Assembly (NCBI GenBank): GCA_033764955.1
Contig: JANRIL010000024.1
Location: 128,001 to 192,000, forward strand
DNA length: 64,000 nucleotides
Direction of reading: 5' to 3'
DNA from: Cyanobacteriota bacterium
GTDB taxonomy: Bacteria; Cyanobacteriota; Cyanobacteriia; Thermostichales; Thermostichaceae
Each line of letters starts with the position of its first letter. The stretch's first letter is position 1. The notes below the pieces were generated by a model. It made no database searches. It was not told where the DNA came from and was given only the letters and a program-made list of their open reading frames with translations. The position numbers and the translations under genes were made by a program. Of the stretch, positions 1 through 64,000 are shown in pieces.

Positions 1-77
1 TCCTCAACAAGACCGGCACCAGCAGCCGCACCGAGCTAGTTCGCTATGCCATCACCTACGGGTTGATCCACCTTTGA
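1..77 (+). CDS. 3' end of NarL/LuxR-family response regulator (partial)
   Basis: Frame from position 3 reads LNKTGTSSRTELVRYAITYGLIHL*, a typical LuxR HTH C-terminus. Confidence 0.7.
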   Translation, partial: LNKTGTSSRTELVRYAITYGLIHL

Positions 78-884
78 GGGATCCATCGCCCATGGCTGAC
101 CGGCATCCCCAGTGGGCGGCTGAACCGCGATGACCAGAACGGTGGCACCAATCGTGGCAATCGGCAATACCAACAGATTGAGCAACGGCACCGCCAGCCA
201 GCCAAAGGTGATCAGACTAAATCCGGCCATCAAGCAGCGATGCTTTTGCACAAAGGCTAGCTTCTGATGGAAGCGCAACCCCCTTCCACTCAAGGGAGGA
301 TCCACCATATCCAACCCCGCCAAAAAAATCAGGATGAGGATCATCGTAAGCTGACCCAGCACCGGGATCCCCCAACCCATGCCTGCCGCCAGCAAGAGCA
401 AAAATACCTGCATCCCGATCTGGCGAACCGTATCCGCCAGTGCCGCCCCCCAGGGGATCCCTACCCCCTCGGACACCTGCCCCCGCAATAGCCCCTCGGT
501 TTGTTTCGCTAACGCCTCTCGAAAGGGAATAGAGATCAGGCTCATCAGCGGAAAAAACAAAAACAGAACCAATCCCAACAGCACTACCACTCCACTCAAG
601 GCTCCTATCCCATGCATCACCCAACTGGGCAAAGTGGCAGGCAGATAGCCCAGCAACACCCCAGTCAACTGAGAACTCACCCAAGACAAGCCCAGCAGCA
701 CCCCCATCGTCAGCAATACGGGCAAAATACTGGTAATCTGCAACCGCGGTGAGGCTCGCAACAGTCGCCAGCCCTCCCCCCAAAAGCGGATCCCCATCCA
801 AAATTGGTAGAGGGATCCCCGTTGTGGCTGATAAGCAGACAACATGGGCGAATCCAGCAGCAATAGCTGTGACATAGCAGCCAA
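36..884 (-). CDS. EI24/CysZ-family membrane protein
   Basis: Multi-TM protein with PF..ALA and VPLLNLLVLPIATIGAT motifs. Confidence 0.75.
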   Translation of the reverse strand: MAAMSQLLLLDSPMLSAYQPQRGSLYQFWMGIRFWGEGWRLLRASPRLQITSILPVLLTMGVLLGLSWVSSQLTGVLLGYLPATLPSWVMHGIGALSGVVVLLGLVLFLFFPLMSLISIPFREALAKQTEGLLRGQVSEGVGIPWGAALADTVRQIGMQVFLLLLAAGMGWGIPVLGQLTMILILIFLAGLDMVDPPLSGRGLRFHQKLAFVQKHRCLMAGFSLITFGWLAVPLLNLLVLPIATIGATVLVIAVQPPTGDAGQPWAMDPSKVDQPVGDGIAN

Positions 885-1067
885 AGGGAGAAGTCGACAA
901 ACCGCCTCAACACCCTAAAGACCACGCAGGGAAGGGAAGCTGGCTTGGTAAAATGAGGAAGTGGTTGAGGCAGGTACAGCCCAAGGACTGTCTCTCAATT
1001 GTCTCACTTACCTAGGATTTCGATTGTATGGGTTTGTGGTTGATTTTTGCCTGTGGAGGGGATTGCT

Positions 1068-1472
1068 GTGTTTAAGAAAATCTTGTTTCCTATCGATAAT
1101 TCCCGTGAAACGAGCCATGCCATCACTCTGGTGGCTGATATCGCCCAACGCTACTCCAGCGCGATTTATCTCTTGTCGGTGCTTGATCAAACCAACCTAG
1201 CCCCTGACCAAGCCGCCCATGCTCGTTCCACCACTCAGTCCTTACTGCAACAGACCGAGGCTGCCTTCCAGCAAGTCGGACTGCCCACCATCAAAAGTGA
1301 ATATCGGGAAGGCAAAGTGCCCTTTGTCATCTGCGATGTGGCGGATGAACGGGAGATTGACTTGATTGTGATGGGCTGTCGCGGCATTGGCTTGACCAGC
1401 GAAGGCAATGAAGACAGCGTTAGCAACCGCGTCATCAATCTCGCCCCCTGTCCAGTATTGGTCGTACCTTAG
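1068..1472 (+). CDS. Universal stress protein
   Basis: FKKILFPIDNS; DLIVMGCRG; SVSNRVINLAPCPVLVVP; GTG start at 1068 is likely. Confidence 0.92.
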   Translation: MFKKILFPIDNSRETSHAITLVADIAQRYSSAIYLLSVLDQTNLAPDQAAHARSTTQSLLQQTEAAFQQVGLPTIKSEYREGKVPFVICDVADEREIDLIVMGCRGIGLTSEGNEDSVSNRVINLAPCPVLVVP

Positions 1473-1675
1473 GCATTAAGGATTGTAAAATTTCTGATCC
1501 ATAGCTCTCAGGCTGGACGCTATTCTGAGACAGTTAAATTTCGGGAGAAGAGAGCGTTGAGACCGCTTAGGCTCCCTAAGTTGGCGCGACGGCTGGGGAT
1601 TTTCCTTGATTTGGCGCTCAGCAAAGGCTGCTGTAAAACGAAGATCAGTTCTTTACATCTTGGTTAAAGGTCTTT

Positions 1676-2020
1676 ATGGAAACTCGCGGCTATAAAAAGG
1701 CTACGCAAAAGTCGTTCGAGGTGATGAAACACTTTGCGGAAACCTATGCCAAGCGAAGTGATACCTACTTTTGCTCTGACTCTTCCATTACCACGGCGGT
1801 GATCGAGGGGCTGGCGATGCATAAAGAAGAGTTGGGATCCCCACTTTGTCCTTGCCGCTTCTATGAAGACAAAGAGGCTGAGGTCAAATCCGGTTATTGG
1901 AATTGCCCCTGTGTGCCGATGCGGGAGCGCAAAGAGTGCCATTGTCTATTGTTTCTGACGCCAGATAACGCCTTTGCGGGAACAGCTCAGGTGTTAGAGG
2001 AAGTGGAATTAGAGTATTGA
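1676..2020 (+). CDS. ftrC: Ferredoxin-thioredoxin reductase catalytic subunit
   Basis: CPC, WNCPC and CHC motifs. Confidence 0.95.
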   Translation: METRGYKKATQKSFEVMKHFAETYAKRSDTYFCSDSSITTAVIEGLAMHKEELGSPLCPCRFYEDKEAEVKSGYWNCPCVPMRERKECHCLLFLTPDNAFAGTAQVLEEVELEY

Positions 2021-2089
2021 AAGAAGCTTAAGGGACTTTTGGGAGTCCAATTTGAGGGTTAGCGAGTATCGATGATTGGTTGGGACAGG

Positions 2090-2554
2090 TTATCTGACTG
2101 GGCAGGGCAGGCGCATAATGCTTAAACCTGATCTGGTTTGCTCAGAGAGTTCTGCCCCCAGTCGGCGATAAAAATTAGGGATATCGGTACCCAGATAAAC
2201 CTCGCTAAACCCCAGTTGGTGGCTGACTTGTTGGAGGTGAATCACCAAGGTGCTGCCAATTCCCCGCCGGCGGTGGCTGGGCACAACATAGAGAGCGGCT
2301 AACCACGGAAAGAGATGGGGGCGGTTGGGATCATCGTTAGCAATTAGGTTGATCGTGCCCACCGGAATGCCCTCGATCAGGGCTAACAAGCTGAGGGGGA
2401 GGTGATGGGGATCCACAGCTTCCGCCAACCGCTGTTCAAAAAAAACCGGATCATAGGCGGGCTGATCCGCCCAAAAAGCTTGGTAGATCCAGTCGGCCAC
2501 TTGCGGGATAGCCTGGGGATGCTGAAAGAGATGAGCAATCTGTAGGGGCACCAT
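2090..2554 (-). CDS. GNAT acetyltransferase
   Basis: LYVVPSHRRRGIGSTL acetyl-CoA motif; FYRRLG. Confidence 0.88.
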   Translation of the reverse strand: MVPLQIAHLFQHPQAIPQVADWIYQAFWADQPAYDPVFFEQRLAEAVDPHHLPLSLLALIEGIPVGTINLIANDDPNRPHLFPWLAALYVVPSHRRRGIGSTLVIHLQQVSHQLGFSEVYLGTDIPNFYRRLGAELSEQTRSGLSIMRLPCPVR

Positions 2555-2666
2555 CGCTCTGGCTCAAAAGGGGAATAAACGGGCAAGATCGTCCGCTTGG
2601 TCTGGCAAGAAGAGGGCATCCCCTTGGTATGATCGAAATGTTGGTCTTTATTTTAAGATTCCCACC

Positions 2667-2783
2667 ATGACTCCATCTTTAGCCAATTTTCTCTATAGCC
2701 TAGTTGCTGGGGCCGTAGTTTTGGGTTCCCTGTTTGTTGCTCTATTGATTGTCAGCCAACGGGACAAGGTTCGCCGCAGTTGA
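2667..2783 (+). CDS. psbX: Photosystem II protein PsbX (38 aa, below the ORF-track cutoff)
   Basis: Manual translation MTPSLANFLYSLVAGAVVLGSLFVALLIVSQRDKVRRS*. Confidence 0.93.
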   Translation: MTPSLANFLYSLVAGAVVLGSLFVALLIVSQRDKVRRS

Positions 2784-2878
2784 GCCAAATCGGTTAAGCA
2801 CCATCCGGTTTAAGCGTCCCCACCATAGCCTGAACTGTTGGTGACTGCTATCGATCCCGTCTTGGGCATCTGCCACTG

Positions 2879-3970
2879 TTGCATGGATTGAGCCACCCCA
2901 TTTTGACTCTCCTCATCAACCTATCCTGCTTGATCCCACAGCCCAGTGGGATCTCTGTTTATGCCCTTAATGTGCTACCCCACCTCCATCCTTTGGATCC
3001 GGTTGTGCTCAGTAACGAAGCGGTGGCGGGTTTTTACAGTATCGGGATCCCTTTCCTGCCTTCTGGGGAAGAGGGGCGATTTCGCCATGTCAGGCGCTTA
3101 GCCTGGATTCAATTTGGCTTGCCCCGTTGCTATCGGCAGCAGGCAGCCTCCCTTTTATTCTCCCCTCTGCCGGAAGCTCCCCTCCATTCTGGCTGTCGAT
3201 CGGTGGTGATGGCTCATGATGTCATCCCCTTACGCTTTCCCGTGGCTGGCAGTCCTCTCTTGCCCTATTTTCGCCACTATGTGCCTCAGGTGTTGCGGCA
3301 AGCCCAGCACATCATTTGCAATTCTCAAGCAACCGCCGATGATTTGATCCAGTTTTATGGCCTTCCAGCTCGGCAGATTACCCCGATTCCATTAGCCTAT
3401 GACCCGACCCATTTTCGCTGGCTGAACCTGCCCACCCAACCCTATTTCCTATATGTCGGGCGTTTGGATCCCCACAAAAACCTGGCTCGCTTGATTACCG
3501 CTTTTGCCCATTTGCCAAGGGAGCTATCGGTAGAACTGTGGCTAGCCGGATCCTCAGATAGCCGTTATCGCCCTCCCCTAGAGGCTCAGGTTGAGGAGCT
3601 AGGGATCCACCCACGGGTGAAATGGCTGGACTACGTGCCCTTGGCGGAGCTGCCTATCTTGCTCAATCAGGCGTTGGCTTTGGTGTTTCCTAGTTTGTGG
3701 GAGGGGTTTGGCTTGCCGATAGTAGAGGCGATGGCCTGTGGAACTCCGGTGATTACTTCCAATCGAGCCTCTCTAGCAGAGATAGGGGCTGATGCGGCTC
3801 TCTTGGTGGATCCTGAAAATATTGATGCCCTGCAAGCCGCCATGCAGCAGGTTGCCACGGATCCCCAATTATTTCAGCAGCTACGACAAAAAGGATTAGA
3901 GCGTTCCCGACGGTTTAGCTGGCAAAACACCGGAGCCGCCACGCTAGGAATTCTGCGGCAACATCTTTGA
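2879..3970 (+). CDS. Glycosyltransferase family 4
   Basis: HDVIP; YVGRLDPHKN; PSLWEGFGLPIVEAMACGTPVI. Confidence 0.93.
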   Translation: MHGLSHPILTLLINLSCLIPQPSGISVYALNVLPHLHPLDPVVLSNEAVAGFYSIGIPFLPSGEEGRFRHVRRLAWIQFGLPRCYRQQAASLLFSPLPEAPLHSGCRSVVMAHDVIPLRFPVAGSPLLPYFRHYVPQVLRQAQHIICNSQATADDLIQFYGLPARQITPIPLAYDPTHFRWLNLPTQPYFLYVGRLDPHKNLARLITAFAHLPRELSVELWLAGSSDSRYRPPLEAQVEELGIHPRVKWLDYVPLAELPILLNQALALVFPSLWEGFGLPIVEAMACGTPVITSNRASLAEIGADAALLVDPENIDALQAAMQQVATDPQLFQQLRQKGLERSRRFSWQNTGAATLGILRQHL

Positions 3971-3983
3971 CGGGAGAGGGAAA

Positions 3984-4838
3984 CTAGAGCGGGTTGGCGG
4001 AACGGAGTTGATTAGCAGTGTTTTGGGATTCGAGGGTTGTGACTTTATTCATGCCGTGGCTAGCCGGATCAAACCCCTGGTCAAAATGGGTGTAATCATC
4101 GTACATGGCTCCGCTTAAGATAGCTCCCCGCAAATCAGCCCCCACCAAGTTTGCCCCTGCCAAGTTCGCCCCCGTCAGATTGGCTTCCCACAATTTTGCT
4201 CCCGCCAGATTGGCTTGGCTGAGGTTGGCACGAGTCAGATCCGCCTGCCATAGGTCGGATCCGCCACTCAAGTTGGCTTTGGTCAGATCAGCTCCCTGCA
4301 ATTTGGCATCCCATAATTCGGTTTTGAGCAGTTCAGCTCCCCGCAGTTGCGTATCCTTGAGACGGGCTTCCCAGAGGCTAGCCCCACTCAAATTGGCTCC
4401 ACTTAGATCGGCTCCACTCAGATCGGCTTCGTTCAATCGGGCTTTGGCAAGACGAGCCTCCCGTAGATCACAGCCCACTAGGTTAGCGGCAGTCAGGTTG
4501 GTTTCACTAAAATTTCCCACGGCGAGGGTAGCTCGCTCTAAGTTGGCTTGGCTGAGGTTAGCTTTGCTGCAATCTGCCTGCAACAAATTGGACTGGCTGA
4601 GGTTGGCGCGATACAAATCCGCTCCACTCAGGTTGGAACCACTTAGATTGGCTCCTTGCAGTTGCGCCCCTTGCAGTTGGATCCCTTGCAGTTTGGATCC
4701 CCAGAGGGCGATTCCAACTAGGTTGGCTCGATTTAAGTTAGAACCCGCCAGGTTCACATGATCAAATTCTCGCTCACCAGAGCTATAGCGTTGGGTGAGA
4801 TCGATGGCGTTGTAGACAGGTCGAGGCTGGCTATTCAT
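3984..4838 (-). CDS. Pentapeptide repeat protein
   Basis: Tandem A(N/D)LxX repeats throughout. Confidence 0.95.
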   Translation of the reverse strand: MNSQPRPVYNAIDLTQRYSSGEREFDHVNLAGSNLNRANLVGIALWGSKLQGIQLQGAQLQGANLSGSNLSGADLYRANLSQSNLLQADCSKANLSQANLERATLAVGNFSETNLTAANLVGCDLREARLAKARLNEADLSGADLSGANLSGASLWEARLKDTQLRGAELLKTELWDAKLQGADLTKANLSGGSDLWQADLTRANLSQANLAGAKLWEANLTGANLAGANLVGADLRGAILSGAMYDDYTHFDQGFDPASHGMNKVTTLESQNTANQLRSANPL

Positions 4839-5009
4839 GACAACAGGGATCCTTAAACGAGGGGGAGAAAGCGGTCACAAGGGTTTTAGCTGTGTTTCAT
4901 CTTTCCGTATTTTTCGGGAGGGCATAGGTATCTGGATCACCAAGCCAGTCGTCCCCAGATCACAAAGGAGGGATCCCGTTATCTTATTCATTTCTTAACC
5001 TGACGGTTC

Positions 5010-5945
5010 TCAAAAATCACTGAACCGCCACAATCGCACCCCCCAAAAAGCCAGCAGGAAAAGGAGCATCAAGCCATCCCATCCGTTTAGGCGAAAGCGA
5101 TGCCAGCGCACCTGATGTTGGGATCCCATAAAGCCGCGTACCTGCATGGCGTTAGCGGTTTGTTCGGCTCGCAACAGCAGATTTTCCAGGAGGCGTTCCA
5201 CCAGCGAAAGGAGGGTGTGAATGGCTGTTCGTAAGGAAAGGGTCTGCCAGCGAATGTCGCGGGTGCGAACGGCGCGCACCAGGTTTTGCACTTCTTCTAG
5301 CACAAGGGGCAAAAACCGCAGGGCAAGGGTGAGGGTCAGGATAATTTCTGAGACCGGGATTCGCCATCGCTTGAGGGGATGGCCCAGCCGCTCCAGGCTT
5401 TCCGCCACTTCTTCGGGGGAGGTGGTGAGCAAAAAAAGGTTGGTGGCGTAGAGGAGGGTAAAGATGAGGGTGGAGAGGCGGTTGGCAATCGACAGGGAGC
5501 GCTGGGTGACGATCAACGGCCCGAACCCCAAAACCTTGTCGGCGAAAAGACGATAGCGGTACGGGCTGGGCGGGATGGAAGGGGGGGGGAGAGAGGGGGA
5601 TGGAGGGGAGACTAGCCCATACTGACTAACCTGGGCATCCTGTCGTTGCACCTGGGGGGTTACGCCCAAACCGTCGGGGGCAGTGAAGGTGAGCAAAAAA
5701 GTCAGGCCACTCAACAGCATCACTAACCCCAGTTGGCGGCTCCAGACTCGCCGTGGCAGCCCAATCAGAAAGGTAAGCACGAGCAAAGCCCCAACGATCA
5801 AAATTCGCCATAGGTCGGTGGCTAGGATGGGGCTAAGCAGCACGCTCAGCAACCAGACAAATTTCACCCGTGGATCGCGTTGGTGCAGCCAAGTTCGGGG
5901 GGACTCTAGGTAAAGACCCAGAGGAACATTACGCAGAATATCCAT
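5010..5945 (-). CDS. ECF transporter transmembrane component (CbiQ/EcfT family)
   Basis: DPRVK; LRFLPLVLEE; AMQVRGF. Confidence 0.88.
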   Translation of the reverse strand: MDILRNVPLGLYLESPRTWLHQRDPRVKFVWLLSVLLSPILATDLWRILIVGALLVLTFLIGLPRRVWSRQLGLVMLLSGLTFLLTFTAPDGLGVTPQVQRQDAQVSQYGLVSPPSPSLPPPSIPPSPYRYRLFADKVLGFGPLIVTQRSLSIANRLSTLIFTLLYATNLFLLTTSPEEVAESLERLGHPLKRWRIPVSEIILTLTLALRFLPLVLEEVQNLVRAVRTRDIRWQTLSLRTAIHTLLSLVERLLENLLLRAEQTANAMQVRGFMGSQHQVRWHRFRLNGWDGLMLLFLLAFWGVRLWRFSDF

Positions 5946-5948
5946 CCG

Positions 5949-8021
5949 TCAGGGGAGTTTTTCTACGAGGGGGGTATTACCCAGTTGCGCCGCCACCCAG
6001 CCGCCAGGGGATCCCTCTGGCTCAACCTGTAACCAAAGCGGGACTTGTCCATCCGTGCCCAGTTGCGCCTTAACCACCCGTAGGGAGGACTGGGCAGGAG
6101 CGGCTCCCACGACTCCGGCTTCTAGGCTGGGCTGTTGACGGATGCGGATGCCATCGCTAGAGACCACCCGTACCTGTTGCACCCCTTGCCAGTCGGGGGG
6201 GATGGTGGGGGCGGGGGGGGGGGTAGGGGCAGCCTCTGGGATCTCGACGGGAGCCTGATCCAACTGAACTTGCGGTTGCTCGGTCGGACCAGGGGGGGTA
6301 GGAGTTAACAACCCCCGCACAATCTGCACAATCACCACCAAGCACACCACTACCACACCAACCCCCCCCGCCAAGCGTAAAAGGGGAGCTGGGGAAGGGG
6401 AGCGAGGCGAACGTTTGCGGCTTGGGCGATGGCGATGGGAAAGGGTGGGATCCCCCACCTCCCCTGACCAACGTTCCCCCTCCTGGCTGGGAGGACGCAA
6501 GCCCATCTCAGCGACATTGGCATAGGCGGGTAAATCGGCCATGCGGGGGGGCAGCACTTCCGTGGAAGCTGCGCCGCGCTGAGGAGCTGAGGCCGCCATC
6601 ATACCCTCCGAAAAAGCAGAGTTGGTGGAGGGATCCCCCCGCCCTTGACGACCAACAGCCATGCCTTCGACTTCAGTGTCACTGCGGGGCTGTGGGGGCT
6701 GAGGAGAAAGCATTTCGGGGTGGGGTGCAGCTCCCCATCCTTCCCCTAGACCATAGTTCCAAGTCGATCCGGCGGCGGCAGCAACACCCGCCCGTTCAAA
6801 ATTAGGAATATGGATCCGGGAAGGCAGCGGGGCGCTATCCTCTTTCCCAGAGGTGAGCATCTCATCCAGATAGGCCTGCACCTGTGGGTTATCAAAGTAG
6901 GTTCGCAAATCTACGGATCCCACCTCTAGGCCGCGAAATTCGGGAAAAATTTCCTGTTCAAACCAGCGTTCCGTAAACTGGCACAGCCCCGGCAACCAGT
7001 CAGGGGATCCGGCGGACTGCTCTTGAATAAACCGCAGAGGTTCCGGTTCGCGGGCTTGCTGCAAATGGTGGAGGGCTTTCTCCGTTTGTCCCAGCAATAG
7101 ACTACAAATGGCCTGCTCTAGGTGGACATCCTGCCGTTGGGCTAGCCGGGCTAAATAGCCACGACCCCGCCGTACCAGGGCTGGCCGATTTTCGACATAG
7201 CCTCGCGCCAACAAAACCTGCACCGCCAGATAAGTAGCTACCATTGAGGGGCGATCGGCCTCTCGCTCAAATAACTCCTGTTGCTCCGCTAGGGTCATTT
7301 GCCGCCGCAAGCGTTGCACAAACCGCAGAAAGTCTTCGGTGCTAAAGGTAGAGCCATCCTGTCCCAGTCCTTCAATCCCCCGCCGCTCCTGCAACATCCC
7401 CTGCAAGAGGCTGAGTCCTTCCGCTCGCTGCGAATCCGATTCGTCCAAGCCCAATAGATGCAAAATCCGATAGGGGCGCAGATGGCCTAAGCTTTCCTTC
7501 AGCTCTGCCTGCAAATCAGGAAAAGCTTTCTGGTGTTCCAACTGGTGCAAAGCGAACTCTAGGGATTGAGCGGCCTGCTCAAAGGATCCCTGCTGCCAAG
7601 CCTCCCGCCCTAGTTCTAGTCGGGCAATCCCCATGGTGAGTAGAGCGTCGGCATGGAAAAGCGAGGGGTGAGCTAAGAGCGCCTCGGACACCTGCAAAGC
7701 AGCCTGAAAATCCCCCGTTTCACACAAGATCAGTAGGGCGGCGGGCAACAGGGGATCCGGAATATCCAAGCTGGGATTAGCCGCCATCATGTGGGCGTCA
7801 TAGTTCTGGCGTTGCTGGGGATCCAAAAGCACGCTGGCGGCTTCCTGCAAGAGCTGTTCCCGTCCCTGTAAGGCTTGTGGCGAAAACCCTGGCCAAAGAC
7901 TGCGATCCGGGGCGGTTTCCTGCGGGGGACGGATCCGTTCTCGATAGGCCTGCTCGATCTGCCGATCATCAGCCTGGATGGGCAACATGAGAATGCGATA
8001 GTAATCGAGAGCTACCTGCAC
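5949..8021 (-). CDS. ftn2: Ftn2/ZipN (ARC6-like) cell division protein with SH3b-like C-terminus
   Basis: VQVALDYYRIL J-like N-terminus; LRPYRIL; LEQAICSLLLGQTE; LPGLC..TERW; YFDNPQVQAYL; single TM helix; GTG at 8021 preferred over the ORF-track start. Confidence 0.85.
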   Translation of the reverse strand: MQVALDYYRILMLPIQADDRQIEQAYRERIRPPQETAPDRSLWPGFSPQALQGREQLLQEAASVLLDPQQRQNYDAHMMAANPSLDIPDPLLPAALLILCETGDFQAALQVSEALLAHPSLFHADALLTMGIARLELGREAWQQGSFEQAAQSLEFALHQLEHQKAFPDLQAELKESLGHLRPYRILHLLGLDESDSQRAEGLSLLQGMLQERRGIEGLGQDGSTFSTEDFLRFVQRLRRQMTLAEQQELFEREADRPSMVATYLAVQVLLARGYVENRPALVRRGRGYLARLAQRQDVHLEQAICSLLLGQTEKALHHLQQAREPEPLRFIQEQSAGSPDWLPGLCQFTERWFEQEIFPEFRGLEVGSVDLRTYFDNPQVQAYLDEMLTSGKEDSAPLPSRIHIPNFERAGVAAAAGSTWNYGLGEGWGAAPHPEMLSPQPPQPRSDTEVEGMAVGRQGRGDPSTNSAFSEGMMAASAPQRGAASTEVLPPRMADLPAYANVAEMGLRPPSQEGERWSGEVGDPTLSHRHRPSRKRSPRSPSPAPLLRLAGGVGVVVVCLVVIVQIVRGLLTPTPPGPTEQPQVQLDQAPVEIPEAAPTPPPAPTIPPDWQGVQQVRVVSSDGIRIRQQPSLEAGVVGAAPAQSSLRVVKAQLGTDGQVPLWLQVEPEGSPGGWVAAQLGNTPLVEKLP

Positions 8022-8255
8022 AGTCGTCTCCTCACCACGTCCTGAATCCTTGACCCTGAGCAATTGCAAGCTATCCCTAGCGTTGAGCGGGCGTCCCTTA
8101 GTTCTGTCCTCTTGCTTTATGAGGATAGTTCTGTGGGAGGCATCCGCAAAAATAATAACCTTAATACCATAGCAAGGTTGGCAACCGTAGACTTTCGCTT
8201 GGACGGCAAGGTCAGAACCCGTTAGGCTGGAGGCTAAGGTTTCATCGATGAACTC

Positions 8256-9506
8256 GTGGTCTTTCCCTCTTGGCTTCCGCAATTTGGGATGCAAGTTTGG
8301 CTAATGTCGTTGGGGCGCTTGCTCTCTCAGGTAGGAACGGGATTTACTCTGTTTTTCGCCTCCATTTATTTTGTCAACCAGGTGGGGCTGAGTGCCACTC
8401 AGGTGGGGCTGGGACTAGGGCTGATGGCGCTAACCGGCATCCTGGGGCGACTAGCGGGGGGATCCCTATCGGATGGAGCCTGGGGACGTAAGCCCACCCT
8501 TCTGGCCGCCTTGCTAGTGTCGGCGACGGGTGCTTTAGCTTTGGCCTTTGCCCAGAATTTTGTCTGGTTTTTGGTGGCGAATGGAATCGCTGGATTGGGG
8601 CAGGGGTTATATTGGCCACCCGCCGAGGCGATCGTTGCAGACTTGATTACCCGTGAGCAGCGCAACGAAGCTTTTGCCCTCAGCCGATTGGGGGACAACC
8701 TGGGCAACAGCATCGGGGTGGCTTTAGCGGGCTTGCTGGTGGCAGCTACCGGAGCCTTTCGTGCCCTCTTTATCATTGATGCCCTGACTTTTCTGGTTTT
8801 TGCTGGATTGGTGGTGTTTTATATTCGAGAAACTCGGTCAGCGGAATGGCGAAATCAGGGGCTTTTGGCTGGATGGAAAGTAGCGTTTTCCGACCGCTAT
8901 CTGCTGATTTTTGCTGCCGCTAATATTGTCTTCACTACCTATATTTCGCAACTCAGCAGTAGCCTGCCCCTTTATCTCAACAATCAAGTGGGGCTAAGCC
9001 AATGGATCAGTCTTTTGTTTACCCTCCATGGGTTGCTGATTGCCTTGCTGCAACTGCCGGTTGCCCGTTGGCTGAATGGCCTGACTCGCATTGGAGGACT
9101 ACAAATCTCCTTACTGGGCTGGGGCTTAGGATTTGCCGTGATTGGGGGGGCTGGGGTGCAGTCCTATCTGGGGCTGGGGCTAGCGGGGCTGGGTCTGGTG
9201 ATCTTGTCGCTGGCTCTGGTGTTTTACAATCCTTCCGCTTCTTCGCTGGTGGTGGATCTGGCTCCAGAGCATCTGCGGGGGGTTTATCTATCGGTCAACT
9301 CCCTTTGCTGGGCAGTGGGTTATGGCATTGGGCCTGTGATTGGGGGGATGGTTCTGGATTTACCGGATCCCTGGCAGCACAGCTTGTGGCTGATCTGGAT
9401 GGTCAGTACGCTGGGGGTGGCGGCGATCTTGCAGGGGCTAGCTCGCATTTTGCCCAACGGCCTGAGGCTAGGGTTGCCCCCCCTCTCGGAGGGATCTCTT
9501 CCCTAA
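8256..9506 (+). CDS. MFS transporter
   Basis: About 12 TM helices; GSLSDGAWGRK motif A. Confidence 0.9.
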   Translation: MVFPSWLPQFGMQVWLMSLGRLLSQVGTGFTLFFASIYFVNQVGLSATQVGLGLGLMALTGILGRLAGGSLSDGAWGRKPTLLAALLVSATGALALAFAQNFVWFLVANGIAGLGQGLYWPPAEAIVADLITREQRNEAFALSRLGDNLGNSIGVALAGLLVAATGAFRALFIIDALTFLVFAGLVVFYIRETRSAEWRNQGLLAGWKVAFSDRYLLIFAAANIVFTTYISQLSSSLPLYLNNQVGLSQWISLLFTLHGLLIALLQLPVARWLNGLTRIGGLQISLLGWGLGFAVIGGAGVQSYLGLGLAGLGLVILSLALVFYNPSASSLVVDLAPEHLRGVYLSVNSLCWAVGYGIGPVIGGMVLDLPDPWQHSLWLIWMVSTLGVAAILQGLARILPNGLRLGLPPLSEGSLP

Positions 9507-9557
9507 ATGGGACGCCCTGCGATTTGCTATGGTAGGAGCAGCTTTACGAAACTTGAC

Positions 9558-10784
9558 ATGACCCGCATTGGCATTTTGGGAGGGGGGTTTGGCGGACTGT
9601 ATACCGCCCTAGAGCTGGGTCGCTACCTCTGGCCGACACCACCTGAGATTACCTTGGTGGATCGGCAGGAGCGATTTGTTTTTCTGCCCCTGCTCTACGA
9701 AGTAGTGACTGGGGAAATGGAGGATTGGGAAGTGGCTCCCCGTTTTACGGAACTGCTGGCGGCTTCTGCCCAGCCCAATACTCCTATCCGCTTTCGCCAA
9801 GCAGAGGTGGCTCACCTGGATTTAGCTGGGCGGCGAGTCATCTTCCAGGATGGCAACCCTCTTGACTACGATATTTTGGTTGTGGCGCTGGGGGGGGATC
9901 CCCCACTGACACGGGTGGCGGGGGCAGAGCAGTTTGCTTTTCCCTTTCGCCAGCTTGCCGATGCCCAGCGGTTGCGAGCTGCCTTGCCGCAATGGCAGCA
10001 AGGGGATCCCCAAACCCCGATTCGATTGGCGATCACGGGGGCGGGAGCAAGCGGGGTCGAACTGGCCTGCAAACTGGCAGACCGACTGGGGGAACGGGCA
10101 GCGATTCGCCTGATCGAGATGGGATCCCAGATTTTGCCGGGATTTGGCGAAGCCAGTCGGCAAGCCGCCAGCCAAGCCTTACAACAACGGCAGATCCACC
10201 TAGAATTGCAGACGCAAGTACTCTCCATCCAGTCCAACTCGATTCAAACCCAGACTCAATCAGAGACTGGCTATCCGCAGATCCGGCAAGAGGCGGTGGA
10301 TGGCGTGATCTGGACAGCCGGATGGCAGGTGGTGCCCATGATCCGCGATCTGCCTGTTGCCAAAAATGAACGCCAACGGTTGGTGGTGGATGCTACCCTG
10401 CGTCTGCCAGATTATCCAGAGGTGTTTGCGATTGGCGATAGCGCCGCCGTTCAAGATGCCGATGGGAAAATCGTTCCGGCCTCCGCCCAGGCTGCTTTTC
10501 AGCAGGCGGACTACTGCGCCTGGAATGTTTGGGCTACGGCTACCCAATCTCGCCCCCTGTTGCCCTTTCGCTATTATCCGTTGGGAGAAATGTTGAGCCT
10601 GGGTACGGATACAGCCGTCCTGTCGGGGTTGGGACTGACCCTGACCGGATCCCTGGGCTATCTGGCACGGCGAGCCACCTATTTGGCACGAATGCCAACC
10701 TTCGACCATCAACTCAAGGTAGGCTGGCATTGGATGGCTAAACCCCTGCTAACGGAGTGGCAGCGCTGGGTTAGATCCTCCTAA
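9558..10784 (+). CDS. ndbB: Type II NAD(P)H dehydrogenase-family oxidoreductase (NdbB-like)
   Basis: GGGFGGLYTA and GAGASGVELA Rossmann motifs; VFAIGD; AQAAFQQA. Confidence 0.75.
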   Translation: MTRIGILGGGFGGLYTALELGRYLWPTPPEITLVDRQERFVFLPLLYEVVTGEMEDWEVAPRFTELLAASAQPNTPIRFRQAEVAHLDLAGRRVIFQDGNPLDYDILVVALGGDPPLTRVAGAEQFAFPFRQLADAQRLRAALPQWQQGDPQTPIRLAITGAGASGVELACKLADRLGERAAIRLIEMGSQILPGFGEASRQAASQALQQRQIHLELQTQVLSIQSNSIQTQTQSETGYPQIRQEAVDGVIWTAGWQVVPMIRDLPVAKNERQRLVVDATLRLPDYPEVFAIGDSAAVQDADGKIVPASAQAAFQQADYCAWNVWATATQSRPLLPFRYYPLGEMLSLGTDTAVLSGLGLTLTGSLGYLARRATYLARMPTFDHQLKVGWHWMAKPLLTEWQRWVRSS

Positions 10785-10930
10785 ATCCTGTATTTTTCCC
10801 TCCTTAAGAAGGGGATCCCTCCCCCTTACCCAATGGTTCAGACGATAGCTCCCCCCAAATCCACCGTTCGTGCCTGCCGAGAAGAGGGCATACTGAGACT
10901 CACATCCCACCGATGGAGAGGTGATAGGCA

Positions 10931-11659
10931 ATGGCTGGCCTTTATCTTTATGGCATTCTTCAGGCTCCTGGCCCCCGCCACTTGAATGTGCAGGGGATTG
11001 ATCGACAGCCTGTACAGGTTCAGGTCTTTGATCCTTTGGTTCTTTTGTATTCCGAGGCTCAACAGGAGCGATATCTGGCCAGCCGTGCCAATCTGCTTGC
11101 CCATGAGTCAGTCTTAGAAAAAGTGATGGCGGAAGGACACCGCGCCCTCCTACCCTTGCAGTTTGGTCTGGTGGCTAGTGATTGGGAGTTGGTGCGCCGC
11201 GATCTGATCGAGCCAAAGCAGGCGGATTTAGTGCGACTCCTTCACCATCTAGAAGGGAAGCGGGAGGTGGGGGTGAAAGTGTTTTGGGATCCCGATCAGG
11301 AGCTGCAACTGGCTCTCAACGAAAACCCTGATCTGAAACGGCAACGGGATGCCATGGCGGGCGCACCCCTAGGTTTGGATGCCGTTGTCAAGATTGGGCG
11401 AGAGCTGGAGCAACTGCTGGAAAATCGCCGCCACCAAATTACGGAAACTTTTGTGGCAATCCTTTCTCCCCTAGCCAGCGACCGCGTGGAGGGGGAACTG
11501 CTTACAGAAAATATGGCCTATAACGGCTCTTTTTTGATCCATTGGGAGGATGAACCGTTATTTGCCCAAAAAGTCGAGGATTTGGATCATCTGTTTCAGG
11601 GGCGGTTACGCATCCGCTACAACAATTTTACGGCTCCCTACAATTTCACCAAATTGTAA
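10931..11659 (+). CDS. GvpL/GvpF-family gas vesicle protein
   Basis: LYLYGI; HESVLE; LLPLQFG; EVGVKVFW; APYNF. Confidence 0.88.
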   Translation: MAGLYLYGILQAPGPRHLNVQGIDRQPVQVQVFDPLVLLYSEAQQERYLASRANLLAHESVLEKVMAEGHRALLPLQFGLVASDWELVRRDLIEPKQADLVRLLHHLEGKREVGVKVFWDPDQELQLALNENPDLKRQRDAMAGAPLGLDAVVKIGRELEQLLENRRHQITETFVAILSPLASDRVEGELLTENMAYNGSFLIHWEDEPLFAQKVEDLDHLFQGRLRIRYNNFTAPYNFTKL

Positions 11660-11662
11660 GGG

Positions 11663-12217
11663 ATGGCTGGGTTAAAGATCCTGGCAGTAGGTCTGGCTTT
11701 CCTGATCTTGGCTGGTCTAGGCATTTTGCTTTTGCCTTGGCGGGTAATGCTGCGCTGGCGCAAACCCTGGGGGGGGAATCCGGTGCTATGGTGGCAACTG
11801 ATTTTGCCCGTTTACCTGGGCGTGGTGAGCGGGCAGAGTCGCTGCTGGCGCTATCGATGGGGATCCCATTCCTACCAGGGGATCCTTCCCTCCCCTCAAC
11901 TAGCTCCTCTGATTCGTTTAGTGGGAGGGGATCCCTTAGCGGTTTGGCAGCTCCTTAGGGGCTGGCAGCCCCACCTGCGTCACTGGCAGGGAGAGGGATT
12001 CCTGGAGGCTGGCTTAGGGGATCCCGTGCTGGTGGGGCAGTGGATTGGCCTGATTGCCAGTCTTCCCTTACCCTGGGCAAGACGAATTCATCTCACCTTC
12101 AGCCAAACGGGATGGCGGTCGCGGGGAACCGTGCAGATGGAGGTGCGCCCCCTGCTGTTGTTTCCCGCTGGAATCCTCTTTCTTGGCAAACGCTGGCGAA
12201 AAAACCAACAAGCTTAG
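11663..12217 (+). CDS. Hypothetical membrane-anchored protein
   Basis: N-terminal hydrophobic helix; starts 3 nt after the gvpF-like gene. Confidence 0.6.
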   Translation: MAGLKILAVGLAFLILAGLGILLLPWRVMLRWRKPWGGNPVLWWQLILPVYLGVVSGQSRCWRYRWGSHSYQGILPSPQLAPLIRLVGGDPLAVWQLLRGWQPHLRHWQGEGFLEAGLGDPVLVGQWIGLIASLPLPWARRIHLTFSQTGWRSRGTVQMEVRPLLLFPAGILFLGKRWRKNQQA

Positions 12218-12275
12218 GGTTTGGGATCCAGATTCGCAGGTTAAGATATTCCTAACAGACATCGAGGTCAGGATC

Positions 12276-12485
12276 ATGTCTAGCCAAACCCACGCTTCCG
12301 CTCAACCCCTCACTTTTACCGCCGAACAGGTGGCTGAGATTGCAGAACGTCTCGAAAAAGATACCTATGCTTCTTTGTTTGGTTGTCTAGAAGATTGGCA
12401 TGCTCTTAAGTCAGCCGCTTTTCATGCCCCTAATCTGGTTGCTCCCTACATCCATCTTCTAGAATTAGAGATAGACGAGGATTAG
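12276..12485 (+). CDS. DUF2555 (IsiD-like) small protein
   Basis: VAEIAERLEKDTY...LEDWHAL...PYIHLL; ATG at 12276 after GAGG. Confidence 0.75.
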   Translation: MSSQTHASAQPLTFTAEQVAEIAERLEKDTYASLFGCLEDWHALKSAAFHAPNLVAPYIHLLELEIDED

Positions 12486-12545
12486 CATCTATCTGACGGT
12501 AACCCCTCACCTAGCTATACCCATATCAATAAATTCAGGAGAGTC

Positions 12546-12767
12546 ATGCGCCTTAAGTCTCATGAATCCCCTCGCCACCAAGGCAGAAATCGCCGTGGCA
12601 AGGGTGGCACTGCTCGCAAGCGGCAACTGGATAAACGACAACGCGCCCTAGTGCAGCGGTTGAAACCAAACAAGAGTTCTGAGCCAGAATCGGCTTCCCC
12701 CTCTTCATCTCTCCTCAGGCAAGGACACGGATCCCTGCCTTTTTTATGGCTATTGCTGGCGGCGTGA
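12546..12767 (+). CDS. Small basic protein; candidate ArfA/ArfT/BrfA-like ribosome rescue factor
   Basis: AGGAG SD upstream; Arg/Lys-rich with RRGKGGTARKR; hydrophobic tail ending LAA; function is inferred. Confidence 0.6.
   Translation: MRLKSHESPRHQGRNRRGKGGTARKRQLDKRQRALVQRLKPNKSSEPESASPSSSLLRQGHGSLPFLWLLLAA
12717..12745 (+). terminator. Intrinsic terminator-like hairpin inside the 12546-12767 CDS
   Basis: AGGCAAGGA-cacgga-TCCCTGCCT (one mismatch) followed by a T run, about 20 nt before the stop codon. Confidence 0.6.
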
Positions 12768-12875
12768 CATTCTGTCGATGCTGATACTTCCCATACAGCG
12801 CAGGACTCATAGCTCCTCGCACCTCTCAAATCTTAAAACCGACTAGGCCGCCCCCCACTACCTCTAGCACTGCTG

Positions 12876-13556
12876 ATGTCTTCTCCTATTTTTTCTATTG
12901 CTTGTGGGTGTGGATTGTTGGTCTTAGGGGGGGTCTTGGTGGGCTTGCCGACTCCCCAGCCGTTGTCTTCTTCCCCTAGTCAGGAAAGTTGGGTCACTTC
13001 GTCATTACCCAGCTCTTCCTCCCGTTGGTCAGAACCTGCCCACCGTGGCATACCTTCTCTTCCCCACCTGGCAAGAAAGGCTCTCTCCCACTACTTCACC
13101 ACCGGCGAGGTCTTGGCGCTACCTCAGCCTGTAGAGGTGGAATGGCAACGGGCAGCGGGGGTATTTGTTACCCTGAGCCACCAGGGCAAAACTCGCGGTT
13201 GCTGGGGATCCCTAACGCCGATTGCCCCCGACTTGGGAACGGCCACAATCCGAGCCGCGATAGCTGCGGCCACCCGCGATGGGCGTTATCCCCCTCTGCA
13301 AGCCAGCGAATTACCTGAGATCTCCATCCAAGTGGCGATTGTGCAAGAGATTCTGCCGATTGCCTCCGTCCACGAGATGGATCCGACGCGGTTTGGCTTG
13401 TGGGTGCGTTCGGGATCCCAGGCGGCGGTGGTGCTGGCGGGAGAAGCCCTCACCCCAGAATGGCAACTGGCTACGGCTCGTCGCTGGGCTGGCATCTCGG
13501 AGTCGGCGGGGGTGGAATTGTTTCGCGTTAAAACCCAGATGCTTTACGAGTTTTAG
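12876..13556 (+). CDS. AMMECR1 (AmmeMemoRadiSam A) domain protein with N-terminal hydrophobic segment
   Basis: GVFVTL...RGCWG; AATRDGRYPPL..SEL. Confidence 0.85.
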   Translation: MSSPIFSIACGCGLLVLGGVLVGLPTPQPLSSSPSQESWVTSSLPSSSSRWSEPAHRGIPSLPHLARKALSHYFTTGEVLALPQPVEVEWQRAAGVFVTLSHQGKTRGCWGSLTPIAPDLGTATIRAAIAAATRDGRYPPLQASELPEISIQVAIVQEILPIASVHEMDPTRFGLWVRSGSQAAVVLAGEALTPEWQLATARRWAGISESAGVELFRVKTQMLYEF

Positions 13557-14059
13557 GTTGCTTTTATCTTTAGCATTTCTTGCTTACTTTCGTGGTGTTT
13601 TTGGACATCTGTTAGGGGTTCCTTTCTGCTATCCGTGGAGTCACTTACTAAGTCTTGCCGTCGTTAAAGTCCTATTTACTTAACCATCGCTTCTTCCGCT
13701 ACTCAGTCCACGAGGAATCCCCAACCTCCTCGAAGTGTGTTCAAGAATACCTCGACTTCTGTTCTTTATTAAGAATTGCCACGGTCTTTTTTTAAGGGGC
13801 ACTTGAGTCTTATGCTTTGTGAGCAGTTCACAAAAACCCCTAATTTCTTGAGATCATTTTCTAAAGATGGGATCCCTTTTCTGCATAATTAATTACTCAC
13901 TATTTGTTGTTGCGATCCCTTATGTGGGTTTTATCGGTTCATCTGTCACCCCTCCCTACCCACTTTTGTTGAGGCGGGGGGCGCTCCTTTCAACGGTGGT
14001 TAGAGGAACTGCCCGCTCATCCCCTCCACCCAACGGATCCGGAAGCTACGATGCTCTGG

Positions 14060-14324
14060 AACTGCAACTATCCTGAGGATTCTGAATCTCGCCGAACATT
14101 TAGGTCAGGTTGAAGGAGGGATCCCTCATCGGCTTCTAGAACTCATTGTTGCTGATGCTTACCGTTATGGAAAGCTCAACACCGCTGAAGTGGGTCAGCT
14201 CCTTCAATGACTAACTCGTCTTGCAACTCATATATTTTTGAAATGGGTGGGTACTTATCTAAACTATGATGAAACTGAATTCGACCCAGATCTTCAGACT
14301 CTCAAGGAGTTCAGAGCGCAATGA
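14060..14324 (+). pseudogene. UPF0175-family antitoxin remnant
   Basis: LLELIVADAYRYGKLNTAEVGQLLQ*LTRLATHIFLKWVGTYLNYDETEFDPDLQTLKEFRAQ* with internal TGA at 14208; start approximate. Confidence 0.65.
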
Positions 14325-14345
14325 TTATTGTCTCTGACACCTCCC
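14321..14345 (+). pseudogene. Truncated start of a DUF3368/PIN-like toxin
   Basis: ATGA overlap with the UPF0175 stop, reads MIIVSDTS then breaks off. Confidence 0.5.
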
Positions 14346-14379
14346 TCTGGATGTCTCGTTCTGGCTCTCCTTGGGGCTA

Positions 14380-14855
14380 TAAAGGGTATGGCAAATGATA
14401 CACGATTTACCAGAGATTCCATAGATGGAGTCGTTTCGGGATTTGGGAAAGGATGTTCAATCACCTCATCAAAGATCTCGATTTAGAACATCTGATCATT
14501 GACTCGACAACGGTTTGCACTCACCCCTGTGCAGCAGGAAAAAAAGGGGAACAAGCTCTAAGAAGAAGCCGAGGTGGATATAGTACAAAGTACCAAGTTC
14601 ATGTAAGTGTGGATGGGATAGAACCCGCTAGTTTTTAGAATCACTGGAGGGGAAAGTTATGATAGTACTCAAGCAGAGGAATTGATAGATGGTTGGCAAG
14701 AGAAAAACACAAAAGTGATAGGAGACAAAGGGTATGATTCCAATAGATTAATTGATCAGGTAGAGGAAATATAGACAGTTATTCCATCTAAAAAGAATAG
14801 GAAGGTAGAGCAAGATTATGACAGATGCCTGATATTAAGGAGAGGCATTTAATCA
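14380..14855 (+). mobile_element. Degraded IS5-family (IS427-group-like) transposase
   Basis: TIYQRFHRWS..GIWERMF; IIDSTT; AAGKKG with A7G; SRGGYSTK; GDKGYDS; VIPSKKNR; KERHLI; several stops; ends approximate. Confidence 0.8.
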
Positions 14856-15191
14856 CAAGTGTTGAGTCTTAAGATTTTGAGGATCGCTGGCAAGTTATGC
14901 GTCGGGTCTAAGGATACAGAATTCATCTTGCTATTGACGCTATTCTCAATAAATCGACTTGGATTCCCAGCTCTGCTCCAGGAAATGTAAAGTTTTACCA
15001 TCACGATTCAACACTTCTGGCATTTATATAGAATGCTTTTTTCACAATCTGAAGCCGTATCGACATCTGTTTTCTCACTTTGACAAGTTGGCAAGGAACT
15101 TCTTGAGTTTTCTCTATTTTGTTGGCACTCTCTTATGAATTAAGTAACAGATCAACAAAACCTAGTCTATCTTAGGGATCCTGATTTATTC

Positions 15192-15545
15192 ATGAAGCAG
15201 CTCCCAAACCACGAACAAGCCGTTATCCCATGTGCCAAGATCACCAAGTACCTTCTTTGCCTTGAGCACCCTGAAGGGGGCAGTAAGGCTCAGTTCTTTT
15301 TGTCATTCGGCTTTACCCTAGAATCCTGGCAAATACTTGATAGAGCCTTACGACAACATGCCCTCGATCATGAAGTGAGTAGAATCGAGCTATCTCAGTA
15401 CGGTATCAAGTATGTCATTGAAGGGAACCTTGACACTCCCGATGGTCGCTCCCCCTTTGTCCGATCCGTTTGGATCATTGACAATGGTGAGGAGAATCCT
15501 CGATTAACCACCGCTTATCCCCTAGACCCACCGGACAACGCATGA
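15192..15545 (+). CDS. DUF6883-like protein (putative toxin)
   Basis: KITKYLL..EHPEGGSKAQFF...GF; YGIKYVIEG; RSVWIID..PRLTTAYP. Confidence 0.75.
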   Translation: MKQLPNHEQAVIPCAKITKYLLCLEHPEGGSKAQFFLSFGFTLESWQILDRALRQHALDHEVSRIELSQYGIKYVIEGNLDTPDGRSPFVRSVWIIDNGEENPRLTTAYPLDPPDNA

Positions 15546-16216
15546 TTAAGGAGCTTGATCTCATCGCCCTCTCCACCGATCTTCCCGCCTATGGCCTCAA
15601 ACAGGAAGATCGGGGAACAGTAGTTCATGTCTACAAAGATGGAGCAGCCTACGAAGTAGAGTTTATCAAAGAAGGTAAGACAGTTGCTGTGACTACCCTA
15701 AAGCCAGCTCAAGTCCGACCTTATCATCCAAACCCTAAAGTCCCCACTCCTTCCCACAGAGCCAGCTCACCCAAAACAACGCCCCCATCCACTCCCCCAA
15801 AAAAGCTAACACCCGGACTTAAATTAGTACTCCAGGAACTGATCCGCCGCCAACGCCCCTACTACCTACCCGAAGGATCCCCGATCCGTGGCTTAGATAA
15901 TCAACACTGGATCCTCTTCAACAAGCATCGAGATGCCGATAGTCTGTTCAAGAGGCTTGCTAACTTTCTAAGATTCGGAGATAAACAATCTCAATACAAA
16001 TTTCTACGGATCGATTTCCAAACTGCCACCATTACGGAATATATCCCCCGCCCAAATTATGACCTGCCTTCTCGCACCCTGATCCGCACGGCCAAACTCA
16101 GTACTATTGAGGAGTTTCTCCAGAAAGTCAGCACCACCAAAGAATCTGCACTCCAAGCCAATAGCTTTCTAGGGATCACTGGCAAACGCCGCCCCTCAAC
16201 TTCAGGATCCCGGTAG
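15542..16216 (+). CDS. DUF4926 domain fused to an unknown C-terminal domain
   Basis: IKELDLIAL..DLPAYGL...GTVVHVY...AYEVEF; ATGA overlap; Pro-rich linker. Confidence 0.7.
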   Translation: MIKELDLIALSTDLPAYGLKQEDRGTVVHVYKDGAAYEVEFIKEGKTVAVTTLKPAQVRPYHPNPKVPTPSHRASSPKTTPPSTPPKKLTPGLKLVLQELIRRQRPYYLPEGSPIRGLDNQHWILFNKHRDADSLFKRLANFLRFGDKQSQYKFLRIDFQTATITEYIPRPNYDLPSRTLIRTAKLSTIEEFLQKVSTTKESALQANSFLGITGKRRPSTSGSR

Positions 16217-16439
16217 TGCCCTAGAGGTCATGCTAATAAACTCAGCAGGATATTACCCTGATCTTCTGAATGGTTTGACATTGGCCACTAGCACATAGAC
16301 AGGCTGTGTATACTGTCTCTGCCGAGGACTTGCAGCACAACTTCATCGTTAAGGGGTGGGATCCCATCAGCGATTAGCTAATGCATCGGCTAGGCTAGAA
16401 AGCGTTGAGCCGTGATGACAGCGATGAAGGAGGATCCCG

Positions 16440-17606
16440 ATGGCGACTGCTTGGCAGCGTTGGCTTTCGGTAGGAATGGTGAGTGTGTGGGTGGCTGGAT
16501 CCCCCCTCTTGGGCAGAGGTGAGGAAGCCTCTTCGGTGATGGCAGCAACTCAGCCTACGCAGGGAGAAGCCCTCCTAAAAAAATATGACAGTGCCCTCCA
16601 ATCTCTACCCTCTCTTCCCAACCTGCAATACCGCCAACAGGTGAGGGTGGCTGGCACGCAAGAATTTACGGCTACCCTCGATGTGTTGGTGCGGCAAGAC
16701 CATAGTTGGCAAGCCTGGTTAGCGGAAGGGGATCGCATCCGCCTGCTCGACTCGCAGGATTTGACGGTGGTTGATCAATCAGACTTACTACAGCTTTATT
16801 CGGTCTATGTCTCGGATCCCGAAGCGTTGATCCCAGAGGTTGGCTTGCGGCTGGCTCCCAACCAGGGGCAGTATCGGGTGACGCAAGTGCAGGAAACGCT
16901 TTTAGATGGCAAGCCCGTTCAGCATTTGATCCTAGAGGGGGAAGGTCAACTGCGGGAGTTGTGGCTGGATCCCAAATCCGCTCTTCCTCATCAAGCCTTG
17001 CTCTTTCTCTCTGGAGTGTGGGGACAAGCCTATGCCCTGCTCTCCTTTGCTGCCGTTGAAAACTATTGGCTACCCCAGGCTACCCAGATCAACTTAGGTT
17101 ACGGCTTTTGGACGTTAGAGGGGCTGTCACGGCGGGTCTTTCGGGGATCCCTGACGATTCGACATGACTATCAGAATTATCAACTCTTGCCCTCTGGCAC
17201 CTCCCTGCGATTTTTGCCCTCCCAACCCCCAGTGGATCGTCCCCCCCAAGTGGCCGGGATCCCCACGGGATCGACGGTTCAAGCGGGGGATGTACAATCC
17301 CTGGGCACTGATAGTCAGGGGAATGAACAATTTACGATTGGACTCACCCAAAAAACAGGAGAGGCTATTTTGGCGGATCGGATCAACGCCTTTAACCTGA
17401 CCCGTCCTGCCCCCCGCAATGCCCTCACCCAGATTGATACCCTGGCCTCCCTCCCGCTGGGGGAAAATCGGCTTCCCATCTATCTCTTTCAATTTGATAC
17501 CGAGCGTCCCATCTCCCCAATTCAGTCCGGCAACCCCAACCGACAAGCGGATCCCAAAGAGGTTTTTGCACCGACTCCCCCCAGTATCCGCATCATTGGT
17601 AACTGA
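16440..17606 (+). CDS. Hypothetical exported protein
   Basis: GGAGG SD; signal-peptide-like N-terminus; 388-aa ORF. Confidence 0.7.
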   Translation: MATAWQRWLSVGMVSVWVAGSPLLGRGEEASSVMAATQPTQGEALLKKYDSALQSLPSLPNLQYRQQVRVAGTQEFTATLDVLVRQDHSWQAWLAEGDRIRLLDSQDLTVVDQSDLLQLYSVYVSDPEALIPEVGLRLAPNQGQYRVTQVQETLLDGKPVQHLILEGEGQLRELWLDPKSALPHQALLFLSGVWGQAYALLSFAAVENYWLPQATQINLGYGFWTLEGLSRRVFRGSLTIRHDYQNYQLLPSGTSLRFLPSQPPVDRPPQVAGIPTGSTVQAGDVQSLGTDSQGNEQFTIGLTQKTGEAILADRINAFNLTRPAPRNALTQIDTLASLPLGENRLPIYLFQFDTERPISPIQSGNPNRQADPKEVFAPTPPSIRIIGN

Positions 17607-17651
17607 GTCATTGGTGATTCCGCAAGGATTTTGCTAAGATATAAGATCTTC

Positions 17652-17723
17652 GCGGGCGTAGTTCAGTGGTAGAACGTCAGCTTCCCAAGCTGAATGTCGA
17701 GAGTTCAAGTCTCTTCGCCCGCT
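17652..17723 (+). tRNA. tRNA-Gly(CCC)
   Basis: GCGGGCG/CGCCCGC acceptor stem; TCAGC-TTCCCAA-GCTGA anticodon arm; GTTCAAG T-loop. Confidence 0.96.
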
Positions 17724-17843
17724 CTTTGTTAAGTGTTCAAGATGCAAAATTATTAGGCTAATCGATAGCCTAGTATTTTTCTTGCCAATCTGGTTAGCAA
17801 TCCTCCTACCATTATAGAACTACTCCCCTTAGTCAAAACCGCC

Positions 17844-18482
17844 ATGACGATAAGCTCGCTCTTTCCTCCCTCAACCATGCCTTTACCGGCAGCGGAGCGG
17901 ATTGCCAACGTCCACCGCCAAACGGGGGAAACCGATGTGCGGATCACCATCAACCTTGATGGAACCGGACAGCATCAGATCCACACCGGCATCCCTTTTT
18001 TGGATCACATGCTGGTGCAGTTAAGTTCCCACGGCTTATTTGATTTGCAGATTCAAGCTCAAGGAGATCTAGAGATTGATGATCACCATACCAACGAAGA
18101 TGTCGGTATCACGCTGGGTCAGGCAATCCATCAAGCATTAGCCGACCGACGCGGCATTCAAAGATTCGGTCATTTCTGGGCACCTCTTGATGAGGCGCTG
18201 GTGCAGGTTGTCCTGGATTTTTCGGGTCGCCCCTATCTCCACTACGAACTCCAAATTCCTACCCAACGCATTGGCACCTATGACACCCAACTGGTCAGGG
18301 AATTTTTTCAGGCGGTGGTCAACCAAGCCCAGATGACCTTACACATTCGCCAAGCCGCTGGCATCAACTCCCACCATATTGTGGAAGCTAGCTTCAAAGC
18401 CTTTGCCCGATCCCTGCGCTCAGCGGTGGAGTGGGATCCCCGTCGGCTATCCGGGATCCCTAGCTCTAAGGGAGTGCTTTAA
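17844..18482 (+). CDS. hisB: Imidazoleglycerol-phosphate dehydratase
   Basis: [32 protein letters not shown]. Confidence 0.97.
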
Positions 18483-18648
18483 TCAGCTCGGGCTATGGGT
18501 GGGTGGCTCTATTTCCCACAACTTTTCCCGCTAGCGATGCTTTACCCGGCTCCTCGCTCCTTGCTTTCTTGGGATTAACCGAGAGGAGAAGTAGGGATCC
18601 CAGGAGGTTGAGTGCGAGAATGGGAAGAGTCTTCCGCCACGTTGCTGT

Positions 18649-19458
18649 ATGTTACCTGGAATCCAGCCATCTACCTTGACAGGCTTGCCCACTGCTTCAG
18701 AAGAGTCTCTGTCTGGAGGGATACCCAACCAACCCCTATCTGCCCCCAATGGGTTGGGATCCCCTGAACTGGAGCAGCCCACCTGTTCCCCAACGATCGG
18801 ATTTTGGCAGATGCTGCGGGAAGATGTTGACTGCGTTTTTGAGCGGGATCCGGCAGCCCGTAACCATTGGGAGGTGATCTCCACCTATCCAGGAGTTCAT
18901 GCCTTGTTTGCCCATCGGATTGCCCATCGCTGGTGGCAATGGCGTTGGTATCTGCCGGCTCGTCTGTTGAGCGCCTTGGCTCGCCATTTCACCTTGATTG
19001 AAATTCATCCGGGGGCTTGTATTGGGCGGCGCTTTTTTATTGATCATGGCTGTGGGGTGGTGATTGGTGAAACCGCTGAAATCGGCGATGATGTCACCCT
19101 CTACCACGGGGTAACGCTGGGGGGAACGTCCTGGAATCGCGGCAAACGCCACCCCACCCTAGAGAATGGCGTGATTGTCGGTACGGGAGCCAAGATTTTG
19201 GGGCCGGTTCGCATCGGTCAAGGGGCGCGGATCGGTGCTAATTCTGTTGTGATTCAAGATGTGGCGGCGGATATGACCGTTGTGGGCATTCCCGGACGGG
19301 CGGTGCTTCCCCCCGATCAACGGCGGATCCCAGCCCACGGCATTGATCTGGATCATCATCTGATGCCAGATCCAGTGGGCAAAGCCATCGAAAGTCTTCT
19401 CAATAAAATTCAAGAATTAGAAAAAGAGGTTGCTCAGCTAAAGCGTCAACAGCGTTGA
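18649..19458 (+). CDS. cysE: Serine O-acetyltransferase
   Basis: ERDPAAR; IEIHPGA; FIDHG; GVTLGGT; KRHPT; start uncertain. Confidence 0.93.
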
Positions 19459-21267
19459 GGGATCCCCTAGCCAACCCTGCCGCAACTGAGCCTGCTCGGG
19501 GCTAATCTCTGGTAAGTCTTCAATTTCGTAGAGATCGGCACGGGGCAAGCCGAGAGGCAGCCAAACGGTTTTCAGTTCTTGTTGCTGAAAAATACTGAGG
19601 GAAACCGCCTGCTGGGGAGCACAATCTTTCAATCGCTCCAGCCAATGGGAAGGATTCACCTTAAAGCCATTCAGAGCCAGCAACTCATCGCCCGCCCAGA
19701 TGCCGGCTTGCTGAGCGGGGGATCCCATGTCCACATGGCTAATTTTGTTGGAGCCATCGCTAGCTAAGTGTAGCCCCAGATAGGGAAGGGGGGGATTTTG
19801 ACTATATTTTCCCACCAGCCGCAATCCAAACGGATCAAGATAGTGGTCATAATCAAGTTCTCGGGTGCCGTAAATATAGTCTGCAAAAAAATCTTGCAAA
19901 CTAGACTGCGCCACCTGCTCGAAGATCTGTTGTAATTGCTGATCCGTATATCCCTTTTCAATCCGCCCAAATTGTTGCCATAGCAGTTGAAATACCTGAT
20001 CAAAAGAACGAGATCCTTGGGAGAGATAGCGAATATGTAGATCCAAAAGGGCACAAACAATGGATCCCTTTAGATAATAAGAGACTTGGCTATTTGGGGT
20101 ATTTTCATGAGGACGATACAGCTTAATCCAAGTATCAAAGCTGGATTCAGAGAGAGACTGAATATGACGACCTGGAAGTTTTTGTAAACGAGTAATGGCT
20201 TCCGAAAATAGGCTGAGGAACTTGCTGAAAGTAATTAAGCCAGATCTCAACAGGATAAGGTTTTCATAGTAACTGGTGGCTCCTTCACAAAACCATAAGC
20301 TCTGTACATAGTTTTCCTGCTCATAGTCAAAGGTCTCAAGAGCAACAGGCCGCAACCTCTTCACATTCCAAGCATGAAAAAATTCGTGGGCAACCAGGGC
20401 AAGAAATCGTTGATAGCGATCTTGATCATGAAAATTGAGGCGAGAAAAATTTAGGGTAGTAGCATTTTTATGCTCCAACCCACCAAAGCCATCTGCTGAT
20501 AAATGGATTAAAAATAGATAATGGGAATAGGGTAAGCCATCAAATAAAGCGGCTGTGGTAGTGATGATTTTTTCTGTGTCGGCCACCGCCTGTTGAGAGT
20601 CGAGATTACCGGATCCCCACACCACCCACTGATGGGGTTTGCCCAATACCTGAAAATCAATGCGTTGATGCTGTCCTACTTCCACAGGGCTATCCACCAA
20701 TTCGTCATAGTTGGCGGCCCAAAAGGTTTCCGTTTCGTCAGAATTGGATAATTTCAACAAGCTGGTGGCAATTTGCCAGTCGGGATAGGGCGGCTGGATG
20801 GTCAGGGTATAGGGGTGATTCAAGCCGGCGGGAGTATACAAAAAGAGGGCAGCTCCATTGAAGTAGCCGTGGGTTCCCTCCAGATGATTTGTCCGCACAC
20901 TCAGTTCATACGCATAAACACGGTAACTAACCCGTAGCCACCCGCCTATTTTTTTCAACGGATCCCCAGATTCAAGAGCATCCGTCTCAATTTGCCAGGT
21001 ATGCTTGTTGATTTTTCGCCAAGGTAAGGGGCACTCTTGTCGGGGATCCCAGGCTTGAAAGTCTTGCAGATGGCGGGCATATTCCCGCACCAAATAGGAT
21101 CCCGGCGTCCAAACTGGCATCTTGAGCAGGAGGGGGGATCCCACGGCTACCTCGGTCATATCGAGGGTGACTTCAAACAGATGGTTGGTGGGTTCCGGCA
21201 TGGCTACCCGAAACTGTTGGTGAACCTTTGTCCCTTGCGATATCGCCGAGTCACGCCAAGTCAACAT
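19438..21267 (-). CDS. M61-family metallopeptidase with PDZ domain
   Basis: [35 protein letters not shown]-terminal PDZ. Confidence 0.92.
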
Positions 21268-21337
21268 AGCTACAGCCTACAATACTCGCCCTATCCTAGC
21301 TGCATCCTTAAATTCCTCAGCACAAGCCAGAAAAATA

Positions 21338-21379
21338 GTAACCTGTGCTACAAAAATCTAGGGGTCTACCCTCTAGTCT
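21338..21379 (+). promoter_or_regulatory. NtcA-activated (class II) promoter upstream of ntcA
   Basis: GTAACCTGTGCTAC (GTA-N8-TAC) + 22 nt + TAGTCT (TAN3T). Confidence 0.8.
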
Positions 21380-21642
21380 AGGGTCACTTAATCTCTACTT
21401 AGTCAACCTTTTGCTTTGGCTCACTACCAATTTCATGATTTAGCATCCACACTAAATACGTTGAGAGCAAAAGACTGGCTGACCCGCTGGGTCTAACGTT
21501 TACTGGGTACGTTCCTCCCTCTTCGTTTGATCTGCCATGGTTCCATTCAGCAGTCAGGGGGATCAAAGCAGGGATCCCGTTCTGAACACTTGTTTATTCT
21601 CTAGACCAACCAATCTGGGCTAAAAATCAAGGAGTAAGGGTT

Positions 21643-22311
21643 GTGGCTGTGGCTGACAAATCTTTGATCGCGGTTTTCAAACAATTGGGCGGCAATCAAT
21701 TCCCTCCGGTGATCGAAACCTTTGATCGGGGTAAAACCATCTTTTTCCCAGGGGATCCGGCGGAGCGCGTCTATTTTTTGGCCAAGGGGGCGGTCAAACT
21801 GTCACGAGTCTATGAGATGGGAGAGGAGATCACCGTTGCCCTGCTACGGGAAAACAGTATTTTTGGGGTTTTATCCTTTATTACCGGACAAAAATCAGAC
21901 CGATTTTATCATTCCGTAGCCTTCACGCCTGTTGAACTGCTCTCCCTGCCAATTGAGCAGGTGGAAAAAACCCTCAAGGAAAATGCTGAGTTATCCATGT
22001 TGCTCTTAAAAAGCCTCTCTTCAAGAATTCTACAAACCGAGATGATGATTGAAACCCTTGCCCATCGCGATATGGGATCCCGCCTCGCCAGTTTTTTGTT
22101 AATCCTCTGTCGGGATTTTGGGGTGCCCACCACCGATGGTGTGACGATTGATTTGCGCCTCTCCCACCAGGCGATTGCGGAGGCAATTGGATCCACTCGT
22201 GTCACCATCACCCGACTGCTGGGGGATCTGCGGAAAAACAAGTACATTTCCATCCACAAGAAAAAAATTACCGTCCATGACCCGATTCATCTTGGTCATC
22301 GCTTTGCCTAA
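21643..22311 (+). CDS. ntcA: Global nitrogen regulator NtcA
   Basis: [44 protein letters not shown]. Confidence 0.98.
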
Positions 22312-22467
22312 CGAGGTCTGAGTCAAGGGAGAACTGGCGCTCTGGGTTGGGCAGTGGTCATTTGGCATTGTTGCCGTTACCCCCTACACTCAGAGCTAGT
22401 CTGTATCCTCAAAATGAGGATGTCGCTAGAGTTAGGTAGTGAATTGTGAATTACCTGTGAAATAACC

Positions 22468-23265
22468 GTGAAAGTTGTTGGTCTTTACGTCTACCCCATT
22501 AAGTCCTGTCGCGGGATCCCCCTCCAGAAAGCCACCCTGGATGGGCGGGGCATTGTTTCGGATCGCAGTCTGATGGTCGTGGACAGTAGCGGACATTTTC
22601 TGACGCAACGGCAGCACCCCCGCATGGCTCTGATTGAGGTAGAACCTCATGAGGAGTTTTTGATTTTGAAGGCTCCCGACTGTTTGAGCCTGATCGTCGA
22701 ACTGCAATTTAATGGAGATCCGCAGACAGTAGTGATCTGGCGGGATTGTTGCCAAGCCATTGATCAAGGGGATGAGGCCGCCGTTTGGCTGAGTGATTTT
22801 TTGGGGATCCCCTGTCGGTTGGTGCAGATGGCTCCTGACTTTGTGCGTGGGCTGGATCCCGTCTACACAGCGCATGGGCAGGTGGGTTTTGCCGATGGCT
22901 ATCCCTTTCTGCTGACAAACGAAGCCTCCTGGCAGGATCTAAATGAGCGGATGGCAGCGCCATTGCCTATGGATCGGTTTCGTCCAAATATAGTGGTGGC
23001 GGGGGCTGAAGCTTATGCTGAGGATAGCTGGCAACAGATTCGGGTTGGTGAAGTGATCTTTGAGGTGGTCAAACCCTCTATCCGTTGTCGCATACCCACC
23101 ACTGACCAACTAACGGGAGAACAGGGATCCGAACCCCTGCAAACCCTGGCTACCTACCGTCTTGTGCAGGGGGAGATCCACTTCGGACAAAACTTAGTTC
23201 ACCACAGCGCAGGAGAAATCCTTTTAGGGGATGATGTGGAGGTACTAGCCTACCGCCAGTCTTAA
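22468..23265 (+). CDS. MOSC domain protein (YcbX/mARC-like, with MOSC_N)
   Basis: YPIKSC; DR; FADGYPFL; RFRPNIVV; EDSW; RC; FGQN. Confidence 0.92.
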   Translation: MKVVGLYVYPIKSCRGIPLQKATLDGRGIVSDRSLMVVDSSGHFLTQRQHPRMALIEVEPHEEFLILKAPDCLSLIVELQFNGDPQTVVIWRDCCQAIDQGDEAAVWLSDFLGIPCRLVQMAPDFVRGLDPVYTAHGQVGFADGYPFLLTNEASWQDLNERMAAPLPMDRFRPNIVVAGAEAYAEDSWQQIRVGEVIFEVVKPSIRCRIPTTDQLTGEQGSEPLQTLATYRLVQGEIHFGQNLVHHSAGEILLGDDVEVLAYRQS

Positions 23266-23297
23266 GTAACCATTCCTTAGACAGGGGCTAGGAAATT

Positions 23298-23567
23298 TTA
23301 ATGGTTAATCATCCAAGGTCTGCCCGTGCTGGCACTTTGAACACGGGTGCTCACAGGAGCGGGTTCCGCTTGCTTTTGCACCAAACGTGGTTCGCTATCC
23401 CCTTTGGGTTTCGGAAAACGTCCCGCATTTAAAAGCATAGGAGCCGAAAAAACGCGGCGAGCGGGAGCCTGACACTCAGGGCAATCCTGTGGCAGAGTGG
23501 CCTCTGCCATCGCTCGCCAAACATCAAAAGGACCACAGGTATTACACTTAAACTCGTAGAGGGGCAT
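23298..23567 (-). CDS. fmdB: FmdB-family zinc ribbon protein
   Basis: MPLYEFKCNTCG...CPEC; RPWMINH; downstream of the formamidase. Confidence 0.88.
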   Translation of the reverse strand: MPLYEFKCNTCGPFDVWRAMAEATLPQDCPECQAPARRVFSAPMLLNAGRFPKPKGDSEPRLVQKQAEPAPVSTRVQSASTGRPWMINH

Positions 23568-23867
23568 AATCGGCGACTCAGGTGTTAAGGGTTATTGATA
23601 GACTCAATTGGGCAATTTTATAATCATCAATTTGGCAACGTTGATTTGCCCATTCAAAGGGAAGGGAAAGGAATGGGGAACGAGTTAATGGTGTTCAGGC
23701 AGGGATTGTTGAAAAAGACTCCGCTTAAGTAAAGCATTAACTAATGCCCAACAAAAAACTCGGAATTCAGTCGAGCCTCTGCCTTCATCTATTCATTCCC
23801 CACAGTTTGACAAGACTATCAAACAATGCAGATAGCTTGAGAACCCAATGTTCTCAGCCAATTTGCC

Positions 23868-25064
23868 CTAAACAGGCAAAATGCTCTTATCAAAGATTTC
23901 TGTAGGCAAAGCCAGTGTACAGCAGGCGTTAGGAATATCCACAATGCCACTGAGACGTCCCTCCACAGGTGCACAACTGAGTAACAGATAAGCTTGCTCA
24001 CCCGTGAAGCCAAACTTCTTCAGATACTCAATTGCATTCAAGCAAGCCCGCCGATAAGCTACGTGGGGATCCAAATAGTATTGCTGACCCGTAAACTCAT
24101 CGACTGAAATCCCCTCAAATACGAGGTATTCAGAATAGCGAGGCTCCACAGGACCTGGCTTAAAGATAGGGTTGATCATGCCATATTTCTCCACCCCACC
24201 CTTGATGATATCCACATGCAGATCGATATAACCAGACATCTCAATGGCTCCACAAAAGGAAATTTCTCCATCCCCTTGTGAAAAGTGAATATCTCCCATC
24301 GATAGTTTGGCTCCCTCAACATAAACAGGGAAATAAATTCGGGATCCCTTGGATAGGTTTTTAATATCACAGTTACCACCATGCTCACGAGGAGGAACGG
24401 TGCGGGCTGCTTCCTGAGCCACCCGTTCAAAGTCTGCCCCAGTCAAGCTACCCAAGACAGCATTCTGCGGGTTGGGCAAGGCTGCTAAGGGAGGGATCTG
24501 CGGTTTCCAAGGCAAAGCAGCGGCATTTCCAGCATCAACTAGCGCCTTTTCCCGTTTGTTCCAAGTGGCCAACAATTCGTGAGAGGGAGCACAACCAATT
24601 AAACCAGGATGAGTAATGCCTGCGAATCGCACACCAGGGATGTGGCGAGTGGTGGTGTAAATCCCTTGAAAATCCCAGATGGCTTTGGCTGGGTTGGGAT
24701 AGTGGTCAGTTAGGAAGCCTCCCCCGTTGTCACGAGCAAAAATGCCTGTGAAACCCCACTCATCCCCTTGTAAAGCCCCGATATCCAAGAGATCAACCAC
24801 CAAAATATCACCCGGTTCTGCCCCATTCACCCAAATAGGGCCGCTCAAGACATGCACCACCGTTAGATCCACATCTCGAATATCATCGGGACTATCGTTA
24901 TCTTTGATTTGCCCATCTGTCCAATCTTTGCACTCAATCCGAAAAACTTCTCCAGGATTGACAGAAACAACCGCAGGAATATCAGGATGCCAGCGATTAT
25001 GACCGGGCATTTCCTGTTCTGACATCGGCTTAGTCAGATCCACCTTAAAAAGCACTTTCGGCAT
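23868..25064 (-). CDS. fmdA: Formamidase (FmdA/AmdA family)
   Basis: HNRWHPDIP; PPREHGGNCDIK; GDIHFSQGDGEISFCGAIEM; VDIPNAC. Confidence 0.95.
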   Translation of the reverse strand: MPKVLFKVDLTKPMSEQEMPGHNRWHPDIPAVVSVNPGEVFRIECKDWTDGQIKDNDSPDDIRDVDLTVVHVLSGPIWVNGAEPGDILVVDLLDIGALQGDEWGFTGIFARDNGGGFLTDHYPNPAKAIWDFQGIYTTTRHIPGVRFAGITHPGLIGCAPSHELLATWNKREKALVDAGNAAALPWKPQIPPLAALPNPQNAVLGSLTGADFERVAQEAARTVPPREHGGNCDIKNLSKGSRIYFPVYVEGAKLSMGDIHFSQGDGEISFCGAIEMSGYIDLHVDIIKGGVEKYGMINPIFKPGPVEPRYSEYLVFEGISVDEFTGQQYYLDPHVAYRRACLNAIEYLKKFGFTGEQAYLLLSCAPVEGRLSGIVDIPNACCTLALPTEIFDKSILPV

Positions 25065-25329
25065 AGCTTACAGCTCCGTTGAATTTAGGAATACAAACCT
25101 ACTGGCTAGATTTGTTTTGGAATGTGAGATTGCGGGTGATGATTTGCTCTAAATCTAATGCTTGATTAGGAGGACAAATTCACACCAAACTCAACCTAAA
25201 ATAGCTCAGAAAAAATCAATCTAGGCCATGAAATGCCAGATCTTTCGGTGAGATTTTTTAGATTTATAAAAACTAGCCAGCTTTCTTACGCTATTTTTTG
25301 TTTGCCAAAATTGACCTAGCACGCGACTG

Positions 25330-25373
25330 ACTATATAGTGATGAAAAACCTGTAATTTGTATTATCAGATACA
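25330..25373 (-). promoter_or_regulatory. NtcA box with putative -10 toward fmdA
   Basis: AATTTGTA-TTATCAGA-TACAAATT palindrome (GTA at 25359); TATAGT on the minus strand 23 nt away. Confidence 0.7.
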
Positions 25374-25500
25374 AATTAACCAAATCATGGAGGGTCGTTA
25401 GGTTATGCAGTTTTTTAGTGAGAATGATAACGATTATCGTTACCGAACACAAGATTGGCATGGGGTAAGCAGCGCAACGCTGGCAAAATACTCCCAAAGT

Positions 25501-25542
25501 GTAGTTTTAGACACATATTTCCCCGGACATCTGCCCTAATGT
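25501..25542 (+). promoter_or_regulatory. Near-consensus NtcA promoter toward urtA
   Basis: GTA-GTTTTAGA-CAC + 22 nt + TAATGT. Confidence 0.6.
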
Positions 25543-25851
25543 CACTCTATTCGCAATCAAAAATAGCCCTCGACTGACTTTGTTGGGTGTCTTTGTTCAT
25601 GAGCCTACTGTGTTTTACGTTAGTGGCGGCATCGCATCATCTAACATTAGTTTTTTGCTTCACTCTGCTAGTTTTTATCATGGATGCAAAGTCAGACCAG
25701 GAGAACCCTTTGAGAATGTGAATATGTGAACTTCCAAGCCCCATTGTTCGGAATCTGAACAAGGATAAACCAGCCTTAGGTATGGTTGCCCGTCGGAATT
25801 TTGGTTCACTTCAGCACTTGAGTCATGCAATTTTTGAGATAGGAGATTTCG

Positions 25852-27165
25852 ATGCTCGGTAAACTTAATCGTCGCCAAGTCCTGAAAGCTGGTGCGGCCA
25901 TGACCGCAGGAGCTGTGGCCGGTACACTCGGTCCCCAGATCATCATCAAGCGGGCTTTACCTGCTTATGCTCAGGGAGAAACAGTCAAAATCGGGATTTT
26001 GCACTCCCTCAGCGGCACGATGGCGATCAGTGAGGTGTCTATTAAAGATGTCTGCGTCATGGCTGCCGAAGAAATCAATGCTGCTGGCGGGGTCTTGGGT
26101 AAGCAAATTGAATATGTGATCGAAGATGGAGCTTCTGACTGGCCTACTTTTGCTGAGAAAGCTCAGAAATTGATCGAGGTCGATAAGGTTGCCAGTATTT
26201 TTGGATGTTGGACCTCCGCTAGCCGCAAAGCGGTGTTGCCCGTGTTTGAGCGGTTGGATCACATGCTTTGGTATCCTGTGCAGTACGAAGGTAATGAGTG
26301 CTCCAAAAACATCCTCTACACGCCTGCCGTGCCCAACCAGCAAACTAAACCCGCTCTCGACTACATGGTGAAAAAGTTGGGGGTGACCAAAATCTATCTG
26401 GAAGCCTCTGATTACGTTTATCCTAGAACCGCCAACCAAATTGCCAAAGCCCAAATCGAAGAGCTGAAAAAGGCGGGTGTGGATATTGAATTGGTGGGTG
26501 AAAACTATCAGCCTTTGGGTGCCCAAGACTATGCCACTGCGGTTGCCAAAATCGTGGCTTCAGGTGCTAATGGTGTGCTGAACACCATCAACGGTGACAG
26601 TAACGTTGGCTTCTTCAAGCAATACAAGGCGCAAGGTCTGACTCCTGATATTTGCCCGGTGATGTCTTCTAGTTTGTCGGAAGATGACGTGCGGGGTATT
26701 GGGGCAGAAAACGTGGTAGGTCACTACGCCGTCTGGAACTACTTCCAATCTCAAGATCGCCCTCAAAACAAGAAATTTGTGGAAGCTTTCAAGGCCAAAT
26801 ATGGAGCGGATCGGGTGACTGGGGATCCCATTGAAAAGGGCTATATTGGCGTCAATATGTGGAAACTCGCCTGCGAAAAAGCCGGAACTTTTGATATTCC
26901 CAAAGTACGGGAAGCCGTGATTGGGATCGAATTTGATGCTCCCGGTGGAAAGCATGTCATGCGGGGCAACCACCACACCCTCAAGCCAGTTTTGGTGGGC
27001 AAACACTTAGCGGATGGGCAGTTTGAGATCATCGATGATCTGGGCGTCGTGGAACCCCAAACCTGGGATCCCTTGATTGCTGGTAACAAGGTGTGTGACT
27101 GGTCGAAATATCCTGAAGGAACCATCGAAGCGACGGAAGCGGTTGCTCCCGATGCTTTCCGCTAA
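25852..27165 (+). CDS. urtA: Urea/short-chain amide ABC transporter substrate-binding protein
   Basis: GILHSLSGTMAISE; EDGASDWPTFAEKA; GCWTSASRKAVLPVFE; YPVQYEG; Tat motif RRQVLK. Confidence 0.9.
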   Translation: MLGKLNRRQVLKAGAAMTAGAVAGTLGPQIIIKRALPAYAQGETVKIGILHSLSGTMAISEVSIKDVCVMAAEEINAAGGVLGKQIEYVIEDGASDWPTFAEKAQKLIEVDKVASIFGCWTSASRKAVLPVFERLDHMLWYPVQYEGNECSKNILYTPAVPNQQTKPALDYMVKKLGVTKIYLEASDYVYPRTANQIAKAQIEELKKAGVDIELVGENYQPLGAQDYATAVAKIVASGANGVLNTINGDSNVGFFKQYKAQGLTPDICPVMSSSLSEDDVRGIGAENVVGHYAVWNYFQSQDRPQNKKFVEAFKAKYGADRVTGDPIEKGYIGVNMWKLACEKAGTFDIPKVREAVIGIEFDAPGGKHVMRGNHHTLKPVLVGKHLADGQFEIIDDLGVVEPQTWDPLIAGNKVCDWSKYPEGTIEATEAVAPDAFR

Positions 27166-27333
27166 GGAGAAAAGACCTGAACCCTCTCAATTTCTGGTGA
27201 ATCGAGAAGATTAGCTAGCTAGGCATGGGTGGTAGGGGTTCTCTCACTAAGAGGGATCCCTATCCCCTCCTAAAGCACCATATTCTCCTCATATCCTAAA
27301 GTGAATTCCCTAGTAGTGTAGGATGACTGACTT

Positions 27334-28416
27334 ATGATTGGCATGTTGGATATATTCACCCACTCCACTCCACTTTTTGCTAAAGCAGAGCTTTTTATTG
27401 TAGAAAATGGTATTCAAGTTTTATTTGCCCGCAAAGGCTTTTTTCTGCTGACCCAGTTGTTTAACGCTGTCAGCACTAGCTCTATTTTTCTGCTAATTGG
27501 CTTGGGTCTAGCGATTACCTTTGGCCTGATGGGGGTAATCAATATGGCTCACGGGGAATTCATTATGTTGGGTTGCTACACTACCTATGTGATGCAGCAA
27601 TATGTTTTTGGCCGATTGTTTTGCGGGGGAGGATGTGGGGGCAAGGAGGCATCTCAAATTACCGATTTCAGTCGAGCCTATTTTGAGGCTTATCCTCTTG
27701 CCTACAATCTCACCTATATCATCACGATAGTCGGGGCTTTTGTGGTAGCGGGCTGCCTGGGGATCCTTCTAGAAAGAGTGATTGTTAAACGATTGTATGG
27801 TCGATCGTTGGATACCTTAATGGCCACCTGGGGGTTTAGTTTGATCCTGCAACAGGCGGTCAGGATGATGTTTGGTGCTCAAAACGTGGATGTCAACAAA
27901 CCCTCCTTCTTAGGAAATCAGTTTCGCATCCCTGGGACACTCGTGACCCTTCCATTTACCCGTATCTTTATTTTGGTGGTGGCCATTCTGGTGCTGCTGG
28001 GATTGTTTCTCTTCCTGAGTCGCTCTCGATTTGGCCTAAGAATTCGGGCAGTCACCCAAAACCGCGCTATGGCAGCTTGTATGGGGATCCCGACTCAGCA
28101 GGTAGATGCTCTATCCTTTGGCATTGGCTCTGGGTTGGCAGGCATTTGTGGAGCCTTGATTACCCTAATTGGTTCTGTAGGGCCATCCACAGGGCAAAAC
28201 TTGATTGTTGATTCCTTCATGGTGGTGGTGATTGGCGGTGTAGGCAAGTTGATTGGCACCCTAGCTGGAGCCACTATTTTAGGGTTTTTGACTACCTTTA
28301 ATGAGTCTTTATTGAACGGCAGTCTAGGAAAAGCATTAACGTTTGCCATCGTTATTCTGGTGCTTCAGTTTAAGCCAGCAGGTTTATTTCCCCAAAAGGG
28401 GCGAGATGTTGAATAG
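27334..28416 (+). CDS. urtB: Urea/amide ABC permease
   Basis: GLAITFGLMGVINMAHGEFIMLG; IRAVTQNRAMA. Confidence 0.92.
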   Translation: MIGMLDIFTHSTPLFAKAELFIVENGIQVLFARKGFFLLTQLFNAVSTSSIFLLIGLGLAITFGLMGVINMAHGEFIMLGCYTTYVMQQYVFGRLFCGGGCGGKEASQITDFSRAYFEAYPLAYNLTYIITIVGAFVVAGCLGILLERVIVKRLYGRSLDTLMATWGFSLILQQAVRMMFGAQNVDVNKPSFLGNQFRIPGTLVTLPFTRIFILVVAILVLLGLFLFLSRSRFGLRIRAVTQNRAMAACMGIPTQQVDALSFGIGSGLAGICGALITLIGSVGPSTGQNLIVDSFMVVVIGGVGKLIGTLAGATILGFLTTFNESLLNGSLGKALTFAIVILVLQFKPAGLFPQKGRDVE

Positions 28417-28553
28417 ATACCTCAAATCAGATAATGAGTGAACAGGAAAGTTTGTTCAGCCATAACTTTTCCTCTGGAGAATATTAAGACATAATGATCC
28501 CGTTGATGTTGAGTGGCGTAAGTTCAATTGTTTTGTAGGATGGGTAATCAGCA

Positions 28554-29681
28554 ATGACTAGCACTTTGCAAGAAAATGAGTCTCAATTGGCTCGTCAACG
28601 ATCAAAACTGCAAGTAATAGAGATTGTTACTGTTGTATTTATTGCTGTCATCGCCATCTTTTTGCTCCCAGAAATTCTCAGCAACTTTCGCCTAAATCTT
28701 TTAGGGCGATGGATTGCACTAGCCATTGTGGCCGTTGGCATCGATTTGATATGGGGCTTTACAGGATTATTGAGTCTGGGGCATGGTGTTTACTTCGCCC
28801 TCGGAGGATATTGCCTGGGAATGCACCTGAAATTAATGGCTCCTAACCTGACAGGAGCCAGCAACCCCTCTGGTGAAACGATCCCTGACTTCATGGCCTA
28901 CGGTGGTTTGGAAGGGTTGCCGTGGTGGTGGGAACCATTTTATAACCCCTGGTTCGCTATGGCAGCCGTCATGTTTGTACCAGCAGTTCTTGCTTTCATT
29001 TTGGGTTATTTAATCTTCCGAAATCGTATCAAGGGGGTCTATTTTGCTATCATCTCTCAGGCTACCTCGCTAGTTCTAAGTGTTCTGCTAGTAGGATATC
29101 TAGAATACACGGCAGGAACCAACGGATTAACTGACTTTCAAACCTTTTTTGGAGCTGATATTAACACTCCAGAGACCCGTAGGGTTCTCTACATTGCTAG
29201 TTTCTTATTTCTGCTAGCAACCTATATTTTTGGCCGTTGGCTAACTTCTGGTAAATTTGGACGGTTGATGGTTGCAATCCGTGACGATGAGTTTCGCGCT
29301 CGTTATGCTGGCTACCATGTGGATTTTTATAAGTTAGTCGTCTATGTTGTATCGGCAATTATTGCAGGAATTGGAGGTGCCTTATTTGTTCCACAAGTGT
29401 TGATCATCAACCCTAGTCAAGCAGGAATTGTTCAGTCGATCGATTTTGTTATTTGGGTCGCGGTAGGCGGAAGGGCTAGCTTAGTGGGAGCAATTGTGGG
29501 GGCATTGTTGGTCAATGGCCTGAAAACCGGATTGAGTGAACGCTTCCCAGAATTTTGGATTTTGGTACAAGGATTGATGCTGCTTCTAGTGGTTGTATTT
29601 TTGCCCAAAGGAGTGATGGGAATCATTCGAGATGGATTTAGAAAGTTAGTTTTGCCAAAACAACCAGAAGCTTCTGCTTGA
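28554..29681 (+). CDS. urtC: Urea/amide ABC permease
   Basis: DLIWGFTGLLSLGHG; IKGVYFAI; VIWVAVGGR. Confidence 0.92.
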   Translation: MTSTLQENESQLARQRSKLQVIEIVTVVFIAVIAIFLLPEILSNFRLNLLGRWIALAIVAVGIDLIWGFTGLLSLGHGVYFALGGYCLGMHLKLMAPNLTGASNPSGETIPDFMAYGGLEGLPWWWEPFYNPWFAMAAVMFVPAVLAFILGYLIFRNRIKGVYFAIISQATSLVLSVLLVGYLEYTAGTNGLTDFQTFFGADINTPETRRVLYIASFLFLLATYIFGRWLTSGKFGRLMVAIRDDEFRARYAGYHVDFYKLVVYVVSAIIAGIGGALFVPQVLIINPSQAGIVQSIDFVIWVAVGGRASLVGAIVGALLVNGLKTGLSERFPEFWILVQGLMLLLVVVFLPKGVMGIIRDGFRKLVLPKQPEASA

Positions 29682-29723
29682 GATTCAGCTAAAGATTCAC
29701 GATGTCGCAACGTTTAACGGGGA

Positions 29724-30491
29724 TTGATGGTTATGTCACAGGATATTATTCGTTTAGAACAGATTACGGTTAGTTTTGACGGATTCAAAGCTATCAATGA
29801 TCTAAATTTCTCGATGCAAGAGGGTGAGCTTCGGGTTGTAATTGGGCCAAACGGAGCTGGAAAAACGACATTGTGTGATGTTATTACTGGAAAGGTCAAA
29901 CCCTCCCATGGCAAGGTATTTTTTCATGATAAAGAGATTACCAATATTCCCGAGTACAAGATAGCTAGGATGGGTATTGGCCGAAAGTTTCAAACTCCTC
30001 GTATCTTTCTTAATCTAACGGTCTTTGAAAATATTGAGTTGGCTTACAATCCTAATAAGGGTGTTCTCAGCACCCTATTTTCTAAGCGAACCAAAGCCGA
30101 TCAAGAAAAGATTTTGAGTGTGATCGAAACCTGTGGTCTGACTCGCGTTGTTCACTGGCCTGCCGGTATTCTTTCCCACGGTCAAAAACAATGGTTAGAA
30201 ATTGGCATGATGGTGGCTCAGGATCCTGATCTCTTGCTATTGGACGAATGTGTAGCCGGAATGACGGATAAAGAAACGGAGGCAACCGCCGAATTGATCC
30301 AAGTTTTATCGAAGGAACATGCCATTTTGGTGATTGAGCATGATATGGTCTTTGTCCGACAAATTGCTCGCCAAGTAACGGTTCTTCACCAGGGTATGAT
30401 GTTGTGTGAAGGTAGCTTTGATGAAGTACAAAATGATAGTCGAGTCATCGAAGTGTATCTAGGTACTCACAAGGAAAAAGCTGTTGCCTAA
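29724..30491 (+). CDS. urtD: Urea/amide ABC ATPase
   Basis: GPNGAGKTT; GIGRKFQ; LSHGQKQWLEIGM. Confidence 0.93.
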   Translation: MMVMSQDIIRLEQITVSFDGFKAINDLNFSMQEGELRVVIGPNGAGKTTLCDVITGKVKPSHGKVFFHDKEITNIPEYKIARMGIGRKFQTPRIFLNLTVFENIELAYNPNKGVLSTLFSKRTKADQEKILSVIETCGLTRVVHWPAGILSHGQKQWLEIGMMVAQDPDLLLLDECVAGMTDKETEATAELIQVLSKEHAILVIEHDMVFVRQIARQVTVLHQGMMLCEGSFDEVQNDSRVIEVYLGTHKEKAVA

Positions 30492-30651
30492 CCTCTCTGG
30501 CAACTCATTTTTTGCAAGTAAATTGATGAACCTGTGAACAGAACAATATCGGTGGAAGTCTGGCGGAAATAGATTGGTTCGATTTGGTCAGGCTGCTTTT
30601 TATGGGTGAATGGAAGGTATTGGATTGACGTTGTGATTGAGGTTTTACACT

Positions 30652-31380
30652 ATGGTAGCGGCTCCTTCGATTGCCACAAAACCCCTCCTAGAGGTTCAGG
30701 ATCTCAACATTTATTATGGGGGTAGCCATATTGTCAAAGACCTTTCCTTTAAGATTATGCCCGGTCAAGCCGTTTGCTTGTTAGGGCGGAATGGCATGGG
30801 CAAAACCACGACACTGAAAACTATTATGGGATTGCTCAAACAGCGCAGTGGATCCCTAGTTTTGGACGGGGATCCCATTTCTGACTTTTTCCCCAATCAG
30901 AGAGCCTGTGCTGGTATTGGCTATGTTCCACAGGGGCGTGAAATTTTTCCTAAGTTAACGGTTGAGGAAAACCTGCTCGTCGGACTGGAAGCCGCGGCTG
31001 GTAATGTCAAAAAAATTCCTGATTTTGTCTATGAGCTTTTTCCTATCCTTAAGTCATTCCTCAAACGATTTGGTGGTGATTTGAGTGGAGGTCAGCAGCA
31101 ACAACTGGCGATTGCCCGTGCCCTTGTAGCTAACCCCAAAGTATTGATTTTAGATGAACCGACAGAAGGGATCCAGCCCTCCATTATCATTGAGATTGAG
31201 GATGCTATTACCAAGATCAAGCAAGAGAAGGGGATAGCGGTTCTGCTGGTTGAACAGTATTTTCAGTTTGCCCAAAGCTTAGCAGATTACTTTTATCTAA
31301 TTGAGAATGGCTCTCTTGTGATGGAAGGACTGACTTCTGAGATGGATGTGGTTAAGGTTCAATCTTATTTATCCGTCTAG
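30652..31380 (+). CDS. urtE: Urea/amide ABC ATPase
   Basis: GRNGMGKTT; YVPQGREIF; LSGGQQQQLAIARAL; DEPTEGIQPS. Confidence 0.93.
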   Translation: MVAAPSIATKPLLEVQDLNIYYGGSHIVKDLSFKIMPGQAVCLLGRNGMGKTTTLKTIMGLLKQRSGSLVLDGDPISDFFPNQRACAGIGYVPQGREIFPKLTVEENLLVGLEAAAGNVKKIPDFVYELFPILKSFLKRFGGDLSGGQQQQLAIARALVANPKVLILDEPTEGIQPSIIIEIEDAITKIKQEKGIAVLLVEQYFQFAQSLADYFYLIENGSLVMEGLTSEMDVVKVQSYLSV

Positions 31381-31407
31381 ATTCACCTGTCTGAATAGTC
31401 TGTCTTT

Positions 31408-31638
31408 GTGGCAAAATCAGTGAGGGTTTTTAGGAACAAAAAACTGATGAAAGTAGAGTTTAAGCCAATTGCGGCACGGGTTCTTCCCTATGCCTTTGTT
31501 TGTTTTAGTTGCTGGCTCTTGATCAGTGGGCAAATTAGTGATGATGCCTTCCTTTGGATATTTTTAGGCTTTGCCTTAGTCAGCTATTTTTCTAGACGCA
31601 AAGCCGAAAACTCTAGCGAAAAATCTTCTAAGGAGTAG
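31408..31638 (+). CDS. Small hypothetical membrane protein
   Basis: Two hydrophobic stretches; directly follows urtE. Confidence 0.4.
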   Translation: MAKSVRVFRNKKLMKVEFKPIAARVLPYAFVCFSCWLLISGQISDDAFLWIFLGFALVSYFSRRKAENSSEKSSKE

Positions 31639-31684
31639 GTTGAGTTGTTCAGGAGATGGTGTTGGCGGAATTAGAACAACCACC

Positions 31685-32077
31685 TTAAAACCCTTGACTA
31701 CGCTCTCTTCTAATTTTTAGGTAATGTTGGGTTGTCAAAATTGAAGTGAGCACGAAAAATAGAGTAAGACCCTCAAAAATTAACCATGATTCCAGAGTGT
31801 TACTCTGATGGCTAAGTTCTTCACAGTTAGTGATCAAACAACTAATAGCTACTACATTCGAGGCAAGCAGAGGCAGGCTGAATAGACCTGCTAGGATGCC
31901 AGTACACAATAAATAGGACTCTGGCAGAATCAGAAAGGAAAAGAGTTTGGACTGTTTATTGATGACCTCATTCAAGCGATTGTTAGCATTTTCGGGCGAG
32001 GGAGAAGGGAAATCATTCATAAGTTTGCTAGGAAAAATGAAGCAATAGGTTTCTGCAATAGCTTTTCTATTGAGCAA
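31685..32077 (-). CDS. Hypothetical two-TM protein
   Basis: 130-aa ORF with two hydrophobic segments; start uncertain. Confidence 0.45.
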   Translation of the reverse strand: MLNRKAIAETYCFIFPSKLMNDFPSPSPENANNRLNEVINKQSKLFSFLILPESYLLCTGILAGLFSLPLLASNVVAISCLITNCEELSHQSNTLESWLIFEGLTLFFVLTSILTTQHYLKIRRERSQGF

Positions 32078-32105
32078 AGTAATGATGGCTGATTATGGAA
32101 CCAAA

Positions 32106-32933
32106 CTAGACACTTTTTTCAAGCCAAATGGGATCCCCCTGCTGGATGGTTCCTGCCTCTAGGACAGATGTCCGGATCCCGGCGATCACCTGATTATAGC
32201 GGGCAGTTGTTTTGAGAATGTTGATATCCTGAGGCAGATCTGACTGGGCTAGGGTAGTGACGACACAGCGAGGGCAGGCTGTATCAATACTAAGCTTGAC
32301 CGATTCACCAATCGAGAGGATCCCTCCCACCCAATCATTTTCTAGAAAGTCAGCGGTGGGGAAGAGCGGCTCAATTAAAATATTGGGACGAAAGCGGCTG
32401 ACATGAAATTGCCCTTCAGGATAGAGCGTTTGCAGGCGAGCAAGAGTGGCTGTGGTAATCAGATGGATAGAGCAGGAGTCAAAAAACGTCTGCGGGGGCA
32501 TATAAAGCTGAGTGATTGTTTCTTGGTGAGCGGTTCCTTCTACATCTGGCCAATATTGATCAAGACTCGCCCCTTTCGGGACTGAGGAAAGGAGTTCTAC
32601 GGAACAGCCCAACGCTTGAGAAAGGCGTGTATGGATCTCTGGGCTATCCGTATTGACCATCTGACCATCGGGGAGGGTAATGGTTACGGTTGTGGCCGGA
32701 TTGGGAGGAGTAACGGTTTCGCTAAATTTGGCCTGAAAGTTGAGGAGTTTTGCCCATTTCTTGGGGTTTTTGGCACTGGCAACCCGTTGTCTCTCGGGAT
32801 CCCAGAGGGCATAGAGGCGATCCCCCCAGACTCCTTGGGCGGTAATAGCTGATACGGGAATAGCCTCCCCTAGCATTGACTTAACAGGATATCTCCAAAG
32901 GGAATGAACCGTTCCGACCTTCAGGTGAGCCAT
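32106..32933 (-). CDS. MOSC domain protein
   Basis: RYPVKSM; GDR; RFRPNILI; ENDWVG; CPRCVVTT. Confidence 0.92.
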   Translation of the reverse strand: MAHLKVGTVHSLWRYPVKSMLGEAIPVSAITAQGVWGDRLYALWDPERQRVASAKNPKKWAKLLNFQAKFSETVTPPNPATTVTITLPDGQMVNTDSPEIHTRLSQALGCSVELLSSVPKGASLDQYWPDVEGTAHQETITQLYMPPQTFFDSCSIHLITTATLARLQTLYPEGQFHVSRFRPNILIEPLFPTADFLENDWVGGILSIGESVKLSIDTACPRCVVTTLAQSDLPQDINILKTTARYNQVIAGIRTSVLEAGTIQQGDPIWLEKSV

Positions 32934-33196
32934 GAGAATATGTCAAATTTTCCTTTCATCAAGCCACTGAACCCTATCATTGAGCTCGGTTAACAAGCGT
33001 ATCTAACCATACGAAACGTTGACAGAGGTTTCCGCTTGATTGAGCTTTACCCCCTTGGGGAACTAGGGATCCCTAGAGTTTATACCCCAAAAAGCACGAT
33101 AGAGTGGTGGCTGGTTATGACCTTTTGGGGATCCCGCTCTTGCCATTGTTTATTGGTAGTAGTCCAGAGAAGGTCAGTTAGTCAGGAGAAGGTCAG

Positions 33197-34114
33197 TTGA
33201 CTTTTTTGCCTCCATCATGGTCACGCCTCACCCTCTGGGGAGAGCAAGGGTTTTGGCGGCTCACCCAAGTAGCGGGCTTGGCAGTGGTGACCCTGTTGGT
33301 GGGCATCGTTGTCCAAATCGGTAGCCTCGCTTGGCCTGCTATCGAACGCTTTGGTTTTTCCTTTTGGCTAACCGTTATCTGGGATCCGGTGAGGGGGGAA
33401 TACGGCGCTTTAGCACTTCTCTGGGGAACGGCGATCAGCTCCCTGCTGGCGTTGCTGATCGCGGTGCCGATGGGAGTGGGCACTGCCATCCTTCTGAGTG
33501 AAGATATTTTGCCCCTTTCCCTGCGTCGCGGGTTAACCCCCTGCGTGGATCTGTTGGCTGGGATCCCTAGCGTTGTCTATGGTTATTGGGGAGCCGTGGT
33601 GCTCAACCCCTGGCTGCATCAACTGGGGATCTGGCTGTCTGGGCAGGGATGGATCACCTTGCGGATTGGGACATCGGGAAGTTTATTAGCGGCGGGATGC
33701 CTACTGGGGATCATGATTGTGCCCATTATCAGTGCGGTGGGACGGCAATCGCTCCTGGCCTTACCCCCAGAATGGCGGGAAGCCTCTTTGGCGGTAGGCG
33801 CCAGTCGGTGGACGACCATCTGGCGCGTCTTATTGCCAGGGGCGAGGTCAGGAATAGGTGCCGGCATCTTGCTGGGATTAGCCAGGGCGATGGCAGAAGC
33901 GATGGCGGTAACGATGGTCATCGGCAATGCTAACCGCTTGCCCCGCTCCCTTGGGGATCCGAGCAATACTCTGGCGGCGGTTTTAGCTAATCAGTTTGCT
34001 GAAGCCACGGGTCTGCAGGTAGCCGCGCTCATGTATGTGGGGTTGATCCTGTTTGGCTTGGTGTTGGTAGTGGGACTGGTGGCGGAAGGAATTCGGCCAG
34101 GATCCCCACACTAA
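33197..34114 (+). CDS. pstC: Phosphate ABC permease PstC (stand-alone)
   Basis: WDPV..YG; DLLAGIPSVVYG; EASLAVGASRW; ARAMAEAMAVTMVIGN. Confidence 0.88.
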   Translation: MTFLPPSWSRLTLWGEQGFWRLTQVAGLAVVTLLVGIVVQIGSLAWPAIERFGFSFWLTVIWDPVRGEYGALALLWGTAISSLLALLIAVPMGVGTAILLSEDILPLSLRRGLTPCVDLLAGIPSVVYGYWGAVVLNPWLHQLGIWLSGQGWITLRIGTSGSLLAAGCLLGIMIVPIISAVGRQSLLALPPEWREASLAVGASRWTTIWRVLLPGARSGIGAGILLGLARAMAEAMAVTMVIGNANRLPRSLGDPSNTLAAVLANQFAEATGLQVAALMYVGLILFGLVLVVGLVAEGIRPGSPH

Positions 34115-34261
34115 ATAACAGGGCAAATCGGCATCAAAAAAATTTCAGCAACAGGGCATGAACAAAATTCCAGCCCAAGTAAGAAACCCCCAAGACCAGC
34201 AGACAAAACAGAACCACGCTAAAGGTTGCCCGTAGTTTATTGACCCATTCGTTCGGCATGA

Positions 34262-34684
34262 CTAGCTACCCCGCTTCAGGTCAGCCTCAGCCCGATTCAA
34301 CTGTGTCAAAACACGGGTGACTTGTTCCGGCTTGAGGGGACGCTTGCCAGGACTGCGGTAGACCGACGCCAAGGTATTTGAAACCGTGCGGAGGGTTGTG
34401 AAAGAAGCCATTTTGTCAAAACGTGCCCCATGATAGCGTCCGGCAAACGACTCAATCACCTGTTGGGCTTCGGCTTGGGAGGATTCCAGCCCACCCAAGC
34501 TATCGGAGTCGGTGAGGGCGGTACGCAACGTGTTCACCAACAGCAGACCATCTTCTGTATATTTGCCTGTTAATTGAGCAGCGTTTCCAGGCAACCCACC
34601 GATCAGCAAAACCATGACGAACAAAAGGCCAAGCCCTTTAGCCAGCAGACGGCGATGGAGGGATCGGAATGCAGTCAAGCTCAT
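34262..34684 (-). CDS. psb27: Photosystem II assembly factor Psb27
   Basis: LTGKYTED; FAGRY; SFTTLRTVSNTLASVY; RPL. Confidence 0.8.
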   Translation of the reverse strand: MSLTAFRSLHRRLLAKGLGLLFVMVLLIGGLPGNAAQLTGKYTEDGLLLVNTLRTALTDSDSLGGLESSQAEAQQVIESFAGRYHGARFDKMASFTTLRTVSNTLASVYRSPGKRPLKPEQVTRVLTQLNRAEADLKRGS

Positions 34685-34784
34685 GGAACGCCTCAAAAAG
34701 AATGCACTTTTAGCATAGGGCACTCAGGATCCCTTGGCATAGAGGAGAGCCGCCTGGGCTATGGCGAACTGGCGGGGGGATCCC

Positions 34785-36011
34785 CTAACGGCGGCGGCTG
34801 CCAAAATCAACGTTGGTGACAACTTGCCCAGCCGCCAGGTTAATCGTGTAGAACCCTGCCGGAGCTTCTGGGGTGGATCCCGTAATACTTGTGACAAAGC
34901 TGACAAAGCTGGAAACCCTTGTGTAAATGCCCGGAAAATCGGGCTGGGCACAGCCAAAACCAAAGCTGGTGATGCCCGCTAGCAAAGCACTACTGCCGGA
35001 ACCAACGATCAGAGGGCCGCCGCTATCCCCTTGGCAGGTATCCACCCCCCCTTCCAAAAAACCCGCACACAACATCGAGTCAATCAGAATGCCGTCATAG
35101 GAGCTGGGCGCATTACAGGTGGCGTTGGACTGAATGGGAACCTGAGCCTCCTGCAATTCAGTGGGAAAGCCTGAGGGGGGTAAAACCAGTCCTCTGGGAT
35201 TGGTGGCTCCCCAGCCAATGATGGTGGATTCGGTGCCGGGGGTGGTGCTGGCTTCGGAAGTAACCAAGGGAATCGGGGTTAAGGGGCTAGGAGTGACCAA
35301 CTTTACCAGCGCTAAATCCGATCCTCCTGCCTGGGAGTCAGATGGATCATAGTCGGGGTGAATGACAATCTCAGAGACCGCCAAACGGGTGCCAGAGTCA
35401 TTTCCCAACGTATTCGTGCCCAGCAAGATCTCTAGGTCGTCAGGAAAGACATTTTGGCGGTCGGTGTCGGTGCTAAAAAAGCAGTGGGCAGCCGTCAACA
35501 CCCACTCCGAGGTAATCAGGGATCCCGCACAAAACTGAGCCGTTAAGGTGTTGGGATCACTAGCAATGAGGAGCCCCGCCATCCAAGGAAAGGCTCCCTC
35601 GGCGGCATCAGCCCCCCCCACAATCAAACCCGTTCGATCCGTCTCATCTGGTTGCGTCTGAATGCGGTCGGCGGGCACAACGGCGGCCACTCGATAGGAT
35701 CCCGCACTCAAATTAAAAAAAGTGAAATTGCCTCCGCTGTCGCTGGTGGTGGATAGCTCTCCACTGTCCAGTTGACCATTTTGATTTTGGTCGAGGAAAG
35801 CTACAGCTCCTGCCAGTCCTGGTTCGCCACTATCACGCTCTCCATTCCCATTCAAATCATCGTAGTGGATCCCTTGGATCTGACCGAGGTTGGGAGGAGG
35901 AGCCGTCGTGGAATCTGAGGAGCCGCCGCAAGCAGTTAAGAGCATCACTAAGCCAGCGCAAGCCGCCCAACCGGGATAGCGAATAGGGAAAATCAGGCTG
36001 GTTTGAATCAT
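34785..36011 (-). CDS. Lipoprotein trypsin-like (S1) serine protease with SdrD-B-like domain
   Basis: LTAC lipobox; DDLNGNGERDSGEPGL; IVGG; LTAAHC; DLAL; CQGDSGGPL; YTRVS. Confidence 0.9.
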   Translation of the reverse strand: MIQTSLIFPIRYPGWAACAGLVMLLTACGGSSDSTTAPPPNLGQIQGIHYDDLNGNGERDSGEPGLAGAVAFLDQNQNGQLDSGELSTTSDSGGNFTFFNLSAGSYRVAAVVPADRIQTQPDETDRTGLIVGGADAAEGAFPWMAGLLIASDPNTLTAQFCAGSLITSEWVLTAAHCFFSTDTDRQNVFPDDLEILLGTNTLGNDSGTRLAVSEIVIHPDYDPSDSQAGGSDLALVKLVTPSPLTPIPLVTSEASTTPGTESTIIGWGATNPRGLVLPPSGFPTELQEAQVPIQSNATCNAPSSYDGILIDSMLCAGFLEGGVDTCQGDSGGPLIVGSGSSALLAGITSFGFGCAQPDFPGIYTRVSSFVSFVTSITGSTPEAPAGFYTINLAAGQVVTNVDFGSRRR

Positions 36012-36299
36012 AACGCTCCCTTTTCTTTTGAGACTCCGCATCCTTGCCACTTCACACCCATCAAGCACGGCACAAAACTCCTATCTAAGTAAAGGTTTAG
36101 CCGTTGTGTTCTCAGCATAGGAGAGAAGCGCTTGATTCGGTGAGTGCGGATCTTCCTAAAGTTTTCCGAAACATCCCCAGTGTGATTGGTGGCTTCAGCC
36201 GATGCCGTATTTGAATATAAAATACCGTTTGCTTCTGGGCGGCTATAGAGAGTTAAGGTTTTTAGCAGTGATGAATAAGTGTCTGGGAGATCTTGATTC

Positions 36300-38867
36300 A
36301 TGGCAATCCGCAGTAGGAAAGATGCTTTATGGTTCCCTCCCGTTGGGTTGCTAAGGATCTTGTCCAGCCTAGGATTGCTGAGTTTAAGCTGGCTAATGTC
36401 GGGTTGTGGTGGAACCAGCGACTCCACAGCATTGCCATTCCCCGACTCCAGCCTGACTATCCTAGTGGATCCCGACAACGGTCCCCTCAAAACCCTGCAA
36501 GAGGCCATCAGCGAAGCGGATCGCCAGCAAAATGCCACCCCTAACCTGAATGTCTTGATTGAGATTGTCGGCTCCGGTTCAGAGTCTCTTACTTCCACCC
36601 TCAGCCTGGATGGGGGCAACGGCACCAACGGCGGTAAAGTCACCGTGCAAACCACAGAGGGATCCGTTCCGTCCTATCAAATCCTGACCGGACTGGCGGA
36701 CTTAATCATTCCTGCCGAAACCCAGCTGAATGACCTGAGTGTCAGCCTCAATAATGGGGGGCAACTGCAGGTCACCGGAGGACAAATTCAAAACTCCAAA
36801 ATTACGGTAGCTTCTCAACAATCCCAAATTCGGGTATCGGGATCCCCATTGAGTGGGTTGTTGGACTTGGTGATTGATTGCCAGCAATTTGCCGATAGTT
36901 GTTTATCACTTACAACAGATGCCACGTTGCAACGGATCGAGTTGACCCATAGCTCTCAGCAAACGGGCAGCATCGGCATCAAAGTAGAGGCAGGCAGCCG
37001 TCCCAACATTTTGGATAGTTTAGTGGGGATCGTGGGAGCCGCCAATCAAGTCGGGATCCAGTTTGAGAGCAACACAGGTGGACAATTGGAGAATGTCGAG
37101 GTGGATGGGGCAAAAGAGGCTGGCGAAAACCGGAGTACAGACAAGTGGCCAGAAGGGAGAGTCAATGTTACCCAACCCACAACCGGAATGGTCTTAGCCG
37201 CAAGCGATGCCAACCCCACGATTCGCCAGAGTCGTTTTCGGGTGGGGCAGTTTTCCAGCAGCGCCGGCATCCGCATTTTGGCGGGTACTCAGCCAGGGCA
37301 AATTAGTGAGAATGACTTTGTTTCCTCCCGTCCGGGATCTGGCATCGGCATTCGGGTGGCAGCCGGGACACCCAGCCTAGTCGTGAATGAATACCTTAAC
37401 AGCAATACCTTCGATGACAATTTGCTGATTGCCGTGGGATCCAATGCCGCCTCAGCCACCCCTTCCCCCCAGCCTGGTGCCACCCCGGTTAGCGACCCCG
37501 AACCGACCCCCACTGGCCCTCAACCCAACCCAACCCCCGATCCTACGGTGATCACCACCCTTGCTGACGAGGGAGAGGGATCCCTGCGGCAGGCCATCCT
37601 AACGGCCAATGGGTTGGGGCAACCAGTTGAAATTACCTTTGCTGCCGAATTAGTGTCCACCCCCATTACCATTGCCCTCACCGAGAGTTTGCCTACCATT
37701 GAAACGGTTTTAACCCTTACCTCACCCGCCGCCGATTTGGTGACGATTGATGGGCAAGGGGCAACGCGACTATTTGCCGTTCAGCCGGGAGCGTCCCTGA
37801 CCCTCAACAACTTGACCCTAACCCGTGGATTTCACCCTGAACGGGGGGGATCCCTGCTCAATGAGGGGGGAAGCCTGACCTTGCAGGGAGTCGTGGTGCG
37901 AGAAAGCATCGCTCCTGTGGGGGGAGGAATTTATAATGCGGCGGGGTTTCTCACCATCCTAGGGGGATCCCTGTCAGCCAACCAAGCCACCGGCGTCGAA
38001 GCGATGGATGAAGCGGGCGGTGGTGCTATCGCCAGCAGTGGGGGCGGCATCGTTACCCTCGTGGGCACGACCCTGAGCAACAATACTGCCGTCGGAGATG
38101 GCGGGGCGGTGATGGCTCTAGAAGGATTCTTAACCGTTGTCAGCACCTTCCTGACAGGAAACACCACCACTGGAGCAACGCCGCAGGGATCCGATGGCGG
38201 AGCGATTTTTAGCCGGGACAGCCTGGTCACTCTAGAAACAGCAGAAATCACCGACAATGTTGCCGCCGATGATGGCGGGGGATTGTGGGTTCTGGGGGGT
38301 TCCACCAATATCTTGAATACGCGGATTGTCAATAACCAAGCCGGAGATGCCTATGGTGGCCTAGGGATCCTCAACAATCCGGCCTTCTCGATTACCACTA
38401 CCACCCTCTCTGGTAACTCATCGGGAACTGGTCTTCCTGCCAGCGACAGTCAGGAGGGCTTGATTGGGGGAGGGGCAGGTATTTTGGGCAGTACGGGAGC
38501 TATTCTCAACAGTCAGATTGACAACAATAGCACCGTCAGATTGGGGGGCGGGTTATGGATTGGCGAGAGAGCCAACGTCACCCTGACCAACATTAGCTTG
38601 ACGGCCAATACCGCAGAGTATGGCGGTGGCGTGTTTATGAATAATAGTCGGCTCACAATAGCGGGGAGCAGTTTTGTCAATAACTCAGCGACTTTCGATG
38701 GAGGAGCCATTTTCGACAATCGCGGAGTATTGCTGCCTACCGGGATCCCCTTGACAGGAGATGGCATGTTTTTGGGGATTGAGTTTATGGGCAATACCCC
38801 CAACAACCTAAATAGCAGTCCCTTGCCCCTACTGCCCACCCCATCCCCCACCCCCCCCCAAGAGTAA
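36300..38867 (+). CDS. Large lipoprotein with beta-helix and Pmp-like GGAI/FxxN repeats
   Basis: MSGC lipobox; PT-rich linkers; GSLRQAI; repeated GGAI/GGG and N-x-A motifs. Confidence 0.8.
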   Translation: MAIRSRKDALWFPPVGLLRILSSLGLLSLSWLMSGCGGTSDSTALPFPDSSLTILVDPDNGPLKTLQEAISEADRQQNATPNLNVLIEIVGSGSESLTSTLSLDGGNGTNGGKVTVQTTEGSVPSYQILTGLADLIIPAETQLNDLSVSLNNGGQLQVTGGQIQNSKITVASQQSQIRVSGSPLSGLLDLVIDCQQFADSCLSLTTDATLQRIELTHSSQQTGSIGIKVEAGSRPNILDSLVGIVGAANQVGIQFESNTGGQLENVEVDGAKEAGENRSTDKWPEGRVNVTQPTTGMVLAASDANPTIRQSRFRVGQFSSSAGIRILAGTQPGQISENDFVSSRPGSGIGIRVAAGTPSLVVNEYLNSNTFDDNLLIAVGSNAASATPSPQPGATPVSDPEPTPTGPQPNPTPDPTVITTLADEGEGSLRQAILTANGLGQPVEITFAAELVSTPITIALTESLPTIETVLTLTSPAADLVTIDGQGATRLFAVQPGASLTLNNLTLTRGFHPERGGSLLNEGGSLTLQGVVVRESIAPVGGGIYNAAGFLTILGGSLSANQATGVEAMDEAGGGAIASSGGGIVTLVGTTLSNNTAVGDGGAVMALEGFLTVVSTFLTGNTTTGATPQGSDGGAIFSRDSLVTLETAEITDNVAADDGGGLWVLGGSTNILNTRIVNNQAGDAYGGLGILNNPAFSITTTTLSGNSSGTGLPASDSQEGLIGGGAGILGSTGAILNSQIDNNSTVRLGGGLWIGERANVTLTNISLTANTAEYGGGVFMNNSRLTIAGSSFVNNSATFDGGAIFDNRGVLLPTGIPLTGDGMFLGIEFMGNTPNNLNSSPLPLLPTPSPTPPQE

Positions 38868-38927
38868 GTTTGTGTTTTATCAGTGGGGAAGAAGGTTTTC
38901 CGAGGTTCCTGAACACTCAAGACAGGA

Positions 38928-39803
38928 TCAGGCGTCTTTCTCTTCCGGTTTGACGCGGGTTTTCCGCTCCAAGAGTTCTTTGGCAATCAGGGTGACAACG
39001 GCGAGTAGCGTTAACAAAACAGCCGCCGAATAAGCGGACTCCGTTTGGTATTGTTTGTACGCATCTTCTACAAACAGAGGGAGGGTTTGGGTTTTACCGG
39101 CAATGTTGCCGGAGACCACCGCCACCGCCCCAAACTCCCCCATGGCGCGGGAGTTGGTCAAAATCACCCCATAGAGCAATCCCCAGCGAATATTCGGCAG
39201 GGTGACCCGCCAAAAGGTTTGCCAGCTATTCGCCCCCAGGGTTTGAGCCGCTTCTTCTTGATCGCTGCCCGCTTCCTCTAAAACCGGGATGACTTCCCGC
39301 GCCACAAAGGGCATGGTGATAAAAGCAGTCGCCAGTAGGATCCCTGGCAAGGCAAAAATAATCTTGATATCCATGCTATTCAGCCAAGGACCTAACCAAC
39401 CATTGCGGCCAAATAGTAAGACAAACATTAACCCTGCCACTACCGGAGAGACGGAAAAAGGCAGGTCAATCAAGCTCAACAAAAATGTCCGTCCTGGAAA
39501 TTGATGACGGGCAATCACCCAGGCGGCGCAAAGACCAAAAATGGTGTTGAGGGGAACTACGATCAACGCCACAATCAATGTCAACCGCACAGATGCCAAA
39601 AAGTTTCTCTCCAGCAAATTATCCCAGAAAGCCCCAATTCCCTGGCTAAATGCCTGAATAAAGACATTAGCCATCGGTAAAATAAGCAAAACCCCCAAAT
39701 AGAGGACAACGACGCTAATTAAAAGTGGCTTCACCCACACTGGACTAGTAGTGGATGGTGGGATCCGATCCGATGATGGAGCATTGGAAACATCATGACT
39801 CAT
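38928..39803 (-). CDS. cysW: Sulfate ABC permease CysW
   Basis: DLPFSVSPVVAG; PFVAREVIP; RAMGEFGAV. Confidence 0.95.
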   Translation of the reverse strand: MSHDVSNAPSSDRIPPSTTSPVWVKPLLISVVVLYLGVLLILPMANVFIQAFSQGIGAFWDNLLERNFLASVRLTLIVALIVVPLNTIFGLCAAWVIARHQFPGRTFLLSLIDLPFSVSPVVAGLMFVLLFGRNGWLGPWLNSMDIKIIFALPGILLATAFITMPFVAREVIPVLEEAGSDQEEAAQTLGANSWQTFWRVTLPNIRWGLLYGVILTNSRAMGEFGAVAVVSGNIAGKTQTLPLFVEDAYKQYQTESAYSAAVLLTLLAVVTLIAKELLERKTRVKPEEKDA

Positions 39804-40644
39804 GGCGACGCCCCCATACTTGTAGAAAGTTAATGCCTAACAACGAAATCAGGGAAAAAATTAGCAAAACTGTACCAATCACCGTCGCTCCGGCATAGTC
39901 ATATTGCTCAAGCTTTTGAATAACTAATACCGCCGAAATCAAATCTTGAAAAGGGATCCCAGCCGCAATAATCACAATCGAGCCATATTCCCCCACCGCC
40001 CGTGAAAACCCTAGGGCAACTCCCGTCAAAACGGCTGGCATCAATTGTGGCAAAACCACTTTATAAAAGGTTTGAAACGGGGAGGCTCCCAAACACCAGG
40101 CTGCCTCTTCAATATCTTTCTCCATTTCTTGCAGCACGGGCTGAACGGTTCGCACCACAAAAGGTAGGGCAATAAACAACATCGCCACCCCCACCCCTAA
40201 ACGAGTAAAGGAGATGCGGATCCCAAAGGGAGTAAATAGTGATCCGATCCAGCCGTTATCACTATAAACAGTGGCTAACGTCAAGCCAGCAACCGCAGTG
40301 GGCAGGGCAAACGGCAGATCAATCACACCCTCTAACAATCGCTTCAACGGAAAGTTATAGCGCACCAAAACCCAGGCCGTTATCAATCCAAACACACCAT
40401 CAATTAAGGCAGCTATGAAAGCCGTAACGAAGGTAACTTCATAGCTAGAAACCGCCACTTCATCGGTGGCCACCTGCCAGAAGTTTACCGGGCCTTCTGT
40501 CAATGATTTCAGAATCATCGCTGTCATTGGGATCAGCAACATCAGGGTCAAGTAGCCCACAGTGATGCGCCAAGGCCAGGAAACTTGACCCCACCAGCGC
40601 AGAGGATTCCAGTTTTGGGAAGATTGTAAAGGTGTTGTTGTCAT
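39793..40644 (-). CDS. cysT: Sulfate ABC permease CysT
   Basis: DLPFALPTAVAG; PFVVRTVQPVL; RAVGEYGS. Confidence 0.95.
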   Translation of the reverse strand: MTTTPLQSSQNWNPLRWWGQVSWPWRITVGYLTLMLLIPMTAMILKSLTEGPVNFWQVATDEVAVSSYEVTFVTAFIAALIDGVFGLITAWVLVRYNFPLKRLLEGVIDLPFALPTAVAGLTLATVYSDNGWIGSLFTPFGIRISFTRLGVGVAMLFIALPFVVRTVQPVLQEMEKDIEEAAWCLGASPFQTFYKVVLPQLMPAVLTGVALGFSRAVGEYGSIVIIAAGIPFQDLISAVLVIQKLEQYDYAGATVIGTVLLIFSLISLLGINFLQVWGRRHES

Positions 40645-40664
40645 AGAGCTTAGAGATGAATAAA

Positions 40665-41702
40665 CTAACTATCATTAGTGGAGATTTGAGCTTGAATTTG
40701 ATCGAAAATAGCCCTCTGATCAAACATTTTTTTCTGGATTGTTGACCAGTCTCCAATATCATGAGCACTAAATAGGCGTTTCACCTCAGGAAACGTGGCC
40801 TGAAACTCTGCGGCGACTGAAGGATTTACAGGGCGAAAGCCAACTTTGGCAAATTCCCTTTGAGCAGTGGGGGTATAGAGGAATTGCACAAAGGCTTCGG
40901 CTGCTTCTCGCGTATTATGCTTATCCACATTTTTATCGACAACAGCTATCGGATTATCAACGGATATATTGACCGCTGGTATCACATAAGGCAAATTTTC
41001 CCCATTGAGTTGGGCTAAAATTACCTCGTTTTCATAAGTGATGAGAGCATCTCCCTGCTGTCGCTTAAAAAAGATATCCGTAGCCTCGCGGGCATCCCTG
41101 GGCAGAACCGGTACATTATCAAAAACTTGGCTGGCAAATGCAAAGGCGTCTGCTTCTCCACCCCCCTCTAACAATTGGGATCCCCAAAGCGCCAAAAAAT
41201 TCCAGCGAGCGCTCCCCGATGTTTTGGGATTGGGAGTGATCACATCCATATCGGGTCGGGTGAGATCAGCCCAATCCTCAATCTGTTTGGGATTGCCGGG
41301 TCGGGTCACAATCACACTCACCGATTGGGTGAGAATACCATCGCCATTAGGAGTTTCCGCCGCCCAGCCAGGGGCAATCAACCCCGCCGCCTCAATTTTT
41401 TCCACGTCCAGGGCTAGGGCTAAATGCACCACATCCGCTTCTAAGCCGTCAATGACCGCCCGTGCTTGACTGCCGGATCCCCCATAGCTCTGATAAATCA
41501 CCACCTCCTGCTGATGTTGCTGCCGCCAAGCTTCCTCAAACAAAGGAATGATCTCGTCATAGGCAGCTTTGGTAACGGCAAAAGAAGCCAATGTTAACTC
41601 AACGCGGGGCTGGGATCCGCATCCCACCACCAACCCCCACAGGCTGAGCAGAGATCCGATAGTGGTCAAAAAAGCTGGCAGGTGAAGCCAATGGCTGGAC
41701 AT
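40665..41702 (-). CDS. sbpA: Sulfate-binding protein
   Basis: QSYGGSGSQARAVIDGLEADVV; NPKTSGSARWNFLA; YENE. Confidence 0.95.
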   Translation of the reverse strand: MSSHWLHLPAFLTTIGSLLSLWGLVVGCGSQPRVELTLASFAVTKAAYDEIIPLFEEAWRQQHQQEVVIYQSYGGSGSQARAVIDGLEADVVHLALALDVEKIEAAGLIAPGWAAETPNGDGILTQSVSVIVTRPGNPKQIEDWADLTRPDMDVITPNPKTSGSARWNFLALWGSQLLEGGGEADAFAFASQVFDNVPVLPRDAREATDIFFKRQQGDALITYENEVILAQLNGENLPYVIPAVNISVDNPIAVVDKNVDKHNTREAAEAFVQFLYTPTAQREFAKVGFRPVNPSVAAEFQATFPEVKRLFSAHDIGDWSTIQKKMFDQRAIFDQIQAQISTNDS

Positions 41703-41821
41703 AACGGGTTGGAGTGTAGAGATTCTGGATAAGCAAGATACTACGGTAAGTTTATCGACTTACGAGACTAACTAAAAGCATAGACAAATCTTAGCAGTAC
41801 TCCAAAGCGATTACATTACAC

Positions 41822-43243
41822 TTGTACGCAAAACCTAGGCGAACCATAGGCAAACAAGTTGTCTGCCAAAAAAAATGTCTGGCAGAAAAGGAGCCGACAA
41901 AAACCGGGGATCCCTATGGAATAGCGGCAGCCAGCAGACTTTGGTTGACGGGATCCCAGGGATCAGAGAGATTGAATGAGGTGGCTGAGGCTGGAAGGAT
42001 GGGCAGTTGGTTCCGTTCATTGCGATTGTGGGTGGCGTTGCTGGTCACTCTATTGATGCTTTGGGGGGGAGATACACAGCTTAGTGCCACAGGAGAGACC
42101 CAAAGCCAAGTCACGACCTATCTCAACCAACTGGCGGCACAAGGGATCCCAACAACCCAGCAGGGGATATGGATACAAGCCAACGATCAGGTGCTTGTTG
42201 ATCACCAAGGGCGGATCCCTTTACCAGCGGCTTCCCTCACCAAAGTCGCCACCTCTCTCGCCAGTTTGGTCAGCCTGGGGTCAGACTACCGCTTTATCAC
42301 CACTTTGTCCGCTAACGGATCCGTAGCCAAGGGGGTTTTGCAGGGGGATCTGCTGGTGCAGGGATCCGCCGATCCATTTTTTGTTTGGGAAGATGCCATC
42401 GCCGTGGGTAACGCCCTGAATCAACTGGGTATTCGTCAGGTCACAGGTAACCTGGTGGTGGTGGGATCCTTCTATATGAATTTTTTCCCCGATCCCAAAA
42501 AGTCGGGATCCCTACTGCAGCAAGGCTTAAATAGCCAGCTTTGGCCCCCCGAAGCCGCCGCCCAGTTTCAAACCCTGCCTAGCTCAACCCCCCGCCCGCA
42601 GGTGGAGATTTTAGGCTCGGTTCAATGGGCTGCCTCCCCCCAAAAAGCCGCTCGACCTCTCCTGCAACACGCCTCTCTGCCCCTGGTGGAACTGGTAAAA
42701 CGGATGAATCTTTACAGCAACAATCTGATGGCTGACATGCTGGCCGATCATCTGGGAGGAGCCGCCGCCGTTGCCCAAATCGTTGCCCAACAAACGGGTC
42801 TGCCAACGGACGAAATTCAACTGGTGAATGGCTCTGGGTTAGGCGTCGATAATCGCCTCTCAGCTCGTGCAGCGGTGGCACTGTTTCTGGCGCTAGATCG
42901 CTATCTGACCGCTCACGATCTGACAGTGGCGGACGGGTTTGCTGTTGTTGGGCAGGATGAGGGGGTTTTGGAGAAACGCCTTTTACCAGCCCTGTTGGTG
43001 GCAAAATCTGGCACCCTCAACGGGGTCAGTACCCTAGCAGGTGCTCTCCCCACCCAAAATCAAGGGATCCTCTGGTTTGCCATTCTCAATCAGGGAGCCG
43101 ATTTAGTGGGATTGCGAACCGCCCAAGGACAACTGCTGCAAAATCTGCTCAAGGAATGGGGATCCCCAACCAGCTTGCCCGCCCAGCTCACCCCCCAATT
43201 TCCTGCCACCGACAAAACTACTCGCCTACAAAACCTGGGCTAA
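41822..43243 (+). CDS. D-Ala-D-Ala carboxypeptidase (peptidase S13)
   Basis: PAASLTK (SxxK); SNN; KSGTL; true start probably near 41999. Confidence 0.88.
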   Translation: MYAKPRRTIGKQVVCQKKCLAEKEPTKTGDPYGIAAASRLWLTGSQGSERLNEVAEAGRMGSWFRSLRLWVALLVTLLMLWGGDTQLSATGETQSQVTTYLNQLAAQGIPTTQQGIWIQANDQVLVDHQGRIPLPAASLTKVATSLASLVSLGSDYRFITTLSANGSVAKGVLQGDLLVQGSADPFFVWEDAIAVGNALNQLGIRQVTGNLVVVGSFYMNFFPDPKKSGSLLQQGLNSQLWPPEAAAQFQTLPSSTPRPQVEILGSVQWAASPQKAARPLLQHASLPLVELVKRMNLYSNNLMADMLADHLGGAAAVAQIVAQQTGLPTDEIQLVNGSGLGVDNRLSARAAVALFLALDRYLTAHDLTVADGFAVVGQDEGVLEKRLLPALLVAKSGTLNGVSTLAGALPTQNQGILWFAILNQGADLVGLRTAQGQLLQNLLKEWGSPTSLPAQLTPQFPATDKTTRLQNLG

Positions 43244-43256
43244 AACGGAGGAGCAA

Positions 43257-44447
43257 TTGACCAAGCGAGATGGCAGGTATGGAATGACTGGGCATTGGCT
43301 TGAATGGGGACTGTGGATCACGACAGGATCCCTGTTTTTTTTAAGTTTGTGGATCCTGATTCCGGCTCCTCTATTTAGCCTCTTGCCCTTGTCGGTGGGG
43401 GTTCCCGAACTCAGCCCCATCTTATGGTTGATCAGTTGGGGGGTGATGGGGCTAGTGGGACTGGCTATCTACACTGGCTACATAACTGGCTCTGGGCCAT
43501 TTTGGGTGGGGCTGGTAGCCTGGGGGATTTTCTCCATCCCCTTGGTCATGCTCCCCTCGACTATTCGCCATGCCGCAGACCTGCTCCAGCCGATGGCATC
43601 GGGATCCCAACCCTCTTTATCCATTCGATATCGCCTGACTGGTATTCCCCTACCTGCGATTGCCCCGGTGCGGGAAGAAGTATTTGCTCGCCCAGAGGGG
43701 ATCCCTCTCACTCTGCGAATCTATCGTCCTGGGGATGAGGCTATCCATCCTGGGGTGCTGGTGATTTATGGAGGGGCTTGGCAACGGGGATCGTCGGCAG
43801 ACAATGCTCAAGCCAACCAGTTTTTGGCCGGACAAGGTTACACGGTGATTGCCCTCGACTACCGTCATGCTCCCGCCTATCGGTTCCCGGCGGCACTTCA
43901 GGATGTCAAGAGAGGCTGGCAGTATGTCCAAGATCATGCGGTAGATCTCAAGGTCGATGTGCAGCGGATGGCTGTTATGGGTCGCTCAGCAGGGGGGCAT
44001 CTGGCGATGCTCTTAGCCTACCAAACCCACCCGTCACCATTTCGGGCGGTGGTTAATTTCTATGGCCCTGTGGATTTGGCAAGAGCCTATGCCCATCCTC
44101 CCCGTCCGGATCCCATCAATACCCGCGCCGTCCTGGAGGCATTCTTGGGGGGATCCCCAGCCGTCATGCCAGAGCGTTATCGACAGGCTTCTCCCATCCA
44201 TAGCGTCGGATCCCAGAAACCACCGACGTTGCTGATCTATGGCCGCCGCGATCACATTGTTCCCCCCCACTATGGCCGCCTGTTGGCACAACAGTTATCG
44301 GATCAAGGGAACTCAGCCTTCTTAGTTGAAATTCCCTGGGCGGATCATGCCTTTGATGCCGTATTTTCGGGACTCAGCTCCCAGCTCGCTCTGGAGACTA
44401 CCCGTTATTTTCTCTCCTCCACCCTTGTAGTGAACTACCCCTCCTGA
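43257..44447 (+). CDS. Membrane-anchored alpha/beta hydrolase
   Basis: YGGAW; DYRHAP; GRSAGGHL; D..VP; HAFD. Confidence 0.9.
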   Translation: MTKRDGRYGMTGHWLEWGLWITTGSLFFLSLWILIPAPLFSLLPLSVGVPELSPILWLISWGVMGLVGLAIYTGYITGSGPFWVGLVAWGIFSIPLVMLPSTIRHAADLLQPMASGSQPSLSIRYRLTGIPLPAIAPVREEVFARPEGIPLTLRIYRPGDEAIHPGVLVIYGGAWQRGSSADNAQANQFLAGQGYTVIALDYRHAPAYRFPAALQDVKRGWQYVQDHAVDLKVDVQRMAVMGRSAGGHLAMLLAYQTHPSPFRAVVNFYGPVDLARAYAHPPRPDPINTRAVLEAFLGGSPAVMPERYRQASPIHSVGSQKPPTLLIYGRRDHIVPPHYGRLLAQQLSDQGNSAFLVEIPWADHAFDAVFSGLSSQLALETTRYFLSSTLVVNYPS

Positions 44448-44597
44448 TCGGCTCATCCACTAAAGGGGTGAGAGGGAATGAACGATGGAAAGAATGGAGT
44501 CAGAAGGACATGACGGCTTGAGGGCTGTAAGGGGTGAGTTGTAGGCAGCGGGATGCCTCTAGATAAAGACCCGCGAGGGATTCCCTTGGCTTATTCT

Positions 44598-45281
44598 TCA
44601 CCCTTTCTGCACATCCAAAATCCAGGCATAGTAAAAGCGGGCATTGACGGTGGCTTTTTGCTGAACCTGCCAGCCCAGTTGCGACAGTTTACCCACTAGG
44701 GCGGCTTCGCGGTGTTGATAGGCACGGGTGGCTTTGCTCGGCCCAGGAAAAAACTCCCCAATTTTTTTCAAGATCTTCAAGAGGGGGGTGCTGGGGGCAA
44801 AACTAAAAATCAAGCGAGAGCGGGATAATCCCACCAATTTCTCTAACATTCGCAGGGAATCCGCCTCTGGGTAGTGAATCATCACATCCAGGCACACTAC
44901 CGTATCAAAAGAACCCTGAATCGCCTCCAGATCGACAACACTGAACTGCGGATTGTCGGTTTGCCCCAAAACTTCTGATTGACGACGGCGAGCTTCCCCC
45001 ACCATCTGCTCAGAAATATCGCTGGCTACTACCCGCGCCCCCCGTGCCGCTAGAGGAATGCTCAGGCTGCCCACCCCACACCCAGCATCGGCAATGGATT
45101 GACCCTGTAGATTCTCTCCCAACCAACCCAAAACAATCTCCACCGTTTGGGCATGTCCCTGGCGAATCGACTGCTGTACCCAGTTGACGGGATCCTCCCC
45201 ATAAATGCGTCGCCACCGCTCAAAGCCGAGGGAATTGAAATAGTTGCGAACGACCGCTTTTTCTTCCATGCGTCCTTCCAT
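44598..45281 (-). CDS. chlM: Mg-protoporphyrin IX methyltransferase
   Basis: YFNSLGFERWRRIYG; DAGCGVGSL; CLDVMIHYP; FPGPSKATRAY. Confidence 0.96.
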   Translation of the reverse strand: MEGRMEEKAVVRNYFNSLGFERWRRIYGEDPVNWVQQSIRQGHAQTVEIVLGWLGENLQGQSIADAGCGVGSLSIPLAARGARVVASDISEQMVGEARRRQSEVLGQTDNPQFSVVDLEAIQGSFDTVVCLDVMIHYPEADSLRMLEKLVGLSRSRLIFSFAPSTPLLKILKKIGEFFPGPSKATRAYQHREAALVGKLSQLGWQVQQKATVNARFYYAWILDVQKG

Positions 45282-45344
45282 GCGCTAACCAGGGATTCCC
45301 CCCCTCCACCAACCATGCGGGTCATTCTATCAGTCAATCGCCCG

Positions 45345-45620
45345 TCAATAGGATTTGGCCTGTTGATCAATCTGGCACCACAACCATTGTTCTCCCAGTT
45401 CAGCGGAGCTAATTACCGGATGTCCGGTGGCTTGGTAGTGATGGCGGGCGTGTTGGTGGGGAGACGAATCACAACAAAGCATCTTGCCGCAGCTTTGACA
45501 AATGCGGAGATGCACCCAGCGCCCGTTAATCGGCAAACAATCTTCACAGCGAAAGCTGGCAAAGTTGGACTTGGGGATGATGGTTTCGGCGGTTAAGCCA
45601 TTCAGATGTTGACAGCTCAT
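45345..45620 (-). CDS. UBP-type zinc finger protein
   Basis: CEDC...WVHLRICQSCG..CCDSSP..HARHH. Confidence 0.88.
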   Translation of the reverse strand: MSCQHLNGLTAETIIPKSNFASFRCEDCLPINGRWVHLRICQSCGKMLCCDSSPHQHARHHYQATGHPVISSAELGEQWLWCQIDQQAKSY

Positions 45621-45821
45621 AGAGACCTTCAGAAATAGGGATTTGCCAAATATAAGCGGCTGACCAAAGAAAGTGAGTGGGCACAATAGGTAAAGTTGCT
45701 GAAGGAGAGAAAGATCCTATACCATCCTTTTAAGGGAGATTGCTGAGGGATCCCCTTCCCGTCTCTATTCAAAAAGCTATTTGAACCCGTTCACTCTCCC
45801 CCAGGTGTAGACTGAAGCAAA

Positions 45822-46499
45822 GTGATTTTGTCCTGGTGTGCTAGCCCTACTTTCGCCAATCCAGAGTATCTCATGACCGAAACTGAAATCACTCAAGTCC
45901 TCCAGAAAGACCTTTCCGGCTTCAGCATTAAACCTGCTGTTAAGCAACGCCAGAAGCACCTGCATGTGTTACTGATTCGTCCTGATGGATCCCAAGTTGA
46001 CTACCCTGGCCTGACGCAACGGGTACAAACCAGCCTGCAAAGTTTGCCATTGACTGCCGTGGAGCGGGTAACGGTCTATGGTCGGCTGGTGGGGGGCAAA
46101 GACTATGAATGGGAGAACTCCTTCAATTTAGGAGGTTCGAGAGGCGATGGGGGGGAATCCACGGTTTTTTATGATGATCGCACTTTGGCCTACGGCAATC
46201 GTTTTGATGGGGGCCAAACTCTGATGGCGGATGACGATGATTCGCCCACCCAGGTTTATCAACCCTCGATGCCCATGTCCAGGGGAGTAGACCCTTCCGA
46301 TCACACCCTCGTGGCTCCTGATCCGCAAAGACCGGCTCCGGGCATCAGCATCCCCCAAGTTGTCCAGCCAGAGGTTCCTTCCCGTTCTGGGAATCGCTCC
46401 TCCAAAGGGGGACGCAACCAGCAGATGATGATCATGATAGGGGTAGGGATCGCGGCGGCTGTGCTGGTTTTGGTCTTGTTTTTGGTGTTGAGAGGCTAA
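45822..46499 (+). CDS. Hypothetical protein with C-terminal TM anchor
   Basis: Globular N-terminus (VYGR..W), low-complexity linker, TM tail. Confidence 0.7.
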   Translation: MILSWCASPTFANPEYLMTETEITQVLQKDLSGFSIKPAVKQRQKHLHVLLIRPDGSQVDYPGLTQRVQTSLQSLPLTAVERVTVYGRLVGGKDYEWENSFNLGGSRGDGGESTVFYDDRTLAYGNRFDGGQTLMADDDDSPTQVYQPSMPMSRGVDPSDHTLVAPDPQRPAPGISIPQVVQPEVPSRSGNRSSKGGRNQQMMIMIGVGIAAAVLVLVLFLVLRG

Positions 46500-46555
46500 C
46501 TGGGATCCGGATCCCTACCGGAATCAAGACATGCCCCCACAACAAGGTTTTGCCC

Positions 46556-47698
46556 TTATCCCCAGGGGATCTGCGCCATGATTTGGTTGGGATGGAGGGG
46601 AGAAGGCAGGTGGCTGGGATCCCCCATCAGCAGGCAGCGGTCGCTGGGTTGGATCTGCCAATGGACAGGCGAGGGATCCCCTACGTAATCGGGATCCCCA
46701 TGAAAACGTAGGCGAGCCAGCACCTCCAGGAGGCGGTCTAGGTGGGCGGCTCCGCTGCCAAAAGGGGTGCGTCCATCCAAGGTGACTAAGGCTAGCGGAT
46801 AGCCCTGCTGCACAAGACTTTGGGCAATGCCCGCTGCCACGGAAATTCCCTGTTCTAGCCGTTGACGATACTGGCTCGGATCGCGGCGGGCGGCTAAAGA
46901 ATCCCACTGGTTGAGCAAACAGAGGGTAATAGCTTGACTATCCTGTTGCTCCAGTTCGCGGGCAATCAGTTGATCCCGTTTGGCGGAAATCTTCCAATGG
47001 ACGGCACGGATGTCTTCGTGGCTGCGATGTTCCCGCAGTCCCCAAAAATCTCCCTCTTTTCCGGCCAGCGGGCGAGATTGGGATCCCTGACTCCAACGGC
47101 TCAAGAGGGGTAGGGGGGGCGGGGGGGCGGCTTGGGGATAGACGACGACTTCCACAGGTTGATCAATGCCGATACGCTTGCGAAATAGTTCAAACGGAAA
47201 GGAAGTGGACAGCAAAAAACCTTCCACAGACCAAACCCCCCGCTGAGGAAAGGTATGGGAGTAATAGGCAGTGGCGGCGCTGTTGGCATTCACCTGCAAA
47301 AAATACACCCCCGGCCAATCAGCTTCGGCGAGAGGGGAAATGCGGTCATTCACCCCCACCGAAAAGCTGGGAAAGTGGCGTTTCCGGTTGTAGAGGGTAA
47401 TGGCCACCAAAATAGGCTGACCGGCGACGATGCGGTTAGGCCATTGTCGTTCTACATGCAGGTGGCGCAAGACGGTTTCCGAGACCATGCCGCTCAAAAC
47501 AATCAGGCTGAGCATCATGCCAAATAACAAGTAGAGGGGATTGTTGCCCGTATTAAAAGCCGCAATACTGACCAGGATGGTGATGCCCGTAAAAATTTTC
47601 CCCACCCGCGTATAGCGAGGCACCCGAAAGCGCCCCCGTTGGGGTTGAGGGAGCCGTTTAGCCGGGGACTGGGTATGGAGGGATCCCTCTGCCCTCAT
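46556..47698 (-). CDS. DUF58 protein
   Basis: AAFNTGNN; FPF; LREH..EDIRAVHWKISAK; overlaps the moxR stop. Confidence 0.9.
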   Translation of the reverse strand: MRAEGSLHTQSPAKRLPQPQRGRFRVPRYTRVGKIFTGITILVSIAAFNTGNNPLYLLFGMMLSLIVLSGMVSETVLRHLHVERQWPNRIVAGQPILVAITLYNRKRHFPSFSVGVNDRISPLAEADWPGVYFLQVNANSAATAYYSHTFPQRGVWSVEGFLLSTSFPFELFRKRIGIDQPVEVVVYPQAAPPPPLPLLSRWSQGSQSRPLAGKEGDFWGLREHRSHEDIRAVHWKISAKRDQLIARELEQQDSQAITLCLLNQWDSLAARRDPSQYRQRLEQGISVAAGIAQSLVQQGYPLALVTLDGRTPFGSGAAHLDRLLEVLARLRFHGDPDYVGDPSPVHWQIQPSDRCLLMGDPSHLPSPLHPNQIMAQIPWG

Positions 47699-48711
47699 AC
47701 AGGCACCTCAATACTGGCCACAATATCTTGAATCACCGCTTCGGCATCCGCACGGCCACTCGGCAAGCCATTGCCAGATCCGGTCAGAGCAAGGCGGTGA
47801 GCTAACACCGGAACCAGTAAGACCGTGACATCATCGGGAATGCAATAGTTTCTACCCATAACCAGAGCGTGGGCACGAGCCGCCCTCGCTAGAGCTAACG
47901 CCCCCCGTGTAGAAACCCCCGCCCGCAGAAGGGGAGAAAGACGGGTAGCCTGAACGACCTGCAACAGATAGTCTGCTAGCGAATCATCTAGGCGGATCTG
48001 ATCCACTAATGCCTGAATGGCGCGCAGGCTGGCTAGAGATAACACGGGTTGCAGAGACTCCACAGGTTCCGCCTGTTTACGCTCCAGCAGGAGGGTGCGC
48101 TCAATCGCCAGATCGGGATAGCCAATCGAGAGCCGCAACAAAAATCGATCCAACTGACTTTCGGGTAGGGGATAGGTGCCGTGATACTCCAACGGATTTT
48201 GGGTGGCTAACACCATAAACGGATCCGGCAAGGGATGGGTCTGATCATCAATCGACACGCGACTTTCTGCCATAGCCTCTAGCAACGCGCTTTGGGTGCG
48301 GGGGGAGGTACGGTTGATTTCGTCCGCCAAGATGACGTGGGCAAAGATCGGACCGGGCCGAAAGGTAAACTGGCGAGTGTCTTTGTCGTAAAGGGTGATG
48401 CCCAAAATATCGGTGGGCAACAGATCGCTGGTAAATTGGATACGCTGAAAGTCGGCTCCTAAACTGCGGGCGAGGGCTTGAGCCAGGGTGGTTTTGCCGA
48501 CTCCGGGGACATCTTCCAACAACAGATGACCACGAGCCATCAAAGCGGTCACCACCAAACGCACCACCTGCGGCTTGCCCAAAAAAACGGATTCGATATT
48601 GGCGATCAGTTGCTGAATGTGCAGGTTGATCGACTCAGGCGTTGTGGGCAATGCCTCCTTGAGGGGAGAAGCCAAATCGAGTGGAGAAACATCACCAGGC
48701 ATGGGATCCAA
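47695..48711 (-). CDS. MoxR-family AAA ATPase
   Basis: EDVPGVGKT; RIQFTSDLLPTD; ADEINR; ATQNP; LPESQLDRF. Confidence 0.95.
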   Translation of the reverse strand: MDPMPGDVSPLDLASPLKEALPTTPESINLHIQQLIANIESVFLGKPQVVRLVVTALMARGHLLLEDVPGVGKTTLAQALARSLGADFQRIQFTSDLLPTDILGITLYDKDTRQFTFRPGPIFAHVILADEINRTSPRTQSALLEAMAESRVSIDDQTHPLPDPFMVLATQNPLEYHGTYPLPESQLDRFLLRLSIGYPDLAIERTLLLERKQAEPVESLQPVLSLASLRAIQALVDQIRLDDSLADYLLQVVQATRLSPLLRAGVSTRGALALARAARAHALVMGRNYCIPDDVTVLLVPVLAHRLALTGSGNGLPSGRADAEAVIQDIVASIEVPV

Positions 48712-48957
48712 ACCAGAAGCACTGCCTACACGATACTAAAGAATCCTCCTCAGCATTGCCAATCTGCTTAGCTTTTGGATCGGTATCCCTTTAGGATCCC
48801 CAGCCGCAGCGGTTAAGGTTAGGATCAATATCCTGCCGCAAGTATCAGGATAGGGTGGAAAAAGGGATCCCATTCCCCTCCCCAGCCCTATTTGCCGAAG
48901 GGAAGCCATCTTTAGTTATTTGTCAACCTGTCTATCCACATCTTTACAGAGAACCGA

Positions 48958-49752
48958 ATGTTGAAGCGAATTTTTGGGAATCGGCGGCGGATTGCCCGCA
49001 TTGAGGTGATTGGGCCTATCGACAGCAAGATGCGCCAGAAGGTTCTCAAGTCCCTCAAGGATATTGAGAAGGAAGAATTTCCCGCGTTAGTGTTGCGGAT
49101 TGATAGTCCTGGCGGAACGGTGGCGGACTCGCAGGAAATTCATCAAGCCCTCAAACACCTACAAAGTAAAGGCATTAAAGTCTTAGCCAGCTTTGGCAAC
49201 ATCTCCGCCTCCGGTGGAATTTATATTGCGATGGGAGCCGAAAAAATTGTCTCTAACCCTGGCACGATTACGGGCAGTATTGGCGTGATTATTCGCGGCA
49301 ACAATATCGAGAAGCTATTAGAAAAAGTGGGGATTTCCTTTAAGGTGATTAAATCAGGCCCCTATAAAGATATTCTTTCTTTTGATCGAGAGCTAAGTGC
49401 CGAAGAACAATCGATTTTGCAGGAGTTAATTGATATTACCTACAGTCAGTTTGTCCAGACGGTGGCCGAAGCCCGCCATCTGACGATCAATGGGGTCAAA
49501 ACCTTCGCGGATGGGCGTATTTTTAGCGGAGAGCAGGCTCTCGCTATGGGCATTGTGGATCGCTTGGGCAGCGAAGAAGATACCCGTCTCTGGGCTGCGG
49601 AATTAGCCGGATTGGATCCCGACACCAAATTTGTGGATATCATGCCAAAGTCTGGTCCTTTTTCTCGTTTTCTGCCTGCTCAAGCCTTCTTTGATCGCTG
49701 TCAGTTTGAGATCTCTACCAGTGGCATTCCCCTTTGGCTCTATCAGGGGTAA
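48958..49752 (+). CDS. sppA: Signal peptide peptidase SppA (short, S49)
   Basis: RIDSPGG; ASGGIY; TGSIGV; KSGPYKD; DGRIFSG. Confidence 0.93.
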   Translation: MLKRIFGNRRRIARIEVIGPIDSKMRQKVLKSLKDIEKEEFPALVLRIDSPGGTVADSQEIHQALKHLQSKGIKVLASFGNISASGGIYIAMGAEKIVSNPGTITGSIGVIIRGNNIEKLLEKVGISFKVIKSGPYKDILSFDRELSAEEQSILQELIDITYSQFVQTVAEARHLTINGVKTFADGRIFSGEQALAMGIVDRLGSEEDTRLWAAELAGLDPDTKFVDIMPKSGPFSRFLPAQAFFDRCQFEISTSGIPLWLYQG

Positions 49753-49930
49753 CTGTCAACTTGAACGGGTTCTCACCAGAGGGATCCCCTATCCATGAAG
49801 ACTTCTATTCATGAAGACTTCTAACATTTTTTGAGGAGATGAAGAGAGTCCCTGGAATGTTCAGATGGCACTAAGTTAGCCTAGGGTTGTAGATAGCTAA
49901 TTGCATAACCATGATCAATAACCATGATCC

Positions 49931-50260
49931 ATGATCATCTGTATGGGAGCGTGTTTTATGAGCATTTATCTGCATTGGCAACGCCATGATGGACATTTTT
50001 GGGATGCCGGGATCCCCTTTTTAGAGGCATTGGTGATGAAATCGGAAGACTCGGTTTCCCCCAATGAACAGCCCACTCATTCCGAAGTGCTGGCGTCATT
50101 GGGCGAGATTTCGGAATGGAAATTGCAGGATCATCTAACCTGTGCCTGGTTTTGGCACAAAGCCCATGATCGGCTGGATCGGCTGGCTCTCGACCAAGAA
50201 ACCACTAGCAAGCTGGTTACCGAGATGGCTCATACGGTTCCCTACACAGGACGCTGCTAA
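49931..50260 (+). CDS. Hypothetical protein
   Basis: 109-aa ORF filling the intergenic space; start uncertain. Confidence 0.5.
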   Translation: MIICMGACFMSIYLHWQRHDGHFWDAGIPFLEALVMKSEDSVSPNEQPTHSEVLASLGEISEWKLQDHLTCAWFWHKAHDRLDRLALDQETTSKLVTEMAHTVPYTGRC

Positions 50261-50295
50261 GTTGGATCCCATCTGCCGTCCCTGGCATCCACACC

Positions 50296-50466
50296 CAAGC
50301 CTAAGGTATTCTGGGTGCCAGACCTAGCGAGTGCTGGTAGGCGGAAGGGATGCGAACCCCGTCAGTTAGGATACACACGACGATGCCGATATCGTCACCT
50401 ATATCCTTTCCCTCCGGCAACCCACAGGCTGTTAGGTGATCACCGGTTGCAGGAGCAGTTGGCTTG
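50296..50466 (+). ncRNA. Long rod-like structured RNA, candidate 6S RNA
   Basis: Nested pairings CAAGCC/GGCTTG, ACCTAGC/GTTAGGT, TGCTGG/CCGGCA, GGAAGGGAT/ATCCTTTCC, GACGAT/ATCGTC, with G-U pairs favouring the + strand. Confidence 0.45.
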
Positions 50467-51546
50467 CTAGATCTTTCCTTACCCCCGCTTTGGCGAGATG
50501 GCTTCACCCTATTTCTTAGTTTGGTGGTGCAGGCTCTCCCCTTTTTATTGTTGGGGGTGTTTGTCTCTGGGGTATTGGCGGTCTTTGTCAACGAACAAAA
50601 ACTGATGCGTTGGCTGCCCCAGGGGAGGTGGAGTAGTTCCTTGTTGGGGGGATCCCTCGGCTTTTTCTTTCCGGTTTGTGAGTGTGGCAACCTGCCTGTG
50701 GCGCGGCGACTGGTCATGAAAGGGATCCCGCCCCATTTTGCGATTGCGTTTTTGCTGGCGGCTCCTGTTTTTAATCCGGTGGTGATCGCGGCCACTTGGA
50801 TTGCTTTTCGTGCTACTCCCGAAATGGTGGTCTATCGAGTCGGCCTGTCGTTTGCGATTGCTGTGGTGGTGGGATGGATTTTTAGTTTTCAGAAAGATCT
50901 AGAGCCACTGCTTCACCCTGATGTCTGGCAGGAACGTCAGCGCACTCAGCAGACTCAATCCTCAAATGAAACTCGTAATCTCTTGGCGGGCGGCACTTTC
51001 CTGATCCCATCAACCTCTTCCCTCTCTGGCTCATTCTCGGCTCAATCCACCACCACTACCCTACAAACGGCTGAAGAGGTGTATCGAACAGCCCTCGATC
51101 AGGGGGATCCCTGGCAGGCTGGGCAACAGTTTGGGGGGGGATGGGCAGCTTGGCGGTTGCTACTGGATACCTGGAGCCGCGAGATTCAAGAATTGGGATC
51201 CGTGTTGGTGGTGGGAGCAGCGGTGGCCGCTCTCATCCAGACGGTGCTGCCGCGTGCCTTTTTGTTGAACTATGGACAAGGGCCGATTGTCTCGGTGGTG
51301 GTCATGCTGGGCTTAGCGGTGGTGGTGTCCATTTGCTCGACGGTGGATGCTTTTTTTGCCCTAGCTTTTGCCGCCACCTTTACCCCCGGATCGTTGCTAG
51401 CCTTTATGGTTTTTGGCCCAATGATCGACCTGAAGGCGGTGGGGTTATTGCTAACGTTGTTTCGACCCCGCACCGTGTTTTATTTGATTGTGTTAACCCT
51501 GCAATTTACGTTGATTGGCGCGCTTGCCCTCAACTTTTACGGCTAG
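50464..51546 (+). CDS. DUF318 (ArsP-like) permease
   Basis: FPVCECG; FLLAAPVFNP; SICSTVDAF; FGPMIDLK. Confidence 0.9.
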   Translation: MLDLSLPPLWRDGFTLFLSLVVQALPFLLLGVFVSGVLAVFVNEQKLMRWLPQGRWSSSLLGGSLGFFFPVCECGNLPVARRLVMKGIPPHFAIAFLLAAPVFNPVVIAATWIAFRATPEMVVYRVGLSFAIAVVVGWIFSFQKDLEPLLHPDVWQERQRTQQTQSSNETRNLLAGGTFLIPSTSSLSGSFSAQSTTTTLQTAEEVYRTALDQGDPWQAGQQFGGGWAAWRLLLDTWSREIQELGSVLVVGAAVAALIQTVLPRAFLLNYGQGPIVSVVVMLGLAVVVSICSTVDAFFALAFAATFTPGSLLAFMVFGPMIDLKAVGLLLTLFRPRTVFYLIVLTLQFTLIGALALNFYG

Positions 51547-51609
51547 GTTCCGGCTAGGCTAGAGGACGTTAACCAGGTTCTACCCATCACCCAAAGAGAG
51601 GGATCCCTT

Positions 51610-52290
51610 ATGCAGCAACGAGTGGGCTGGGCTTTACTATGGCTAGGATTTGTGGTCTATGCTTTCTTCTTGGCTCCGGCGGATGATCTGGCGGCGACCG
51701 GGGAGTTAATTCGGCGGTTGGTGCAGGGAGACATCGCGGGCATCAATCCCTGGATTGTGGCAGAGTTTAACCTGATGGGGGTCTTGCCGCTGGCCTATAC
51801 TTCTTTATTATTGGTGGATGGACACCGCCAAAAAGCCCTGGGACAAAAGGTTCCGGCTTGGCCGTTTGCCCTCCTAATGATGGGGGTGGGAGCATTTGCC
51901 CTGTTGCCCTACCTAATGCTGCGGCGACCCCTACAAGGGCAAGAAGGGATCCCTCCCCTGAATAGCTATTTGCGGGTCTGGACTAGTCGCTGGGTGGGTT
52001 GGGGATTGTTGGTGACAAGTCTCGGTTTGTTGGGATTTGCTGGCTGGCGGGGAGATTGGGCAGATTTTTGGCAGCAGTGGCAAACCAGTCGGTTTATTCA
52101 TGTCATGACCCTCGATTTTTGTCTGTTGACCAGCGTTTTGCCCTTCCTGGTCAATGAAGATCGGGTGGGGCGAGCCGCTTTACCCCCGTTGGGCATCGGC
52201 ATGATCAATAGCCTTCCCTTGCTGGGAGCCTTGGGCTATTTGTGTCTGCGACCTGCCCCCTTGCCGGAGGTGCTTCAGCCCCCAGATTGA
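51610..52290 (+). CDS. Conserved cyanobacterial membrane protein (DUF2834-like)
   Basis: FNLMG; GAFALLPYL; FIHVMTLDF. Confidence 0.75.
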   Translation: MQQRVGWALLWLGFVVYAFFLAPADDLAATGELIRRLVQGDIAGINPWIVAEFNLMGVLPLAYTSLLLVDGHRQKALGQKVPAWPFALLMMGVGAFALLPYLMLRRPLQGQEGIPPLNSYLRVWTSRWVGWGLLVTSLGLLGFAGWRGDWADFWQQWQTSRFIHVMTLDFCLLTSVLPFLVNEDRVGRAALPPLGIGMINSLPLLGALGYLCLRPAPLPEVLQPPD

Positions 52291-52320
52291 TCTTCTCAGA
52301 AGGAATGTCGGGCATTTTTC

Positions 52321-52948
52321 GGTTGTGCATCAGATAATAGTGGGACAAGTTAAAAGGACATGCCAAGTCCAAGGTCGAGTTGCTAACCCAGCACGTTGGG
52401 CTGCTGTTGTCTTCAGGCGACTATGCGGCCAAATCCAATTGAAGCCGCTCACGACTAATCGGGTCGTTACCTTCGTTTGTTCCCACACCTTGCCAAACGT
52501 ATTCTGCCTACGATGCCATCTTCCCGTTTGTTGCCGCACAATTCCATTGGTGCGTTCCAATCGTTGCGTCTTGTCCTTGCCGATGTAGTGCACGATTTCG
52601 GGCGGCAAGACTCGCTCGTAGCCCCCCCAGTCATCGCTATTCCACTGCTTACAATTGGTTTTTCCCTGGCTACTAACGACTAAAGATTCAATTCAGACTA
52701 CTGCCTTCGCTATGGGCTTGCAGGACTTGACGGATGTGTTCAGCACTGACTTGACGGTGGTAGTACATTGTGTCAGATCACTCATTGAATGTTTGCTGGC
52801 AATGGGGTCAGAAATAGCGTTGACTCCCATTCTGGAGCTTTGCCATGTTTATGGGTACTAGGATGACCGCAGAGCCGACATGCCATGATTTCTCTGTAAA
52901 AGCGCCACGCTCTACTTTACTTTACCCACCATCCTTTGACGCACCACC
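52321..52948 (-). mobile_element. Degenerate IS1-family element
   Basis: Imperfect terminal IRs GGTTGTGCATCAG / GGTGGTGCGTCAA; InsA-like MACRLCGHPSTHKHGK with stops; InsB-like TQRLERTNGIVRQQTGRWHRRQN; no target duplication seen. Confidence 0.85.
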
Positions 52949-52997
52949 CGATAGCGGTCAATGCAAGTTTCCAAATATTCCTTCAAGAACATCAATC

Positions 52998-53187
52998 ACT
53001 TCATTCGGAATCGTTGTCTCGCTGTCGTTGCGGTGCGGAATAGCCGAGTCAACCGCCGATCCCCACTTTGGCAATATCAGCGAACACTGAATCTATACTC
53101 CGGATCCACAATCGCTAGCCCCAGGGATCCGCCTGCCAGCATCAGCACCAGGAGCATCTGGGGGATATGGTGTTTTATGGTTGGCAC
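52998..53187 (-). pseudogene. Disrupted small membrane (holin-like) ORF
   Basis: MPTIKHHIPQMLLVLMLAGGSLGLAIVDPEYR, then a frame change to FADIAKVGIGG with a stop. Confidence 0.4.
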
Positions 53188-53360
53188 CGTTGTTCTAATT
53201 GCTCTAAGGGGATGGAGATAGATTTCAGTCGAGCAGACAGGATCCCAATCTCATGCCATTTGGTAGCGGCGGATCCGACTAACATCAACAGCAATCCAGA
53301 GGAGAGCAAACTGAGGAAGTCGCGCCAAAATCCAGGGTGGGATCCATTTCCGTAACTCAT
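53175..53360 (-). CDS. Small single-TM protein (possible holin/lysis accessory)
   Basis: ATGA overlap with the GH108 gene; hydrophobic helix. Confidence 0.5.
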   Translation of the reverse strand: MSYGNGSHPGFWRDFLSLLSSGLLLMLVGSAATKWHEIGILSARLKSISIPLEQLEQRCQP

Positions 53361-53890
53361 CGCGTAATCACCCCCATGAGCGCGTTGTCACGATTCAGCC
53401 AGCCTTGTAGGAAAACTCGTTGTGTGGGATTTTCTGTGACTCGTTGATGGCGGTATCGGATCCGAGCTTCCACAATGGCGATTGCGGTTTGGCGGGAGTT
53501 GTTTTTCTCAAAGGCAGCTTGAGTGATGGATCCCCAGATGCCATCCACCCCCACCTTGAGCACAGATTGCAGGAATTTGACGGATCCCATCACGCCAAAA
53601 TTGACTGCTGTATCAAACTGAGCAATTGCCAGGGGCAAGATCATCTGAACACAACGAGCGGGAGTCCAGTAGTTTTCCCAATAGATCCACTTCACCTCTT
53701 GCGGCTGGATCCGTTTCACATCTTGGGGAACCAGGTTCTTGCTTTTGCGCCAGTGATCATAGGTGGCCTGGGTGATGCCGAAGTTGGTGCGTCCACCTGG
53801 ATCCGCAGGATGATCCACAAAGCCACCTTCCCAGCGTTGGGTGAAGGCCAAGGCTTTTTCAAAATTCTGAGTATTCCTAGCAGCGGTCAT
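53357..53890 (-). CDS. Glycoside hydrolase family 108 lysozyme
   Basis: WEGGFVDHPADPGGRTNFGIT; FDTAVNFG; VDGIWG; FLQGWLNR. Confidence 0.93.
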   Translation of the reverse strand: MTAARNTQNFEKALAFTQRWEGGFVDHPADPGGRTNFGITQATYDHWRKSKNLVPQDVKRIQPQEVKWIYWENYWTPARCVQMILPLAIAQFDTAVNFGVMGSVKFLQSVLKVGVDGIWGSITQAAFEKNNSRQTAIAIVEARIRYRHQRVTENPTQRVFLQGWLNRDNALMGVITR

Positions 53891-54012
53891 AGTGAAATCT
53901 CAATAGCACACCTGCTAACCTAACGAACCAGATCCGGTCACCTGATGCACAGTGCAGCAAGTTAGATCTAGGGGTTTGCCAGGATGGATTCAACTGTTGT
54001 TGAGGTGTCAAA

Positions 54013-54273
54013 ATGCGTGTTGCAGATTTTCAATCCACTCTGCCGATTCCGGCTCCTGAGCTGCCTGCCAGCGTGGATCCCAATGATGCGATTGGTGTGG
54101 AGAAGTACATTTTCTCATTGCTCATTCACAGTGCCCATGTGGAGACCAAGCTCAATGAGAGCCTGCCCCGTACTCAGCGAGAGAATCGATTTGGGTTGAC
54201 CATCTCTGAGGATGGATCGTTGAAGGCCAGCATTGCTGGGCAAACCCAGTTGTCTGATTTGCAGATCAGTTGA
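54013..54273 (+). CDS. Hypothetical element-borne protein
   Basis: GAGG SD upstream; 86-aa ORF. Confidence 0.5.
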   Translation: MRVADFQSTLPIPAPELPASVDPNDAIGVEKYIFSLLIHSAHVETKLNESLPRTQRENRFGLTISEDGSLKASIAGQTQLSDLQIS

Positions 54274-54319
54274 TCTTGATTGTGAAAATGGTGCCTGCCC
54301 TAGTTGTCTGGGGCAGGTT

Positions 54320-54766
54320 TTATTCTTGTCTGGGATCCTTCAGGGGTGGATGCCAGCCTGCACTCACCCAGAATTGACGGACTTGGAGAATCGCACCTTC
54401 ATCGTGTTCATCATCATTGAGATCCAATCGATTACAGGTAGCGCGTCCTGTTGAAGTGGTTCCCAGGATTCTGAGAGCATCTTTAGTCCAGACAAAATGC
54501 TCTGACCATTGTTGTTGGCGAGGTTGAAATAAGGGAGCCGTCTTCTGGAATTCAGGATCTATGCCATCTCTAAAATTGTAGTGGCGATTGTTGCAACGAC
54601 GACAAGCTAAAGCCAGGTTATCCAGTTCGTCGGATCCGCCCAATGACTGAGGATGAATGTGATCAATCGTAAAAAGATCAGGACTCAGATATTCGGGGGA
54701 GTGGCAGTATTCACATAAGAATCCGGCTCGTTTTCGTACATATCTTCTAAGTGAGTCGGACACCAT
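54320..54766 (-). CDS. HNH endonuclease
   Basis: CEYC; IDHIHP..GG; NLALACRRCN; LFQPR..WSEHF; GRAT. Confidence 0.92.
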   Translation of the reverse strand: MVSDSLRRYVRKRAGFLCEYCHSPEYLSPDLFTIDHIHPQSLGGSDELDNLALACRRCNNRHYNFRDGIDPEFQKTAPLFQPRQQQWSEHFVWTKDALRILGTTSTGRATCNRLDLNDDEHDEGAILQVRQFWVSAGWHPPLKDPRQE

Positions 54767-55005
54767 TTTGCAGCAGCCGCTAGTTGAGCGTTGATAAAGG
54801 TAAATATTCTGGAGAGATCAGAGATCCCAGCCAGTTCAGCTTCTTCATCAGGAGTTAGGGATCCCGTTTTGTGACGGTCTAACAACTCGTCCGAGCGGGA
54901 TTGCAAGGATGAGCTGAACCGAAACAGCTTGATATTGCCTGCACTAACAACCCCAATTCCTTGGGGCAAAAGAGATGAGGGCTGAACCATGACTTGTGGC
55001 GACAT
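54685..55005 (-). CDS. Small partner of the HNH gene (putative antitoxin)
   Basis: LQSRSDELLDRHKTGSLTPDEEAELAG; overlaps the HNH start. Confidence 0.7.
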   Translation of the reverse strand: MSPQVMVQPSSLLPQGIGVVSAGNIKLFRFSSSLQSRSDELLDRHKTGSLTPDEEAELAGISDLSRIFTFINAQLAAAAKWCPTHLEDMYENEPDSYVNTATPPNI

Positions 55006-55063
55006 ATCACGTTAAAAGTAGCATTATCAGCATTCTAGCTTTTCATACCCTTGCCCTGTATTG

Positions 55064-55417
55064 TCATGAGACTATCAGGGAACTTGTTTCCAAAACCAGG
55101 CTATCTGAAATGATAAAAATTGCCTGCTCAGATCCCCCCACCCGCAACACCTGGATCCCAGACTCCAATTTCTGCAGGATCCGCCATAATCTTGACCAGT
55201 AAGGATCCAATAACAACGGCTCAAAAAACTCTTCCCCAGATTGGACAATAACCGGATCCCCCTGCGCCATTCGAGCACACACTTTGCTCACCACCAACGG
55301 ATAGGGAGCTAACTGCACAGGTTCATCTGCATCGGAGATGTAGCAGAGTTTCGGCACCAGTCGCCGCACCTGATCCTTGAGTTTGCTGCGCTTCGATTTG
55401 CGGTAGCGTACCTTCAT
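55064..55417 (-). CDS. Hypothetical protein
   Basis: Starts 3 nt after the XRE-ImmA stop with GAGG SD. Confidence 0.6.
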   Translation of the reverse strand: MKVRYRKSKRSKLKDQVRRLVPKLCYISDADEPVQLAPYPLVVSKVCARMAQGDPVIVQSGEEFFEPLLLDPYWSRLWRILQKLESGIQVLRVGGSEQAIFIISDSLVLETSSLIVS

Positions 55418-55420
55418 ACC

Positions 55421-56551
55421 TCACCAGGGTAATTCCTCAAATTCCAGACTTTCTTGATCCGATGCTTTTGAGGTCACACTCAGCAATCGTCTTTTGAGAT
55501 CCGCCTCTTTTACCTTCAGAAGTTGGGCGGCTTGAGAGAGTGAAATCGGGGATGATTCCAGACTCTCTTTGACAATTTCTAAGACTGATGAGGGATAAGC
55601 ATCGATCTTTTCAACATCAAAAATAGCGGGCACTTCAAACCACTGGGGATCCAGCTTCAATTGCACAGCCAAACTGCGGGGACTGCATTCCTTCCATTCT
55701 TCTCGTTGGGTAATCGAGATCAGTCTTTCTTCCCACAATCGCATCAACATCGTGGCGTAACTGACTCGCATTCTTACTGCCAACAACATCACCCGAATTG
55801 GATCCAAGTGATGAAACACAAAGCATTCTTGTACTAGATATCTCAGAGCTTTTCCTGGTACTAAAAAGTGGGCGGCAAAAACGTTGGCAAAGCGTTCTTT
55901 TGGGTCGGATCCGTGACTACTGACACTGGTAATCCCTTTGGCGGAATAGTGATAAAAGGCATGAGCTAATTCGTGAGCCAGAGTAAAAACTTGACGGCCT
56001 GGGGTGGTGTCGGAATTAACCAGGATGCAACTGCCTAAGCGGGGATGATTGTAATAGGCTCCTGAGATTTGACTGGATCCCATCTGACGAAAACTACCTA
56101 ATGGTGCTCGATAGACCAGTACCCCAATACTGTCGAGAAACCCAGCCAGATCTGAAATGGCATCCAGTCCGAGATCGTAATGTGCCCGCACCTCAACCGC
56201 CAAAGTAGGAGCGCGGCGGATGTCTTCTTCTAAGCCCCGATCTAATTTCTTGGGGGTTTTGAAAGTCTGGATCTCACGTCCTTGACTGGTGAGAAAATCT
56301 GCCCAGGCATCCAGAAAATCCAGCCAACCATCGATCTCGATCCGCACCTCACCGTTTTGCGGGATCCCGCGATAGAGCACTTCTCGCTCTTGATCTTCCG
56401 CCAGATCGATTTCCCCCAGTAGGTACGCCACAGGCACCTGATAAAACTTGGCCAGTTTCTGCAATGCACTGGCTTGAGGACGACGTTTGCCGTTTTCCCA
56501 AGTGGAGATCGTCTCGAGGGGAATCTTGATAGCTTTATCCGTATGAGACAA
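55421..56551 (-). CDS. XRE HTH-ImmA/IrrE metallopeptidase fusion, likely N-terminally truncated
   Basis: TISTWENGKRRP..LQKLAKFYQV HTH half; RQVFTLAHELAH; ERFANVFAAHFLVP. Confidence 0.88.
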   Translation of the reverse strand: MSHTDKAIKIPLETISTWENGKRRPQASALQKLAKFYQVPVAYLLGEIDLAEDQEREVLYRGIPQNGEVRIEIDGWLDFLDAWADFLTSQGREIQTFKTPKKLDRGLEEDIRRAPTLAVEVRAHYDLGLDAISDLAGFLDSIGVLVYRAPLGSFRQMGSSQISGAYYNHPRLGSCILVNSDTTPGRQVFTLAHELAHAFYHYSAKGITSVSSHGSDPKERFANVFAAHFLVPGKALRYLVQECFVFHHLDPIRVMLLAVRMRVSYATMLMRLWEERLISITQREEWKECSPRSLAVQLKLDPQWFEVPAIFDVEKIDAYPSSVLEIVKESLESSPISLSQAAQLLKVKEADLKRRLLSVTSKASDQESLEFEELPW

Positions 56552-56603
56552 GTTATCCTAGAGCGGGAAAACACTTAAATCGATCCACAAGCATTGCAAG
56601 ACC

Positions 56604-58038
56604 ATGGAATTGAATGATATTCAAGCCAGGATCAATACATTGATGACAGCTTTTGTTACAGAGATAAAAGGATCTTCTGCGATGGGCAGAAATGACATTA
56701 ATAAAGTTTCTGAACTTGTTTTGATTCCTATTTTCAAAGAAATATATGGCTATAGAAATTTGCAGAACTTGAATCATCAATACTCAATCAACTATCCTTC
56801 CATAGACCTAGGGGATGAAGTAAGTAAAGTTGCAATACAAGTCACGGCAACTCAAGATATAGAAAAGATTAAAGATACACTAAAAAAGTTTATCGAAAAC
56901 AAACTAAATCAGAAATTCAACAGATTAATTATATATATTCTTACCGAAAAACAGAGATCCTACTCTAGTAAATCAATAGAAAAGATAATCAATAGCACAT
57001 TTGATTTTTCTCCGGAAAATGACATTCTCGACTATCGAGATATCCTAAAAGAGGTTTCATCATTTCAAGTTGACAAAGCAAGAAAGATTAGAGAAATTCT
57101 TGAGTCAAACTTTAGCAGTTACAGATTTAATGGCAATCAAGAACCTATTGATTTAGCTACTCAATCTATCTATCTAAATCTATTGGAACTAAAATTCCCT
57201 GAGAATATGTATTTAGCTGAAATTGCTCATAATATATCAACATCCACTAAGGATGCACCAAGAAAAAATAAAGCCCCCAGAGACATCGTAAAGATTTTAC
57301 TTGAGGATTTGGGTTTAAAATCTAGCTCGGATTGGGTTATCTCAGGAAATAAAATTATTACATTTAACGATCTCGAAAACAATTCAATTCCTTTATCTAA
57401 TATTACTCGAAAAGATACAATAAATATTGTTAATTCAATAAAATATTGCAGTGCTAGTATGGATAACGAGTCAATTTTTAAATCCCTATTAGATCGCTGT
57501 ATGCAACAAAAGCTATATCACCGTGGAGTTCAATGGCAAAACGAAGAAAAACTATTCATTTTCACTTCAATACAAAATCAGCCTAAACGTACTGAGAAAT
57601 GGAAAGGAGAAAAGGAAAGTGTAAGAACAGTATATGAGCGCAAGATGAAAAAAAACAAGCCTGAGGAGATATTGTGTTATAAGCACCTAGGATTCAGAAT
57701 TCAGTATTGACAGTAAGTGGTATTGCATAGTAAAACCCGATTGGTTCTTTAGCCATGATGGATATAAGAGGTCATACTATCATGCTCAATCAGTCCAATG
57801 GCTCAAAAAACAAGAAAATGACACACAAGTCTTTAATCATCTAAGATTTATCGTGTATTTCCTCTCCAACGAGCCAGAGGCAAGTTTATTTGATATGAAG
57901 CGATCTTATCCATTCCTGTCTTTTGGAAATTTATTAAGCTTTGATTGTGCTCCAATTCTAAAGGATGAGGATTGGAATCCATCAGATCAACTTCAGCCAG
58001 ATCAACTAGAGTCAGATCAGTTAACTATAGATTTATGA
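56604..58038 (+). pseudogene. SMEK-domain/APAZ-like partner of a short Argonaute, split by a frameshift near 57705
   Basis: N-terminal NLQNLN..NYPSIDLGD..VAIQVTAT..KIKDTL (SMEK-like); the +1 frame is open 57691-58038 (KWYCIVKPDWFFSHDGY..ENDTQVFNHLRF) and ends in an ATGA overlap with the Ago gene. Confidence 0.75.
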
Positions 58039-59459
58039 GATCACATTTTCTTCAGGAACCTTTTCTTGAGTTTGGCTGCGGGCAGCATATTTGTCCTAGG
58101 GCTGGAATCTCCGAATATAAGGTATATGATACAAGGTTTTCTGCAAGACGTGAGAAGATTTTGGTCGGAGCAATTGGAACAAGTCAGAATTTGACTGAAT
58201 TTAGTTTATGGCTTGATAAATGCTCAAAGGTTATACCAGGAAAATCTGAATCAAGACATAGTAACCTTTATCCTTCATTTTGTGGATTTAATTTGGAATC
58301 TGGCTATAAAGCAAGGTTTATATTTAATGAGGAGATAACAAGGAAAATAAATAATTCAGACATAAAGAATTTGCTTAAAATTGAAAACTGGAATGATAGA
58401 GTAAATGAGACATCAGAATTATACTACCAGCTTACTAAATTTCTAGCTCAAAATAGGTCTGTTGATGTTATTGTGTGTATTATCCCAGACGAATTATATA
58501 GTAAAATATCTCAAAAGGAAAAGACCCCTATCGAAGAATCAATTGACGAAGCTGCTTCTGTTGATATTTTAGAGAATAATTTTCGAAGACTTATTAAAGC
58601 AAAAAGCATGCATCTTGGTAAGCCTATACAGTTATTGCGTAGCTCATCATTGCAGTCTAATTCTACAATGCAACAGGATGATGCAACCAAGGCTTGGAAC
58701 TTTTCCACTGCTTTATATTATAAAGCTAATCAAACAGTTCCCTGGAAGCTAATAACAAATATCAATAGACCATCTATTTGTTTTGTAGGAATTAGTTTTT
58801 ATCGTAGTCGCGACAGAAAAATATTGCATACAAGTCTTGCCCAATTGTTTGATGAATTAGGCAATAGTGTAATTCTTAGAGGCACACCAGTAGCCATTGG
58901 CAAAGATGATCGTCAGCCACACTTGACAGCTTATCAAGCTCATGCACTACTAAAAGAATCACTATCTGAGTATGCGCTCGCTCTTGGTAACTTTCCCGCA
59001 AGGTTAGTTATTCATAAATCATCAAAATTCAATGATCAAGAGATTGATGGTTTTAGAAGTGCTGCCTCAGAAGCGAGAGTCAATTCTATCGACTTTGTCT
59101 CCATCCTTGATACTGATATTCGACTATTTCGAGGGCAGACTTACCCACCGTACAGAGGTACTCTCATTGAGTTGGATTCTAAAACTAATTTGTTGTATAC
59201 TAAAGGTTCAGTTAATTACTATAAAACTTATACAGGGAAATACATACCACATCCATTAGAAATTAGGGTGGCTGATGCTGACGAGTCTCCTAAGGTAATA
59301 TGTGAAGAGATTCTCGCACTAACAAAAATGAACTGGAATAATACACAGTTTGACGGTAGGCTTCCTATCACAATCCAGTGTTCTAGGAAAGTTGGTGAGA
59401 TTATGAAATACTTGAGTGAACATGATAATCCTCAAGTTCGTTATTGTTATTACATGTAG
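58035..59459 (+). CDS. Short prokaryotic Argonaute (MID-PIWI, catalytically inactive)
   Basis: EPFLEFG start; KPIQL; ALYYKA; PW; CFVGISFY; RLVIHKSS; RGT; LLYTKG; ILALTKMNWN; LPITI; 474 aa, no N/PAZ domains. Confidence 0.93.
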   Translation: MRSHFLQEPFLEFGCGQHICPRAGISEYKVYDTRFSARREKILVGAIGTSQNLTEFSLWLDKCSKVIPGKSESRHSNLYPSFCGFNLESGYKARFIFNEEITRKINNSDIKNLLKIENWNDRVNETSELYYQLTKFLAQNRSVDVIVCIIPDELYSKISQKEKTPIEESIDEAASVDILENNFRRLIKAKSMHLGKPIQLLRSSSLQSNSTMQQDDATKAWNFSTALYYKANQTVPWKLITNINRPSICFVGISFYRSRDRKILHTSLAQLFDELGNSVILRGTPVAIGKDDRQPHLTAYQAHALLKESLSEYALALGNFPARLVIHKSSKFNDQEIDGFRSAASEARVNSIDFVSILDTDIRLFRGQTYPPYRGTLIELDSKTNLLYTKGSVNYYKTYTGKYIPHPLEIRVADADESPKVICEEILALTKMNWNNTQFDGRLPITIQCSRKVGEIMKYLSEHDNPQVRYCYYM

Positions 59460-59544
59460 TTGAAGACTTGTTTTAAAGTTGCAAATTTAATTGTAAAAGA
59501 GCGAATTTATTACCTGACCCACTTTGCCTTAGCCTAATGGTTGA

Positions 59545-61530
59545 ATGGCTGTTTATAAAAGGGATCCCCACCCTCTGCAAGAGCTACTGCAAACCCTGCG
59601 CGAGTCTTACACCCCAGAACAAAAACAGCAGATCTGGTCAACCTTCTCACCTCAGTTACGCAGTCGGATCCATGCCCTGCTCAAAGACCAAGATCCTCGC
59701 CAAGCCATTACCCGCGAGAAGGGATCATTAGAGGTGGATCTTGAGAAGTTGGATCTCAACTACCACTCTCCCGTTCCTATCCCAGAATGGAAACCTACTC
59801 TGCAACTTAAGCCCTACGAGCAACTGAGTAAGCTCTATCTGGATATTGACGCTTCAGGACTGGATCCAGCCTATGACCGCGTTTTGATGGTAGGGTTCAT
59901 GGATCATTTCGGTTCTGTAACTCTGTTAACGGATCCGGATGAACGCCAAATCCTGATCCAAACCCTGGAATTTCTCAGATCTCATCCCCATGAATTGCTG
60001 ATCGGTCACAACCTCTTCCAGTTCGATTTACCCTTCTTGATGACCCGCTGGGATTTGCATGGGATCCCTCATCTCTTTAGTTACAAAAAAGATCATCACG
60101 GACAGCAAATCACCCAAACCATTACTGCCTCAAGCTTTCACAGCAAGCCGATCCAATTTCACCCCATTACCTGTTCAGGGATCCAGATCCTCGATACTTT
60201 CCACCAGATCTGTATCTGGGATAAAAGTGCTGCCAAACTTGAAAGCTACAATCTCAAATCCTGTGTTCTCACTTTGGGATTACGGGATACTCAACGGCTG
60301 GATCTTTCCCCTGATCAGATCCAAAACTGTTGGGCAAATGGAGATCTACAAACCCTCTCTCAATATCTACACTTTGATCTGGAAGACACCCAACGACTGG
60401 CAGATTTTCTCTTGCCTGTGGTCTATTACCAACTTGCAGTAGTCCCCCAGATCTCCTTCCAAGACTTAGCCGTAGCTTCTCCTGCTCTGAAAGCCCAACG
60501 GATCCATCAATCTCTCTTACCTAACCTCAAGCCAGAGGCGGATCCACCCGTTCACTATGGTGGTGGAACAGTAGAGTGCATCACCCCTGGATTGCACCGC
60601 AATGTTGCCAAAATCGACATCAGCTCCCTCTATCCCAGCATCATGCTCAGGTTTGGGATCTGTTCTCGCAAGGATCCAGAACATAAATTCTTGGGCGTGA
60701 TGCAATACATGACTCAGGAACGTCTGCACCTGAAACAATTAGCCAAAGAGGGAAATATCCAAGCTCATCACGAACAGAATGCGCTCAAGATCTTGATCAA
60801 CGGATCCTATGGCTTTTTAGGCACAGGCGGTTACACTTTCAACGACTACGAAGCGGCAGCTCTAGTCACTGCCTATGGTCGAAAGATCCTGCAACAGATG
60901 AAAGAGGTAGTGGAAGAGAACAACGGGATCCTGATTGAGTTAGACACTGATGGGATCTTCTTTTCTCATCCCCAACCTCAAGACATTGTTGAGAAAGTGC
61001 AGCACGCTTTACCCGATGGGATCATGGCTGAATTGGAGCTATCAAGCTGTGGGATGTATGTCCCCAAGGCTAAGAGTTATGTGATCATTCATCCCAACGG
61101 CAAGACCACGATTAAGGGGATCTTTCGCAAACGAAATCGCTATCCTCTGGAGCGGATCTTCCCCGTTGAGTTCCTGAAACGGTATTTTCTGGAATCAGAG
61201 GAAGTTGCCTTTGCTTATTACCAAAAGGTGAGAGAGTCAATTCAACAGCGACGGATCTCTATCGAGGAGTTGACTATTACTCACAAGATTGGATCCGCTG
61301 AGAAACAACTCCTCAAATTGGGTAAACCTGGTGAAGTGGTCAGCTATTTTTATGTTGAGCAGAAACGGATCCATCCCAAAAGTCGGAAGCTATTGTCATC
61401 TGTCGCTGCAGAATCCACTACTGGGGATTACTGGATCGATTGGTATCTGAACCGATTGGATCAGCAAGTCCAAGAAATGACAGGGATCCAGGTAAATGAA
61501 GAATCCCAGCTCCCGATAAGTCTTGTATAA
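59545..61530 (+). CDS. Family B DNA polymerase with 3'-5' exonuclease-like domain
   Basis: LDIDASG; GHNLFQFDLPFL; YLHFD; DISSLYPSIM; KILINGSYGFLG; DTDG; KSY. Confidence 0.9.
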   Translation: MAVYKRDPHPLQELLQTLRESYTPEQKQQIWSTFSPQLRSRIHALLKDQDPRQAITREKGSLEVDLEKLDLNYHSPVPIPEWKPTLQLKPYEQLSKLYLDIDASGLDPAYDRVLMVGFMDHFGSVTLLTDPDERQILIQTLEFLRSHPHELLIGHNLFQFDLPFLMTRWDLHGIPHLFSYKKDHHGQQITQTITASSFHSKPIQFHPITCSGIQILDTFHQICIWDKSAAKLESYNLKSCVLTLGLRDTQRLDLSPDQIQNCWANGDLQTLSQYLHFDLEDTQRLADFLLPVVYYQLAVVPQISFQDLAVASPALKAQRIHQSLLPNLKPEADPPVHYGGGTVECITPGLHRNVAKIDISSLYPSIMLRFGICSRKDPEHKFLGVMQYMTQERLHLKQLAKEGNIQAHHEQNALKILINGSYGFLGTGGYTFNDYEAAALVTAYGRKILQQMKEVVEENNGILIELDTDGIFFSHPQPQDIVEKVQHALPDGIMAELELSSCGMYVPKAKSYVIIHPNGKTTIKGIFRKRNRYPLERIFPVEFLKRYFLESEEVAFAYYQKVRESIQQRRISIEELTITHKIGSAEKQLLKLGKPGEVVSYFYVEQKRIHPKSRKLLSSVAAESTTGDYWIDWYLNRLDQQVQEMTGIQVNEESQLPISLV

Positions 61531-61556
61531 TCAATGTATAAACTCAATGTCTTACC

Positions 61557-61799
61557 ATGATTACTCAAAAAGTCAGATTCTGGGGCAATTCGCTGGGGAT
61601 CCGTATCCCTCAAGCTATCCTGCAGCAGATTGGTATCACAGAAGGATCTACGGTTTCTCTCTCCATCGAAGGCAATCGAGTCATTATCTCCCCTACCCGT
61701 CTCAAGTACACCCTGGAAGAACTTCTGAAGGATGTGGATCCGGTTTCGCAGCACAATGAAGTGGAATGGGGAGATCCGGTAGGAGAAGAGCAGTGGTAA
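61557..61799 (+). CDS. mazE: MazE/AbrB antitoxin
   Basis: WGNSLGIRIP; YTLEELL; EVEWGDPVGEE. Confidence 0.93.
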   Translation: MITQKVRFWGNSLGIRIPQAILQQIGITEGSTVSLSIEGNRVIISPTRLKYTLEELLKDVDPVSQHNEVEWGDPVGEEQW

Positions 61800-62137
61800 A
61801 AATTGATGGACAAGTTCCAGAACGAGGTGACATCATCCGCTTACAATTCAATCCGAGAATCGGCAGTGAGCAAGCAGGTTTTCGCCCCGCTATTGTGATT
61901 TCTCCATCACCTTATAACCGGATCTCAAAGCTGATTTTGGTTTGCCCGATTACCAGCCAGGAGAAAGGTTGGCCTTTTGAGGTGAAACTCCCACCTGAGA
62001 TGCAAATTCAGGGAGTGGTTTTAGTAGACCAAATCCGCACGGTTGACTGTGCTGCCAGAGGATCTAGCTTTGTCGAGAAAGCGCCTGCTGAAGTATTAGA
62101 TGAGATCTTAGCCAGACTAGAGCCCCTTGTAGGCTAA
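61793..62137 (+). CDS. mazF: MazF/PemK toxin
   Basis: PERGDII..FNP..GSEQAGFRPAIVIS; CPITSQ; DQIRTVD; GTG start overlapping mazE is likely. Confidence 0.93.
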   Translation: MVKIDGQVPERGDIIRLQFNPRIGSEQAGFRPAIVISPSPYNRISKLILVCPITSQEKGWPFEVKLPPEMQIQGVVLVDQIRTVDCAARGSSFVEKAPAEVLDEILARLEPLVG

Positions 62138-63357
62138 TCCTCTACACCATACAACTCCGGTAGTTCAACACGGCGAATACTGGATGCATAAAAATCGTAG
62201 AGGGTTTCTACTCGATGCCCTGCCATCTCTGCCATTGTGGTCGGATCCACCCCTGCTTCTAGAGCATGGGAGATCACGGTATGTCGAGTTTTGTACTGAG
62301 TTGTCAAGTGGGGTTGCCATTCGATCCCAGCAGCATTCAAACAAGCCCGCCAACAGCGATTGACAAAATTATGGCTGTCAATAAATCCCCCTTTGGGTGC
62401 AGGAAAAACTAAAGCTTTGCAGTCTAACTTTTCTGGTTGACGATCCTTGAGTAATGCGACCAACGTTGGGTTCATCGGGAAAACCCGCTCTTCTTCCGTT
62501 TTGGTCGTCTTGACCCGAACTTCTCCAGCATCACCTCGCCATAGAGAACGGTCAAACTGGATTTCCCGCCGATCAAAATCGATTTGCTCCCAGCTCAAAG
62601 CCACCGCTTCCCCAGTGCGGCAACCTGTCAGCAAGAGGAATTTTACGAAGTCGAAGTAGTGGCTGTAGTAACGATCCTGCTGAAGAAATTGCAGTATTGC
62701 TTTAACCTGCTGAGCAGAATAAGCACGACGACTGCGGCGACGCGGCAGGGCAATATGGATCCCCCCGAAATGTTCAGGATCCAGCTTTTTGAGCGTCGCC
62801 ACATAGCGCCGTAGACTGGCAGGCTTCAGCTCTTGCTTGGATCCTTTCTGTAACCAAGCCACCAGCTCCTCAGCCTCGACTGTGGAGCGGATAGGTTTAT
62901 GCCACTGCCTAAGACGACTCAGCAAGGCGTTGTCAGCTCGATTGAAGTTTTTCGCTAATTGCTTTTCCAACAACGAGATCAACTCAATCCCTTCTACTTG
63001 TCGCTCCCGCTGCGGCTTGTAGGTCTTCAGCGTCGGATCCAGATGCCCACTGGCCATATCCAGTTCAATCTGAGTTGCTTTCCCAATCGCAGCCGTCCGA
63101 TTTACTTTACTGTCGGGCAATCCCAAAGCAAAACAGTAGCGTTTGCCCAGATGGGTGAACCGGATCCGTAAGCGGCCATTATCGGTTTCGATTTTGACAG
63201 ATCCGTTGGGGGATGTGGCCACAAGGGTAGATTTCTGCTGGTCTGCACCCTCAGTGGTAGAAAGTGGTAGGATTTCCGCTTCGTTCCTACCACTCGCCTC
63301 TTTTTCGTGTGAGATCCTTACCCTGGGCACGTTATAGGCTGCAAAACTTCCTACCAA
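62134..63357 (-). CDS. Tyrosine integrase with N-terminal arm-binding (DUF3596-like) domain
   Basis: NGRLRIRF..GKRY; LTGCRTGE; K; YKTRHT; GH; Y; true start may be near 63220. Confidence 0.93.
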   Translation of the reverse strand: MVGSFAAYNVPRVRISHEKEASGRNEAEILPLSTTEGADQQKSTLVATSPNGSVKIETDNGRLRIRFTHLGKRYCFALGLPDSKVNRTAAIGKATQIELDMASGHLDPTLKTYKPQRERQVEGIELISLLEKQLAKNFNRADNALLSRLRQWHKPIRSTVEAEELVAWLQKGSKQELKPASLRRYVATLKKLDPEHFGGIHIALPRRRSRRAYSAQQVKAILQFLQQDRYYSHYFDFVKFLLLTGCRTGEAVALSWEQIDFDRREIQFDRSLWRGDAGEVRVKTTKTEEERVFPMNPTLVALLKDRQPEKLDCKALVFPAPKGGFIDSHNFVNRCWRACLNAAGIEWQPHLTTQYKTRHTVISHALEAGVDPTTMAEMAGHRVETLYDFYASSIRRVELPELYGVED

Positions 63358-63368
63358 AATCCTACCAT
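63253..63368. repeat. Five TGGTAG/CTACCA repeats (putative integrase arm sites)
   Basis: AGTGGTAGAAAGTGGTAGG, TTCCTACCAC, TTCCTACCAAAATCCTACCA. Confidence 0.55.
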
Positions 63369-63450
63369 TTTTCGACCTAAAGCCCCCGAAAATAACCCAA
63401 TCTACACCCGCTTATAGAGAATGAGCCACCGGATCTCAGATTTCAGAAAC

Positions 63451-63478
63451 AATAAAACCCGCTCCAGAAGCAGGTTTG
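63451..63478 (-). terminator. Terminator downstream of tRNA-Thr
   Basis: Minus strand AAACCTGCT-TCTGG-AGCGGGTTT followed by TATT. Confidence 0.6.
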
Positions 63479-63484
63479 AGAGGA

Positions 63485-63557
63485 AGCTGATGATCGGACT
63501 CGAACCGACGACCTGCTCATTACGAGTGAGCTGCTCTACCAACTGAGCTACATCAGC
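63485..63557 (-). tRNA. tRNA-Thr(CGT)
   Basis: GCTGATG/CATCAGC acceptor stem; anticodon loop CTCGTAA; GGTTCGAGTCC T arm. Confidence 0.96.
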
Positions 63558-63675
63558 CTATTGAGTTTGGCGAAACCTATCGTAGCTTTTCCCCTTGAGA
63601 TTCTACAACTATCCGATTCATCCAAGTTTTTTCTCTGAGACCGGGATCCCTATGTCACTCAGACCGACTTCTCCC

Positions 63676-63945
63676 TCAAAAACGGCTACGGATGGTGAAC
63701 GAGTATTGGCTGCCTGGTTCTAAGTAGTAGTCTGATTTTTCTAGGAAACGACTGAGGGGTTCGCGGATGAGGGCGCGCCCAACGGATGGCTCTACCCGCA
63801 ATTCACCCCGCCGAAAACTCCAGCAAAAGTGCCAAGCCCAGCCGTTCGCACTGACTTCTCCCTCTATAGCTCCCTCTGACCAGGAGTAGCGGGTGACCGA
63901 AACATGGGCAATCGTTTGGGGCAAGCGACTCATGGTAGGCTGCAA
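63676..63945 (-). CDS. DUF3146-family protein
   Basis: LPQTIAHV; W.F.W.FRRGEL.VEPS.GRALI.EPL.RFLE..DY.LEPG. Confidence 0.85.
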   Translation of the reverse strand: MQPTMSRLPQTIAHVSVTRYSWSEGAIEGEVSANGWAWHFCWSFRRGELRVEPSVGRALIREPLSRFLEKSDYYLEPGSQYSFTIRSRF

Positions 63946-64000
63946 TTTTTATCCCATAATGATAGAGCAGAGTCTTGTCGGAGTTGTCATTTTCATGAGT

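Follow-up and report, generated by a model that had tools for sequence, protein, structure and literature searches.

A Cyanobacteriia-wide family of small basic proteins with a terminator-like element inside the reading frame, candidate back-up ribosome-rescue factors

Introduction

The small release-factor-dependent ribosome-rescue factors are described from narrow groups, ArfA from some beta- and gammaproteobacteria and BrfA mainly from Bacillus. The arfA frame has 72 codons and a stem-loop that leads to a non-stop mRNA, and it is repressed by trans-translation; the read-through tail of ArfA is hydrophobic, and it binds the mRNA entry channel through basic residues (PMC8012679). The brfA frame, also of 72 codons, contains an internal terminator whose T stretch covers codons 63-71, and BrfA is SsrA-tagged, undergoes SsrA-dependent degradation and performs RF2-dependent rescue in Bacillus subtilis (PMC6881298). 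ArfT was first described in Francisella tularensis and later placed in a wider family, Burroughs and Aravind treating it as one member of a broad group of proteins with a charged helix; its functional size is around 40 residues, the charged alpha-helix is proposed to recognize stalled ribosomes, and it works with canonical release factors (PMC6514570). The binding of basic residues to the mRNA channel is a trait of ArfA, SmpB and ArfB (PMC8012679), and the basic segments of ArfA, BrfA, SmpB and ArfB sense the empty channel, those of SmpB and ArfB turning helical there.

According to a 2021 review, further small release-factor-recruiting proteins are probable and would not be findable by sequence similarity (PMC8012679). 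In cyanobacteria, Feaga et al. reported arfB in 25 of 55 representative genomes, 55% being without it (PMC4235212). The first-pass annotation of the locus presented here knew of no small factor of this kind described in cyanobacteria, and we likewise found none in the full-text literature searched, which consisted mostly of non-subscription journals; the supplements of PMC6514570 could list some. Here we describe a short open reading frame from a cyanobacterial genome, the protein family to which it belongs, and its likeness to the known systems.

Results

The open reading frame and its surroundings

The window analyzed here is a stretch of 64,000 nucleotides of cyanobacterial DNA, and its features are given by their positions within it, all on the forward strand. 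The frame under study (12546..12767) extends from an ATG to a TGA over 73 codons plus stop, as a gene caller would annotate it, and inspection of the sequence reveals a Shine-Dalgarno-like AGGAG at 12537..12541, 4 nt 5' of the ATG. The translated 73-residue product contains 17 Lys/Arg versus 4 Asp/Glu, carries the motif RRGKGGTARKR (residues 16-26) and has PFLWLLLAA as its C-terminal end. The first-pass annotation had correctly described this very basic 73-residue frame, its AGGAG, its motif and its C-terminal end, as well as a hairpin followed by T6 at 12717-12745, inside the coding sequence and ahead of the stop codon.

Alignments of 20 and of 94 family members delimit a conserved basic domain at residues 1-42 (MRLKSHESPRHQGRNRRGKGGTARKRQLDKRQRALVQRLKPN, 12546..12671), in which AlphaFold2 predicts a basic alpha-helix at residues 21-39 (12606..12662). 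It is followed by a polar linker (residues 43-57, 12672..12716) that varies in sequence and length across the family, then by the intrinsic-terminator-like element at 12717..12745, made of a hairpin (12718-12739) and of six T at 12740-12745 that fall in codons 65-67. What is left of the frame (12746..12767), namely the remainder of codon 67 together with codons 68-73 (WLLLAA) and the TGA, is unconserved, and the part beyond the T-run is probably rarely translated.

The hairpin, GGCAAGGACACGGATCCCTGCC, consists of two stems of 4 and 3 pairs with a 1x1 internal loop between them, and an extra pair A12717-T12740 is possible. Its energy is -8.0 kcal/mol alone and -10.2 kcal/mol with its flanks, the family's median hairpin being stronger at -10.9, and the TGA starts 19 nt beyond the T6. 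A generic terminator scan of positions 11500-14000 returned 0 sites, missing this one because its stem is interrupted, and a 101-nt stretch at the terminator folds no better than its shuffles (z = -0.05). The terminator of the window is weak by itself, and it is the comparison across the family that carries the case. Judged from its sequence, the message would be expected to end at this element. A search of sequencing runs with positions 12200-12950 returned no RNA run holding the locus, the three metatranscriptome runs of the same study giving a share of 0.00.

Upstream, a gene for a DUF2555 protein (12267-12485, +) ends 60 nt 5' of the ATG, and downstream lies a gene for an AMMECR1-domain protein whose N-terminus carries a hydrophobic extension (12876-13556, +). 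Neither neighbor is kept across the family, and the neighborhoods of the loci show no conserved neighbor or operon, the commonest neighbor being present in 21 of 99 loci. Further upstream, the window encodes a protein of the GvpL/GvpF family (10931-11659, +; Pfam E = 1.9e-64) and, just 3' of it, a 184-aa frame without family (11663-12217).

A protein family spread over the Cyanobacteriia

By sequence comparison, the frame belongs to an unnamed, Cyanobacteriia-wide family defined by a basic domain of about 42 residues and a linker predicted to be disordered. We searched 401 genomes, sampled evenly across the phylum, with a 20-sequence profile and obtained a match in 114 genomes and 63 of 156 genera, nearly always as a single copy per genome. 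All 114 matches fall within the Cyanobacteriia (114 of 178 genomes), while the other classes have none (0 of 223; hand tally), and one family of small genomes within the survey is devoid of matches (0 of 29). The same type of search in 1.84 billion representative proteins yielded 461 clusters, of which 406 had E <= 1e-10; the best 150 of the 461 are all short (59-172 aa), with a match that is mostly N-terminal. A word-based search gave 26 relatives, among which the few named ones are hypothetical proteins of cyanobacteria. Named carriers include Thermostichus, hot-spring Synechococcus, Gloeobacterales, Pleurocapsa, Nostoc and Calothrix sp. PCC 6303, as well as Dolichospermum, Microcoleus, Planktothrix, Mastigocladopsis and Okeanomitos.

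Conservation is confined to residues 1-42, the linker and the tails being free to vary. Twelve positions are invariant in the 94-sequence alignment (K4, E7, S8, P9, R10, G13, R14, N15, A23, R24, Q27 and K30), and 87 of the 94 aligned homologues start with ATG. Family-wide, the linker is rich in N (22%), Q (15%) and K (14%). AlphaFold2, run on the 94-sequence alignment, predicts a single helix at residues 21-39, an extended N-terminus and disorder from residue 47 on, with a mean pLDDT of 89 for residues 21-30 and of 92 for residues 31-40, and values below 50 for residues 47-66.

No described family accounts for the protein. Pfam (at E <= 1 and E <= 10) and NCBIfam gave no family for the window protein, and a family scan of the 94 members returned low-complexity noise, the 25 families shown of 43 including no rescue factor. 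A profile search of the PDB found no relative of solved structure, with a chance match at E = 4.1 only, and the PHROGs and ESM Atlas searches found no named relative.

A terminator-like element inside the frame across the family

We counted as terminator-like any hairpin with dG <= -6 kcal/mol that leads directly into a T-rich stretch (6 T or more in 8). For the even sample, every match was fetched and the domain placed by HMM, and such a site lies in frame before the first stop in 107 of 114 genomes. In these 107 genomes it is found at codons 48-80 (median 62), and the first in-frame stop follows 5-250 nt beyond the start of the T-run (median 66). Among the seven exceptions, three have an in-frame hairpin with a weaker T tract and one runs off the contig end; the remaining three, cellular copies of 41, 50 and 50 aa, lack a terminator and end at an ordinary stop shortly past the domain. 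A single locus of the 114 (L236) has its first terminator-like site 3' of the stop, at a distance of 138 nt. The expectation raised with the first-pass annotation, that homologues would keep only the N-terminal part of the protein together with a terminator inside the coding sequence, is thus borne out, for about 42 residues and in 107 of 114 genomes.

A second, overlapping set of loci, from which 12 duplicates were removed and in which L050 was missed by the domain motif, gives a similar picture, with the site in frame in 96 of 100 distinct loci and not one locus whose first site follows the stop. Its four exceptions are L005, where no site was found, L036, with a weak hairpin followed by T8, L116, a stop-containing frame of 43 aa, and L121, not a homologue but an alphaproteobacterial chance motif. 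As controls, shuffled ORF tails contained a site in 9 of 495 cases, and the same strand elsewhere in the loci contains 0.41 sites per kb.

The hairpins themselves are diverse, with 80 distinct ones among the 96 loci and sequences that differ between clades. Their outer six pairs are 98% paired, versus 70% with shuffled partners, a count that is partly circular because the hairpins were chosen by folding. That the linker frame stays open is weak evidence in itself, since frames +1 and +2 are also open across the linker stretch in 72 and 41 of the 96 loci, respectively. The tails after the terminator are almost all different (105 distinct among 107), and the eight residues coded from the T-run onwards have a mean Kyte-Doolittle value of +1.36, exceeding +1 in 77 of 107 frames, a hydrophobic stretch that T-rich codons would yield anyway. 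The C-terminal LAA of the window protein, which the first-pass annotation had taken for a degron and a second layer of control, is found at the end of 3 of the 107 full-length frames. We therefore rejected it as a feature of the family.

A terminator within the frame would, as with arfA and brfA, deprive the terminated messages of a stop codon, and on this comparison the message very probably ends before the stop codon. The frames annotated by gene callers, of 58-148 codons, would then include tails that are probably never made.

Copies with an ordinary stop codon

The genome harbors a second copy of the domain (G000:C25:16698-16832; locus L152, 999-1133), which consists of 44 codons with a TAA right after the domain and a downstream hairpin without T-run. 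It lies 850 nt from the contig end, and the frames that flank it have no PHROG match. Contigs from IMG/VR contributed 22 loci, of which 21 are homologues (L238-L258) and one, L259, is doubtful, being a 361-aa frame with a match at its start only. Sixteen of the 21 homologues are 40-47 aa long and have their stop directly after the domain, five of these 16 with a terminator-like site 31-47 nt 3' of the stop; the other five of the 21 have the terminator inside the frame. Neighboring frames on these contigs match phage families, namely HNH and homing endonucleases, a 2OG-Fe(II) oxygenase, a formyltransferase of cyanobacterial type, a dCMP deaminase and the anti-repressor Ant.

Because the stop follows right after the domain in 16 of 21 phage-like copies and in L152, the domain of about 42 residues appears to be the functional unit, and the existence of stop-bearing copies suggests that the stop-less layout is a regulatory add-on. 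As far as the sequences tell, this layout is typical of the cellular copies.

The phage-like copies also show some variation of their own. One IMG/VR contig of 119 kb carries two copies (L238 and L239), and in a subgroup of the IMG/VR homologues KSPKRSAR replaces GKGGSAR. To this subgroup belongs the 43-codon copy L116, which is nearly identical to L250 and L251 and lies on a contig assigned to a MAG with the label Acidimicrobiaceae; this may be a phage contig that was mistakenly binned with another genome.

Rescue and release genes in the genome and its relatives

The genome encodes a tmRNA, with the tag ANNVVPFARKAAVLAA, and SmpB, and RF1 and RF2 are the only genes with an RF-1 domain (PF00472) that were found in it. 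Searching the whole genome (an assembly 89% complete) for ArfA (Pfam PF03889) at E <= 1 gave no match, and RqcH-type domains (NFACT_N, NFACT-R_1) were not found in the same 89%-complete assembly. The missing RqcH-type domain is probably an assembly gap, as 40 of 41 relatives have RqcH-type NFACT-R_1 frames; short ArfB-like frames are present in 12 of the 41. In hand tallies of the survey, a third RF-1-domain gene occurs in 59 of 114 carriers of the family versus 38 of 64 non-carriers of the class, and 26 genomes have neither a family member nor a third RF-1-domain gene. A distribution complementary to ArfB-like or RqcH-like genes was not seen in these counts.

The RF2 frame (L023 1390-2457, minus strand; G000:C47) starts with MLRTIFD, and relatives open at TIFD without a start codon, a pattern consistent with the programmed +1 frameshift that is usual for prfB further upstream. 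Complex prediction for residues 1-66 of the product together with this RF2, run without controls, gave scores of 0.00, 0.37 and 0.00 against a mark of 0.32.

Comparison with known rescue factors

In gene layout the family resembles both arfA and brfA, yet by the sequence tests applied here it is a member of neither family. The likeness to brfA resides in a terminator within a frame of about 70 codons, with the T-run at codons 65-67 in the window and the site at a median of codon 62 in the family, compared with codons 63-71 in brfA. As for BrfA, the product of the window would be expected to be tagged by tmRNA, and its basic region would suit the mRNA channel. In contrast to BrfA, which is described mainly from Bacillus, the cyanobacterial family is class-wide (114 of 178 genomes); and whereas BrfA's C-terminal region is reported to enter the channel, the basic conserved part lies here at the N-terminus and in the middle, with a free linker making up the C-terminal part. 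No sequence relation to BrfA was found in the NCBIfam scan, which gave no family, or in the PDB search, which gave the above chance match.

Like arfA, the cyanobacterial genes appear, at the level of sequence, to give rise to stop-less messages, the stop lying 19 nt past the T6 in the window and the terminator preceding it in 107 of 114 genomes. A hydrophobic tail beyond the T-run and basic residues suited to the mRNA entry channel are further points shared with ArfA, as repression through trans-translation would be. Unlike ArfA, the window protein does not match Pfam PF03889 and lacks an adjacent Lys-His motif, having K4-S5-H6 instead; and whereas the stem-loop of E. coli arfA is also an RNase III site, we see here a plain hairpin and T-run. 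With ArfT the family shares a functional size of around 40 residues and, by prediction, a charged helix, and reliance on canonical release factors would be a further point in common. ArfT carries a glycine-lysine motif, KKGGS-like, and a glycine-lysine motif is also present in the window protein. The first-pass annotation had compared the KGKGG of the window protein with the motifs of both ArfA and ArfT, and no membership in these families was detected with Pfam or NCBIfam, up to E <= 10. A further difference is that ArfT is not described as the product of a stop-less message in the passages considered here (PMC6514570).

The tails of SmpB and ArfB offer another parallel, as both are basic, lack structure on their own and turn helical in the mRNA channel, and D29-K30-R31 of the window protein is similar to the DKR of SmpB. 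The Asp of this triplet, however, is not conserved outside the clade of the window protein. Derivation of the family from an SmpB tail was rejected, since hhalign, comparing the 94-sequence alignment with the SmpB of the genome, gave a probability of 0.2%.

Discussion

By analogy with ArfA and BrfA, we lean towards regarding the protein as a new back-up ribosome-rescue factor that would recruit a release factor and be made from a stop-less message. The hairpin and U-tract inside the frame would end most messages at about codon 66, without a stop codon, and on messages terminated in this manner ribosomes would have to stall at the 3' end. As long as tmRNA-SmpB is available, the product would be tagged and degraded; once trans-translation is saturated or lost, untagged product would build up and could serve as a back-up rescue factor, like ArfA and BrfA. 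Its basic helix (residues 21-39) would enter the empty mRNA channel of non-stop ribosomes, and the invariant N-terminal segment (K4, ESPR 7-10, GRN 13-15, GKGG 18-21) would lie at the decoding centre and recruit a class-I release factor, resulting in peptidyl-tRNA hydrolysis. The 73 residues contain no GGQ motif and no RF-1 domain; unlike ArfB, the protein could therefore not hydrolyse alone. From the parallel with the known systems we infer that termination takes place at the site in vivo, that the product is tagged and binds the ribosome, and that it recruits a release factor and brings about rescue. The first-pass annotation had proposed a release-factor-recruiting rescue factor under two layers of control; of this reading, the terminator inside the coding sequence stands, joined now by a conserved domain and an architecture like that of brfA (PMC6881298), and the degron layer falls away.

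The message could also be stop-less and repressed by tmRNA while its product responds to failing trans-translation in some other way than by recruiting a release factor. It could be a factor of the ribosome-silencing or hibernation type, a regulator that binds RNA, or an inhibitor with which phages, too, tune the translation of their host. We regard a role of this type as unlikely, although several observations are compatible with it. The stop-less layout supports it equally with rescue, a single basic helix would bind many RNAs, the constitutive copies on phage-like contigs fit host take-over as well as rescue, and the presence of the family does not complement that of ArfB-like or RqcH-like genes. 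Against it, the naturally stop-less arfA and brfA, as described, both encode release-factor-dependent rescue factors, and the 12 invariant residues all lie within residues 1-30, which points to a specific docking surface rather than to generic RNA binding.

It is improbable that we are dealing with an ordinary small basic protein, translated over its full frame, whose gene has a hairpin and T-run that overlap the end of the coding sequence for compactness or that terminate poorly. Such a situation would agree with the weak hairpin of the window, with the three cellular and 16 viral-contig homologues that have a normal stop, and with a few loci in which the stop comes only 5-12 nt beyond the start of the T-run, so that some transcripts could include it. 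Yet the stop is generally distant from the T-run (median 66 nt, up to 250 nt), and neither the length nor the sequence of the tails in between is conserved (105 of 107 distinct). Moreover, the first terminator-like site follows the stop in 0 of 100 loci and in one of the 114 of the even sample (L236), and those homologues that use a stop place it after residue 41-50 or so, not beyond a terminator.

A short frame followed by a terminator is also the anatomy of an attenuator, and the transcript would measure only about 200-250 nt, but it is very improbable that the locus serves a downstream gene as leader peptide or attenuator, or that it is a small RNA in which a frame is open by chance, given the strong conservation at the protein level (12 residues invariant class-wide, 406 clusters at E <= 1e-10), the ATG start of 87 of 94 aligned homologues, and downstream genes that are not conserved, the lack of a conserved neighbor making a leader-peptide role unlikely.

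Returning to the release-factor-recruiting rescue factor, we tentatively put forward a wider picture, which may hold in all its parts. The family would be the fourth release-factor-dependent rescue family to have evolved independently. It would also be the first one of Cyanobacteria, occurring in about two thirds of the sampled Cyanobacteriia and switched on by trans-translation failure via the in-frame terminator. Cyanophages would have captured a constitutive, stop-containing form of it, keeping host ribosomes free during infection.

The conserved in-frame terminator is a signature readable from sequence alone, and it singles out a candidate in an entire class of ecologically dominant phototrophs, in a family that could receive a name and a profile. 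If our reading is true, the same regulatory trick would have evolved a third time, and phages would possess one more translation tool. The peptide of about 42 residues would lend itself to structural work on how a release factor opens without a stop codon. The finding would also bear on how cyanobacteria without ArfB could survive the loss of trans-translation.

Follow-up and report, generated by a model that had tools for sequence, protein, structure and literature searches.

Does the gene pair at 56604-59459 of the window (the whole 64,000-nt stretch of cyanobacterial DNA analysed here) represent a new kind of defence system, as the initial annotation proposed, and is it likely to work? Our reading, to which we give a probability of roughly 80%, is that the cassette encodes a SMEK (Mrr-like)-APAZ protein and a short prokaryotic Argonaute (pAgo), a type known from Kordia jejudonensis, and that it was gained horizontally, lost 8 nt by deletion and is most likely inactive. 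The two-gene type, in which a nuclease-APAZ partner accompanies an inactive Argonaute, is already described, and the locus is probably an ordinary, dead member of a known short-Argonaute family. The argument draws on the following features, in window coordinates:

55421..56551, minus strand: HTH + M78 (ImmA/IrrE-like) gene, with Pfam and PADLOC RmrA-like matches; truncated at its 5' end, where the cassette begins
56552..59544: low-GC cassette with only two genes, edges approximate; GC 0.343, against 0.497 to the left and 0.485 to the right
56604..57710, plus strand: 5' part of gene 1, 368 codons closed early by TGA; encodes the SMEK (Mrr-like) nuclease domain and the beginning of APAZ
56628..57056, plus strand: SMEK domain, residues 9-151 (Pfam PF21941, SMEK_N, E 1.1e-44)
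57708..57710, plus strand: break point, an in-frame TGA where homologues have three further codons
57709..58038, plus strand: 3' part of gene 1, 109 APAZ codons read in frame +1 and ending within the ATGA overlap
58035..59459, plus strand: short pAgo of 474 aa, MID and inactive PIWI, intact (PADLOC pAgo_I, PDB matches, tetrad check)
59545..61530, plus strand: family-B DNA polymerase (PolB) remnant, 661 aa, 70% identity to a protein of relative G003
61557..63558: island end, with MazE/MazF, tyrosine integrase and tRNA-Thr
61557-62137, plus strand: MazE/MazF pair
62134-63357, minus strand: tyrosine integrase
63482-63558, minus strand: tRNA-Thr

Gene 2 had been described as a 474-aa Argonaute made up of MID and PIWI only, and this description agrees with its end-to-end alignment with solved short pAgos (9qbp_B, 2.2e-77; 9jsb_A, 1.1e-74; 9om4_B, 1.2e-61). 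Identification was by PADLOC and PDB, with a PADLOC pAgo_I match at E 9.9e-179 (residues 1-474 against profile positions 1-455); a Pfam search gave no match at E <= 0.01, and the Pfam Piwi model misses the short pAgo in its own genome too. The catalytic Asp residues are indeed lost, as first proposed: GISFY and HKSS lie where they had been placed, and at three positions of the tetrad the residue is not acidic. When three long pAgos of relatives are aligned with gene 2, their VG[LIF]D, [HL]RDG and C-terminal [AS]D fall on VGIS254, HKS329S and S450-R451, placing S254, S329 and R451 at the three Asp positions, and GISFY and HKSS therefore occupy the catalytic positions named earlier; the glutamate-finger position aligns with D292, within an uncertain loop. 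The 5'-phosphate pocket (R184, K188 and K230, corresponding to R183, K187 and K240 of NbaAgo) is conserved, and the NbaAgo guide contacts are matched by N182, F183, R184, K188, K230, Q214 and N222. Two residues of the A1-base pocket of NbaAgo, W159 and W201, are replaced by S159 and R202, so the preference for the first base of the guide may differ.

The N-terminus of gene 1, first called SMEK-like, carries SMEK_N over residues 9-151 and also matches PDB 26bh_D, entitled 'Mrr domain from Kordia jejudonensis Mrr-APAZ pAgo', over residues 14-171 (E 1.3e-23; 1.6e-41 in a profile search). SMEK_N is the only Pfam domain found on gene 1, with no DUF4365/DREN, and the DREN part of 9qbp_A scores just 0.4 bits against the gene 1 family profile. 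Residues N63, P65, I67, D68, L69, D71, Q79, T81, K88 and D143 are invariant across 37 of 37 aligned domains. The predicted SMEK structure (pLDDT 89.4; elements H32-48, E69-71, E76-81, H86-98 and E107-112) appears to adopt the PD-(D/E)xK restriction-endonuclease fold, at middling Z values: the best matches in a wide VIA search are restriction-type nucleases at Z 8.6-5, led by 1y88_A (Z 8.6, rmsd 3.3 over 108 residues), and at least 15 of the best 25 VIA rows are restriction-type or other nucleases by title. Foldseek with the SMEK-only model returned no match at E <= 0.001. The canonical D...(D/E/Q)-x-K motif is not present as such; D68 and Q79 are invariant, and T81 takes the place of the motif lysine. 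Because this threonine stands at the motif-lysine position of Mrr and DREN in all 37 domains, the nuclease chemistry of SMEK is something that we infer; the invariant K88, in the helix after Q79-x-T81, may replace the motif lysine of PD-(D/E)xK nucleases.

The region after SMEK, which the initial annotation had read as APAZ, is indeed APAZ. Positions 229-478 of the family profile match solved DREN-APAZ chains (9qbp_A, 9.4e-26; 9jsb_D, 4.4e-23), PADLOC Aga_SIR2-PNTD1-PNTD2 matches residues 243-367 (E 1.8e-07), and Foldseek with a model of the 368-aa gene 1 product finds SPARDA and SPARTA partner chains as best matches, at E down to 9.4e-07. The two pieces of gene 1 fall on adjoining positions of PADLOC PDLC02399 (Aga_REase-PNTD1-PNTD2): the 5' piece on 1-365 of 463 (E 6.6e-117), the 3' piece on 366-459 (E 2.2e-27). 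The 3' piece also matches PDLC02415 (E 3.2e-30) and, by tblastn, shares 31-59% identity with homologues.

Homologues of gene 1 are numerous (276 found, mostly about 470-500 aa). A search for related loci, which used an alignment without the C-terminal piece of gene 1, yielded 80 fetched loci, 38 of them SMEK-APAZ; three of these are cut and were left out of the pairing count. In every one of the 35 with enough downstream DNA, a short pAgo (48-66% identity) follows on the same strand, and the co-occurrence on which the first interpretation depended is thus general among them. Sampled SMEK-only loci have SMEK_N at the head of STAND/NACHT proteins with TPR/WD40. Related loci also include three-gene operons of an EAD8-trypsin-like protease, an EAD8-APAZ protein and a short pAgo; the pAgo of these operons forms a sister group of the same pAgo. 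One such set of three genes is carried on a plasmid (locus L045, AP018182.1).

This pairing has already been catalogued. PADLOC-DB 2.0 (2023) models both genes and holds three separate models for the SMEK-APAZ/short-pAgo architecture, and excerpts of PMC10810196 and PMC12205087 describe SMEK-APAZ with short pAgo, both citing Kim et al. 2020 (KjAgo); the name SPARMA is given to the system in a preprint (bioRxiv 10.1101/2025.04.08.647717). The PADLOC term 'PNTD' is absent from Burroughs et al. 2013 (PMC3702460), and the main text of Kaur et al. 2020 (PMC7159879) contains neither 'SMEK' nor 'Argonaute'. The initial annotation itself had held that novelty would fall if the N-terminus proved to be an already characterised DREN/Mrr effector, and the Kordia Mrr domain is just that. 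A new, uncharacterised class of short-pAgo system is therefore hardly credible: defence in vivo by SMEK-APAZ proteins is thinly documented in the literature searched, which leaves such a view some room, but the PADLOC models, the solved domain structure and publications that name and describe the type all speak against it.

The setting of the cassette points to a foreign origin. A search of 30 relatives did not recover the operon DNA; no homologue occurs in the 22 same-family or seven same-order genomes searched, and the 11 same-class genomes gave one distant homologue (31% identity). Both genes adjoining the cassette are truncated relative to G003: residue 6 of the HTH-M78 protein aligns with residue 21 of its 391-aa orthologue there, and the PolB remnant is the counterpart of residues 901-1556 in a PriCT-2/DUF3987/PolB protein of 1571 aa. 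The cassette edges are marked by neither direct nor inverted repeats. Scanning 56300-59700 for promoters and terminators gave no higher counts than the shuffle means, and no candidate lies in the 52 nt that precede gene 1.

The partner gene does not have a single intact reading frame. Frame A runs over 56604-57710, with 368 codons and then TGA, and a second frame (+1) over 57709-58035, with 109 codons and a stop at 58036-58038; at the break, 1 nt stands where 40 of 40 homologous loci have 9 nt in the same frame, with 8 nt missing. The initial annotation's sole hint of this was a 'repaired gene 1' among its proposed checks; the frame split itself was found here. Its picture of two genes coupled by an ATGA overlap survives in part: the overlap at 58035-58038 is present, the ATG at 58035-58037 overlapping the TGA at 58036-58038, but gene 1 is not one open frame and the coupling belongs to the second frame only. 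A duplication through the 7-bp near-repeat ATTCAGA/ATTCAGT (57692-57705) was considered as the cause of the frameshift and ruled out, given that frame A fits the family consensus up to Y368 (FRIQY, against FRTQY) and that homologues add three codons. The lesion is the only one: neither piece of gene 1 has further stops, no family-invariant residue has changed and the pAgo is complete, so that decay, if any, must be very recent. Unless the assembly is wrong, gene 1 is a member of its family by descent and a pseudogene by state.

An error in the assembly or consensus at 57708, with a system that is intact and working, is unlikely. A lone lesion among retained invariant residues is what such an error would leave, and the break is known from one assembly, a draft genome of 48 contigs that is 89% complete. 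However, sequencing errors do not usually remove 8 nt where there is no homopolymer, and the truncation of both flanking genes implies that the region carries real rearrangements.

The stop might alternatively act as a gate, with a programmed +1 ribosomal frameshift at UAU-UGA-C limiting the toxic SMEK-APAZ protein and, via the ATGA coupling, the pAgo as well; if so, this would be a short-pAgo system with its dose set by translational recoding. The stop falls exactly at the change of frame, the downstream frame is open up to the ATGA overlap, and the U-UGA-C context is one that we take to resemble the prfB shift site. Against these points, all 40 homologues are single-frame with three further codons, which indicates that nucleotides have been lost here and that more than a change of frame is involved; ahead of the stop no Shine-Dalgarno-like stimulator can be seen, and a tRNA-Tyr on UAU should be unable to re-pair on AUU. 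We consider recoding very improbable.

It is similarly improbable that the pieces act separately, the truncated SMEK-APAZ (1-368) as a nuclease or toxin without a partner, or the pAgo, now an orphan, in some independent role. Neither the pAgo gene nor its guide-binding residues are damaged, and the SMEK domain does occur on quite different carriers, the STAND NTPases; but the lost C-terminal part matches the APAZ region that packs against Ago in the solved SPARDA (as presented in the excerpt of PMC12205087), translational coupling to the pAgo is gone, and neither gene is preceded by a promoter-like site, the counts being under the shuffle mean.

A recently inactivated copy of a known system is thus the reading that we prefer. 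In an intact system, the APAZ and MID-PIWI proteins would form a heterodimer, whose MID pocket would carry a guide, probably of RNA, with a 5' phosphate. On pairing with invader DNA the complex would change, probably through oligomerisation by analogy with SPARDA, and release the N-terminal PD-(D/E)xK-type SMEK nuclease for collateral DNA cleavage and abortive defence. Homology lends support to this functional reading, whether the defence is abortive or collateral; the initial annotation had largely anticipated it in proposing a short pAgo that activates a PD-(D/E)xK-like SMEK nuclease joined to APAZ, for abortive defence. On this reading the cassette entered horizontally, into the integrase/tRNA-Thr island, replacing about 4.4 kb and truncating both neighbours. 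A later 8-nt deletion at 57708 put the last 109 APAZ codons out of frame; ribosomes now stop 325 nt before the pAgo start, and the ATGA coupling is lost. With the end of APAZ out of frame and the coupling lost, the system is most likely inactive.

The locus is therefore a further copy, and probably a dead one, of a short-Argonaute system already catalogued, and it illustrates gain as low-GC cargo in integrative islands followed by loss through small deletions. The SMEK-APAZ family is itself thinly studied, the literature searched offering one in vitro study (via citations) and one domain structure. Intact homologues, among them those of Pseudanabaena sp. SR411 (L010) and Phormidesmis priestleyi BC1401 (L002), could be used to address the mechanism of the unusual D/Q-x-T/K88 active site.

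Among known systems, the N-terminal Mrr-like effector of the STAND NTPase Avs4 (8dgf) resembles the SMEK domain alone, the SMEK model aligning to its residues 1-177 (Z 6.6), whereas the sensor of Avs4-type proteins is an NTPase with repeats and not APAZ/pAgo. SPARTA and SPARSA (TIR-APAZ and SIR2-APAZ) follow the same operon logic, and their Agos match at about 1e-35 and 8.4e-19, but their effectors are NADases and not nucleases. SPARHA (HNH-APAZ with short pAgo, 9om4) is closer, its Ago aligning full-length (1.2e-61) and its APAZ reaching E 1.4e-08 in a profile search, although its effector is an HNH nuclease of another fold. SPARDA (NbaSPARDA 9jsb; Xau/Eae SPARDA 9qbq/9qbp) comes closest among solved structures, both in Ago (2.2e-77 to 1.1e-74) and in APAZ (9.4e-26 to 1.1e-21), has the 5'-phosphate pocket residues in common, and likewise carries a PD-(D/E)xK-type nuclease effector N-terminal to APAZ. 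The effector there is DUF4365/DREN, however, and here SMEK_N, so that in the strict sense the locus is not SPARDA; the DREN residues D41/Q60/K62, as given in the excerpt of PMC12205087, stand against D68/Q79/T81 and the invariant K88 in SMEK. Activation by filaments is a SPARDA feature that SMEK systems would share only by analogy. PMC12205087 lumps SMEK systems under SPARDA. The order of E-values would place the locus in clade S2B, next to SPARDA and SPARHA. The nearest counterpart is KjAgo/SPARMA of Kordia (Kim, Jung and Lim 2020, as cited in the excerpts of PMC10810196 and PMC12205087), for which a heterodimer with guide- and target-dependent nuclease activity is reported in those citations. 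Its homology to the present locus is measured over the SMEK domain only, and gene 1 is frameshifted here, but the two share the same two-gene order, SMEK-APAZ followed by an inactive MID-PIWI pAgo.

The initial annotation described gene 1 and gene 2 as an operon coupled by an ATGA overlap. The overlap is present in the raw sequence, where the ATG at 58035-58037 (plus strand) lies over a TGA at 58036-58038, but gene 1 is not one open frame: that TGA closes the +1 frame, not the frame begun at 56604, which stops at a TGA at 57708-57710.

56604-57710, plus strand: gene 1, 5' piece, 368 codons, ending in TGA
57691-58038, plus strand: open frame of the gene 1 3' piece, +1 relative to the 5' piece
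58035-59459, plus strand: gene 2 (short pAgo), 474 codons from the ATG at 58035

Homologues of gene 1 (276 at E <= 0.001) are mostly about 470-500 aa long, and in alignment they read ...FRTQYKRFxxxWYLL... at the break point, where gene 1 reads FRIQY, a stop, and then DSKWYCIV in the +1 frame. In 40/40 loci with both pieces aligning (36 SMEK-APAZ and 4 with another N-terminus), 9 nt in a single frame separate the codon equivalent to Y368 from the first-D codon of the 3' piece, versus 1 nt in the window; therefore, 8 nt are missing at 57708. Neither piece contains a further stop or frame shift. It is improbable that the gap is an assembly error, and a programmed +1 shift, by which the two pieces would be read as one protein, is unlikely, given that the break lacks three conserved codons outright instead of carrying them in another frame. 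The window's copy of the system is most likely inactivated. Immediately 5' of the deletion point is a 7-bp near-tandem repeat, ATTCAGA ATTCAGT (57692-57705); this may be a slippage-prone context, and is not itself the source of the frameshift.

The two genes occupy alone a cassette of 34.3% GC (56552-59544), between flanks of 49.7% (left) and 48.5% (right). The operon DNA was not recovered from the 30 relatives searched, and the pAgo protein as query recovered no homologue among 22 same-family or 7 same-order genomes, and one distant homologue (31% identity) among 11 same-class genomes. A same-family relative, G003, shares these flanks (locus L090, G003:C20:18000-30000), but the interval differs there, with an HTH-M78 gene of 391 aa, an ORF of 211 aa, and a PriCT-2/DUF3987/PolB replication protein of 1571 aa. 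The cassette's surroundings are an integrative island, in which the genes at 53357-55417 appear to be additional cargo of the island or of a prophage remnant.

53357-53890, minus strand: GH108 lysozyme with peptidoglycan-binding domain, left of the cassette
54320-54766, minus strand: HNH endonuclease, left of the cassette
55064-55417, minus strand: NuiA nuclease inhibitor, weak match (E 0.0024, below cut-off), left of the cassette
55421-56551, minus strand: M78 gene, without the first ~15 codons relative to G003
59545-61530, plus strand: PolB ORF, 661 aa, corresponding to residues 901-1556 of the G003 1571-aa protein (70% identity)
61557-63558: right end of the island, with MazE/MazF toxin-antitoxin genes, a 407-aa tyrosine integrase, and tRNA-Thr(CGT)

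The flank comparison thus indicates that the cassette replaced about 4.4 kb, truncating both neighbors, and that what it displaced was an integrated element's replication module.

The SMEK-like start first proposed for gene 1 is recovered by Pfam as SMEK_N (PF21941; residues 9-151, E 1.1e-44). PADLOC assigns both pieces to Aga_REase-PNTD1-PNTD2 (PDLC02399), the 5' piece covering profile positions 1-365 of 463 (6.6e-117) and the 3' piece the adjoining positions 366-459 (2.2e-27). The rest of the gene had been read as APAZ, and positions 229-478 of the family profile match the APAZ part of solved SPARDA DREN-APAZ chains (9.4e-26 to 1.1e-21) and SPARHA HNH-APAZ (1.4e-08). For the 368-aa piece, AlphaFold gave a model of modest quality (pLDDT 67.9, pTM 0.45), whose best Foldseek matches are SPARDA and SPARTA partner chains (E down to 9.4e-07, probability 1.00), at low TM-scores of 0.2-0.34. 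On these profile and partner-chain matches, the C-terminal region is APAZ.

The SMEK part aligns with the solved structure 26bh (1.3e-23; 1.6e-41 using the family profile), deposited as 'the Mrr domain from Kordia jejudonensis Mrr-APAZ pAgo'. Residues 1-175 are modelled with confidence (pLDDT 89.4, pTM 0.86), their elements running alpha (32-48), beta (69-71), beta (76-81), alpha (86-98), beta (107-112). No Foldseek match to this model reached E <= 0.001 (closest EcoO109I, 2.6e-02), and a wide VIA search recovered 1y88_A (Z 8.6, rmsd 3.3, 108 residues aligned), the LlaBIII N-terminal nuclease (Z 7.8), FokI (Z 7.2), Avs4 residues 1-177 (Z 6.6), BspD6I, and NucC, with at least 15 of the best 25 rows being nucleases by title. 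These Z values alone are middling; combined with the sequence match to 26bh, whose deposited name is Mrr, they speak for a restriction-endonuclease fold. N63, P65, I67, D68, L69, D71, Q79, T81, K88, and D143 are invariant across 37 aligned SMEK domains, both APAZ-fused and STAND-fused. In the active-site region (residues 68-88; window 56805-56870), where D68, Q79, T81, and K88 are kept in 37/37 domains, D68 and Q79 occupy the positions of DREN D41 and Q60 (PMC12205087). Mrr and DREN have D...Q-x-K, whereas SMEK has T81 in place of the motif lysine; the invariant K88 seems to stand in for it, as a lysine moved into the following helix.

PADLOC identifies gene 2 as pAgo_I (9.9e-179), while Pfam finds nothing in its protein at E <= 0.01. 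Solved short pAgos align with the protein from end to end: SPARDA Agos at E 2.2e-77 to 1.1e-74, the SPARHA Ago at 1.2e-61, SPARTA Agos at about 1e-35, and 8in8_C (Piwi domain protein) at 8.4e-19. This order of E-values, SPARDA before SPARHA before SPARTA, places it putatively in clade S2B, the nuclease-associated short-pAgo group of Koopal et al. (PMC9097488). The description of gene 2 as a 474-aa short pAgo without catalytic Asp agrees with its alignment to three long pAgos of relatives: these carry VG[LIF]D, GET, [HL]RDG, and [AS]D, where gene 2 has VGIS254, an uncertain D292, HKS329S, and S450-R451, losses also seen in five short homologues. Of the 41 relatives' genomes searched, 3 encode long pAgos (L091, L092, L093), in open frames of 728-754 aa that keep an acidic residue at each of the four catalytic positions; a search of the window's own genome using Pfam Piwi recovered no long pAgo. 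In NbaAgo, R183, K187, and K240 are 5'-phosphate ligands and W159 and W201 belong to the first-base pocket (PMC12205087). Aligned to 9jsb_A, the ligands are conserved as R184, K188, and K230 of gene 2, as are N181, F182, Q224, and N232, and gene 2 thus looks capable of binding a 5'-phosphorylated guide. The two pocket residues are replaced by S159 and R202, and first-base preference may differ from that of NbaAgo.

A one-genome-per-species scan yielded 418 confirmed relatives, with 80 loci kept and classed by tblastn. The expected co-occurrence of the two genes elsewhere is borne out: of 38 SMEK-APAZ loci, three end within 155 nt, and all 35 with downstream room have a short pAgo there on the same strand (48-66% identity). 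Loci pairing APAZ with another N-terminus also have one (4/4), and SMEK-domain-only loci have none downstream within the locus (0/38; L016, L018-L025, L027, L029, L030, and L032-L036 among them). SMEK_N in this last class is 45-58% identical to the window's and heads large proteins of 900-1590 aa with NTPase domains (AAA_16, NACHT) and TPR or WD40 repeats. Pfam scans of six such proteins recovered TPR/WD40 repeats, NACHT or another NTPase domain, or both (L016, L023, L063), TPR repeats with a PIN domain (L032), and SMEK_N alone (L024). SMEK thus heads NTPase and repeat proteins without a nearby pAgo, as a portable effector head common to several sensor types.

In the four APAZ loci without SMEK (L045, L046, L049, L052), the APAZ protein instead begins with an EAD8 adaptor domain (Pfam: L049, 5.9e-06, 27.3 bits; L045, 9.7e-05, below cut-off), which occupies the position of the nuclease in SMEK-APAZ. 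An EAD8-Trypsin_2 protease gene (EAD8 4.4e-23, Trypsin_2 4.3e-23; 75-78% identity between loci) comes first in 3/3 loci with upstream room, L052 being cut upstream. The resulting three-gene operons (L045:3521-7330, on Nostoc carneum NIES-2107 plasmid2; L049:2065-5891; L046:3522-6121) encode, in order, the EAD8 and trypsin-like protease (353 aa), EAD8-APAZ (425-432 aa), and a short pAgo that shares 61-62% identity with the one in the window (56% over 68 residues in L046, which is cut). EAD8 recruits effectors, in a paper whose main text does not mention Argonaute (Kaur et al. 2020, PMC7159879), and the domain content suggests that EAD8-EAD8 pairing could recruit the protease effector to EAD8-APAZ/pAgo. 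Literature searches for EAD or trypsin with APAZ gave nothing relevant among the best 12 of 74 and best 10 of 119 matches; the three-gene arrangement may represent an as yet undescribed short-pAgo system armed with a protease.

The mechanism proposed in the initial annotation, a nuclease activated by the pAgo, is the accepted one for the nuclease-APAZ short-pAgo group. Its claim of a new defense system does not hold: PADLOC models, the Kordia Mrr domain (26bh), and published descriptions of KjAgo/SPARMA precede it. According to PMC12205087, KjAgo targets DNA by means of an RNA guide and shows weak collateral nuclease activity, and bioRxiv 10.1101/2025.04.08.647717 calls the Kordia system SPARMA and separates its branch from that of SPARDA. 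A SMEK-APAZ/short pAgo heterodimer with RNA-guided DNA cleavage is mentioned as an earlier report in PMC10810196. Ryazansky et al. 2018 counted 100 group-IIb APAZ proteins as having 'no extra domain'; these may, we infer, include the SMEK-APAZ type. The window's system is not new; it belongs to a family that, with 6 papers found to mention it, is known already, but little studied.
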